Shown in pieces: positions 1 through 39,364 of a stretch of DNA of 39,364 nucleotides (within the stretch, counting starts at the first letter, position 1; the number at the start of each line of letters is the position of its first letter). Where the stretch lies: positions 1 through 39,364 of the forward strand of contig DVLN01000134.1 in the NCBI GenBank assembly GCA_018715465.1, written 5' to 3'. Below the pieces are notes generated by a model, which ran no database searches, was not told the DNA's origin, and was given only the letters and a program-made list of their open reading frames with translations. A program made the translations under genes and the position numbers. This DNA comes from Candidatus Faecivivens stercorigallinarum (lineage in GTDB: Bacteria; Bacillota; Clostridia; Oscillospirales; Ruminococcaceae).

Positions 1-1260
1 CTTCCCAAACTGCGCAAGGAGTGGAAGGAGCTGGCGGAAAAGGAAGCCAAGCTCCAGGAAGAATATGATCAGCTTTCCGAAGAACAGCAGTATGCTAAAC
101 ATGGTGAGCTGGACCAGGCCAAAAAGCTGACTGAAGATGCTATGCTCAATATGACCAAGTTGGTCGGCGGCTTGATTGCAGTGGATGATCTGCATCCGGT
201 AATGGCTGCTTATGAAAAGGCTTATGGTATCGCACGCGAGATTACAAAACTTGACGATCAGCTTCAGGACGCTCAGGTTACACAGGCTGATGCTGCTTTT
301 GCTCTCGAAAAAGGTAAGGGAACACAGGCGAAAGTAGATGCAGCTACTGCAAAGGTGACTGAGATTCAGTCGAAGATTGACGGATATCGTGTTCAGATGG
401 AAGCGGCACGTAAAGATATTGATGCTTTGCGCGAACAGTATAAAGATCTGCCGATGTTCCAGAAATATGAACCTTACCGTGATGACGGTATCGACCTTGC
501 TAGATTGACCTACAATGAAATGCGCAAGCTCCGCCGCGATTTGCAGCTGATTTTCCAGGACCCGTACTCTTCGCTGAACCCGCGTATGAGTGTCGGCCAG
601 ATTATCAGCGAAGGTATGCAGGCGCATGGCATGATTCATAAGCGGGATGAACGGATGCAGGAGATGGTTCTGAAGGTCATGGACCAGTGCGGTCTGGCAC
701 CTTACTTCCTCCATCGTTTCCCGCATCAGTTCTCGGGCGGTCAGCGTCAGAGAATCGGTATCGCCCGTGCACTGGCTACCCATCCCAAATTTGTGGTTTG
801 TGACGAGGCTGTCTCTGCGCTGGACGTTTCCATTCAGGCGCAGATCATCAACCTTTTGCAGGATCTGAAGGAACAGGAGAATCTGACCTATCTGTTTATC
901 ACCCATGACCTTTCGGTCGTCAAGTATATCTCTGACCGTATCGGTGTCATGTACCTGGGTACAATGGTCGAGCTCGCTGACTCTCAGGAGATTTTTGATA
1001 ATCCGGTTCATCCTTATACCGAGGCCCTGCTCAATGCAATCCCCACAACCGAGGAGGAAAGCCGCAAGGAGCTTCAGATTTTGGAGGGGGATATCCCCAG
1101 CCCGGTCAATCCGCCTAAGGGATGCAAGTTCCATACCCGTTGTGCTTACTGTACAGAAATCTGCCGTCAGGTTGTTCCTGAGTGGGAAGAAGTGGCACCG
1201 AACCATTATGTCGCTTGTCATCACAAGCTGCATCGTGTGGATGAAAGGAGCAAGAAATAA
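1..1260 (+). CDS. OppF/DppF-type oligopeptide/dipeptide ABC transporter ATP-binding protein (5' end outside window) carrying a long coiled-coil insertion
   Basis: Frame 1 is open from base 1 (LPKLRKEWKELAEKEAKLQEEYDQL...), so the ATG at 142 is internal. From nt 541 onward: Q-loop LQLIFQDPYSSLNPR, signature FSGGQRQRIGIARAL, Walker B FVVCDEAVSALD, H-loop FITHDL. The C-terminal oligopeptide-type extension reads NPVHPYTEALLNAIP...CKFHTRCAYCTEIC. Walker A is not in the window. Confidence 0.85.
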   Translation, partial: LPKLRKEWKELAEKEAKLQEEYDQLSEEQQYAKHGELDQAKKLTEDAMLNMTKLVGGLIAVDDLHPVMAAYEKAYGIAREITKLDDQLQDAQVTQADAAFALEKGKGTQAKVDAATAKVTEIQSKIDGYRVQMEAARKDIDALREQYKDLPMFQKYEPYRDDGIDLARLTYNEMRKLRRDLQLIFQDPYSSLNPRMSVGQIISEGMQAHGMIHKRDERMQEMVLKVMDQCGLAPYFLHRFPHQFSGGQRQRIGIARALATHPKFVVCDEAVSALDVSIQAQIINLLQDLKEQENLTYLFITHDLSVVKYISDRIGVMYLGTMVELADSQEIFDNPVHPYTEALLNAIPTTEEESRKELQILEGDIPSPVNPPKGCKFHTRCAYCTEICRQVVPEWEEVAPNHYVACHHKLHRVDERSKK

Positions 1261-1263
1261 ACC

Positions 1264-1488
1264 ATGCTGTTTCCCAAGCGCGTCGAACGCGCAATGAAAT
1301 TTGGTAAAAAGACGCGCGATGAGAGGGAAGCGATTGAAGAGCGTGATGAAGACTCTGCTCTGCTGGATCATATGGAAAAGGGTGACCTGACTGCTATGAT
1401 CCTTTCGGCGCTTCTGATTCTGGTACCAGTTGCAATTGTTGTACTGGCAGTTATGGTATTCGGCGGAATGTTGCTTTACCGTATTTGA
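1264..1488 (+). CDS. small single-pass membrane protein, unknown function
   Basis: 74-aa ORF starting 4 nt after the ABC ATPase stop. It has a charged N-terminus (KKTRDEREAIEERDED) followed by one hydrophobic span (AMILSALLILVPVAIVVLAVMVFGGMLL). A strong terminator follows. AAGGAG lies 14 nt upstream, which is rather far. Confidence 0.5.
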   Translation: MLFPKRVERAMKFGKKTRDEREAIEERDEDSALLDHMEKGDLTAMILSALLILVPVAIVVLAVMVFGGMLLYRI

Positions 1489-1500
1489 ATGATCTTTTTT

Positions 1501-1542
1501 ACCCCGTCCTGCGCTGCTGATGCGGCGCAGGACGGGGTTTTT
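1501..1542 (+). terminator. rho-independent terminator of the ABC ATPase/small-protein operon
   Basis: ACCCCGTCCTGCGC (1501-1514) pairs with GCGCAGGACGGGGT (1525-1538), followed by TTTTT. Confidence 0.8.
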
Positions 1543-1583
1543 GCTGGTGTTTTCATCCATGCCAGTCAGATCAGCTTAAATAA

Positions 1584-1640
1584 ATAACCTCCCTGGAGTA
1601 CAACGGTTTGACAACCGTATGCAATATCCAGGGAGGTTAT
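1584..1640 (-). terminator. long hairpin downstream of the solute-binding protein gene (probable terminator)
   Basis: 14-bp stem ATAACCTCCCTGGA / TCCAGGGAGGTTAT enclosing an inner hairpin ACGGTT-TGAC-AACCGT. On the minus strand it is followed by ATTTATTTAA. Confidence 0.45.
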
Positions 1641-1708
1641 AATTTATCACTGAAATGGAGCCGGGAGAGGAAGGTCCGTCCTCCCTCTCCGGCAGTGAGA
1701 TTTGGCAG

Positions 1709-3316
1709 TTATTTACCGTTGTTTGCGCGCCAGTTGTCCAGCTGGGTCTGCTTTTCAGCCATATATTCCTGGTAGCCGGCAGCGTTCAGTTTGTCGAGCA
1801 TCTCAGGGATAGCAGTCTCAGGGTCAGACATGCCGTATTCGATCGACTTCTGGTATTCGGTATAGGCGTTGGACAAAGCAGTATACTGGGTAGCAACTGT
1901 CGAGTTGTCAAACTGGAAACCGGATGCCTCCGAAACGGTTGCATTGGCGTTGAATTCCTCGTAAACATCCCACAGGTTGGTCGGGTTTCCGTATTCCGGC
2001 ATTGCAAGGAACTGGCCGGGAGCCAGCCACTGGAGAGCATGGTTGTATTCCGCGTCTTCCTTGAACTTGGCGGTGCCGTCGATCTCCTCAAAGTCTACGT
2101 CCTTCTCGCCCCACTTGAACAGCTCATTCCATTCGGAAGAGGTGTACATGAAGTTCATATACTGCATCGCTGCGACAATGTCTTCGGTGTTGGAGCAGAT
2201 GCACCAGGGCATCGAAGCAATCGAGTTGGAAGCGGTGAAGTCGGGACCGCCTACAACAATGGTCATGTCCTGACCGCAAAGGGTGGATTCCTGAATATCC
2301 GAACCGGGTTTGTAGTTGGTGATGTAGGACATCAGCGAGCCTGCCTTGACGCGGGCGTTGGCAGCGGTGGTGTCGGTCAGGTCGGAAGGATTGATACAGC
2401 CGTATTTGTACAGCTCAGTCATGCCATTGACCATCTCAAGGTAGGAGTCGTCCGAGAACCAGTCGACGACATCGCCCTTGCCGTAGTCAGCCAGTACGCC
2501 GAAATAGTCGCCGCCCAGTGCGTCAACATCTGTCCAGCCTGCCTGTAAGCCGCCGGGGGAGAAGGTGTCCATGTCGGGGTTGGCATCGTGCGCTGCTTTC
2601 AGAATCGTGATCAGGTCTTCCAGACCGTTTACGCGCCAGACGTCGCTCTCCAGGTCGGGAACGAGATCCATATAATCAGCTGCAGCTTCCAGGTACTGGG
2701 TACCGATTGCCAGTGCAAAACGGCCCTGTGCGTTTTCTTTCTGCTGGGAAACGCCATAGAGGATGCCGTCCGCGCTGCGGCAGGCGTCCAGGATGTCCCA
2801 TCCCATCGTATCAATAATGCCAGAACCATAGGTTTCCAGCAGGCTGTAGCCGTCAACTTCCTGTTCAAGGTCTTCCCAGTAATCTTTTGCAATACCATTG
2901 GTATAACCAACGCTGATCGAAGAGATAATGTCGATCTGCTCACCGCCGGAGATGGACAGGGTAACCGACTGGGTGCGGTTTGCAAAGTCGGTGATCTGCA
3001 TTTCAACCTGAAGGTTCAGGGCAGGGATGGTCAGTTCGTTCATCTTTTCGACGATACGGTCGATACCATCCAGCGTGCCGCTGTAGGTCGGCCAGTTGAC
3101 GACGATGGTCTGCGGTTCGGTGCGTGCCGCGATCGCTTCAGCAGCCGGGTCGGCGGAAGAATCGCCGGAAGAGCTTTCAGAATCGCTGCTGGAAGTGGTG
3201 CTGCTGCCGCTTTGGGAGTCGGTGGTTGAACTGGTGGTATCCGAGCTGCCGCAGGCGGAAAGGCTGGATACAGTCATCAGAGCTGCTGCAAGGGCAATTG
3301 CAATGCGTTTTTTCAT
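1709..3316 (-). CDS. ABC transporter extracellular solute-binding lipoprotein (large, family-1/LplA-like sugar type)
   Basis: Signal peptide with lipobox MKKRIAIALAAALMTVSSLSAC, then a Ser/Thr/Asp-rich linker. The 535-aa size and composition are typical of large CUT1-type binding proteins. Confidence 0.8.
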   Translation of the reverse strand: MKKRIAIALAAALMTVSSLSACGSSDTTSSTTDSQSGSSTTSSSDSESSSGDSSADPAAEAIAARTEPQTIVVNWPTYSGTLDGIDRIVEKMNELTIPALNLQVEMQITDFANRTQSVTLSISGGEQIDIISSISVGYTNGIAKDYWEDLEQEVDGYSLLETYGSGIIDTMGWDILDACRSADGILYGVSQQKENAQGRFALAIGTQYLEAAADYMDLVPDLESDVWRVNGLEDLITILKAAHDANPDMDTFSPGGLQAGWTDVDALGGDYFGVLADYGKGDVVDWFSDDSYLEMVNGMTELYKYGCINPSDLTDTTAANARVKAGSLMSYITNYKPGSDIQESTLCGQDMTIVVGGPDFTASNSIASMPWCICSNTEDIVAAMQYMNFMYTSSEWNELFKWGEKDVDFEEIDGTAKFKEDAEYNHALQWLAPGQFLAMPEYGNPTNLWDVYEEFNANATVSEASGFQFDNSTVATQYTALSNAYTEYQKSIEYGMSDPETAIPEMLDKLNAAGYQEYMAEKQTQLDNWRANNGK

Positions 3317-3472
3317 TAGGGTACATCCTTTCTGTATAATTGTTCAAAAATTCACCCAAATATTTTGCTTGCTGTTTACATTATAGCCTTGCATATTGAA
3401 AATGTCAATCATTTGGCGGCCGATTAATCGTTATTTGCACAGGTTCGCAGAATACTGCCAATACGACCGCAG

Positions 3473-3533
3473 AAAAATACAAACCGCCCTTTTGCGTTGT
3501 TTCCACAGAAAGGAAACCTGCAAAAGGGCGGTT
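3473..3533 (-). terminator. rho-independent terminator of the MBL hydrolase gene
   Basis: AACCGCCCTTTTGC (3482-3495) pairs with GCAAAAGGGCGGTT (3520-3533), with an inner GTTTCC/GGAAAC hairpin. The minus strand continues TGTATTTTT. Confidence 0.7.
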
Positions 3534-3543
3534 GGCCGTTTGA

Positions 3544-4380
3544 TCAGAATTCGATTTCCATTCCATCATAAGAGACGGTAAATCCTTCCGCTTCACGGAT
3601 CATCTGGTCGTAAAGCAGGCCGTCATTATGGGAGAAATGGTTGAGGATAAACCGGGTCGTGCTGTCGCAAATGCCTGCTTCAATCAGCCGGTTTTTGACC
3701 TCCCGGTCGTCCGGCAGTCCCATGTGTCCGCCTTTGGGGCCGACTTTGCTGGTGCCGCAGGTGCCGTCCAGGCTGACAAGATCGATATGTCCGCATTTCC
3801 CGAGGAAATCCCAGACTTCCGGGTAAAAGTTGCCGGTATCGTGGGCATACAGTACCCGTTTATCCGCCTGTTCAATCAGGTAGATGAACGGCTGCCCGTT
3901 TTTCAGCTCGTGCATATGGTTGGCAGGAAGGGGGGTAACGGTATAGTCCCCGGCGGTAACCGGTTCAAACGGGGTCAGGATATGGAAATGCAGCGTGTTC
4001 ATAGTTTCCCGGTTTGCCTCCCAGCTGACCTGATCAAACAGCGCCTTGGTTCCCGCGGCACAGTAAATGTCCAGGTCAGGTGATGTCATCCGGTGGCTGT
4101 AGACGCTGCCGCGGACGGTCAGCTCCTGCGGGTAGAAGTGGTCCATGTGCCAGTGGGTGACAAACAGGTACTTGACCGCCGAAAAGTCCAGTCCGCTCAT
4201 CAGCTTGTGATAATAGGTGTCGGGCGGCAGGTCGATTAGCAGGTCATGGTTGACCAGAGTCTGGGAACGGGTGCGGATATTGCGCCCGCCAAGCCGCGCC
4301 GCTTCCCGGCAGTTTTTGCAGTTGCAGAAGAGGGCGGGCCAGCCTTCCGCCGCGCCGGTTCCAAGGTAGGTCAGTTTCAT
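3544..4380 (-). CDS. MBL-fold metallo-hydrolase (PhnP-like)
   Basis: N-terminus MKLTYLGTGAAEGWPALFCNCKNCREA and metal motif FVTHWHMDHF. RBS GAAAGGAG lies upstream. Confidence 0.85.
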   Translation of the reverse strand: MKLTYLGTGAAEGWPALFCNCKNCREAARLGGRNIRTRSQTLVNHDLLIDLPPDTYYHKLMSGLDFSAVKYLFVTHWHMDHFYPQELTVRGSVYSHRMTSPDLDIYCAAGTKALFDQVSWEANRETMNTLHFHILTPFEPVTAGDYTVTPLPANHMHELKNGQPFIYLIEQADKRVLYAHDTGNFYPEVWDFLGKCGHIDLVSLDGTCGTSKVGPKGGHMGLPDDREVKNRLIEAGICDSTTRFILNHFSHNDGLLYDQMIREAEGFTVSYDGMEIEF

Positions 4381-4415
4381 TTGCGAAGACTCCTTTCGGG
4401 AATGTTGTTTTTTTC

Positions 4416-4444
4416 ATGATAGCAGATTTTTTTCCCTTTGTCCA
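4416..4444 (-). promoter_or_regulatory. candidate sigma-A promoter for the MBL hydrolase gene
   Basis: Minus strand reads TGGACA-17 nt-TGcTATCAT (extended -10). Confidence 0.4.
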
Positions 4445-4557
4445 ACTGCCGGCGGGAAAAAATAATGGGGAATTGCGTCTTGACTTTTTTGCTTTAAAGT
4501 ATTATACTATAACAACAGACGTTGACAGCTGATGCTGCGCGCAAAATCTCTGCGCGA

Positions 4558-4586
4558 TTGACAAACAGTGTATGAAAATGTATAAT
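4558..4586 (+). promoter_or_regulatory. consensus sigma-A promoter upstream of DAHP synthase
   Basis: TTGACA (4558-4563), a 17-nt spacer, then TATAAT (4581-4586). A second promoter, TTGACT-17-TATACT, lies at 4480-4508. Confidence 0.6.
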
Positions 4587-4652
4587 AAGGAAAAAGTCCG
4601 GCCTGGCCGGATCCGGCGTTTCGTGACGCTGATAGGATAGGAGTGTAGAATA

Positions 4653-5681
4653 ATGGCTATGGAAATGGTACGGGTACTGCCCGATCCCGAAGCAATCAAG
4701 GTCCAGTACGGGCTGACCAAGGAGTTCACCGAAAAAAAACAAAAGCGCGATGAGGAAATCGCAAAGGTTTTTACCGGTGAATCCAATAAGTTTCTGATGA
4801 TCATTGGGCCGTGTTCCGCTGACCGGGAGGACGCTGTCCTGGAGTATATCCACCGGCTGGCAAGGCTGCAGGAACAGGTCGCGGATAAAATCCTGATCAT
4901 CCCCCGTATCTATACCAACAAGCCCCGCACGACCGGCGACGGCTATAAGGGTATGCTCCACCAGCCTGACCCTACCAAGGAGTCGGACATGCTCTCCGGT
5001 TTGCTGGCGATCCGTCATCTGCACACCCAGGCTTTTGAAGACACCGGGATGACCTGCGCGGATGAGATGCTTTACCCGGAAAACTACGCGTTTCTGTCCG
5101 ACGTGCTGGGGTATGTCGCGATTGGCGCGCGTTCGGTCGAGAACCAGCAGCACCGTCTGGTCGCTTCCGGCGTTGAACAGCCGATCGGGATGAAAAACCC
5201 GACTTCCGGTGACCTGACCGTCATGCTTAACTCGATTACTGCCGCTCAGCATCATCACACCTTCCTTTATCGCAACGCTGAGGTGCATACCTCCGGCAAC
5301 CCGCTTGCCCATGCAATCCTGCGCGGTGCGGTGGATGCCTACGGCCGTACCCAGCCCAACTATCATTACGAGGACCTGTCCCGTCTGTATGAGATGTACG
5401 CTGCCAAGAATCTGAAGAATATGGCGCTGATCGTAGACGCCAACCATTCCAATTCCGGCAAACAGTACCTTGAACAAATCCGTATTTCTAATGAAGTGCT
5501 GCATTCCTGCCGTCATTCGGATAATATCCGTTCGATGGTCAAGGGCCTGATGATTGAGAGCTACCTCGAAGACGGCGCACAGAAGGTGGAAGAAGGCGTA
5601 TTCGGACGTTCGATCACCGACCCCTGCCTCGGTTGGGAAAAGACTGAAAAGCTCATGTTCACGATCGCTGATCAGCTCTGA
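4653..5681 (+). CDS. 3-deoxy-7-phosphoheptulonate (DAHP) synthase, class I
   Basis: LMIIGPCSADREDAVLEYIHRLARL, IYTNKPRTTGDGYKGMLHQPD and IGARSVENQQHRLVASG are the classic AroF/G/H-type motifs. RBS GGATAGGAG. Confidence 0.9.
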   Translation: MAMEMVRVLPDPEAIKVQYGLTKEFTEKKQKRDEEIAKVFTGESNKFLMIIGPCSADREDAVLEYIHRLARLQEQVADKILIIPRIYTNKPRTTGDGYKGMLHQPDPTKESDMLSGLLAIRHLHTQAFEDTGMTCADEMLYPENYAFLSDVLGYVAIGARSVENQQHRLVASGVEQPIGMKNPTSGDLTVMLNSITAAQHHHTFLYRNAEVHTSGNPLAHAILRGAVDAYGRTQPNYHYEDLSRLYEMYAAKNLKNMALIVDANHSNSGKQYLEQIRISNEVLHSCRHSDNIRSMVKGLMIESYLEDGAQKVEEGVFGRSITDPCLGWEKTEKLMFTIADQL

Positions 5682-5769
5682 TACAAACGAAAATAGATCA
5701 TCTGGCGGGAACTGTCAGCGACCTATTGTCGCGGGCAGTTCCCGCGTATCTATTGAGGAGTGCAGAAAG

Positions 5770-7299
5770 ATGGAAAAGTTTTATCAATGTTTTTTGAAAA
5801 CTGGAATTGACCTTGCTCCATTTGGAATTGAGCGGCGGGAAGAGAATATACCTTATTTCTGTACGCCCAAAGGTGCGGATGTAATCGGCTGGACGGGGGG
5901 CGACGGCATCCACTACTGTTTTGTCCGCGGCTTCGGCGGAATGGTGTTCGCAGTCAGCCCGATGAATGGCGGGAGTGACTGTGTCCATCCGGTCGCGGAG
6001 AATTTCGCGGATTTTCTCCGGCTGCTGATCGCCTGCGGCGGTGAATCTGCAATTGAACAGGCCTGGCAGTGGAGCCGGGAACAGTTCGACGCCTTTTTGC
6101 AGGAATACCCGCCTTCCAATGCAGCAAAGGCTGTGTCTGCGCAGATTACGGAAAAACTCGGGCTTCAGCTGATGGATGACCCGTGGGGGTATATTATGCA
6201 GGTGCAGCAGGCGTTTGATTATACCCGAATTCCATATTCCGAGGATTACGATGACGAGGATATGAACCCCGACGCAAAACCCCAGCCGCCGGAATGGCAG
6301 GTGTACTTTGACGGCAATTTCTGGGGTCATTCCGGACGTGACAAAGAAGGAAAGGAAATCACGGTCGGGAAGTTGTTTGAATGGAACGGCAGGGAATGGC
6401 TGATCCCGGCGGTGTATCTGTGCGGTAAGGGGCTGGTCGTCGACTTTTGTATGCGGGTACCGGCGGATGAAATCCGCGCGTTTCTCGAAAAATGGGAGAT
6501 CGACCCGCAATCGGAAGAAGAAAGGGAATTTTCTCAGGAAGAACAGATGCTGATTGACCTCGACAATCCGCTGAACGTGGATATCAGCCCGGAAGTGGTG
6601 GTCAATGGCAGAAAACTGAACGCCTGTGGTGGGAGCGGGACCTATTATAACCCGGTACTGCCGCATGAGATAGGTGATGAATCTGTCTGGATTGCCGATC
6701 ATTACCAGCTGGACAAAAACGCTGGCTGGATGATTGCACGCTGGAGCTTTGAGTGGGCGACCAGCAAAAAACCAGCAATAAAGGAACTGTCTGTCACCAT
6801 GCGCCAGTACCCAAGAAATATTCCGGGGCCGCATTTTACGGCAGACAAACCGGGCGATACCTTTACCTTTGTCTGTCCGTCAACAGGGGAGCGGCACACC
6901 TTGACGGTTCAGGAAATTCAATCGGATGAGATATCGTCCGAGCGGGATTTTATGCCCGGGTTCGAGTTTCCGTCCCATTACCGGATGATGACCTATACCA
7001 TCACGCCCAAACTGCCCGATGGGGCGGTGCATGTCTTTGACTGTGCAGAATCTGACCAGCCCAGACAAATCCAGCCTGTTTCCCCGGAATATCCGTATCA
7101 GCCCCAGGCATCCATCGGCTGTGCAATCGGCATCATTGGGGGTGCAGATGGGCCGACCGCCATCATGGTTGGCGTGCCGGAAGGGGCAAAGGTACAGACC
7201 GCCTGTTCGTCGCTGCACTTTGAACCGGCTGAAAAAGTCGAATGGCGGCTCACCTTCCGGGAAGAACCCTGCGGGGAAATGGTGGTCAGGCTGATTTGA
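5770..7299 (+). CDS. hypothetical protein (509 aa), no recognisable catalytic motif
   Basis: The track ORF 5554..7299 overlaps the DAHP synthase gene. The first ATG with an RBS (GAGGAG at 5755-5760) is 5770 (MEKFYQCFLKTG...). Coding-like composition runs throughout, and the opposite-strand ORF is an artefact. Confidence 0.7.
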   Translation: MEKFYQCFLKTGIDLAPFGIERREENIPYFCTPKGADVIGWTGGDGIHYCFVRGFGGMVFAVSPMNGGSDCVHPVAENFADFLRLLIACGGESAIEQAWQWSREQFDAFLQEYPPSNAAKAVSAQITEKLGLQLMDDPWGYIMQVQQAFDYTRIPYSEDYDDEDMNPDAKPQPPEWQVYFDGNFWGHSGRDKEGKEITVGKLFEWNGREWLIPAVYLCGKGLVVDFCMRVPADEIRAFLEKWEIDPQSEEEREFSQEEQMLIDLDNPLNVDISPEVVVNGRKLNACGGSGTYYNPVLPHEIGDESVWIADHYQLDKNAGWMIARWSFEWATSKKPAIKELSVTMRQYPRNIPGPHFTADKPGDTFTFVCPSTGERHTLTVQEIQSDEISSERDFMPGFEFPSHYRMMTYTITPKLPDGAVHVFDCAESDQPRQIQPVSPEYPYQPQASIGCAIGIIGGADGPTAIMVGVPEGAKVQTACSSLHFEPAEKVEWRLTFREEPCGEMVVRLI

Positions 7300-7323
7300 A
7301 CGTTCCCGATGGTATCATATAAT
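7296..7323 (+). promoter_or_regulatory. candidate sigma-A promoter with no ORF downstream
   Basis: TTGAAC (7296-7301), a 16-nt spacer, then TATAAT (7318-7323). It overlaps the stop codon of the preceding gene. Confidence 0.4.
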
Positions 7324-7329
7324 AGAAAA

Positions 7330-7553
7330 AGTTTAGTTTGGCTGAATTGGCGGTTCGGAAATTGCAGCAGAAACTTTCGTAAAAAATATAGCAGGTCCAG
7401 GGCGCAGCCCTGGGTGCGCGTAAGCGCGCAACTCTCCCCCAAAAAACCAGCCATTGCCTATGCGGAGCAAGGCAATGGCGAAGAAAGAGGAGGAGCGGTT
7501 GACTTTATCGACAATCTGAAGAACAGCTGACAGGAATATCAGCTGTTCTTTTT
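7330..7553 (+). ncRNA. candidate ~220-nt small RNA (promoter + three hairpins + intrinsic terminator), unnamed
   Basis: Hairpins at 7397-7413 (CCAGGGC-GCA-GCCCTGG), 7415-7430 (TGCGCG-TAAG-CGCGCA) and 7451-7478 (CCATTGCCT...AGGCAATGG), then a terminator at 7521-7553. There is no credible ORF. Confidence 0.3.
7521..7553. terminator. intrinsic terminator, probably bidirectional (also serves spoVB on the minus strand)
   Basis: GAACAGCTGA-CAGGAATA-TCAGCTGTTC followed by TTTTT on the plus strand. It lies 17 nt downstream of the spoVB stop on the minus strand. Confidence 0.7.
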
Positions 7554-7569
7554 GTCTGTGCAATGCAAT

Positions 7570-9108
7570 TCAGATTTGCTGCGCTGGTTCCGATCTGCGC
7601 CGGAGGATCTTTTTCGGCGCGGTGATGCCGAGGGTGGCCAGGTAAACCGCCGCCAGCAGACTTATCCCCAGAATGCACTGCAAAGCGGGGGAAAACGTCC
7701 AGTTTGCAGACGCAAAAAAGGTGATGGTTCCTGCCACGCCTGCCGCTGTCAGCGGGCGCCCGATCCATTCCCACATTTTAAAGTGAATCCGGGTGACCGC
7801 CGTCAAACGGGAGATGGAGAGCGCGGCATTGACAAAGCTGGTGAAAAACAGGACGGTGATGTACCCTTTCAGCCCGAAGATGGGCAGCAATGTATACAGC
7901 AGGATGACACTCAGCGATGAGTCGATAATCGAATACCGCAGGACCGAAAGCTGCTGGTCCATCCCCTTGAGCAGTGCGTCTGCGACAATGTCCAGATAAA
8001 GGATGGGCGTCAGCGGTGCCATGACCCACAGCATCCGTCCGGCTTCCGCGCTTCCGTAAATCGAACTGCCCAGCTGTTCCCCCAGCAGGATGAATGTCAC
8101 AGCGACCGGCAGTGAAAATAAAAATGTGCCCCGAAGCGTCTGTTCAGTCAGCCGGTCAATCTCATTTTCCTTTCCGGTTGCCCGCCATTCGGCAACCTCC
8201 GGCACCAGCAGCGAGGAAAAAGAGGTGATCAGAGCCGCCGGGAAACTCAGCACCGGCATGACCATTGCCTCCATCATCCCATATTGGGCGAGGGCCTGTG
8301 CGGTATCGGCGCCATATTTGCGGAACCCGGCCGGAATCAGGATGTTTTCCAGCGTTACCAGAGCGGATTTGAGATAGCTTGAGAGTGCGACCGGAACTGC
8401 GATTGCCAGTACATCTCCTGCAACCTTTTCGCCCTTGCCTTTGCCGGCGTTTTTCATCCGTTTGCGCCGGTCCCGCAGGTAGAGGACAAAGGTGTACCAG
8501 AAGGTCAGCGCTTCGCCGCCGACCGACCCGAGCGCAATCCCGACACATGCCCACTCCAGCCCTTTCGGGAGCACAACCTGAAAAGCTGCCGCCACTACAG
8601 CAATCCGAATCAGCTGTTCAAGAATCTGGCTGGAATTGGTCTTCCAGACCTCCCGCGTCGCAAAAAAATACCCCCGCAGGCTGCATGAAAACGCCATAAA
8701 AGGGAGCGCTGCCGCCAATACTTTCATCGAGAGGATGGTTCGCGGGTCTCCGAGGATTTTTGTCCCGATCACCGGCGCGCCAAACCATAAAAGCCCCGAC
8801 GCCAGCGCCGATACCACTACGCCATAGATCATGCAGACCCGCATGGCACCCGCGGCGCGGTGTTCGTTGCCTTTGCCCAGCTCCTCTGCGACCAGACGGG
8901 TGACGGCAAGATAAATGCCCGACGTCGCGATGGTCGACGCGAGTGAATAGACCGAAAATACCAGCTGGAACAGCCCCATCCCTTCGGCGCCGATCTTGCG
9001 GGAGAGCCAGCCCGAAAAGCCGATCCCAATTAGCCGCAGGGCGATGGACCCCGCTGTCAGTATGCAGATGTTGCGAAAAAAGCGTTTTCTTTTCATATGG
9101 ACGGACAT
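7570..9108 (-). CDS. spoVB: stage V sporulation protein B-like MOP-superfamily flippase
   Basis: The N-terminus FFRNICILTAGSIALRLIGIGFSGWLSRKIGAEGMGLFQLVFSVYSLASTIATSGI is the SpoVB/MurJ-like signature, and the protein has about 14 hydrophobic spans. The start could instead be the ATG at 9096 (MKRKRFF). Confidence 0.8.
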   Translation of the reverse strand: MSVHMKRKRFFRNICILTAGSIALRLIGIGFSGWLSRKIGAEGMGLFQLVFSVYSLASTIATSGIYLAVTRLVAEELGKGNEHRAAGAMRVCMIYGVVVSALASGLLWFGAPVIGTKILGDPRTILSMKVLAAALPFMAFSCSLRGYFFATREVWKTNSSQILEQLIRIAVVAAAFQVVLPKGLEWACVGIALGSVGGEALTFWYTFVLYLRDRRKRMKNAGKGKGEKVAGDVLAIAVPVALSSYLKSALVTLENILIPAGFRKYGADTAQALAQYGMMEAMVMPVLSFPAALITSFSSLLVPEVAEWRATGKENEIDRLTEQTLRGTFLFSLPVAVTFILLGEQLGSSIYGSAEAGRMLWVMAPLTPILYLDIVADALLKGMDQQLSVLRYSIIDSSLSVILLYTLLPIFGLKGYITVLFFTSFVNAALSISRLTAVTRIHFKMWEWIGRPLTAAGVAGTITFFASANWTFSPALQCILGISLLAAVYLATLGITAPKKILRRRSEPAQQI

Positions 9109-9180
9109 TCCTTTCTGACGGGACTCTGCCTGGGTTCAGTATATGCCGGGGGCGCGGCGGATAGTCGTTTTTCGGCAATC

Positions 9181-9226
9181 AAAAACTGCCCCTGGCTGCG
9201 GGCACGGCCCGTCAGCACAGGGGCAG
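9181..9226 (-). terminator. orphan intrinsic terminator on the minus strand, upstream of the spoVB start
   Basis: CTGCCCCTG (9186-9194) pairs with CAGGGGCAG (9218-9226), with an inner GGGC-ACG-GCCC hairpin. The minus strand continues TTTTT. No minus-strand gene lies upstream of it. Confidence 0.55.
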
Positions 9227-9340
9227 GAAAGGAAAAAGGTTGACCGGATTGCAAATCCTGACTGACCCGGTATTACAGGTTTGTAAATGGTATATTTTTT
9301 TATGGTTAATCTGTTGCGTTTGTCGAGCAGTTGGAGCGCG

Positions 9341-9565
9341 GCCGACCAATGCGAATTAGTCCGTGGCGACACGCCACCCGGTGCGTTCGCTATGGCTGTT
9401 ACCATTGTAACCGAGGCGGTCGCAACGTCGCCGACCAATGCAAATTAGTTCGTGGCGACACGCCGCCCGGCGCGTTCGCTATGGCTGTTACCATTGTAAC
9501 CGAGGCGGTCGGAACGCCGCCGACCAACGCGAATTAGTCCGTGGCGACACGCCACCGCGCCGCTT
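9341..9565. repeat. 89-bp tandem repeat, about 2.5 copies
   Basis: Copies start at 9341, 9430 and 9519 (GCCGACCAAyGCrAATTAGTyCGTGGCGACACGCC...). Each contains the hairpins GTGGCG-ACA-CGCCAC and GGTCGG-AACGCCG-CCGACC. The unit is homologous to a module at 33065-33135 and 22998-23100. Confidence 0.9.
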
Positions 9566-9592
9566 GCAAAAAACGACATGGGGTGGTATAAT
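9564..9592 (+). promoter_or_regulatory. sigma-A promoter for recJ
   Basis: TTGCAA (9564-9569), a 17-nt spacer, then TGgTATAAT (extended -10, hexamer at 9587-9592). Confidence 0.6.
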
Positions 9593-9634
9593 GATTTTGT
9601 ATTTTTACCTGACAGCTGAAAGGAAGGAAATGTC

Positions 9635-11683
9635 ATGCCGTTTACCCAATGGATCTACCCCGCTCAGAGTGAAGAGCGGCTGCGCCAGAGCCGCCTTTTG
9701 CAGCGGGAACAGGGAATCCCTGCGCTGCTTGCGGATATTCTCGCGGCTCGCGGGTTTGGGGCGGATCATGTGGCTGCATTGCTGACAGATGACGGCAGCC
9801 TGGAAGACCCTTTTCTGCTGCCGGATATGCAGGTCGCTGTCGACCGGATCGAAAAGGCGATCGAATCGGGCGAAAAGATTGCTGTGTATGGTGACTATGA
9901 CTGCGACGGCGTGACTTCGACCGTTATCCTCTACAGCTATCTTCAGTCGATGGGCGCTGACGTCTGCTATTATATTCCTGACCGGCTGGACGAAGGGTTC
10001 GGCATGAATCGCGGTGCTGTCGACCATCTCCATGAGCAGGGAGTTACCCTGATTATTACCGTCGATAACGGTACGTCTGCACTGGATGAAGTCGCTTATG
10101 CCGGGAAACTGGGGATGGATGTCGTTGTCACCGACCACCATATCCCCGGACCGGAATTGCCAAAGGCGGTGGCTGTGGTCAATCCCCACCGGCCGGATTA
10201 TGTCGGATTTAACCAGCTGTGCGGTGCTGGGGTCGCGCTCAAACTAACCGCTGCGCTGGATGGCGGCAGCTATGAAATGGTGCTGGAGAGCTTCGCTCCT
10301 CTCGCCGCAATCGGTACCATCGGCGACGTCGTGCCGCTGGTCGGTGAAAACAGGACGCTGGTCAGACGGGGTATGCAGCTGATGCCGATGAGCGAAAGCG
10401 CCGGCCTTCAGGCACTGATCACCGCTGCCGGGCTGAATGGCGGCGAACTGACCGCCGGAAAGATTGCTTTTGGCCTTTGCCCCCGCATCAATGCCGCTGG
10501 TAGGATGGGGGACGCCAGACTTGCGGCAAAACTGCTGCTGTCGGAAGAGGAGGATGAGGCCGCGGAAATGGCTGAACAGCTCTGCCTGCTCAACCAGAAC
10601 CGCCGCGATCAGGAAGAAGAAATCCTTCGGGCGGTTGAACAGCAGATTGAACAAAACCCTGAACTGCTGCTTGATCGGGTGCTGGTACTGTCTGCGCCGG
10701 GGCTCAATCACGGGGTCGTCGGGATTGTCGCTTCACGGGTGCTGACCCTGTACGGAAAACCCTGCTTTATCCTGTCGGAAGAAGGGGAGCTGGCGGTTGG
10801 TTCGGGCAGAAGCATCGGGAATTTCGGACTGTTTGACGCAGTCTATGCCTGTCGTCAACTGCTGGAACGGTACGGCGGACACAAGCTCGCCGCCGGGCTG
10901 ACCCTCAAAACAGAAAATATCCCTGCTTTCCGAGAGGCCATCAACCGTTATGCAGCGGCTGAATTTGACCGGATGCCGGTCGTCCAGACGGTGATCGACC
11001 GGAGACTGCGGGCGGCGGATATCGAGCTTTCTTCGGTCGAGCTGCTGGAATGTCTCGAACCGTTTGGAGAGGGAAATCCCCAGCCGGTTTTTCTGATGCG
11101 GGACTGCATGGTCGAAGGGGTGACGCCGCTGTCGGGCGGCAAACATATCAAACTCCGGGTCGCGTTTGAGGGGAGAAGTGTGTTTGTCCTCTGTTTTCGG
11201 ATGACGCCCGAACAGTTTATCTACCCCAAGGGGAGCATGATCGACCTGCTGGTCTGTCTGGAGGTCAATTCCTTCCGGGACACAAAGAGCATCTCTATTC
11301 GGATGCGGGATATCCGTCCGTCAGGGTTCGAGGAAAAGAAAAACCTCAATGCCGCTTATTATTATGAAAAATTGAGAAGGGGCGAACCGGTTGGGAGTAA
11401 AATCCTGTCCGTCGCGGTACCGGCTATTGCCGAGCTGCGCAGTCTCTACCGGCTGCTGATGGGCGCCGGGAAAGAGTGCAGCCCCGACCTTTTATATCTC
11501 CAGTCGGTGGACGGCAGGCTCAATTACTGCAAATACCGGCTGTCACTGGATATCTTCCGGGAGATGGGACTGGTGGAAATCTCCCCTGACTTTTCGGTCA
11601 TGCGGCTGCTGCCGGTCGCCGGGAAGGTCAGGATGGAGGAGTCTTCCATCCTCCGGCAGCTGACCGGTGGGAGATCGTCCTGA
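9635..11683 (+). CDS. recJ: single-stranded-DNA-specific exonuclease RecJ
   Basis: DHH motifs VYGDYDCDGVTS, DRLDEGFGMN, ITVDNGTSA and VVTDHH, plus DHHA1 GGHKLAAG. RBS AAGGAAGGA. Confidence 0.95.
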   Translation: MPFTQWIYPAQSEERLRQSRLLQREQGIPALLADILAARGFGADHVAALLTDDGSLEDPFLLPDMQVAVDRIEKAIESGEKIAVYGDYDCDGVTSTVILYSYLQSMGADVCYYIPDRLDEGFGMNRGAVDHLHEQGVTLIITVDNGTSALDEVAYAGKLGMDVVVTDHHIPGPELPKAVAVVNPHRPDYVGFNQLCGAGVALKLTAALDGGSYEMVLESFAPLAAIGTIGDVVPLVGENRTLVRRGMQLMPMSESAGLQALITAAGLNGGELTAGKIAFGLCPRINAAGRMGDARLAAKLLLSEEEDEAAEMAEQLCLLNQNRRDQEEEILRAVEQQIEQNPELLLDRVLVLSAPGLNHGVVGIVASRVLTLYGKPCFILSEEGELAVGSGRSIGNFGLFDAVYACRQLLERYGGHKLAAGLTLKTENIPAFREAINRYAAAEFDRMPVVQTVIDRRLRAADIELSSVELLECLEPFGEGNPQPVFLMRDCMVEGVTPLSGGKHIKLRVAFEGRSVFVLCFRMTPEQFIYPKGSMIDLLVCLEVNSFRDTKSISIRMRDIRPSGFEEKKNLNAAYYYEKLRRGEPVGSKILSVAVPAIAELRSLYRLLMGAGKECSPDLLYLQSVDGRLNYCKYRLSLDIFREMGLVEISPDFSVMRLLPVAGKVRMEESSILRQLTGGRSS

Positions 11684-11714
11684 ATGCGTATATGCAAAGG
11701 AGAGGGGAAAGAAT

Positions 11715-13901
11715 ATGATTCAGACGAAAATCGAAACCTATGACGATTTGCTTGCTGCGCTTCGCGCCAGCGACAAGGTGTATGATCTTGATAAAATCGA
11801 GCGGGCTTATCAGGTCGCTGACAAGGCTCACGGCGGCCAGGTCCGCAAATCCGGCGATCCGTATATCTCTCATCCGCTTTCGGTCGCGATCATTCTGGTG
11901 GGAATGGGAATGGATACCGACTGTATCTGTGCAGCACTATTGCATGATGTGGTGGAGGATACCGCTGTTTCGCTGGACGATCTGCGCCGCAGTTTCGGGG
12001 AGGATGTCGCGATTATGGTCAGCGGCGTCACCAAGCTGACCAATATGCCCCTTTCAACCAAGGAAGAACAGCAGGCGGAAAATATCCGTAAAATGCTGCT
12101 GGCAATGAACGAGGATATCCGGGTTATTCTGATTAAGCTGGCTGACCGTCTGCACAATATGCGGACAATGCAGTATCAGAGCCCCGATAAACAGCGCAGC
12201 AAGTCTCATGAGACAATGGAAATCTATGCGCCGATTGCCCACCGGCTGGGTATCCGAAGCGTTAAAGATGAGCTGGAAGACCTGGCACTGCGTTACCTCG
12301 ACCCGGTTGCATATAAGGAAATCGAGGACCAGCTGGATATGACCAAGGGACAGCGGGAACAGTTTATCCGGGATGTACAGGCTCGTATCCTTGAGAGGTT
12401 TGACGAATTCGGGCTGCATCCTCATATCGAGGGACGGGTCAAGTCAATCTACGGCATCTACCGAAAAATTTACGTCAAGGGCAAGTCGTTTGAGGAAATC
12501 TATGATATCTATGCAGTCCGGCTGATCGTCGATACTACAACCGAATGCTATAACGCGCTGGGGCTGATACACGACATGTTCACCCCCATCCCCAACCGAT
12601 TTAAGGACTATATTTCGACCCCCAAGCCCAACCAGTACCAGTCGCTGCATACTTCAGTACTCGATCACGGCGTGCCGTTTGAGGTGCAGATCCGTACCTG
12701 GGATATGCACTATACCGCTGAATACGGTATCGCCGCCCATTGGAAATACAAGGCCGGCATCTCCAAAGGGGACGTCAAGAGCGATAAACAGCTGGAGTGG
12801 ATCCGTAAGATCATCGAGTCTCAGCAGGAGGCGGAAGGGGAAGACCTGATGCGGAATATCCGCACCGACCTTTCTTCCGATGACGTGTTTGTCTTCACCC
12901 CGAAGGGGGATGTCAAGACGCTGCCTGCCGGGTCGACAATTATTGACTTTGCCTATGCAATTCATACTGCGGTCGGCAACCGGATGACCGGCGCGAAGGT
13001 CGACGGGCGTATTGTCCCGCTGAGCTATGAGCTCAAGACTGGCGAGATCGTTGAGGTACTGACCGCTAAAAACGGAACCGGCCCCAAGCGCGGCTGGCTG
13101 GAAATCGCCAAAACCAGTGAAGCACGCAACAAAATTCGCGGCTGGTTTAAGCGGGAACGGCGGGATGAAAATATCGCTTCCGGCAAGGCAATTGTCGAAC
13201 AGGAATTCAAACGCAACCAGATTCGTTTTGATACCGATGAAGAATATCTGGCGTTTATGGATGAGCTGGTCAAACGTCAGCATAAGGAATCGCTGGATGA
13301 CTTTTATGCCGCAATCGGTTATGGTGGTCTGGTGCTGTCCCACCTGATGCCGCGTATTAAGGACGCTTACGCCAAACAGGCCAGCAATTTCGCCGAGCGG
13401 GAGCTGGAAAAGCTCAAAAAGGCACCGCTCATCACCAAAAATGGTGCGCCGGTCATCGTCGAAGGTATCGGCAACAACTGTCCGGTCAAGATGGCAAAAT
13501 GCTGCAACCCGCTGCCGGGGGACGATATCGTCGGGTTTATCACCCGCGGGTATGGTGTTTCGGTCCACAAGCGAGACTGCGCGAATGCGCAGGCGTCGCT
13601 GCGGGATGTCGCCCAGCGGGAACGCTGGATCAAGGTCAGATGGGCGCCCGAAGCGCAGGTCGATTTCCGGGCAAGCATCCAGATTATTGCAACCAACCGT
13701 GATGGGTTGGCGGCGGATGTTGCGCTTGCCATTGCGAACATGCGGGTGCCGCTGCATGAGATCAGCGCACGCGGCCTGAAAAACGGCAACGCGGAGGTAC
13801 TGCTGACCATCTCTACCCAGGGCAAGGAACACCTCGAAACGATCTGTCAGAAGCTCGGCAAGATTCACGGCGTTATCTCGGTCGAACGCACCGGACGCTA
13901 A
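11715..13901 (+). CDS. relA: bifunctional (p)ppGpp synthetase/hydrolase RelA/SpoT
   Basis: HD domain (HPLSVAIIL...LLHDVVEDT), synthetase motif (YRKIYVKGKSFEEIYDIYAVRLIV, HTSV), and TGS and ACT regions. The ATG at 11715 has RBS AAGGAGAGGGG; the track start at 11667 overlaps recJ. Confidence 0.95.
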   Translation: MIQTKIETYDDLLAALRASDKVYDLDKIERAYQVADKAHGGQVRKSGDPYISHPLSVAIILVGMGMDTDCICAALLHDVVEDTAVSLDDLRRSFGEDVAIMVSGVTKLTNMPLSTKEEQQAENIRKMLLAMNEDIRVILIKLADRLHNMRTMQYQSPDKQRSKSHETMEIYAPIAHRLGIRSVKDELEDLALRYLDPVAYKEIEDQLDMTKGQREQFIRDVQARILERFDEFGLHPHIEGRVKSIYGIYRKIYVKGKSFEEIYDIYAVRLIVDTTTECYNALGLIHDMFTPIPNRFKDYISTPKPNQYQSLHTSVLDHGVPFEVQIRTWDMHYTAEYGIAAHWKYKAGISKGDVKSDKQLEWIRKIIESQQEAEGEDLMRNIRTDLSSDDVFVFTPKGDVKTLPAGSTIIDFAYAIHTAVGNRMTGAKVDGRIVPLSYELKTGEIVEVLTAKNGTGPKRGWLEIAKTSEARNKIRGWFKRERRDENIASGKAIVEQEFKRNQIRFDTDEEYLAFMDELVKRQHKESLDDFYAAIGYGGLVLSHLMPRIKDAYAKQASNFAERELEKLKKAPLITKNGAPVIVEGIGNNCPVKMAKCCNPLPGDDIVGFITRGYGVSVHKRDCANAQASLRDVAQRERWIKVRWAPEAQVDFRASIQIIATNRDGLAADVALAIANMRVPLHEISARGLKNGNAEVLLTISTQGKEHLETICQKLGKIHGVISVERTGR

Positions 13902-14400
13902 GCGGGGCCCGGTGTCCGGGCGGACTTAATGCCAACGTTGTATCACGCTCTAAATGCTCAGCAAACGCACGTCGCTTCACCGCTCGGAACGATAGAAGTT
14001 GTACGCAATCTCTGCCCGGTGGTTTGACCGGCGCGCAGAGCGCCGGGGTTGGGTTACGCACAAACTGGCGTTGGTAATAATTCAAAAGTTTAGGTCAAGC
14101 CTTTTCAAAGGCTTGCAGGTCCAGGACGGAGTCCTGGTCGCCCGTCGCAACGGGCGAAATCCTTTCCCCAAAATAAGCTCAGCAAGGGGTAGCAAAATGC
14201 CCGCAGGCATTTTGTGTAGGGGACGCATAGCAAGGGCGTCCCCTATGGGAAAAGTCCGCTCGATGCGGGCTTTTTCCATAAACGAGCGAGCTTGTAACTT
14301 TCAATTTATGCTGTCAGTGGGACTACGTGGGCCGGCACGGCGCTGACGATTTTTCATCCGTTTTCCCCATAAACTGTCCGGTGGACAGTTTATGGCGGGT
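13902..14400 (-). repeat. mosaic multi-hairpin element, copy A (inverted relative to copies B and C)
   Basis: Chain of hairpins at 14097-14114, 14121-14137, 14138-14157, 14194-14213, 14217-14245, 14247-14277 and 14367-14395. Its reverse complement is collinear with 22633-22940 and 32679-33003. The segment 13921-14050 matches the two ends of copy C. Confidence 0.8.
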
Positions 14401-14539
14401 GGCGGGTCGCCATGGACGAATTCGCGATGGTTGGACAGGGCGGATTCAAAAGTAAAACTCCCTCCGTCACCGCCTGTACGGCTATACCCAAAAAATGCTC
14501 CATATCCATATCAATCCATTCAACAGGAGATAAAACAGT

Positions 14540-15013
14540 ATGAAACTGGTGATTCAGCGGGTTTCCCGCGCAAAAGTAACCTCCGGGCCGGAAACGCTCG
14601 GCGAAATTGGACAGGGCCTGATGATCCTCTGCGGCGTGATGGAAGGGGATACCGTCGAAGACGCCCACTGGCTGGCGGACAAGACCGTCAAGCTCCGTAT
14701 CTTTACCGACCCGGATGATAAACTCAACCTGTCGCTTGAGGATATCGGCGGTGGCGCACTGGTTGTCAGCAACTTTACCCTCGCAGGCTCCTGCCGCCGC
14801 GGCAATCGTCCATCCTTTATCCGCGCTGCCAAACATCCGGCCTCGGAAGATTTGTATGAAGAATATGTCCGCAGACTTCGGGAAAACGGTGTCCCGACTG
14901 CGACTGGACGCTTCGGCGCACCAATGGAAATCGACATGGCTGCTGATGGCCCGATCACCATTCTGATGGATTCGGAGGAACGCGGCCTGCCCAGACATAG
15001 CGCGGAAAACTGA
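14540..15013 (+). CDS. dtd: D-aminoacyl-tRNA deacylase
   Basis: MKLVIQRVSRAKV...GQGLMILCGV...LSLEDIGGGALVVSNFTL...GNRPSF is the full-length Dtd signature. RBS AGGAGA. Confidence 0.95.
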   Translation: MKLVIQRVSRAKVTSGPETLGEIGQGLMILCGVMEGDTVEDAHWLADKTVKLRIFTDPDDKLNLSLEDIGGGALVVSNFTLAGSCRRGNRPSFIRAAKHPASEDLYEEYVRRLRENGVPTATGRFGAPMEIDMAADGPITILMDSEERGLPRHSAEN

Positions 15014-15029
15014 GCGGAGGGAATATACC

Positions 15030-15623
15030 ATGAATGTTATCACAATACCGGTCGGTATGCTGGGGGCCAACTGCTACCTGCTCTGTTCGGATCAAAATAA
15101 CTGTGCGGTTATCGACCCAGGTGCTGAACCACAGCGGATTGCTGAAAAGATTGAGTCCGAAGGACTCACCCCGAAAATGATCCTGCTGACCCATGCCCAT
15201 TTTGACCATATCGGCGGCGTCAGCTGGCTGAAAGACCGGTACGGTGTCCCGGTCTGGCTGCATAAGGCTGACTGGGAGTTGGCGCTGGACCCGAATAAAA
15301 ACCTCTCTTCGATGCTGGGCAGCAGACAGTTTGTTTTGCAGCCCGACCGTGCACTCGTAGGCGGCGAACAAGTCCCATTGGATGAGCTGATGATCGGCGT
15401 CATCGAAACACCTGGTCATACTCCCGGCGGTGTCTCTCTGCTGGTGAATGGGACGCTCTTTTCAGGGGATACGCTGTTTGACGGCGGATACGGAAGGACC
15501 GACTTCTGGGGCGGCGACTGGAACGCGCTGGCTGCTTCTCTGAAAAAGCTGCTTGAGCTGCCCGGTGAATACCGGGTGCTGCCGGGGCATGGCGGTCAGA
15601 CAACCATCGCTGACCAGCGATAA
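15030..15623 (+). CDS. MBL-fold metallo-hydrolase (hydroxyacylglutathione hydrolase-like)
   Basis: LLTHAHFDHIGG, ETPGHTPG and LPGHG motifs. RBS GGAGGG. Confidence 0.9.
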   Translation: MNVITIPVGMLGANCYLLCSDQNNCAVIDPGAEPQRIAEKIESEGLTPKMILLTHAHFDHIGGVSWLKDRYGVPVWLHKADWELALDPNKNLSSMLGSRQFVLQPDRALVGGEQVPLDELMIGVIETPGHTPGGVSLLVNGTLFSGDTLFDGGYGRTDFWGGDWNALAASLKKLLELPGEYRVLPGHGGQTTIADQR

Positions 15624-15678
15624 CAGCATTTTGTCTTTATTTTTGATCTGCGGAAAGATGGAATGGAAAGGGAATTGC

Positions 15679-17217
15679 ATGACAGAGAGGAATCAGACTG
15701 CCCTTGTCTTTGAGGGCAATAGCTTTAAATACGAGATGGAAAATGTCACCAAACTCTTTTTCCCGCTCCGGCATTTCGCCTTTCGCTATGACGGCGTCTG
15801 CCCGGAAGAGAACTTCGTCTTCTTTTTGATGCGGGAACTAGGGGGCGGCAATGTCCGGCTGCTGGTGCAGATCTGCCTGCCGGCGGAAAAGGAGTCCGGC
15901 CCGATTGTCTGCCAGGAAGAAAGCGTCATGCCGGTCGGTCTGCCGGAAAATCAGTACGAGTCTGAGCTGGCACGGCTTTTGTACGCCCAGCTTTCCCAGC
16001 ATACCGGTATCCGCCCGGCGTGGGGGATTTTGACCGGCGTCCGTCCGGTCAAGCTGGTGCAGAAACGTCTCGCTGCCGGAATGGATGACGACCAGATTCG
16101 CCGGGAAATGACCGGGCAGGATCTGGTCAGCGAAGGGAAGATCGACCTTGCTCTGAAGATCGCCCATGTCCAGCATCAGATGCTCCAGGGCGGGACCAGC
16201 CGGGATTACAGCCTGTATCTGTCAATCCCTTACTGTCCCAGCCGGTGCAGCTATTGCAGCTTTGTGTCCCAGTCGATCAGCGGGAAAAAGGCACAGGAGC
16301 TGCTGCCGCGCTACCTGATGGCACTGATCAAGGAACTGCGTGTAACGGCCGAACTTGCACAAAAACACCAGCTCCGGCTGCGGAGTATCTACCTGGGCGG
16401 CGGTACCCCGACGGTGCTGTCGGCTTCCCAGCTGCGGCAGCTGACTGGTGCGGTGAAGGACTACTTCCTGCAAGAAAACAGTTCGCTGCCAATTGAGTAT
16501 ACCATCGAGGCCGGCCGTCCCGATACCATCACCCCTGATAAGCTGGAGGTCATCAAAGGCAGCGGTGCAACCCGTATCTCGATCAATCCGCAGACCTTCT
16601 CGGATGAGGTGCTCCGCCGGATTGGCAGGGCACATACTGCACAGGATGTCATTGACTGCTATCATCTCGCCCGGTCGATGGGATTTGACGATATCAACAT
16701 GGACCTGATCGCCGGTCTGCCGGGGGATGATTACGAAGGGTTCTGCCGGAGTTTGGAAACGGCAATTTCACTTCGACCCGAAAATATCACAGTCCATTCG
16801 CTGACGGTCAAGCGTTCGTCCGCACTCTATGCCGGGATTGAGGAGATGGAAGATTACCGGCCGGTCCAGAAGATGATGGACTATGCTTCCTCCCGGCTGA
16901 TGGAGGAAGGATATGACCCTTACTACCTCTACCGGCAGAAAAATACTGTCGGCAATCTGGAGAACGTCGGTTATGCGCTGCCCGGCCACTGGGGAGCGTA
17001 CAATATTTACATCATGGAGGAAATCCAGAACATCCTGGCTTGCGGTGGCGGGGCTGTCTCTAAGGTCGTAAAGCCGGGCGGACTGGAACGAATCTATAAT
17101 TTTAAATATCCGTATGAATATCTGGACCGGTTTTCGGATATTCTGGATAGGAAGCAGCAGCTTTCCGCGCTGCTTGCCGACGCGGGAAAGGAGTGGGAGA
17201 ATGGTATCGGATGTTAA
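15679..17217 (+). CDS. hemZ: HemZ-like oxygen-independent coproporphyrinogen-III-oxidase family radical SAM protein
   Basis: Radical SAM cluster motif YLSIPYCPSRCSYCSF, and GGGTP in IYLGGGTPTVL. The ~170-aa N-terminal extension is typical of HemZ. The ATG at 15679 is preceded by GGAAAGGGA; the track start at 15553 overlaps the previous gene. Confidence 0.8.
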   Translation: MTERNQTALVFEGNSFKYEMENVTKLFFPLRHFAFRYDGVCPEENFVFFLMRELGGGNVRLLVQICLPAEKESGPIVCQEESVMPVGLPENQYESELARLLYAQLSQHTGIRPAWGILTGVRPVKLVQKRLAAGMDDDQIRREMTGQDLVSEGKIDLALKIAHVQHQMLQGGTSRDYSLYLSIPYCPSRCSYCSFVSQSISGKKAQELLPRYLMALIKELRVTAELAQKHQLRLRSIYLGGGTPTVLSASQLRQLTGAVKDYFLQENSSLPIEYTIEAGRPDTITPDKLEVIKGSGATRISINPQTFSDEVLRRIGRAHTAQDVIDCYHLARSMGFDDINMDLIAGLPGDDYEGFCRSLETAISLRPENITVHSLTVKRSSALYAGIEEMEDYRPVQKMMDYASSRLMEEGYDPYYLYRQKNTVGNLENVGYALPGHWGAYNIYIMEEIQNILACGGGAVSKVVKPGGLERIYNFKYPYEYLDRFSDILDRKQQLSALLADAGKEWENGIGC

Positions 17218-18139
17218 GAAAAAACTGGATGCCGAATTGATCAGCAGCATGGCGGAGCGTTCGCCGCGGGAACTGATCCGGTTGTCGGAAAAACGTTACC
17301 GTGATCAGATCGCGGAGGTTGCTGACCGCTTTGCCGCACAGTTCCCCAGACAGAAAATTATCCTGCTCTCCGGTCCCACCAGCTCCGGTAAAACAACCAC
17401 TTCCCACAACCTCGATACAGAACTGGAAAAACGCGGCATTCATACCTTTCCCCTGTCGCTGGACGATTTCTTTTTCGACCGGGACCGGGCGCCGCTGATG
17501 GAAAACGGCAAGCCTGACCTTGAAACCCCCGAACTGATCGACACCGGGACGCTGGAAAGCTGCCTGGAAGTACTGTTCAGGGAAGGGAAGGCTGATTTCC
17601 CGATCTTTGACTTTAAGCTGGGGAAACGCAGCGACCGGGTCTGGACCCATGAGTATGACGAAAATACCGCGATCATCATTGAGGGGCTGCATGCCCTTAA
17701 CCCGCTGATCGCCGGACGGCCAATCTTTTCCGACGCACTCAGGCTGTACATCTCGATCAAAACCGAATACTATACCGGCTGCCAGCGGCTGATCTCCAGC
17801 CGGGAGATGCGGCTGATCCGCCGGATTATCCGGGACAACAGTTTCCGCGGCTGTGCGCCGGAGGCGACGATCGCGATGTGGGATAATGTCGTCAGAGGGG
17901 AAGAAAAACATATCCGCCCCTTCCGTACGGGTGCGGACGTCTGGATCGACTCGCTGCATCTGTATGAGCCGGCTCTCTACCGGCCAATCGCTGAAAAACT
18001 GCTGCTGCCCTGTCTGGCCAGCGGCGAATGCGCGGAAGAAGCGAAAAGCCTGCTTGAAAAGCTGTCACACTTTGCGCCGATGCAGCCGGAGGGAATCCCG
18101 TCCGATTCGCTGATGCGGGAGTTTTTGGAAGGAATCTGA
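17201..18139 (+). CDS. uridine kinase/phosphoribulokinase-family nucleoside kinase-like protein
   Basis: P-loop LLSGPTSSGKTTTS. The ATG at 17201 has RBS AAGGAG and overlaps the hemZ end by 17 nt. Confidence 0.75.
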   Translation: MVSDVKKKLDAELISSMAERSPRELIRLSEKRYRDQIAEVADRFAAQFPRQKIILLSGPTSSGKTTTSHNLDTELEKRGIHTFPLSLDDFFFDRDRAPLMENGKPDLETPELIDTGTLESCLEVLFREGKADFPIFDFKLGKRSDRVWTHEYDENTAIIIEGLHALNPLIAGRPIFSDALRLYISIKTEYYTGCQRLISSREMRLIRRIIRDNSFRGCAPEATIAMWDNVVRGEEKHIRPFRTGADVWIDSLHLYEPALYRPIAEKLLLPCLASGECAEEAKSLLEKLSHFAPMQPEGIPSDSLMREFLEGI

Positions 18140-18191
18140 GGATAAAAAATTCGACGGTCTGTAAGGATTTTCTTAAATTTTTTTGATATGC

Positions 18192-18220
18192 TTGCAAGGC
18201 TGTACCATATGGTTTATAAT
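18192..18220 (+). promoter_or_regulatory. sigma-A promoter for the zinc-ribbon protein gene
   Basis: TTGCAA (18192-18197), a 17-nt spacer, then TATAAT (18215-18220). Confidence 0.6.
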
Positions 18221-18285
18221 AAGAACAGAAAGGCATCCCCCATAGTGGGGACAGCGGTTGCGCTGTGCCGGAAAGGAAGGATAAC

Positions 18286-18837
18286 ATGGGATTTATTGAT
18301 GAACTGTTGTCTTCCGCGAAGATCGTGGTCGACAAGGCCGGAAAACAGACCGATAAGGTTCTGGAAATTTCCAAACTCAAATATCAGAGCATCCAGCTTC
18401 AGAATGAACTGAGCCATCTCTATGAACAGCTGGGTGTCGCGACCTATGCAAAAATGGTCCAGGAAGCTGACAATGGCGACCTGATCGCGTCGCTGGGCGA
18501 CGAGATCACCGAGGTGCGCGCTGCCCTTGAGGTCGTTGAGGAAAAAATCAGCGAACAGAAAAACCTTCGCACCTGCCCCAATTGCGGCGCTAAACTCCCC
18601 CGTGAGGCTGTTTTCTGCTCCAGCTGCGGTACAAAGCTGGAAGATGATGAGGATGTGCCCGCGGATGATGCCGGCTGCTGCTGCGATGAGGAATGCGGCA
18701 CTGCCTGCGGCGAGGAATGCTGCGCCGATGAGGAGCCGTCCTGCTGCTGCGGCGAAAAGGCTGCGGATGAAACGGAAGAGGCTGAGGGATGCTGTGAAAA
18801 GGATCCCGCTGCCGGTGAGACGAAAAACGCTGAATAA
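18286..18837 (+). CDS. coiled-coil / zinc-ribbon protein with an acidic poly-cysteine tail
   Basis: ATG at 18286 after GAAAGGAAGG (the track start at 18265 is GTG). Zinc ribbon CPNCGAKLPREAVFCSSCG. Tail DDAGCCCDEECGTACGEECCADEEPSCCCGEKAADETEEAEGCCEKD. Confidence 0.75.
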   Translation: MGFIDELLSSAKIVVDKAGKQTDKVLEISKLKYQSIQLQNELSHLYEQLGVATYAKMVQEADNGDLIASLGDEITEVRAALEVVEEKISEQKNLRTCPNCGAKLPREAVFCSSCGTKLEDDEDVPADDAGCCCDEECGTACGEECCADEEPSCCCGEKAADETEEAEGCCEKDPAAGETKNAE

Positions 18838-18897
18838 GCGGGTGAGTCTCTGAAATCAGTTCCCTAAACGGGAACAGGTGCGGAGTGCCGCACCGAT

Positions 18898-18955
18898 TGC
18901 CCTTTCTCTGGCGCTGGCCGCTCTGGGCGGCACGGCTATGGGAGAGGGCATTTTT
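18898..18955 (+). terminator. probable intrinsic terminator (Y-shaped)
   Basis: TGCCCTTTCTC (18898-18908) pairs with GGGAGAGGGCA (18940-18950) through two G-U pairs. The inner hairpin is GCCGC-TCTGG-GCGGC, and TTTTT follows. Confidence 0.45.
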
Positions 18956-19025
18956 AGGCGCAGATGAGACTGTGCCGATACATAAAGGGCAGAGAAAATT
19001 CCTGCCTGTTAAGGGAGTGAACCAT

Positions 19026-20807
19026 TTGCAACAAACCCGGAACAGAGAGGCGGAATCACAAAACGTCTCAAGGGGAGGGCAGAACCTGCTGCGCGGCGCG
19101 TCGGTGCTGGGCGCGTCGATGATCATTGTCAAGTTGTTCGGTGCACTGTTCAAAATCCCGCTGGGAAATATCCTGGACGGGGATGGGATGGGATATTTTT
19201 CGACCTCCTATTCGATTTTTACGATGATTTATTCCTTCTCGACCGCGGGGCTGCCGGCTGCGATCGCGAAGATGGTCGCGGAACAGTCGGTCCGCGGCAG
19301 GGCCAGGGATATCCGGCGGCTGCGGCAGCTGTCGCTCAGACTGTTTCTGATCCTCGGACTGGTCGGGACAGGGCTGATCCTGCTGCTGAGCAAGGTGTAT
19401 GTCAATATTGCCAACAATCCCGGTGCCTGGTACTGTGTGCTTGCGATTGCACCGGCGGTCTTTTTCGGATGTATGACCAGCGCCTATCGCGGCTACTATG
19501 AGGGGCTGCGGAATATGAGCCCGACTGCCGTTTCGCAGGTGGTCGAGGTTATAGTCAAGCTGGTGTTCGGTTTATCGCTGTCGTTTGGGACGGTTGTCTG
19601 GGGCAACGCTCAGTTTGAGGCAGGGAAAAAGGTGTTCGGTGTCGTCTGCAAGACGGCGTCTGAGGCAAACGCCGCCATCCAGCCGGTCGCGTCGGCTGCT
19701 GCTATCTTGGGCGTCACCATCTCGACGATGGCCGGTACGCTGTATCTTATGTATAAATTCCGCCGCACCGGCGACGGAATGAGCGCTGATGCGCTGCGGT
19801 ATTCTCCCCGGCCGATGCGTGGACGGGTGCTGGTAGTAAGGCTGGTGACGATTGCGGTGCCGATTTCGCTGTCGTCGATCGTTATGAACGTCGCACAGGC
19901 AGTCGATACCGTCACGATCATCAACTGTTTGCAGTTCGCGTTCGATCATTTCCCCGAAAAGATGAACGCAATCTATCAGAATATTCTCACCCAGGCGACG
20001 CTGGGCGGAGAGTCGGCCGCTAACTTTATCTACGGTTCCTATGCCGGGTACGCGCTGTCGATCTTTAATCTGGTGCCCGCTTTCTGCAACATCTTCGGTA
20101 AATCTGCGCTGCCCAATGTTACCGCCTGCTGGTCGGCAGGCGACCGGGACGGAACCCGGCTGAACATTGAGTCGGTCATCCGTATGACCAGTCTGATCGC
20201 GATTCCGGCGAGCTTCGGGATTTTCTTCATGTCCGAACCGATTCTCAGCCTGCTCTATCCGCTCAAGGAAGCGGAAGTCGCGGTCGCGTCGGGGGTTTTG
20301 TCCTGGCAGGGTATCTCGCTGATCTTCCTCGGGCTGACGGTGCCGCTGTTTGCGGTCATGCAGGGGCTGGGATATGCCGGCAAGCCGCCAAAATACATGC
20401 TGGCCGGTGTGATCGTCAAGTTTGTGGTCAACCTCGTCACCATCTGCATTCCCGCGGTCAATATTGCGGGCGCGGCACTCGGGACCGGGGCGTGCTATCT
20501 GATCATTCTGGTACTGTCGCTGCGGGGACTGCGCAAGGTTACCGGGCTGCCGATCAGTTTTCTGCGGCTGACCGGCAAGCAGCTGGTTGCCGGGTTCGGA
20601 TGCGGGCTGTCGGCGTGGGGCTGCTACAAGCTGCTGAGCGGGGTATCCGCGTCCCATCTGATGACGCTTGTTTCGGTTGGGGTTGCAGGGTGCGTGTATG
20701 TTGTCCTGCTGCTGGTGCTGCGGGCACTGTCGCGGGAAGACATCGAAATGCTGCCTAAGGGAGAAAAATTTGCAAAACTACTTGCAAAATGGAAACTTAT
20801 CGGTTAA
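19026..20807 (+). CDS. MOP-superfamily polysaccharide/lipid-II flippase-like membrane protein (YabM/MurJ-like)
   Basis: LLRGASVLGASMIIVKLFGALFKIPLGNILDGDGMGYFSTSYSIF is the MurJ/Wzx-like N-terminus, and the protein is polytopic. There is no in-frame ATG before TM1. TTG 19026 (or GTG 19017) follows RBS AAGGGAG (19011-19017), so the start is uncertain by a few codons. Confidence 0.75.
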   Translation: MQQTRNREAESQNVSRGGQNLLRGASVLGASMIIVKLFGALFKIPLGNILDGDGMGYFSTSYSIFTMIYSFSTAGLPAAIAKMVAEQSVRGRARDIRRLRQLSLRLFLILGLVGTGLILLLSKVYVNIANNPGAWYCVLAIAPAVFFGCMTSAYRGYYEGLRNMSPTAVSQVVEVIVKLVFGLSLSFGTVVWGNAQFEAGKKVFGVVCKTASEANAAIQPVASAAAILGVTISTMAGTLYLMYKFRRTGDGMSADALRYSPRPMRGRVLVVRLVTIAVPISLSSIVMNVAQAVDTVTIINCLQFAFDHFPEKMNAIYQNILTQATLGGESAANFIYGSYAGYALSIFNLVPAFCNIFGKSALPNVTACWSAGDRDGTRLNIESVIRMTSLIAIPASFGIFFMSEPILSLLYPLKEAEVAVASGVLSWQGISLIFLGLTVPLFAVMQGLGYAGKPPKYMLAGVIVKFVVNLVTICIPAVNIAGAALGTGACYLIILVLSLRGLRKVTGLPISFLRLTGKQLVAGFGCGLSAWGCYKLLSGVSASHLMTLVSVGVAGCVYVVLLLVLRALSREDIEMLPKGEKFAKLLAKWKLIG

Positions 20808-20882
20808 AATAGTACCGTGTGCTGTAAACGCGCCAGCCGCTGCCCCTGCGGGGTTTCACAGTTTTTGAGGAGGAACGGAAAA

Positions 20883-21617
20883 ATGACGGATTTTCCCAAA
20901 AAGGATGTTTATACCCTGTCGGACCTGCACCGGCTGACCATGCTGCTCCGTACGCCCGACGGCTGTCCGTGGGACAGGGTGCAGACCCATTCCAGCATCC
21001 GGCGTGATTTCCTGGAGGAAGCGTACGAAGCGGTCGAGGCAATCGACCGCGATGATCCCGCTCTCTTGTGTGAAGAGCTGGGAGATGTCCTGTTCCAGGT
21101 GGTCTTTCATTCGGTCATCGAGGAGGAACGGGGCAGATGCTCCCTCTCCGATGTGGTCACCGGTGTGACCCGCAAAATGCTGATGCGGCATCCCCATGTC
21201 TTTGGTGATCTGCAGGTCAGCAGCGAGGGCGAAGTTCTGACCAACTGGGAACAGATCAAGAATGATTCCAAAGGGGTTACGTCAGCTGCCGAAACACTGC
21301 GTCTGGTGCCGGAGACTTTTCCGGCGCTGATGAAGGCGGACAAGCTGATCAAAAGGGCCGATAAGGCCGGTGCTTTGGCTGGCGAAAAGCTGGCCGGTTC
21401 GCTGGAACAAGCGTGCAGGACATTTGAACAGGCAGAAGGCGATCAGGCGTCTGAGGCGCTGGGAGAGCTGCTGCTGGCAGTTGTTGCCGCCGCCCGTGAA
21501 AAGGGCGCCGATGCGGAGATGAGCCTGCTGGAGGCCTGCAAGGGGCTGGTAGAGCGGTTTTCGGCTGCGGAGGAAAGGGCAGCACGGGAAGGTCTGCCGC
21601 TTGGGGAGACCTTTTGA
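20883..21617 (+). CDS. mazG: nucleoside triphosphate pyrophosphohydrolase MazG
   Basis: LRTPDGCPWDRVQTHSSIRRDFLEEAYEAVEAI and EELGDVLFQVVFH motifs. RBS GAGGAGG at 20867-20873. Confidence 0.9.
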   Translation: MTDFPKKDVYTLSDLHRLTMLLRTPDGCPWDRVQTHSSIRRDFLEEAYEAVEAIDRDDPALLCEELGDVLFQVVFHSVIEEERGRCSLSDVVTGVTRKMLMRHPHVFGDLQVSSEGEVLTNWEQIKNDSKGVTSAAETLRLVPETFPALMKADKLIKRADKAGALAGEKLAGSLEQACRTFEQAEGDQASEALGELLLAVVAAAREKGADAEMSLLEACKGLVERFSAAEERAAREGLPLGETF

Positions 21618-21745
21618 AAAAATTGTGCGTTTGGCTGCACAAAAACATTGAAATCCGGTGGGTGACGGCCGTCTGAGCCGTTTTTGGCGCGCTGCGTACA
21701 AAAAGTGAAAGGACCCGGATCAAATAGAATTTGGAGGAAATTATC

Positions 21746-22021
21746 ATGACAAAAACTGAACTGATCAACGAAGTTGCAAATAAAACCGAACTGACCAAAA
21801 AGGACTGCGAAAAGGCAGTCAATGCTGTGATCGAGAGCATCACCGACGCTCTGATCATGGGCGATAAGGTACAGCTGGTCGGCTTTGGCACCTTTGAGGT
21901 CCGCGACCGCGCTGCCAGAGAAGGCAAAAACCCCGCTACCGGCGAGGCAATCTCTATCCCCGCTACCCGCGTTCCCGCTTTCAAGGCCGGCAAGGCTCTG
22001 AAGGACGCGATTGCCAAATAA
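21746..22021 (+). CDS. hup: HU family DNA-binding protein
   Basis: [11 protein letters not shown]...[57 protein letters not shown]. Confidence 0.95.
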
Positions 22022-22112
22022 TTTTGCTCCGCCTGAGATTTCAGCGGCGCTGCCTGAACTGGATGGCGTGACCATTGGAACAGGCTTGGCATGCGGATGT
22101 AAAGGTTACCAC

Positions 22113-22152
22113 GGGCTGTCCTGCCTTCAACTGCGGGACAGCCCTTTTGTTT
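22113..22152 (+). terminator. rho-independent terminator after hup
   Basis: GGGCTGTCCTGC pairs with GCGGGACAGCCC, followed by TTTTGTTT. Confidence 0.8.
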
Positions 22153-22186
22153 GCCGCTTTTATTGCGGCGGAAAGGATGAATCAGT

Positions 22187-22429
22187 ATGAGACTGGACAA
22201 GTTTTTGAAGGTCAGCCGGATTATTAAACGGCGCACCGTTGCAAATGAAGCCTGTGATGCCGGCAGAATCCTTGTCGGGGACAAGCCCGCCCGCGCTTCG
22301 TATGAGGTCAAGGTCGGGGACGTACTGGAAATCGGTGTCGGCCGCCCGATGAAAGTCAGGGTCCTCTCGGTCAACGAGTACGCGACCAAGGAAAACGCAG
22401 CGGAAATGTACGAGATCCTGCCGGAATAA
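22187..22429 (+). CDS. yabO: S4-domain RNA-binding protein (YabO/Hsp15-like)
   Basis: MRLDKFLKVSRIIKRRTVANEACDAGRILVGDKPARASYEVKVGDVLEI. RBS AAAGGA. Confidence 0.9.
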   Translation: MRLDKFLKVSRIIKRRTVANEACDAGRILVGDKPARASYEVKVGDVLEIGVGRPMKVRVLSVNEYATKENAAEMYEILPE

Positions 22430-22457
22430 CGGCGGAATGTACATGGATAAAGTGCAG

Positions 22458-22487
22458 GGCGACGGCAGGAAACTGCTGTCGCCTTTT
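22458..22487 (+). terminator. rho-independent terminator after yabO
   Basis: GGCGACGGCAG-GAAA-CTGCTGTCGCC followed by TTTT. Confidence 0.75.
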
Positions 22488-22489
22488 CC

Positions 22490-23215
22490 TATCTCCGGCT
22501 TTCTGTTTTGGCGGTGACAGAAGGAGTAAACGGCGGCAACAGCTGCCGCCTTGGCTCTCCATTAGGAGAGCAGCCATCCGTAGAGGCTTCACGATAGTGA
22601 CTGAGAGGGCGAAAAACGATTATGTTGTACCGCCATGAACTGTCCACCGGACAGTTCATGGGGAGAACAAGTCGAATATCGTCAGCGCCGTGCCGGCTCA
22701 CGTAGTCCCACCTGAGCGGGTAAGGCGGAACTGCTGTCCTCGCTCGTTTTTATGGATGAAGAGGGTATCGAACCCCCTTCATCCATAGGGGACGCCCTTG
22801 CTATGCGTCCCCTACGCAAAATACCTGCGGGCATTTTGCTACCCCTTGCTGAGCTGATTTTGGGGAAAGGATTTCGCTCTCTGCGGAGAGCGACCAGGGG
22901 CTCTGCCCGCTGGACCCCGCAAGCCTTTGAAAAGGCTTGACCTAAACTTTTGAATGATTACTCCCGTTAGAAAGTGCTTTTCGTTACCAACTACCTACCC
23001 GGCGCGTTTGCAAAGATTGTTATTTTGCAATCGAGGCCGTCGGTAGCGCATGTATGCGCTTCGCGGCCGAACAACGCGATCAAGTCAGCGCGGACACCGC
23101 GCCCGTCGGTAGTGCATGTATGCGCTTCGCGGCCGAACAACGCGAACAAGGGAGCGGAAGCATTCCGCCGCAGGCACTGCGCCCCGGAAACCGGGTAACA
23201 AATGGGGAGTGTGTT
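22490..23215 (+). repeat. mosaic multi-hairpin element, copy B
   Basis: Hairpins at 22532-22550, 22633-22661, 22754-22784, 22786-22814, 22818-22837, 22874-22893, 22894-22913 and 22921-22938, plus the 66-bp duplicated module. It is collinear with copy C and with the reverse complement of copy A. Confidence 0.8.
23037..23168. repeat. 66-bp tandem duplication inside copy B
   Basis: CCGTCGGTAGyGCATGTATGCGCTTCGCGGCCGAACAACGCGAwCAAG occurs at 23037 and at 23103. Each copy contains the palindrome GCGCAT-GT-ATGCGC. Confidence 0.8.
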
Positions 23216-23285
23216 CATATAATGGGTTGGCACTGCATATCCTTTCCAGAGGGCAGGCGCCCCCGCTATGAAAGGATGTGGTCGG

Positions 23286-23579
23286 ATGGATCAGCAACTC
23301 GCGCGTGACCGTAACCCTCAGCCCGCTAAACCTCACCGCCTCTCTCTCGATTCCCGTAAACGTCTCGAACTGACCGGCGTCAAACAGGTTGAATGCTTTG
23401 ACGATACCTTCGCCGTCCTCGATACAACAATGGGCCGGTTGGAGATCCGCGGTCAGGGCCTGGCAATCCTCGACCTCTCTTCCGATGGCGGCGACCTCTC
23501 GATGACCGGTACCGTCTCGGCACTCTTTTATCAGGATGACCAGCCCCGCGCCTTCTTCGGGAGGGGGCGGAAAAAATGA
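23286..23579 (+). CDS. yabP: sporulation protein YabP
   Basis: HRLSLDSRKRLELTGVKQVECFDDTFAVLDTTMGRLEIRGQGLAILDL matches the YabP pattern. The ATG at 23286 follows GAAAGGA, and 23268 is an alternative start. Confidence 0.85.
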   Translation: MDQQLARDRNPQPAKPHRLSLDSRKRLELTGVKQVECFDDTFAVLDTTMGRLEIRGQGLAILDLSSDGGDLSMTGTVSALFYQDDQPRAFFGRGRKK

Positions 23580-24010
23580 TCGCTGCTGAGGCAATGCTGT
23601 TTCTGACCTCCTGTCTGCTTGGCGCGGCGCTCGGCGTGGTGTACGACCTTTTCCGCGCTGTCCGGCTGCTCTTCCCGCCAGGGGCTGCGCTCGCATTTGC
23701 TGAGGATGGCCTTTTCTTTGCAGTCGTCGGCGTCGCTGAGTTTGTCTTTTTTCTCAATCATACCTATGGACAGCTCAGAGGTTTTCTGCTGATCGGACAG
23801 GGACTTGGTTTTCTGATTTATTATCTGACGGCCGGCCGGGCGGTGTATTGCCTGATGCGGCGGCTTACACGATTGCTTAAAGGGATGGTTCGCTGGGTGT
23901 GTGGAAGAATTATTTGGATTGTGAATAAGATATGCAGAGAAAAAGTTAAAAAAACTGTTCAAATGGCCGAAAATCTGCAAAATGCTCCCGCATCGGCAAA
24001 ATCTACTTGA
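23576..24010 (+). CDS. yabQ: spore cortex biosynthesis protein YabQ
   Basis: ATGA overlap with the yabP stop. The small polytopic membrane protein begins MIAAEAMLFLTSCLLGAALGVVYDLFRAVR. It sits in the conserved position after yabP. Confidence 0.8.
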   Translation: MIAAEAMLFLTSCLLGAALGVVYDLFRAVRLLFPPGAALAFAEDGLFFAVVGVAEFVFFLNHTYGQLRGFLLIGQGLGFLIYYLTAGRAVYCLMRRLTRLLKGMVRWVCGRIIWIVNKICREKVKKTVQMAENLQNAPASAKST

Positions 24011-24035
24011 AAGTTTGATTTGCCCTGTGTATAAT
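24007..24035 (+). promoter_or_regulatory. sigma-A promoter for ftsB/divIC-yabR
   Basis: TTGAAA (24007-24012), a 17-nt spacer, then TATAAT (24030-24035). Confidence 0.55.
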
Positions 24036-24074
24036 AGAGTTAATTATTACTGATAGTGGGGGTTTGCTGTTTTG

Positions 24075-24365
24075 ATGAAGAGCAAAAAAAATCGGGTAAA
24101 CAGATTATTCGGAATAGCTGTTGGCGCTCTGGTTATTTATCTTGCGATTTCGTCAATGGTCCTGTATGTGGACATTACGTCCTATCAGAACAGGCTCGAT
24201 GATCTGACTCGTCAGTGCGAAGAACAGGAAATCGAAAACCAGCAGCTTGGCGCACGTATCGAAGAAGGCGCGGACTATGACTATGTCATCCGCACCGCCA
24301 GAGAGAAGCTCGGCCTCATCTTCCCGGAAGAACAGGTTTTTTATAACGCTTCCGGTAATCAGTAA
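24075..24365 (+). CDS. septum formation initiator FtsB/DivIC family protein
   Basis: N-terminal TM (LFGIAVGALVIYLAISSMVLYV), a coiled coil (YQNRLDDLTRQCEEQEIENQQL) and the C-terminal motif DYVIRTAREKLGLIFPEE. TTG 24072 is an alternative start. Confidence 0.85.
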   Translation: MKSKKNRVNRLFGIAVGALVIYLAISSMVLYVDITSYQNRLDDLTRQCEEQEIENQQLGARIEEGADYDYVIRTAREKLGLIFPEEQVFYNASGNQ

Positions 24366-24394
24366 AATTTTTAAGGGAGGCAGCTTAGGGTTTT

Positions 24395-24919
24395 ATGCAG
24401 CTGGAAATTGGAAAGATCGTCGAAGGTACGGTCACCGGGATCACGAAGTTTGGCGCTTTCGTTGATCTTGGCGAGGGAAAAACCGGGATGGTTCATATCT
24501 CCGAGGTCGCGCCTACTTACGTCAAGGAGATTACCGACTATCTGACGCAGGGACAGACCGTCAAGGTGCGTATCCTTTCGATCGCTCCTGATGGGAAAAT
24601 CGGTCTGTCGGTCAAACAGGCGATGGAGAATCCTCCCCAGGATCGGCCCCGCCGTCCCCGTACGGATTCCCGTGATCAGAGCCAGGGACACCGGGAAGGC
24701 CGTCCTGCAGGCAGACCTGCGTTTAAAAAGGACAGCGGCTTTGCCAATGCGCCCCGTGACTGGAACAGTGTGCCCAAAAACTCCGGGAGCAAGGATTTTG
24801 AGGATATGCTCTCGAAATTTATGGCGCGCAGCGATGAGAAAATTTCCGACCTCAAGCGCAATACCGACGGTAAGCGCGGGAGCTTTGGCCCTCGCCGCGG
24901 CGGTAAACAGCAGGGTTGA
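24395..24919 (+). CDS. yabR: S1 RNA-binding domain protein (YabR-like)
   Basis: IGKIVEGTVTGITKFGAFVDLGEGKTGMVHISEVAPTYVKEITDYLTQGQTVKVRIL followed by a basic disordered tail. Confidence 0.9.
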   Translation: MQLEIGKIVEGTVTGITKFGAFVDLGEGKTGMVHISEVAPTYVKEITDYLTQGQTVKVRILSIAPDGKIGLSVKQAMENPPQDRPRRPRTDSRDQSQGHREGRPAGRPAFKKDSGFANAPRDWNSVPKNSGSKDFEDMLSKFMARSDEKISDLKRNTDGKRGSFGPRRGGKQQG

Positions 24920-24952
24920 TGTCGTTTTTTAGTGGATGATTTTAGAAATAAG

Positions 24953-24986
24953 AGCAGGCAGATTCTTTTTCTGTCTGCTTTTTTTG
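24953..24986 (+). terminator. rho-independent terminator after yabR
   Basis: AGCAGGCAGA pairs with TCTGTCTGCT (one G-U), followed by TTTTTTT. Confidence 0.75.
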
Positions 24987-25000
24987 GATTTTTGCATGTA

Positions 25001-25040
25001 AAAACCGCCGGAAAGAGGAGAGCCTCTTTTCGGCGGTTTT
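25001..25040 (-). terminator. A/T-flanked 18-bp hairpin, probable terminator of the DUF134-NifX gene (bidirectional shape)
   Basis: AAAACCGCCGGAAAGAGG-AGAG-CCTCTTTTCGGCGGTTTT, 20 nt downstream of the minus-strand stop at 25061. Confidence 0.6.
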
Positions 25041-25060
25041 GTCCATATGGCAGAATCTGA

Positions 25061-25855
25061 TCAGTTGCCGCTGTGGCAGTTGTTGCCGTGGCAGCCGTTT
25101 TTGTTTTCACCGCAGTGATGTTCACCGCAGGAGTGGCCCTCGCCATGGTCGTGATGGTTGCAGTGGACGTCAGGATTATACAGCAGCTTGCCTTCGACCA
25201 GCGCCTGCACTGCTTCATCTGCGCTGCCCTGGACGCCTCCGAACAGCTGGATGCCAGCCTGTGCCAGTGCGTTCTGTGCGCCTGCGCCGATGCCGCCGCA
25301 GATCAGCGCGTCAACGCCGCCCTGTGCAAGCAGCCCTGCAAGTGCGCCATGTCCGCTGCCGTTGGTTCCGATGACCTGGGAAGAGACGATCTTGCCGTCC
25401 TCAATGTCATACAGCTTGAACTGAGCGGTGTGGCCAAAATGCTGGAAGATGTTGCCGTTTTCATAAGTTACTGCGACTCTCATATCTGTTTCTCCTTTTC
25501 CTTTCAATGTCGTATCATCCGGGAGGTGGGAAGCCCTGCGGCACCCGCCGCAGCGCATTTCTCCTCCGTCGCACAACCGGTAATTTCCGCCGGTAATCTC
25601 AAGCGGGCGGCCGTTGACAAGGCAGTCCGCCAGCTTATACCGTGCCGACTGATAGATCTCGGTAACAGTTGTCCGGGAAATCTGCATCTGTCGGGCAGCC
25701 TCCTCATGGGTGTGCCCCTTCAGGTCGATCAGCCGGATGACCTCATATTCATCCAGCGTCAGCAGCACCCTGTCTCCGCCTGCGATGCCGCAGGGGATGA
25801 ACTGATCGTAAGCTGGTTCAGTACAGACCCGTCTGCTCCGGGTAGGTCTTGCCAT
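25061..25855 (-). CDS. DUF134 (HTH) domain fused in frame to a NifB/NifX-type domain, with a His/Cys-rich tail
   Basis: The ATG at 25855 follows AAAGGAGG. MARPTRSRRVCTEPAYDQFIPCG...LTLDEYEVIRLIDLKGHTHEEAARQMQISRTTV is the DUF134 pattern. MRVAVTYENGNIFQHFGHTAQFKLYDI...GHGALAGLLAQGGVDALICGGIGAGAQ is the NifX/NifB-like domain. The tail is VHCNHHDHGEGHSCGEHHCGENKNGCHGNNCHSGN. An internal ATG at 25483 is preceded by AAAGGAGAA. Confidence 0.8.
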   Translation of the reverse strand: MARPTRSRRVCTEPAYDQFIPCGIAGGDRVLLTLDEYEVIRLIDLKGHTHEEAARQMQISRTTVTEIYQSARYKLADCLVNGRPLEITGGNYRLCDGGEMRCGGCRRASHLPDDTTLKGKGETDMRVAVTYENGNIFQHFGHTAQFKLYDIEDGKIVSSQVIGTNGSGHGALAGLLAQGGVDALICGGIGAGAQNALAQAGIQLFGGVQGSADEAVQALVEGKLLYNPDVHCNHHDHGEGHSCGEHHCGENKNGCHGNNCHSGN

Positions 25856-25873
25856 TGGTCCGCCTCCTTTCAT

Positions 25874-25926
25874 CATTACCGACATATGTCGATAATGATT
25901 ATAGTCCTCTTTTCCAGTTTTGTCAA
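25874..25926 (-). promoter_or_regulatory. consensus sigma-A promoter plus a 24-bp palindromic operator candidate
   Basis: Minus strand reads TTGACA (25921-25926), a 17-nt spacer, then TATAAT (25898-25903). Immediately after comes CATTATCGACAT|ATGTCGGTAATG (25874-25897), which matches in 11 of 12 palindrome positions. Confidence 0.6.
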
Positions 25927-25950
25927 GGGCATATCTCATCATTTATCCGG

Positions 25951-25990
25951 CGAAAAAACAGCCTGCACCGTTTTTGCGGTACAGGCTGTT
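25951..25990 (-). terminator. rho-independent terminator of the GGDEF/EAL gene
   Basis: Minus strand reads AACAGCCTGTACCG-CAAAAA-CGGTGCAGGCTGTT followed by TTTTTT, starting 3 nt after the stop. Confidence 0.8.
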
Positions 25991-25992
25991 GG

Positions 25993-28900
25993 TTAAGGCT
26001 GAGACATCAGGTCCTGATAAAAACTGAACTGGTTCTTTCCGTTTTTCTTGCTCTGATAGAGGGCTGCGTCCGCCTGCCGGAGCGAAAGGTTATAACTAAA
26101 ATTCTCCGGTGAAACGATGGTGGCTCCGGCGCTGCCCGACAAGGGCATTCTGTCTGATTGCAGCCGGTTGAGCATCCGGGTGAGCTGCTGACTGAGCAGC
26201 GAAAGCTGACTGTTTGGGGTGAAGATCAGAAACTCATCCCCGCCCAGTCTGCCGATACAGCTGTCCGGTCCGAAACTGTCCAGCAGCAGACCGGACACCC
26301 GCCGCAGCGCCTCATCACCCTTGAGGTGGCCCATTTCATCGTTGATGCTCTTGAAATTGTCAATATCCATCAGCATCAACATACCGCAGGGGGCGTCAAT
26401 ACTGCTGCGGACATGGTTGGTAACGACCTTTTCAAAAGCGGTGCGGTTGTAGATGCCGGTCAGCGGGTCATGGCTGGCGGCGCGGAGCTGTTGATCTTCT
26501 CGTTCCTTACGGGCGTTGATATCCCGCAGACAGAGCAGGCCATAGACATTCTGGGTGACTTCTTCCTTGAAAACGTGCATGACCAGTTCTACCCAGCACA
26601 GCCGGTTGCGGACCGGCCGGCGGTAACACAGCCGGACGGGCTGTCCTTTTTCGATGACCCTCTGCCACCCTTCCGGGGTACGGCAGCTTCGGAAGACAGC
26701 AAGTTCTTCCGGGCTGACCAGTGATTCCAGCCGTTCGGCAAGGATGTCGATAAAGTCCCGGCTGGTGTGCAGGTAATCCTGCCGGTAGCTTTCCCAGATA
26801 CCGCCCGCAACTTTCAGCTGACCGCTTTCCATATCGACCTCTGCATAGCCGATCGACTCGGACAGCATCGCCTGATAGAACCGGGACAGCCGCATATTTT
26901 CCAGCTCAAGTGAACGTTCCCGTCCGACCGGTTCCAGCGTGACGACAACGGTGTCCAGGTCCTGTTGGGCGGTGCCGGGGTGGCGCAGAAGCAGGTGGTA
27001 CCATTTGTAGCTTCCCGTGCGGGACTTAAGCAGGATCTCCGGCAGGCTGGCCTCGGATTTGACCCGGACGCGGGAAAAGGTATCAATAAACCGCTGCTGG
27101 AAATGTGGGTGGACGATCTCGTCACGGATCCAGCTGCCTGGAAAATCCGCTTCGTGCAGCTGGTCTCCGGCAATCAGCGTTCGGTCGGTGTGGAAAAAGA
27201 TGGTGTGATTCAGTTCATTGTATTCAAAGATATCCCGCTGGTGGATATCCGGCAGGAACTTGGGGCGTTGAATGTTGCTGATGATCCGGTGGTAGCCGCG
27301 CAGCAGGGTTTTGCCCTCTTTATTGGTCCAGCGCTTGCCGGTGCATCGGACGACAACCTCACCGTCGGTCGGATGTTTCCAGGTATATTCCAGCTGGACA
27401 ATTTCCCCTGTGCGCAGCATTGTTTCGATTGCCTGACTGACATAGTGGTAGTAACCATCATTGATCCGGTTGTACCAGAACTGGTAGCATTCCTCCGGGC
27501 TGGGGGTTTCCCGGATGCCCATGACCCGCAGCATCGTATTGTCGGCCAGCATACGGCTTCCATTCGGGCCGTCCGTGTCGATGATCCACAAGCCGATTCC
27601 AATTTGTTCCGGGATGTCCCAGAACTGATAGTCGAACAGATGGCTGAGCCGTTGTTCGCTCCGTTTTTTGCGAACGGCGCTGAGCAGAAAGCTGGACAGA
27701 ACCCGCAGGTAGCCGTCGTCATGAATGAAGTGCCGCGGGTTGTCCACCCCGATAAATCCCAGCAGCTGTCCGCCCAGAAAAAGCGGGGAAGCAATCAGCC
27801 GGGAGATATCCTGTGCCATCAGTACCTGGTATTCCTGTGGGCTGACGTTTTTGAGCAGCTCAGGGTTGTAGATGATGACCGACTCGTTCTGCCTGAACAG
27901 CTCCAGCCAGCGATGTACCACCTTTTCAGGAACCTTCATCAGATTTTGCTGTTGTGGGATCACGTCGTCACTGCGGCACCATTCATAGGTGTTGTTCCAA
28001 CAAGACGGGTCCTGCGGGTCCGGCTGGAAGATATAGGAGCGGTCGGCCTGGTAGGATTCGCCGACCGTTTCCAGTATCCACCGGACGGTCGTCTCATAAT
28101 CTCCGTCCTCCGGCAGCATCCGGGTATAATCGACGATCTTTCGTGCAAAGGTCAGCTGTTCCTGGACTTCCCGGCTGACAATCTCGTTCTTGGTGATGTC
28201 CATTGCGATTTCCAGACGTGCCTGCCGGCCCTGAAATTCGATCAATTTATCCTTGAGCAGGAAATGCCGTTTGCAGTATTCGTTTTCACGTTCCCAGACA
28301 GTAAACTCGTTGGTGTTGAGAAACTGGTTGTTGCAGAAGGTACAGGGTTGATTGCGTCCCTGCAGCACCTCGTAGCATTTTCGCCCCCTGAAGTCTCCGC
28401 AGCCCATCAGCTTCTGTCCCGCTGGATTCAGGTAGTACAGCTCGTAGCTGTGCGGGTCGCTGACATAGATGATATCGTCGGCCGACTGCATAATTGCGCG
28501 AATAATCTGGTCTTCTCCCCAGTAGTTGGAGGTGGAGAGGGGAATTCTGGGGTGGGAAAGCCGCATCTGGCTGATCCTTTCCGCCCGCTTCCGTAGCACG
28601 GGGGCGTCGCCTTCCAGCCATTGGGCTGAAAACTCCTGGGCGGTGCAGGGCTTGCCGAACAGAAATCCCTGAAGCAGTCCGGGATGCAGCTTTTCCAGCG
28701 TATCCAGTTCTTCCTGCTGTTCCACCCCTTCACAGCAGATGCGGATGTGGCTGACACGCGCCAGCTCAAACATATTGCTCAGCAGCCGGTAGTTGTAGGC
28801 ACTGTTGTGGATATTGCTGACAAATGAACGGTCGATTTTGATTTCGTCAATCTCCATCTCCTTGAGCCGTCCAAGGCTGGAATAACCGGTGCCGAAGTCG

Positions 28901-30240
28901 TCGACCGAGATGGAGATGCCGCATCGTTTCCACTGCCGGAAGATGTCGTTCAGATAGGGATAGTCATGCAGCTGCATGCTTTCGGTGACTTCGATGGTCA
29001 GCGCACTGCCCGGCAGTCCGCTTTCCCGCAGCGCATGCAGCACCTCGCCGGTGATATTTTCCTCGCACAGCTGGGTATATGACATATTGACGCTGACCGT
29101 CAGTTCAGGGCAGTATTTTCTCCAGATGCCGCACTGCCGCAGCGCTTCCCGCAGAACCCAGATCCCGACTTCACGGATTAAACCACTCTGTTCCAGCATT
29201 GGGATAAACTCAGCGGGGGAGATATCTCCGCGGTTGGGGGAATGGTAGCGCAGCAGCACTTCGCACCCTTGCAGCGCGTAGCTGCCGGAGCGGACCTGCG
29301 GCTGGTAACAGACCGTAAACCCGGAAAACCCTTCCCGCACACTCTTTTTCAGGTCTTCTCGCACCTCCAGCATTGCCAGATCCTTTTCATAGTCTTCCGC
29401 TGAGAAAAACCACAGGATATTCCGGCCGCTTTTTTTGGCATTGTCCAGCGAGTTTTCAGCATACTGGTAGAGGGTCTCGGCGTCGGGAATAATGTACTCA
29501 CGAAAGGGGACACACCCGCCTGACAGGGCACATTGTCCGTTGAGTCGCTGCTGTAACTGTAAAAAGGTTTCTTCTACCTGCTGACGGCTGCTGCCGGTCA
29601 GACAGACACAGAATTTTCCTCCGTTTACGCGATAGACCCTTATTCTGCCGCCCGTCAGATCCTCAAGTGCGTGGCAGACCTTTTTGAGCAGCTGGTCGCC
29701 CGCCTGGCGGCCTTTGTGGATATTGACCGATTTGAGGTTGTCTACTCCCACCAGCAGCAGATAGCCGTCGGTATTGTTGCGCAGCATCTCCGAGACGTCC
29801 GCCCGCAGGGTGTCCATTAAAAATGCCCCGGTCAGCTGGTCCAGCTTGCCTTTGAAGATGGTATCGGAGATCCGTCCGATCATCCACATCGGTACCCCTT
29901 CAGGGGAAAGGCTGCTTTTGCCCCGGCAGCTGATCCAGACCAGTTCGCCGTTTCGGTTGACCAGGCGGTAGACCAGGTTGTGCAGCTGAAGCTCGCCCCG
30001 CTGGATACGTTCCAGCTGTTCGGCCAGTTCCGGCAGGTCGGGCGGATAGACAATCCGCATCCAGTCTGAGAGGGTACAGCTGGTTGCCCCTGTCTGCAGC
30101 AGATCATATTTTAAATTAATCTTTTCCGACAGGTGCAGCTGCTGGGCCTGGATGTCCCAAAGGAAAAAATAGTCGTCCGAACTTTCGCTCAGAAAGTTAA
30201 GCATACTGTGATATAATTCGATTGTTTTATTAATCTCCAT
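25993..30240 (-). CDS. multidomain c-di-GMP signalling protein: PAS - degenerate GGDEF - EAL - Cys-motif PAS - GAF - PAS - GGDEF
   Basis: The first ATG (30240, MEINKTIELY) follows AAGGAAG; the track start at 30282 is TTG. The first cyclase-like domain has VNGGKF in place of GGDEF. EAL domain motifs: CEVLLRY, LTIEVTES, ISVDDFGTGYSSL, IKIDRSFV, CCEGVEQQEE, QGFLFGKP. The C-terminal domain has RLGGDEFLIF. Confidence 0.9.
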   Translation of the reverse strand: MEINKTIELYHSMLNFLSESSDDYFFLWDIQAQQLHLSEKINLKYDLLQTGATSCTLSDWMRIVYPPDLPELAEQLERIQRGELQLHNLVYRLVNRNGELVWISCRGKSSLSPEGVPMWMIGRISDTIFKGKLDQLTGAFLMDTLRADVSEMLRNNTDGYLLLVGVDNLKSVNIHKGRQAGDQLLKKVCHALEDLTGGRIRVYRVNGGKFCVCLTGSSRQQVEETFLQLQQRLNGQCALSGGCVPFREYIIPDAETLYQYAENSLDNAKKSGRNILWFFSAEDYEKDLAMLEVREDLKKSVREGFSGFTVCYQPQVRSGSYALQGCEVLLRYHSPNRGDISPAEFIPMLEQSGLIREVGIWVLREALRQCGIWRKYCPELTVSVNMSYTQLCEENITGEVLHALRESGLPGSALTIEVTESMQLHDYPYLNDIFRQWKRCGISISVDDFGTGYSSLGRLKEMEIDEIKIDRSFVSNIHNSAYNYRLLSNMFELARVSHIRICCEGVEQQEELDTLEKLHPGLLQGFLFGKPCTAQEFSAQWLEGDAPVLRKRAERISQMRLSHPRIPLSTSNYWGEDQIIRAIMQSADDIIYVSDPHSYELYYLNPAGQKLMGCGDFRGRKCYEVLQGRNQPCTFCNNQFLNTNEFTVWERENEYCKRHFLLKDKLIEFQGRQARLEIAMDITKNEIVSREVQEQLTFARKIVDYTRMLPEDGDYETTVRWILETVGESYQADRSYIFQPDPQDPSCWNNTYEWCRSDDVIPQQQNLMKVPEKVVHRWLELFRQNESVIIYNPELLKNVSPQEYQVLMAQDISRLIASPLFLGGQLLGFIGVDNPRHFIHDDGYLRVLSSFLLSAVRKKRSEQRLSHLFDYQFWDIPEQIGIGLWIIDTDGPNGSRMLADNTMLRVMGIRETPSPEECYQFWYNRINDGYYHYVSQAIETMLRTGEIVQLEYTWKHPTDGEVVVRCTGKRWTNKEGKTLLRGYHRIISNIQRPKFLPDIHQRDIFEYNELNHTIFFHTDRTLIAGDQLHEADFPGSWIRDEIVHPHFQQRFIDTFSRVRVKSEASLPEILLKSRTGSYKWYHLLLRHPGTAQQDLDTVVVTLEPVGRERSLELENMRLSRFYQAMLSESIGYAEVDMESGQLKVAGGIWESYRQDYLHTSRDFIDILAERLESLVSPEELAVFRSCRTPEGWQRVIEKGQPVRLCYRRPVRNRLCWVELVMHVFKEEVTQNVYGLLCLRDINARKEREDQQLRAASHDPLTGIYNRTAFEKVVTNHVRSSIDAPCGMLMLMDIDNFKSINDEMGHLKGDEALRRVSGLLLDSFGPDSCIGRLGGDEFLIFTPNSQLSLLSQQLTRMLNRLQSDRMPLSGSAGATIVSPENFSYNLSLRQADAALYQSKKNGKNQFSFYQDLMSQP

Positions 30241-30409
30241 AGGCAGCTTCCTTGCATCCTCTGTTGAAAAATCTGTATACAAAAAAAATTATAACATATT
30301 TTTGCCAATTTGAACAGTCAGCTTTTCCGTGATGATACAAAACCGGCGCCCCTGAGCCAGAATCAGCCCAGAAGCACCGGTTTTCAGCAGAATATAAATT
30401 GTAAAACAG

Positions 30410-31861
30410 TTATCCCTGGAAGGATTTGAGCAGCTCATGTTTGGAATTCCACAGCTTCTCCGACAGGTCGACATAGTACCGGTGGGGATTCTCAAACCGC
30501 TTGACCTCTTCCCACAGGTGGTCGATCTGGTCTTTGCAGTAAGCCTTGATTTCCTCGATGTCCGGCAGGTCATAGACACATTCGCCGTCCCTGAATACCT
30601 CAACCAGCATCGGCCGGATGTCGACATCGGTAAAGGTTTTGGATTTCCAGGTGTTGACCGGGTCGAACATCGTGATCGGCCCCTCGGTCGGGACATTTTC
30701 GTCCGACATCGCGATATAGTCTGCGACTGCTTCATGGTCATCCTTCTTGTAAAGGCGATAGACCATCTTCTTATTGGGAGTGGTGATCTTTTCAGCCGTT
30801 TCAGACAGCTTGATCCGCGGCTGGAGAACGCCGTTTTCGTCCTCGACCGCAACCAGCTTGTAGACCCCGCCGAAGACCGGGTCGGACTTGGAGGTGATCA
30901 GGTTCTCGCCGACGCCGAACGAATCCACCTTTGCCCCCTGCAGCAGCAGGTCGCGGATCAGGTACTCGTCCAGCGAGTTGGACGCGACGATGGTGCAGTC
31001 GGGGTATCCTGCCGCATCCAGCATCTTGCGGGCTTTCTTGGACAGATAGGCGATATCGCCCGAGTCGATGCGGACCCCTTTGGGACGGTAGCCCATCGGA
31101 GCGAGCACTTCATCAAAAACTTTGATTGCATTGGGAATACCGGATTTAAGAACGTTATAGGTGTCGACCAGCAGCGTACAGCTGTCAGGATAGGTTTCGG
31201 CATAGGCCTTGAACGCGTCATATTCAGTCGGGAACATCTGTACCCAGCTATGGGCAATCGTCCCCAGCGCAGGGATTTTGTATTCCCGGTCGGAGATCGC
31301 GCAGGCAGTGCCGGAGCATCCGCCGATATAAGCTGCGCGGGCACCTAAGACTGCCGCGTCATAGCTCTGCGCACGGCGGGAACCGAATTCCATAACCGGA
31401 CGGCCCTGTGCTGCGCGGCAGATACGGCTTGCCTTGGTGGTGACCAGCGACTGAAAGTTGATCGACAGCAGTACCATTGTTTCGATCAGCTGTGCCTGAA
31501 GGACAGGGCCTTCGACGATGACGACCGGTTCATTCGGGAAGATCGGGGTGCCTTCCTTCATTGCCCAGACGTTGCAGCTGAAGCGGAAGTTTTGGAGGTA
31601 TGTGAGGAATTCTTCACTAAACAGGTTTTTGGCCCGCAGGAATTCGATATCCTCGGCCGAAAAGTGGAGGTTTTTCAGGTAGCCGACCAGCTGTTCCAGT
31701 CCGGCAAAGATCGCAAAGCCTGCCTGATCAGGGATTTTGCGGAAGAACATATCAAATACCGCGCGTTTGTCCTGGACGCCTTCCCGGATATATCCGTTGC
31801 CCATCGTCAGTTCGTAAAAATCGACCAGCATTGTCAGGTTGCGGTTGTTGCTCCAATCCAT
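30410..31861 (-). CDS. pncB: nicotinate phosphoribosyltransferase
   Basis: NRNLTMLVDFYELTMGNGY, HSWVQMF, VRIDSGD and the rest of the PncB pattern. The ATG at 31861 (MDWSNN) follows GAAAGGA. Confidence 0.95.
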   Translation of the reverse strand: MDWSNNRNLTMLVDFYELTMGNGYIREGVQDKRAVFDMFFRKIPDQAGFAIFAGLEQLVGYLKNLHFSAEDIEFLRAKNLFSEEFLTYLQNFRFSCNVWAMKEGTPIFPNEPVVIVEGPVLQAQLIETMVLLSINFQSLVTTKASRICRAAQGRPVMEFGSRRAQSYDAAVLGARAAYIGGCSGTACAISDREYKIPALGTIAHSWVQMFPTEYDAFKAYAETYPDSCTLLVDTYNVLKSGIPNAIKVFDEVLAPMGYRPKGVRIDSGDIAYLSKKARKMLDAAGYPDCTIVASNSLDEYLIRDLLLQGAKVDSFGVGENLITSKSDPVFGGVYKLVAVEDENGVLQPRIKLSETAEKITTPNKKMVYRLYKKDDHEAVADYIAMSDENVPTEGPITMFDPVNTWKSKTFTDVDIRPMLVEVFRDGECVYDLPDIEEIKAYCKDQIDHLWEEVKRFENPHRYYVDLSEKLWNSKHELLKSFQG

Positions 31862-31985
31862 GTTGACTCGTCCTTTCCATATCACCAATCGCCGGTCGTT
31901 TGAGCGGACAGCCGGACGGTGGGATGCCGGGCGGCTGCGGAAAACAGCGGCTGAAAAAGGTGTCTTGACAGCTTAGTTTGAAAAT

Positions 31986-32014
31986 ATTATACACGTTTTA
32001 CCTTTAATTTGCAA
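31986..32014 (-). promoter_or_regulatory. sigma-A promoter for pncB
   Basis: Minus strand reads TTGCAA (32009-32014), a 17-nt spacer, then TATAAT (31986-31991). This leaves a ~118-nt leader. Confidence 0.55.
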
Positions 32015-32074
32015 TCCCTTTTTCGGCTGGCGGCAGGGAAGTTTGCCGGGGTGGGAAGACAAATTTTGTACAAA

Positions 32075-32494
32075 CTAGCGGTCATTCCGCGCCTGGCAGC
32101 GCTTGATCTGCCCCAACAGCCCGAAGGCCGGGTAACATAGAAAATACCAGTAGATGGTATACAGCGGGCAGATCTGCCCGGCAAAATTTCCCCACTGGGC
32201 CGAGTAGTCCCACACCGCCAGCCCTAGCAGCCGGTTGACCACCAGCCCGACCGCCAGTTCCACCCCGGTGATGACCATTGCGCCCCGGATACACCGCAAA
32301 AATAGCCATTCCTGCTGGTATCTTCTGTCCAGCTGTTCCAGCAGCAGCAGGCAGACTCCGCCGGTCAGCAGCATGCTCCAGTGGGTCGCCCCCCGCCATA
32401 GTATTTCAATCCCGCCGTACCCCAGCCCGCCCAGGCTGAACACTGCTGCACAGTGGAGCGGGGTGGGGGAAAAACGACGCTGCTCGTTGTTCAT
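32075..32494 (-). CDS. small polytopic membrane protein (DUF1113 / putative ABC-transporter type IV CmpB-like)
   Basis: Four hydrophobic spans and a WDYS motif (LGLAVWDYSAQWGNFAGQICPLYTIYW). RBS AAAGGAA. The family assignment is from memory and is tentative. Confidence 0.7.
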   Translation of the reverse strand: MNNEQRRFSPTPLHCAAVFSLGGLGYGGIEILWRGATHWSMLLTGGVCLLLLEQLDRRYQQEWLFLRCIRGAMVITGVELAVGLVVNRLLGLAVWDYSAQWGNFAGQICPLYTIYWYFLCYPAFGLLGQIKRCQARNDR

Positions 32495-32589
32495 AGATTG
32501 GGTTCCTTTCGAGAGTTGGTTTTTATTGACTATTCTTTGCAGTTTGTGTCCGGCTATTCATCCAAAATTTGAGCGACGAATGGCAAATG

Positions 32590-33320
32590 TTGTTTGAGCG
32601 GTGAAGCAACGTTCGTTTTCTGAACTGTTGGAGCGTGGTTGAGTATTGGCATTATGTCGGCAGTGACACGCTGCACCGTTGTTGACTGTCCACCGGACAG
32701 TCAACAAGGTCAGGCGGGCAATTATCGTCAGCGGCGTGCCGCCCCACGTAGTCCCACCTGAGCAAATAAGCCGAAACTGCTGTCCTCGCTCGTTTATGGG
32801 AAAAGGCCGCATCGAACGGCCTTTTCCCATAGGGGACGCCCTTGCTATAGCGTCCAGCAAATCCCTTCGGGAATTGCACGCCCAATGCCTGCGGGCATTG
32901 GGCTACCCCTTGCTGAGCTTATTTTGGGGAAAGGATTTCGCTCTCTGCGGAGAGCGACCAGGGGCTCTGCCCGCTGGACCCCGCAATTTTTTGAAAAAAA
33001 TTGAGTAAAACTTTTATGTCATTACTTCCGTCAGAAAGAGCTTTTCGTTACCAACTACCTACCAGGCGCGTTGGCTCAGGCTGTTATTCGCACAATCGAG
33101 GCGGTCGGAACGCCGCCGACCATCGCGAACAAGGGAGCGCAGGCTCTGCGCCCTTTGAAAAGGCTTGACCTAAACTTTTTGTCATGACCGACGTTAAAAA
33201 GTGCAGAACATAACCCCGGCGCTCTGCGCGCCGGTCAAACTGCCGGGCAGAGATTGCGCACAATTTCTATCGTCCCGAGCGGAAAAAAACATGCGCTTGC
33301 TGGGCACGTAGGGCGGGGGA
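32590..33320 (+). repeat. mosaic multi-hairpin element, copy C (longest; contains all modules)
   Basis: Module X at 32596-32660. Hairpins at 32679-32707, 32798-32828, 32857-32877, 32881-32902, 32938-32957 and 32984-33003. The GGTCGG/CCGACC module is at 33098-33121, hairpin GCGCAG-GCT-CTGCGC at 33137-33151, and module M1 at 33210-33282. Confidence 0.8.
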
Positions 33321-33399
33321 CAACATTGGCAAACAGTGCAGGCACAAAAATGGGGAATTTTGTGCAATTGGCGGAATTTTGCGTTCTGTGAAAAAACGC

Positions 33400-33428
33400 T
33401 TGCTTTTTTGATGCGGGTGTGCTAAAAT
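33400..33428 (+). promoter_or_regulatory. sigma-A promoter for rpmE
   Basis: TTGCTT (33400-33405), a 17-nt spacer, then TGcTAAAAT (extended -10, hexamer at 33423-33428). Confidence 0.5.
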
Positions 33429-33480
33429 ATACTGCTGTAAGAATATACGTATGAGCGTATTATTGAAAGAGGTGTAAAGC

Positions 33481-33684
33481 ATGAAAGAGGGTATTCATCC
33501 TGAATATAAGCCCGCTGTGATCAGATGCTCCTGCGGCGCTGTCTGGGAAACCCGTTCCACCAAGGAAAACATCAGCGTTGATGTCTGCTCCAAGTGCCAT
33601 CCGTACTATACCGGCAGACAGAAACTCGTTGACACCGGCGGACGCGTTGACAGATTCAAAAAGCGTTTCGGTCTGGATAAATAA
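33481..33684 (+). CDS. rpmE: 50S ribosomal protein L31 (zinc-binding C+ type)
   Basis: [27 protein letters not shown]...[27 protein letters not shown]. Confidence 0.95.
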
Positions 33685-33724
33685 TCCCGGACAGGTTTTC
33701 CTGTCTGTTACAGATGGAAATGGT

Positions 33725-33767
33725 GGCGGTATGCCGAAGTTTTGCTTCGCGTACCGCCTTTTATTTT
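33725..33767 (+). terminator. rho-independent terminator after rpmE
   Basis: GGCGGTA...(CGAAG-TTTTG-CTTCG)...TACCGCC followed by TTTTATTTT. Confidence 0.7.
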
Positions 33768-33783
33768 GCAAAGGAGGCGCCGT

Positions 33784-34410
33784 ATGCCGCAGGATTATAC
33801 CACCATCCGCGCTGTGGGCGAGGATGAGTTTGTCGAAAAAAAATCCCGCTTTATCGGTCTGGCCGCCCCGGTCAGCACCGTCGAGGATGCCAATGCTGTC
33901 ATCGAATCGGTCCGCAAAAAACACCCTGACGCCCGTCATAATGTCTTTGCCTATGTCCTGCTCGACGGGATGACCCGCCGATGCTCGGATGACGGCGAAC
34001 CCCAGGGCACCGGCGGCGTTCCTGTCCTTGACGTGATTCAGAAAGCGGGACTCGTCGGGGTCTGTGTCGTCGTGACCCGGTATTTTGGCGGCGTGCTGCT
34101 TGGGGCGAGCGGCCTTGCGCGCGCTTACGGACACGGCGCAAGGATTGCACTTGAAGCCGCGGGCAGAATGCAGATGACCAGTTGTCATGTTTTGGATATT
34201 ACCGTCCCATATCCCCTTTATGGCAAGGTCGGCTACCTGCTGCCGCAATATAACATTCAGACGCTGGACAGTACCTTCGGCGATACCGTCCGGCTCCAGC
34301 TGCTGATCCGTGCCGACCGGGCGCCTGGATTTGCCGACGCGCTGCGGGAACTGTCCGCCGGAACGGTCGTCCCGGAGCTGGTTGAAGAGCGGTTCTGCGA
34401 TATGGACTGA
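33784..34410 (+). CDS. yigZ: YigZ/IMPACT family protein
   Basis: EDEFVEKKSRFIGLAAPVSTVEDANAVIESVRKKHPDARHNVFAYVL...GEPQGTGGVPVL. The ATG at 33784 follows AGGAGG. Confidence 0.85.
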   Translation: MPQDYTTIRAVGEDEFVEKKSRFIGLAAPVSTVEDANAVIESVRKKHPDARHNVFAYVLLDGMTRRCSDDGEPQGTGGVPVLDVIQKAGLVGVCVVVTRYFGGVLLGASGLARAYGHGARIALEAAGRMQMTSCHVLDITVPYPLYGKVGYLLPQYNIQTLDSTFGDTVRLQLLIRADRAPGFADALRELSAGTVVPELVEERFCDMD

Positions 34411-34560
34411 TTGGAAAATAAATGTGGATAAAATGTAAATTTTATCTTTTACCGGCCCTTTTCATAAAAAAATTGCGGAAAAAAAGAGGGTTTTTCGCAT
34501 TTTAAGGGTATTCTTATATAGAGGTTTTTTCGGACTGCTGTTTTTCAGGAAGGGGGCTTG

Positions 34561-36309
34561 ATGGTGGCGATTCCGCAGAGTTTTCTCGATCAGCTTAAAA
34601 TGAGCTGTGACATTGAATCTGTTGTGTCGGGGTATGTTTCCCTCCGCCGCTCCGGCAGGACGAGCAAGGGGCTGTGTCCGTTTCATTCCGAAAAGACACC
34701 GTCCTTTTTTGTCTACCATGATACCGAGTCGTTTTACTGCTTCGGCTGTGGAGCAGGTGGGGATGTGATCTCGTTTATCATGCGGATTGAGAATATCGGT
34801 TATCTGGATGCGCTCCGGTTTCTGGCCGAGCGGGCCGGTATCCCGTTCCCGGAAGAGGCAAGGGAGGACCCGTCGCTTAAAATCAAGCCGCTGATCTATG
34901 AGATAAACCGCGCTGCCGCCCACTTCTACCATGACCGGCTCAAATCGGAGGACGGCGCCCCCGGAAGAGAATATCTGATGGGAGAACGCAGGCTCTCGAC
35001 CAAAACTGTCACCCGTTACGGACTGGGATATGCGCCGCCCGGATGGGACAACCTGCGCAATTATCTGCGCGGGAAAGGCTATTCGGACGAGGATATGCTC
35101 CAGGCGGCGGTCGTGGTGCGGGGAAAGGACGGGAAGTCGGTCTACGACACCTTCCGCAACCGGGTGATCTTCCCGATTGTCGATATCCGAAAAAATGTGA
35201 TCGGCTTCGGCGGGCGGGTGCTGGACGACAGCAAACCCAAATATCTGAACTCTCCCGATACCCCCGTTTTTAAAAAGAGCCGCAACCTCTTTTCCCTCAA
35301 CTTCGCAAAAAATGTCCATGACGGCAGGCTGATTCTCGCCGAAGGGTATATGGACGTGATCGCGATGAATCAGGCGGGGTTTGACAATGTCGTCGCGACG
35401 CTGGGCACCTCGCTGACTTCCGAACAGGCCCGGCTGATGAGCAATTATGCCCAGGAGATTGTCATTGCCTACGATTCCGACGGCCCCGGACGTACTGCGA
35501 CCGACCGTGCGGTCGGACTGCTGGAGGAGGCGGGACTGAAGACGCGGATACTGGACATGAAGGGGGCCAAGGACCCCGATGAGTTTATCCGCAAATTCGG
35601 TGCTGAGCGGTTTAAAATGCTGATCGACGGTGCGCGAAGCGTCACAGAATATCAGATGGGCGTCATCCGTGCCAAATATGACCTTGGTTCGACCGAACAG
35701 CGGGGTGCTTATCTTCAGGAGGCCGCCGGTTATCTGGCGACTGTCCCGAGCGGGATGGAGCGGGAGCTGTATATCGCCAGGCTGGCCGAGGAAGCGGAAA
35801 TTCCCCGCGACGCCATCCGGGAAAGTGTCAACCGTGCGCTGCGCCGCAATCTTCGCAGGGCACGCAAAAAAGAGGAAGACGGCTTTGAATCGGGCAGGAA
35901 CTTTGTCCGCGCCGGACGTCAGGCAGATGAATCGGCGGAGGATGGGTTGCTCGCTTGCCTGTACCATCATCCCGACTGGAGCGGCAATATGATCGCCCGT
36001 CTGCCGGATCATGCCTTTTCCGAACAGGCAGAAGCGATTTATCAGGCGCTTCTCTCCGCTCAGCGGGAGGGCGATGGGTCGCTCGCATCGCTGCGGGAGC
36101 GAATCAATGATGAACAGATGTCGCGGATGGCGGGAATTCTCGCCCGGGTGTCCAATGGACAGCTGAGTATCACCCCGGAGGCACTGGAAGATTATTTCCG
36201 CCGGCTGCAGGGAGGCAGGCTGGAAAAGGAAATCCGTGACAGCGGCAGTCTGTCGGTTGAGGAGGCAAGCGCCCTCGCGGAAAGGATACGCCAGCGCAAA
36301 AAAGGATGA
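34561..36309 (+). CDS. dnaG: DNA primase
   Basis: Zinc finger GLCPFHSEKTPSFFVYHDTESFYCFGCGAGGDVISF and TOPRIM motif LAEGYMDVI...IAYDSDGPG. The ATG at 34561 is used; the track start at 34558 is TTG. Confidence 0.95.
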   Translation: MVAIPQSFLDQLKMSCDIESVVSGYVSLRRSGRTSKGLCPFHSEKTPSFFVYHDTESFYCFGCGAGGDVISFIMRIENIGYLDALRFLAERAGIPFPEEAREDPSLKIKPLIYEINRAAAHFYHDRLKSEDGAPGREYLMGERRLSTKTVTRYGLGYAPPGWDNLRNYLRGKGYSDEDMLQAAVVVRGKDGKSVYDTFRNRVIFPIVDIRKNVIGFGGRVLDDSKPKYLNSPDTPVFKKSRNLFSLNFAKNVHDGRLILAEGYMDVIAMNQAGFDNVVATLGTSLTSEQARLMSNYAQEIVIAYDSDGPGRTATDRAVGLLEEAGLKTRILDMKGAKDPDEFIRKFGAERFKMLIDGARSVTEYQMGVIRAKYDLGSTEQRGAYLQEAAGYLATVPSGMERELYIARLAEEAEIPRDAIRESVNRALRRNLRRARKKEEDGFESGRNFVRAGRQADESAEDGLLACLYHHPDWSGNMIARLPDHAFSEQAEAIYQALLSAQREGDGSLASLRERINDEQMSRMAGILARVSNGQLSITPEALEDYFRRLQGGRLEKEIRDSGSLSVEEASALAERIRQRKKG

Positions 36310-36557
36310 CCGGCTGGTCTGTACATCATTTATTTTCCCGGATAAAAACGGAGAGACAAAACGAATATATAAATAGAAAACCATGGGGAGCGGGACGGCA
36401 GACAGAAAATCTGCTGCTGTCTGCAAACTGCCTGTTCTGTGCAAACGGTATGGGCGTCCCTTTGATTGAATAGATAATAGAGGGAGAGACGGATGACGTA
36501 GGAAACTGCCGTTGTCCGCGAAGTAATCCCTTAATAGAACCCAAAGGAGAGAGCAAG

Positions 36558-37652
36558 ATGGCTGACAAAAAATCTGCTGTAACCGAACTGATGGAGCAGG
36601 GAAAACTCAAGGGCAAACTGACTGCCAAGGAAATCACCGACGCTCTGGAAGAGATGGACTTTGACCCGGAACAGCTGGACAAGTTTTATGATTCCCTTGA
36701 AAGCAGCAACATTGAAATCCTTGATGACCTGAGCATCGACGAAGACTTTGATATCGGGCTGGAGGATGCCGCGGCCATCGAGGCAGATACCGTTTATACC
36801 GGCGATGGCATCAATATCGACGACCCTGTCAAGGTATACCTCAAAGAAATCGGCCGTGTCCCGCTGCTGAGTGCTGATGAGGAAAACGAACTCGCCGAGA
36901 AGATGGCAAGCGATGACCCCAAGGTCGCCGCTGAGGCCAGAAAACGGCTGAGTGAAGCCAACCTCCGTCTGGTCGTTTCGATCGCAAAACGGTATGTCGG
37001 GCGCGGGATGCAGTTTTTGGATCTGATTCAGGAGGGCAACCTCGGCCTGATCAAAGCGGTCGAAAAGTTTGACCACACCAAGGGCTTTAAGTTCTCGACC
37101 TACGCAACCTGGTGGATTCGCCAGGCTATTACCCGTGCAATCGCTGACCAGGCGCGCACCATCCGTATCCCTGTCCATATGGTCGAGACCATCAACCGCG
37201 TCAAGAAGGTATCCAGCCAGCTGCTGCATGCCAACGGCCACGAGCCCAGCGCGGAAGAGATCGCCGACGAACTGGACATGCCGGTCGACAAGGTCCGCGA
37301 GATTCTGCGGGTCTCCCAGGAGCCTGTTTCGCTGGAAACGCCAATCGGCGAAGAGGAAGACAGCCATCTCGGCGACTTTATCCCGGATGACGACGCACCC
37401 TCTCCGGTCGATGCCGCCAGCCATACTCTGCTCAAGGAACAGCTCGGTGCTGTCCTAAAAACGCTGACGCCCCGTGAAGCGAAGGTCCTTTCGCTCCGCT
37501 TCGGGCTGGAAGACGGCAAGAGCCGTACCCTTGAAGAGGTCGGCAAGGAGTTCAACGTCACCCGTGAACGTATCCGCCAGATCGAAGCCAAGGCGCTGCG
37601 CAAGCTCCGCCACCCCAGCAGAAGCAAAAAGCTGAAAGATTTCCTCGACTGA
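36558..37652 (+). CDS. rpoD: RNA polymerase primary sigma factor
   Basis: Region 2 [72 protein letters not shown], and region 4 [29 protein letters not shown]. The gene follows dnaG. Confidence 0.97.
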
Positions 37653-37666
37653 TCATCCTGTAAGTG

Positions 37667-37720
37667 AAACCCCCGCTGTTTTCCGGCTGGCAACCGGAGA
37701 GCAGCGGGGGTTTGAATTTA
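37667..37720 (+). terminator. terminator after rpoD
   Basis: AAACCCCCGCTG (37667-37678) pairs with CAGCGGGGGTTT (37702-37713), with an inner TCCGG/CCGGA hairpin. TTTGAATTT follows. Confidence 0.7.
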
Positions 37721-37725
37721 TCATA

Positions 37726-37758
37726 TAAAAAATAGGGCACAGCCGAAAGGCCGCGCCC
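37726..37758 (-). terminator. strand-specific intrinsic terminator of the esterase gene
   Basis: Minus strand reads GGGCGCGGCC-TTTC-GGCTGTGCCC (two G-U pairs, which would be A-C mismatches on the plus strand), then TATTTTTTAT. Confidence 0.7.
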
Positions 37759-37796
37759 CGCAAAAACGGAAAACCGTTTTTTCCTTGGCTAAACTG

Positions 37797-39011
37797 TTAT
37801 TTGTGCTGTGCGGCGAGCCATTCAAAGATGGTGGTGGGCTTGCCGTTGAGCAGGACAGGCGAACCGTCAAAGTCCAGCTTGCAGTCGTTGTTCAGCGTAT
37901 AAATCCAGCTGGCATGGCCCATGTATTCAAACGGTGTGCCGTCGGGCTTTTTAAACCGTCCGGTCTGGTCGAGGACCCGCTCATAGTAGGAGAAGTGGAC
38001 GTTCTCAGCGCCCGCCGCCATCAGCCGTTTATAGGTGGGGACAGCCGTTTCATCCGGCGGAACAACCGTATCGACCTTTGCATGGGTAAACCAGATCGGG
38101 ATATGTTTGATGTTTTCGATATCCCGGTCGGAGATCGTCTCATCGTACAGTGCTTCACAGATGGGGTATGCGCCTGCAAAATAATCGGGATAGTCAATGA
38201 TCATCCGCATCGTCATAAATCCGCCGTTGGAGCAGCCGCCAATATAAATCCGGCTGCGGTCAATTTCCGGGTGGGCCGCGACAAATTCCTCAATCGTTGC
38301 CATCAGAGCGGTCACATATTTGGACTTGCCGGTACGGGTATACTGGCCGGAGCCGTTGTCCATCCACATTGTCTCGCACTGGGGTGCCAGCACCCATGCG
38401 CCGCCGAACAGCGACTGGATCTCTTCAAACGCAAGGTTGATGACCTTATTGCCGAGAATTGCGACGTAGGGGTCCCAGCCGCCTTCGCCTGCACCATGCA
38501 GCCAGATGATCAGCGGGGGGTTGGCGTTGTCCAGCTGAGGTTTGACCCAGGCCATGTTCAGCCCTGCGGCCGATACACCGGTTTCAACCAGCTCTTTGCC
38601 TTCCAGAATCAGCTCGCCGCGGTTGGCGATGACCTTGCCCTGATATTCAATGGTGCAGCGCCAGTCAGAAAGGGTGGTGAAGCCTTTTTTCTGATAGGCA
38701 AGGGAAGAGTATGGCTTGGTGGGGCCGTAGTCGGGCTCCAGCAGCGCATACTCGCCTTCCGCAGCCGGGTTGCCGTCTGCATCGCAGGGGCAGGCCGTCA
38801 GGATTTCCAGCGGGCCGACTGCCGGGACGATGGTTTTGGAGAAAAAGGACTTGGGGGTCATTGCGACCAGACCGGTCTGCTGATCAATCTTATAGACATG
38901 GACCTTGAAATCCTCTGCCGAAAGATCGCGGACGGTTTTTCCCATATCCACAATAATTTTGGTTACATGTCCGCCCCAGTCGAGGACGGGCGCAAATGCC
39001 TGATAGCTCAT
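37797..39011 (-). CDS. alpha/beta-hydrolase esterase/peptidase (prolyl-oligopeptidase or PHB-depolymerase-like fold)
   Basis: Nucleophile elbow IGGCSNGG, oxyanion-type IIWLHGAGEGG, and C-terminal His region EYMGHASW. The ATG at 39011 follows AGGAGG; the track start at 39092 has no RBS. Confidence 0.8.
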   Translation of the reverse strand: MSYQAFAPVLDWGGHVTKIIVDMGKTVRDLSAEDFKVHVYKIDQQTGLVAMTPKSFFSKTIVPAVGPLEILTACPCDADGNPAAEGEYALLEPDYGPTKPYSSLAYQKKGFTTLSDWRCTIEYQGKVIANRGELILEGKELVETGVSAAGLNMAWVKPQLDNANPPLIIWLHGAGEGGWDPYVAILGNKVINLAFEEIQSLFGGAWVLAPQCETMWMDNGSGQYTRTGKSKYVTALMATIEEFVAAHPEIDRSRIYIGGCSNGGFMTMRMIIDYPDYFAGAYPICEALYDETISDRDIENIKHIPIWFTHAKVDTVVPPDETAVPTYKRLMAAGAENVHFSYYERVLDQTGRFKKPDGTPFEYMGHASWIYTLNNDCKLDFDGSPVLLNGKPTTIFEWLAAQHK

Positions 39012-39045
39012 ATTATGGTACCTCCTGACAAAACCTATTTTTTTC

Positions 39046-39074
39046 AGTATAGCATGATTTGTCATTTTGTGCAA
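39046..39074 (-). promoter_or_regulatory. sigma-A promoter for the esterase gene
   Basis: Minus strand reads TTGCAC (39069-39074), a 17-nt spacer, then TGcTATACT (extended -10, hexamer at 39046-39051). Confidence 0.5.
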
Positions 39075-39364
39075 TAATTGACAGAACTTCACGCAAGATA
39101 TTGAAAAAATTTCGCAGAATAGTACACGGCTTTTTTATAAAAATAAAACAGGCCCTGCCGCAATGGATACGGCAGAGCCAAACAAGGACAGGAACAGTCC
39201 AGGCTAAACCTGGTCTGGAATACCTGTCCTTTGAGAAGGGAGAGAGAGAAAGATGGACTGCGGTCTTGATTCCGCACTCTGATATTATCACACCAACCCT
39301 GCGAAAAAGCACACATTATGGGACAGCTTAGTCGACAATCAGAAAAATTTCAATATTATGCGCG

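Follow-up and report, generated by a model that had tools for sequence, protein, structure and literature searches.

The relA and dtd genes of Candidatus Faecivivens stercorigallinarum lie on the same strand with a gap full of hairpins between them, which raises the question of what this chain of hairpins is and how it came to stand there. We addressed it within the window, by which we mean the whole stretch of 39,364 nucleotides that was analysed, and then in related genomes. A preliminary description had named the chain copy A of a hairpin element, with copies B and C lying in the opposite orientation elsewhere in the window. For its nature it had offered two options: an RNA transcribed on its own, or an element acting at the level of DNA, whether mobile or recombinogenic.

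The relA–dtd gap and its hairpins

Sequence reading and Pfam bore out the 638-bp gap that had been placed between the end of relA at 13901 and the start of dtd at 14540. The relA gene closes with a TAA stop codon (13899–13901) and is preceded on the + strand by recJ (9635–11683), while dtd is followed on the same strand by a metallo-beta-lactamase-fold gene and then a radical-SAM gene, as read from open reading frames and Pfam. The predicted ribosome-binding site of dtd, AGGAG, occupies 14525–14529. From relA to dtd, the locus is composed of the following features.

11667–13901, + strand: relA/spoT-type (p)ppGpp synthetase-hydrolase gene, the upstream flank (Pfam HD_4, RelA_SpoT, TGS, ACT_4, RelA_AH_RIS)
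13903–13985, + strand: module X, a separate small repeat with ~13 genome copies by coverage profile; forms pair I5 with 32596–32678 (73%)
14010–14083, + strand: left extension module, with hairpin CCGGCGC-GCAGA-GCGCCGG at 14028–14046; ~15–22 copies by coverage profile
14084–14398, + strand: core of copy A, the hairpin chain H1–H8 with conserved loops and linkers (alignments, pair counts, folding z-scores)
14097–14114, + strand: H1, AAGCCTT-TTCA-AAGGCTT; helix 1, 99% paired, 4 pairs changed on both sides
14121–14137, + strand: H2, CCAGGAC-GGA-GTCCTGG; the sister-species ortholog has a different, longer hairpin allele instead
14138–14157, + strand: H3, TCGCCCGT-CGCA-ACGGGCGA; loop conserved, stem present as five recurrent discrete alleles plus rarer variants
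14194–14213, + strand: H4, AAAATGCC-CGCA-GGCATTTT; lacking in 24 of 64 copies
14217–14245, + strand: H5, TAGGGGACGC ... GCGTCCCCTA
14247–14277, + strand: H6; copy A pairs at 13 positions where the family consensus has 15 pairs, loop TCGAT(G) conserved
14313–14347, + strand: H7 region, GTCAG ... GCCG-GCA-CGGC ... CTGAC, inside the most sequence-conserved block (ACTACGTGGGCCGGCACGGCGCTGAC)
14367–14395, + strand: H8, the terminal hairpin; helix 15, seven inner pairs (ACTGTCC / GGACAGT) invariant in 64 of 64 copies, outer stem covarying
14399–14539, + strand: spacer before dtd, mostly low-copy; ~1–5 weak genome matches, 86.4% identity to the ortholog in G009
14540–15013, + strand: dtd (D-Tyr-tRNA deacylase), the downstream flank (Pfam Tyr_Deacylase, E = 1.2e-49)

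Base-by-base reading recovered all seven hairpins listed in the preliminary description, along with three extra ones in the spacer (13907–13921, 14028–14046 and 14331–14341), so that its count of at least eight hairpins in the gap holds. Its further point, that read-through from relA to dtd must cross at least eight of them, is right in its geometry, the two genes being presumably co-transcribed.

The core ends sharply on its right side, where the palindrome ACTGTCC-GGT-GGACAGT, with an extended stem, is followed by (A/G)CGG and sometimes by TACARC; in copy A the palindrome is followed by CGG. On its left side, the core has two alternative flanking modules that run on into other repeats. Other copies replace the left extension by the alternative left module, which appears in the alignment as two left-flank types. 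Module X sits on the opposite side of the core in copy C and also stands alone on contigs C177, C186, C9, C119, C80 and C170. The H1 module is likewise found alone, as well as in more distant species.

A dispersed family and an inherited insertion

The claim that copy A is reversed relative to copies B and C proved correct: module by module, it is their reverse complement (inverted-repeat pairs I1–I9). Positions 13903–14398 match, inverted, 22630–22961 (copy B) and 32596–33282 (copy C). Within this stretch, 14133–14282 pairs inverted with 22749–22898 (150 nt, 85%) and 14317–14398 with 22630–22711 (88%). The two further cores are placed as follows.

22630–22961, − strand: copy B core, flanked by an S4-domain gene (yabO-like) and one of the yabP family, anti-directional to both
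32685–33015, − strand: copy C core, upstream of rpmE (ribosomal protein L31), between divergent genes

The window also carries tandem arrays of 89-nt and 66-nt units, at 9327–9593 and 23032–23169 (families D2–D4 and D7). Both arrays are related to a further module (CGCGGCCGAACAACGCGA...), which also flanks copies B and C.

When the relA–dtd spacer was compared by BLAST with its own assembly, 55 matches were obtained. The coverage profile separates the core (14084–14398), at ~27–34 copies in the genome, from the left extension and from module X, which it delimits at 13912–13985. Near-full cores in this metagenome-assembled genome (MAG) number ~26 (to 31), with 70–88% identity to copy A, on 17–21 of 220 contigs. 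The palindromic modules measure 17–35 nt and are present, absent or permuted between copies, giving each copy a mosaic make-up. Partial copies begin at module borders, at about position 155–170 of the core, rather than at random positions, and a retro-element-like 5′ truncation was therefore rejected. The repeat is a chain of at least eight independent DNA palindromes with a core of ~320 nt, reaching up to ~500–700 nt with flanking modules.

The element-bearing contigs (21 of 220, totalling 326 kb of 2.16 Mb; e.g., C9, C73, C79, C133, C216 and C220) have a slightly higher GC content (54.1% vs 52.2%) and a shifted tetranucleotide composition. In the MAG BRZ_GV_bin68 (likely G001), a pattern scan gave no matches on the lowest-numbered contigs, which are apparently the largest. 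Restriction of the elements to few contigs could reflect regional chromosomal clustering or a mixed bin. Several element-bearing spacers (on C133, C79, C220 and C9) adjoin large proteins with choline-binding or cell-wall-binding repeats.

The gene context of 25 copies was judged on a codon-usage-based gene call. Each of the 25 cores examined lies between genes, in a spacer of 445–1547 nt, and orientation relative to genes is random: seven lie between convergent genes, seven between divergent genes, five are co-directional, four are anti-directional, and two lie at contig ends, where they have a single flanking gene. The preliminary description had argued from the two orientations within the window against a simple leader or terminator, and this argument extends genome-wide, as the 25 copies include all orientation classes. 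A general leader, 3′-UTR or terminator role is contradicted by these orientations together with a terminator scan against shuffled sequences.

The element could instead have evolved at this one locus as a cis-regulatory attenuator, terminator or insulator that uncouples dtd from relA. Such a device would fit the single orientation kept in the relA–dtd spacer of all five carriers and the one terminator-like site on the + strand of copy A, at 14258–14270. However, the T-run of that site belongs to the H6 stem, and terminator-like sites are not above shuffles (2 vs 1.3). The same element also occupies no fewer than 25 unrelated intergenic regions, among which all orientation classes occur, and three congeners have no such spacer at all. 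We consider a locus-specific device extremely improbable.

To compare the junction between species, we located it with Dtd as the probe and then read the relA end and the dtd start at each locus. The preliminary description had proposed this comparison in search of presence/absence polymorphism, and both filled and empty sites were found. Far from being the same everywhere, the spacer shrinks in G003, G011 and G008 to 21, 27 and 33 nt, respectively, and all three are empty. This 21–33-nt junction of three more distant congeners represents a tight, ancestral-looking state; the spacer of G007 is 87 nt. In G000 (the genome of the window), G009, G001, G014 and G005, the element lies upstream of dtd in the same orientation (5/5). 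Dtd identity to the protein of the window is 92–99% in the five carrier species vs at most 78% in the rest. Because all five close-Dtd species hold the element in the same orientation, the insertion is placed in the common ancestor of the clade, with inheritance thereafter. The formerly tight relA–dtd junction thus received the element in an ancestor common to the five species, all of which have retained it. The hope that relatives would also reveal the exact insertion boundaries was not borne out: no clean junction was readable, as the flanks are ~80–91% identical and the neighbouring modules differ.

Other insertions were seen at the same place. The spacers of G010 (271 nt) and G013 (415 nt) contain other, unrelated hairpin-rich inserts, and that of G012 (L053, about 150–1500) measures 1347 nt, with two inserted ORFs and no hairpin repeats. 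The relA–dtd junction is evidently an insertion hot spot.

The distribution search covered 41 genomes, comprising 40 relatives and G000. Within the genus (the Ca. Faecivivens / UBA1448 group), the full element was present in 5 of the 15 species searched (G000, G001, G005, G009 and G014). Of the element, G003, G006, G012 and G015 had the H1 module alone. An exact-pattern scan identified as carriers Ca. Faecivivens stercoripullorum, Ruminococcaceae bacterium UBA1448 and UBA1405, and the uncultured Clostridia MAGs BRZ_GV_bin68 and E09_bin225; NCBI taxonomy places Ca. Faecivivens within Oscillospiraceae. In the four species that have H1 but not the full element, one of which belongs to another genus, the H1 module (AAAAGTTTAGGTCAAGCCTTTTCAAAGGCTTG) has many stand-alone copies (loci L036–L040), and it may be an older, independent repeat. 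A search of viral contigs for the element returned 0 matches, on which ground a phage origin was rejected. In a metagenome collection, five short contigs match the element, one of them labelled human gut. A literature search with signature sequences of the repeat gave no match. The hairpin-chain repeat is previously undescribed and occurs in a handful of uncultured gut Oscillospiraceae species.

Whole hairpins replaced by alleles from a common pool

Folded as DNA, the + strand of the relA–dtd spacer reaches −80.9 kcal/mol vs −46.8 ± 3.8 kcal/mol for shuffles (z = −9.0); the − strand folded as RNA gives z = −6.2. Covariation was assessed on a 64-copy alignment from six MAG species, with 74 consensus pairs taken from folds of both strands. 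In this set, 92.3% of cells are paired, compared with 78.3% in shuffles and 38–48% with slid partners, and 44 of the 74 pairs change on both sides. Pairing is near complete in H6 and H8 (98–99% of cells). Of the 15 pairs of H6 (helix 13, 99% of cells paired), 13 vary between copies in both partners, and H7 exists as two compensatory alleles, GCCG/CGGC in 41 copies vs GGCG/CGCC in 15.

All top-scoring pairs in a mutual-information scan with average-product correction fall within local hairpins, and the scan detected no enclosing helix, junction or pseudoknot among the 64 copies. A long-range helix signal at 231/233–343/345 was traced to an internal duplication of AGCAAGGGG rather than to pairing. 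The hairpins thus stand independently in a linear chain, an arrangement that we judge usual for palindromic DNA repeats but not for large functional RNAs.

The two strands differ modestly. On the copy-A + strand, the 4432 cells, drawn from copies that are related and not independent, include 231 G–U pairs, 156 A–C mismatches and 184 other non-pairs, where an A–C mismatch on the + strand is a G–U pair on the opposite strand. The mean minimum free energy is −154 kcal/mol on the + strand vs −150 kcal/mol on the − strand, with the + strand lower in 18 of 25 copies, and single-sequence folds hold 200 vs 139 G–U pairs, respectively. RNAalifold, in a weak comparison on a rough MAFFT alignment, gives −90.7 vs −78.1 kcal/mol for the two strands. 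This modest asymmetry leans to the copy-A + strand, short of the level of a selected RNA.

These observations bear on whether the element could be a multi-copy structured non-coding RNA gene on the copy-A + strand, in which the linkers and loops (e.g., the T-loop-like UUCGAUG of H6) are functional. The G–U excess (231 vs 156), the lower + strand energy and the strong covariation with conserved loops all agree with such a gene, as does the conservation of copy A above neutral proxies. H6 is topped on the + strand by GGGTTCGATGCCC, which resembles a tRNA T-arm. Homology and signal searches speak against it: Rfam 15 matched nothing anywhere in the window at the gathering threshold, and a search at E ≤ 10 over 13850–14560 gave noise only (E 0.5–9, 10–15 bits), ARAGORN finds no tRNA or tmRNA, and promoter-like sites number 0, with terminator-like sites again at 2 vs the 1.3 expected in shuffles. 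Visual inspection of the aligned copies revealed nothing in the left flank beyond an AT-rich GTAATRAT motif. The left end is not fixed but alternates between two modules, long-range and junction helices are missing from the set, A–C mismatches are nearly as frequent as G–U pairs, and whole modules come and go between copies. The loop hints also conflict: on the opposite strand, the tetraloops C(UGCG)G and C(UUCG)G, of the four-base type common in stable RNA hairpins, are formed by the H3 and H4 loops and by an extra hairpin that some copies have beside H5. An RNA gene is distinctly unlikely on this evidence.

Comparison of orthologous spacers identified filled and empty states of the same site. 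Spacer lengths are 480 vs 9 nt for L128/C9, 420 vs 23 nt for L104/C133, 765 vs 11 nt for L083/C79, and 636 vs 146 nt for L091 (E09_bin225)/37650–37797. In the last pair, the E09_bin225 spacer holds a full element. The 146-nt empty site at 37650–37797 has a palindrome of its own at 37662–37718 (pair I11).

At copy A, G000 and its close relative G009 (UBA1448) are 96.2% identical outside a single event, in which H2 is exchanged for a longer hairpin, an allele that also occurs in the C65 copy of the window's own genome. The pair further displays one compensatory double change, in H8. Between these genomes, the 96.2% of copy A compares with 91.8% for dtd third codon positions and 86.4% for the adjacent low-copy spacer, a ranking that hints at selection on copy A.

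The copy B ortholog provides the clearest view of the process. Between G000 and G009, its flanks are 94–97% identical, and the element itself hardly differs in its right-hand third. The stems of H1, H2, H3, H4, H6 and H7 differ, still perfectly complementary, with loops and linkers unchanged, and G009 has one extra hairpin. We judge these concerted stem changes to be templated, as they are too many for point substitution at such divergence. Across copies, hairpin alleles assort almost freely, with 6–8 of 9 top-allele pairings occurring for most hairpin pairs, and certain paralogs within the genome are 93–95% identical. The filled and empty sites, the H2 swap, the copy B swaps, the free assortment and the close paralogs together suggest that copies exchange sequence with one another by short-patch gene conversion or by recombination. 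Since the insertion, other alleles from a pool common to all copies have taken the place of whole hairpins, and the movement of hairpins as cassettes would account for the apparent compensatory evolution without RNA-level selection. Conservation of loops and linkers while stems vary implies a sequence-specific constraint that gene conversion alone does not explain and that may be a protein site, an RNA function or a recombination requirement.

Of the two options in the preliminary description, the independent RNA found no support, with no Rfam match, promoter or terminator signal, or long-range helices and a weak strand asymmetry. The DNA-level option gained in its recombinogenic form, given the empty and filled spacers, the hairpin swaps and the free assortment. 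Copy A is probably a vertically inherited member of a lineage-specific, non-coding, DNA-level recombinogenic mosaic interspersed repeat.

Mobility, known systems and significance

Several of the same observations would also be expected of a non-autonomous transposable element (REPIN, MITE or PATE), moved in trans by an enzyme, with its gene elsewhere or missing from these assemblies, that recognises ACTGTCC-GGT-GGACAGT and the conserved loops. These are the presence/absence at orthologous sites, the paralogs with 93–95% identity and the sharp, invariant right end. A perfect 10-nt direct repeat, ATTCAAAAGT, at 14080–14089 and 14444–14453, brackets the copy A core plus 46 nt, as a target-site duplication might. 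However, it overlaps the element consensus, is seen around copy A only and not as a rule at other copies, and ~0.2 such repeats are estimated to arise by chance; it could be what is left of a second H1-type module, or a coincidence.

The search for an enzyme argues against this reading. The Y1 transposase domain (RAYT, PF01797) had no match in the incomplete MAGs G000, G001 (98% complete), G005 and G009, in a search whose control genomes gave the expected matches. No TnpB domain exceeded the cut-off in 15 genomes; PF07282 matched below the cut-off only, once inside an ordinary gene (18541–18648). Two intact-looking Y1 transposase (IS200/RAYT-like) ORFs were observed in G014 (L129 and L130), the sole carrier with any.

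The ends and surroundings of the element were equally unlike those of a transposon. Over 13880–14560, inverted repeats are all internal or local and none links the two ends of the element, leaving no terminal inverted repeats. Comparisons of filled and empty sites gave no clean junction and no fixed duplication. No transposase lies beside the copies, and a parent IS with the same ends was not found, Y1 and TnpB having been searched genome-wide. The genes flanking the 25 copies include no recurrent family except cell-wall-binding repeat proteins. A 4.3-kb filled region in L067 was considered as an autonomous parent element and rejected, as it contains only cell-wall enzyme genes (GDSL lipase, beta-lactamase-family and amidase). 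We regard a transposable element as unlikely.

Two specific affiliations were also rejected: membership in a REP–RAYT system, since RAYT was not found in 4 of 5 carriers, and a TnpB omega-RNA or IS200/IS605 PATE, since Y1 was not found in 4 of 5 carriers, nor TnpB above its cut-off in any of 15 genomes. Lacking terminal inverted repeats and a parent IS, the element is not a classic MITE.

Among known systems, the hairpin-chain repeat appears most like BIME/REP mosaics and pneumococcal BOX elements. BIMEs of Enterobacteria (REP/PU palindromes) and REPINs of Pseudomonas are likewise high-copy, strictly intergenic and mosaic, with palindromes and conserved linkers, and they also occur in both orientations and inside operons. 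The present repeat differs from BIMEs, which contain 1–12 REPs, in having at least eight units in fixed order over 320–700 nt. It differs from both BIMEs and REPINs in that RAYT/Y1 was not found in 4 of 5 carriers, in its interchangeable stem alleles under conserved loops, and in a host range limited to a handful of Oscillospiraceae species. BOX elements (boxA-boxBn-boxC of Streptococcus pneumoniae) share the modular, non-coding, strongly folding and intergenic character, the Firmicutes host, the variable module number and the lack of an encoded transposase. This comparison is one of architecture, drawn from general knowledge, and no sequence relation was seen; the present repeat has more module types and hairpin-allele swapping, and no boxA/boxC-like terminal inverted repeats.

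Other resemblances are more partial. MITEs (Correia/NEMIS of Neisseria, RUP and ERIC/IRU) are similar in size range, intergenic location, folding potential and presence/absence between relatives, whereas the present repeat has no terminal inverted repeats, demonstrable target-site duplication or parent IS. Integron attC sites and IS200/IS605 ends similarly conserve secondary structure and short motifs while stem sequence is free. Here, by contrast, there is no integrase or cassette context, neither TnpB nor, in 4 of 5 carriers, TnpA was found, and a chain of many hairpins takes the place of one imperfect hairpin.

For the recombinogenic repeat that we favour, the conserved linkers and loops may supply the homology that anchors one copy to another during short-patch gene conversion or recombination. 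Exchange anchored in this way would keep both arms complementary without selection on RNA. The original dispersal of the repeat would require a trans-acting activity. At relA–dtd, the element may be carried passively in a read-through transcript, or it may keep relA and dtd apart. Termination and mRNA stability would be affected, if at all, only as a by-product, as with BIME and BOX elements.

A bolder reading treats the hairpin chain as the substrate of dedicated structure-specific machinery, with hairpin cassette exchange being active rather than incidental gene conversion. We consider this very unlikely. If true, a protein would read the loops, linkers and ACTGTCC-GGT-GGACAGT on single-stranded DNA or RNA, and the repeat would represent a non-coding element of a new class, mobile or diversifying, that might pass through an RNA stage.

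Repeats of this kind inflate intergenic regions within conserved operons, as at relA–dtd, may fragment MAG assemblies and could act as strain markers. Because hairpin exchange mimics compensatory evolution, it calls for caution in covariation-based RNA discovery. Should a cognate protein or transcript exist, the repeat would belong to a new system. As it stands, the family illustrates with unusual clarity how perfect stems persist in natural palindromic repeats: whole hairpins are exchanged between copies, even at the orthologous loci of sister species.

Follow-up and report, generated by a model that had tools for sequence, protein, structure and literature searches.

A mosaic chain of hairpins between yabO and yabP as a probable member of an undescribed palindrome-rich DNA repeat family

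The element designated copy B, located in the spacer between yabO and yabP, is probably a member of an undescribed interspersed family of mosaic, palindrome-rich DNA repeats belonging to one uncultured Oscillospiraceae lineage. Rather than a gene for a structured RNA, the family seems to be a new relative of the REP/BIME, NIME, and BOX repeats. The window, i.e., the whole stretch of 39,364 nucleotides that was analyzed, contains in its 39 kb three collinear copies (A, B, and C) as well as a stand-alone array formed by the 3' module of the element. In a widespread uncultured lineage of the human gut, much of the intergenic DNA consists of this repeat, which is of interest mainly for the extent of its reshuffling within a species and for the near-invariant hairpin H1.

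Anatomy of the element and its copies in the window

The yabO-yabP spacer is 856 nt long according to Pfam matches and the genes called on public contigs, which place yabO with its S4 domain at 22187-22429 and yabP at 23286-23579. Copy B as a whole composite element spans 22490-23196 on the + strand, with an nhmmer match at 22625-23103 (415 bits). It is placed between the yabO terminator and the yabP promoter, as the native terminator at 22463-22481 and a promoter-like site at 23195-23223 flank it. Folding of 22622-23106 as single-stranded DNA gives about 14 hairpins with z = -8.8. The five hairpins quoted in an earlier note on this DNA were found in place by direct reading, namely (i) at 22633-22661, (ii) at 22754-22784, (iii) at 22818-22837, (iv) at 22874-22893, and (v) at 22921-22938, and their quoted counterparts in 32679-33003 and in the reverse complement of 14138-14395 are correct as well. 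The element is larger than that note stated, as copy B also comprises a 5' module and two 3' R modules.

The 5' accessory module (22490-22625, + strand) has three small hairpins and the motif GGTGACAGAAGGAGTAAACG at 22513-22532. The motif occurs once in the window and is present at locus C in other strains of the same species (L027-L034), so the 5' module is exchangeable. Hairpin H1 (22630-22664, + strand) has the core ACTGTCC-ACC-GGACAGT and an outer stem of 6 bp. The core is identical in 23 of 23 aligned copies, and its loop ACC is changed to ACT in some strain copies at locus C. The outer stem is hypervariable yet complementary, with 17 distinct arms and 110 of 126 positions in Watson-Crick pairing. 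The near-invariant hairpin suggests a putative binding partner.

Hairpin H3 (22751-22787, + strand), which is hairpin (ii) of the earlier note, has a stem of 12-15 bp and a conserved 7-nt loop YATCGAR. It is 94.5% paired, and double-sided change is seen at 12 of its 15 pairs. Hairpins H4, H5, and H6 (22788-22865, + strand) were recognized from the alignment, pairing statistics, and fold: the arms of H4 are GGGGACGC/GCGTCCCC, H5 is hairpin (iii) with a TGCG loop, and H6 is formed by CCCC/GGGG around a conserved 16-nt loop. Hairpins H7, H8, and H9 (22874-22940, + strand; sequence, alignment, and fold) correspond to hairpin (iv) with its TGCG loop, to CCAGG..CCTGG, and to hairpin (v), respectively. 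H9 is 100% paired, with both sides changed at four of eight pairs, and the conserved linker TTGACCTAAACTTTT stands directly after it. The 3' R module is present twice in copy B (22990-23168, + strand; 66-nt offset, repeat D7 at 23032-23090 and 23098-23156), versus one R copy in most other strains. At the end of each R of copy B stands a GC hairpin with a 6-bp stem and a loop of 3 nt, and this terminal hairpin covaries (helix 8). Two more small GC hairpins come after the R modules, and copy B ends at about 23196.

Copy C lies at 32596-33308 on the + strand and consists of a full unit (32669-33152) and a partial second unit (33152-33308), with nhmmer scores of 400 and 75 bits, respectively. Its neighbors are a CmpB-like gene on the - strand and rpmE. 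Copy A (13903-14470) is on the - strand, where its nhmmer match at 13906-14402 has 429 bits; it is located between relA/spoT and dtd, antisense to both, and its ortholog in Ruminococcaceae bacterium UBA1448 is locus L010. The collinearity of the three copies, as claimed earlier, was confirmed in alignment A1 and by repeats D1, D6, D10, I1, I3, I4, and I6. Conserved 17-24-mers from the loops and linkers have exactly three occurrences in the window, against 0-0.1 expected. The fourth locus (9327-9593, + strand, repeat D3) lies upstream of recJ and carries three R modules of 89 nt each as a solo array in tandem.

The layout of the unit is (R)n-body-(R)m, with a body of about 400 nt that has 12-15 different short hairpins and with R of about 90-160 nt. 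According to alignment A2 with its 23 copies, H1 comes after a small variable GC hairpin and is followed by a chain of hairpins in fixed order, and then by the linker TTGACCTAAACTTTT, a variable stretch, and the R module. The conserved loops of the chain are YATCGAR, CCTTGCTAT, TGCG twice, and TTGCTGAGCTNATTTT. The R module has the form GGCGCGTT..GGCTGTTA..CGAGGCGGTCGGAACGCCGCCGACCANCGCGAAC and ends in the 6-bp GC hairpin with a 3-nt loop. R, or at least its terminal hairpin, is also found upstream of H1 in most copies, and the start of the body is always 1-3 nt downstream of a small hairpin. R modules number one, two, or three, and they are duplicated, as in copy B, or form a stand-alone tandem array. 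Optional modules are a 20-nt alternative of H4, a 65-nt insert of three hairpins after H7, and a 5' module carrying GGTGACRGAAGGAGTAAACG. Neither 20 nor 65 nt is a multiple of 3, and these lengths, together with the paired changes of the arms, argue against coding. Long-range pairing between the 5' and R sites was rejected, since the G/C variants of both sites do not co-vary in the aligned copies.

Distribution of the family and exchange between strains

With nhmmer profiles made from the window copies, about 18 full units of 480-615 nt were recognized, along with numerous partial units; the matches come from three Oscillospiraceae species, and the best E-values reach 1e-160. The host species of the loci are Ruminococcaceae bacterium UBA1448, MAG BRZ_GV bin68, and Ca. 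Faecivivens stercoripullorum. With 98-99% identity in Dtd and MBL, UBA1448 belongs to the species of the window, and bin68 is a sister species with RelA 97% and RecJ 90% identical. One scan of a genome collection with a 20-base loop pattern gave 22 loci, all but L005 and L007 from the three Oscillospiraceae; these two were rejected as copies, being chance 21-mer matches within AT-rich coding sequence. The metagenome scan gave four short contigs only. At least 28 body copies are present in about 100 kb of the bin68 loci, and many copies of the family are at contig ends, as expected for a repeat that breaks assemblies. Coming from incomplete genomes, the figures on copy number and orientation are partial. 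Every copy seen is intergenic, and in this extragenic, many-copy location the family agrees with REP/BIME and REPIN repeats. As far as sampled, the family is confined to one uncultured Oscillospiraceae lineage. In the index of the assembly collection, the window's L31 protein is listed for 297 blocks and its YabO protein for 270.

No match of the element was obtained by blastn to plasmids and phages, and the combined pattern and a 22-mer gave no matches in viral contigs. The 17-mer H1 core had seven matches in viral contigs, about the number expected by chance, and none of them with the remaining element. In the IMG/VR contigs L055, L057, and L061, the palindrome at the H1 core ACTGTCCACCGGACAGT is 3-4 bp longer than the core, as in the element.

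Loci A, B, and C were retrieved from about 8-10 strains each by exact-protein look-ups; the same look-ups with YabP (long start) and with the esterase gave no matches. The element is present at all three loci in all sampled strains. The strain divergence at these loci is 0.75-2.0% in the flanks versus 4.3-17% and 70-212 gap columns in the element. At locus B, the former range holds for the flanking 4 kb and 2.9 kb and the latter values for the yabO-yabP spacer, the length of which is 693 to 923 nt across strains. The differences come as blocks, with whole hairpins or modules replaced by alleles known from other copies. At locus B, H1 is changed from CCATGA/TCATGG to TCTCAA/TTGAGA, H3 from GGATGAAGAGGG to GGGAAAAGGCCG, which is the allele of copy C, and H9 from AAGCCTTT to AATTTTTT. 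Between strains, R is present once or twice, and whole modules are inserted, deleted, or moved among loci. Alleles of H3, H4, the 65-nt insert, and H9 are found in all combinations across copies.

Such stable locations with block-exchanged content point to ectopic gene conversion among dispersed copies. The proposal of a REP/BIME/BOX-like DNA element assembled from exchangeable palindromic units, made in the earlier note, is supported in that whole hairpins and modules swap between copies and between strains at the same locus. Most of the stem "replacement" is recombination that shuffles pre-existing stem alleles, not independent compensatory mutation at each locus. The copies lie in otherwise neutral DNA between an upstream terminator and a downstream promoter, in either orientation, and the breakpoints of exchange are probably situated in the conserved loops and linkers. 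With junctions there and arms 3-9 nt apart, both arms would be transferred together, and complementarity would survive each exchange with no fresh compensatory mutation. The stem alleles themselves had to arise under some pairing pressure, and their arms may stay complementary by quasi-palindrome or template-switch correction, which in replication can restore pairing in one step at the DNA level (PMC8794818). The original spread may have been due to a trans-acting enzyme encoded elsewhere that recognizes the near-invariant top of the H1 hairpin. Effects on neighboring genes, such as termination or mRNA stabilization, would be secondary.

That the copies were selected as a cis-regulatory array between operons, acting as bidirectional terminators, insulators, or mRNA-stabilizing hairpins with a benefit for the host, is very improbable. 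The copies are always intergenic, no strain lacks the element at the loci, some of which are common to the sister species, and several stems have A-tract/T-tract flanks, e.g., AAAAGGCCG..CGGCCTTTT and AAAATGCC..GGCATTTT. However, the terminator scan inside the elements gave none above chance, and the flanking genes' own terminator and promoter sit outside the element. Moreover, the content varies wildly among strains with identical flanks, which is unlike a tuned regulator.

Contig L032 (ena:ERZ27336973:k87_10559) has yabO joined to rpmE via a single hybrid element at 2917-4204. It skips about 10 kb between copies B and C, with yabP, yabQ, divIC, an S1 gene, a GGDEF/EAL gene, and the NAPRTase gene. 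The junction is either a real deletion by recombination of two direct copies or a short-read assembly chimera. In general, the repeat breaks short-read assemblies and can create chimeric joins or deletions of this kind. As the fastest-changing sequence between strains, it is a possible strain-typing marker and a natural system of ectopic gene conversion.

Stem pairing in relation to RNA and DNA

Stem complementarity is far above chance. It was evaluated on 66 hand-specified pairs of eight helices in 23 copies from three species, with 500 column shuffles as control. Paired cells make up 94.4%, against 80.7 ± 0.6% in the shuffles, none of the 500 reaching the observed value, and in a slid control with the 3' partners moved by 1-3 columns 33-50% are paired. 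Double-sided change was identified at 37 of the 66 pairs, in 211 cells versus 72.8 ± 6.6 in the shuffles. Independently, RNAalifold predicted 57 pairs, 31 of them with compensated changes. The mean top-base frequency is 0.92 in loops, 0.82 in stems, and 0.815 in linkers; the earlier description of conserved loops and linkers with variable stems is thus right for the loops and not for the linkers. Strong "covariation" is possible in DNA palindromes without RNA function, which calls for caution in ncRNA discovery pipelines.

A functional RNA is expected to tolerate G·U on its own strand, not A·C. Among the 1456 cells, the non-Watson-Crick ones are 27 G·T, 42 A·C, and 39 others, and a separate count of 1x1 mismatches inside Watson-Crick-only helices gave 13 G·T, 24 A·C, and 45 others. 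The mismatches of the H1 outer stem are seven A·C and one G·T. Five distinct H1 variants are mismatched (C·A) in the second outer-stem pair counted from the core, a CpG position where the 3' arm has CA for CG; this recurrent one-sided mismatch may reflect deamination bias or tolerance of G·U on the - strand. As RNA, the - strand has an MFE 7.7 kcal/mol lower, and the + strand is C-rich. Against dinucleotide shuffles, the two strands have similar z-scores, with -5 to -14 for + and -6 to -9 for -. The orientation of the copies is mixed: copy B is sense to yabO and yabP, copy A is antisense to relA and dtd, and copy C is between divergent genes. Watson-Crick complementarity that is equally good on both strands is a signature of DNA palindromes. 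The pairing constraint is plain Watson-Crick without a clear strand preference, and it points to DNA hairpins or cruciforms over folded RNA.

Promoter and terminator scans of the copies revealed none conserved. Rfam gave no matches in the window at the gathering threshold, only noise on 22400-23300 (E >= 1.3, bits far under the threshold), and no match to the elements at six other loci. A tRNA, tmRNA, or tRNA-derived element was rejected, as ARAGORN found no genes in the window and the only likeness is the T-loop-like loop of H3 on the - strand. The structured RNA family that the earlier note had considered is not supported in view of 27 G·T versus 42 A·C cells, equal z-scores on both strands, mixed orientation, and no conserved promoter or terminator.

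A multi-copy structured ncRNA of about 500 nt, or a cis-acting UTR RNA, the hairpins of which would be preserved by selection at the RNA level and the loops of which would make tertiary or protein contacts, is regarded as improbable. The strong covariation and the better conservation of loops than of stems would agree with it. Both TGCG loops are C-G closed and represent a UNCG-type RNA tetraloop on the + strand, and the H3 loop reads TTCGATG, T-loop-like, on the - strand; these hints, however, fall on opposite strands. The A·C excess over G·T, about 1.5-fold overall, could be a weak sign of RNA from the - strand, where A·C equals G·U, but G·U-type intermediates are below 3% of cells despite 211 double changes. 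The lower MFE of the - strand would also favor RNA, but the difference is gone after base-composition control. Further points against RNA are that the copies are oriented both ways with respect to their flanking genes, that promoters and terminators are not conserved, that Rfam gave no match, and that optional modules of 20-140 nt vary in presence among strains.

A functional nucleic-acid machine is likewise doubtful. It would be a multi-copy RNA of about 500 nt or a hairpin-chain ssDNA element with H1 as the site recognized by a putative new enzyme, having stems that are actively diversified yet complementary. For the RNA, the - strand of copy B would be likelier, because the H3 T-loop is there and A·C becomes G·U.

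Gain and loss of copies, mobilization, and known repeat systems

The MatE-recJ spacer of bin68 has a partial R, a full body, and one R, while the window has three R modules only at this site; the adjoining recJ promoter region is nearly identical in both. An extra copy in bin68 follows the NAPRTase gene; the corresponding spacer of the window species is 128-170 nt long and lacks the element. These differences indicate gain or loss of bodies between close species. Within the species, the copies have fixed locations in all sampled strains, which gives no hint of ongoing movement. In the empty-site comparison with bin68, the intergenic DNA was unalignable and gave no boundary, target duplication, or clean empty site, and the flanks of the copies have no common duplication or conserved target motif. 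The recJ site of bin68 (L015) also has an extra lipoprotein-like ORF. In strain L047, the recJ spacer has the same length and no R-module match at E < 1e-5.

The earlier statement that the window has no transposase holds, as no transposase, integrase, HUH, or reverse-transcriptase domain was identified there by Pfam. The window genes with Pfam matches are all housekeeping: opp, recJ, relA, dtd, mazG, HU, yabOPQ, divIC, the NAPRTase gene, rpmE, dnaG, and sigA. In the other genomes, none of about 80 ORFs with a length of 110 aa or more, all located up to 2.5 kb from one of about 28 copies, matched a family of transposases, integrases, HUH enzymes, or reverse transcriptases. A MITE was rejected after the inverted-repeat scan of copy C, which revealed local hairpins and one internal 21-nt match of 81%, and no terminal pair. 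Phage tail-sheath and tail-fiber ORFs are within 2.5 kb of copies, probably at locus L013 of Ca. Faecivivens stercoripullorum, and if this assignment holds, the repeat also adjoins prophage DNA.

It is possible, though unlikely, that the element is a non-autonomous mobile element (MITE/PATE- or REPIN-like) which is still moved as ssDNA. The mover would be a HUH Y1 transposase (RAYT or IS200/IS605 type) or other recombinase encoded elsewhere, with H1 and the terminal GC hairpin as its targets. Subterminal hairpins at both ends, strand-symmetric and strictly Watson-Crick, agree with this, as does the body that always begins 1-3 nt past a small hairpin. The top of H1 is constant in 50+ occurrences save for the ACC/ACT loop, with the lower stem free to vary, and the sister species differ in presence and absence of copies. 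Against it, neither the window nor the about 80 flanking ORFs revealed a HUH, transposase, or recombinase domain, the three window loci are occupied in all sampled strains, and neither a conserved target motif nor a clean empty site was recovered. For the mosaic DNA repeat family preferred here, the spread was presumably by transposition too, and no mobilizing gene, terminal inverted repeats, or target duplications were found.

The family is outside known named ones, as proposed earlier; it has no Rfam match, and literature searches gave no description. REP/BIME of Enterobacteria, REPINs of Pseudomonas, and the element are alike in being extragenic, high-copy, and made of palindromic units joined by conserved linkers. 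They are also alike in being mosaic, with a variable number of units, in either orientation, and mainly outside promoters. REPs have one or two types of 20-40-nt palindromes with a 5' GTAG-like guide, occur in inverted pairs, and have a cognate RAYT gene (PMC6006769). The element, in contrast, has 12-15 different hairpins in fixed direct order over 0.5-0.9 kb, its sequences are dissimilar, and the window and the about 80 flanking ORFs yielded no RAYT. An assignment to REP/BIME-REPIN by palindrome type, i.e., one or two types of 20-40 nt in inverted pairs, was rejected, as the hairpins are all different and in direct order.

NIME of Neisseria and RIME of Rhizobium are long intergenic arrays of interchangeable units spaced by a recurring short repeat, with content that differs among strains via recombination; in NIME, the inverted repeat dRS3 of 20 bp stands at the borders of the units. 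The element is similar in its intergenic arrays, interchangeable units, and strain variation by recombination. It differs from NIME in that the recurring unit is a 90-nt R module ending in a variable GC hairpin, and in that the taxa are others and the sequences unrelated. BOX of Streptococcus pneumoniae has the structure boxA-boxB(n)-boxC of about 100-300 nt, with three module types and predicted stem-loops. Like BOX, the element is from Firmicutes, intergenic, and composed of modules in fixed order, one of them tandem-amplified, with predicted stable stem-loops; unlike BOX, it is longer, has many more hairpins and R on both sides, and is unrelated in sequence. The agreement with BOX and NIME is in kind, not in homology, and comprises fixed order, R in one to three copies, and strain mosaicism. 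IS200/IS605-derived PATEs and MITEs are, like the element, non-coding and multi-copy with subterminal hairpins, and PATEs also share with it the lack of terminal inverted repeats. A PATE is expected to share its ends with a resident IS200/IS605 element and to be inserted 3' of a fixed tetra- or pentanucleotide. In contrast, no parent IS, conserved flanking target, or clean ends were identified for the element. Its unusual traits are the length of 0.5-0.9 kb, the many different hairpins in fixed order, and the R-body-R layout.

Elsewhere in the window, at 4494-7299, the large ORFs 4494-5516 (-) and 5554-7299 (+) and their antisense partners have no Pfam match; the public gene calls there (L062) are a DAHP synthase and a 509-aa protein without a Pfam domain. 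A NiCo riboswitch (RF02683, 86.9 bits), unrelated to the element, was identified in bin68 at L003 5222-5320 (- strand), about 1.1 kb from a copy.
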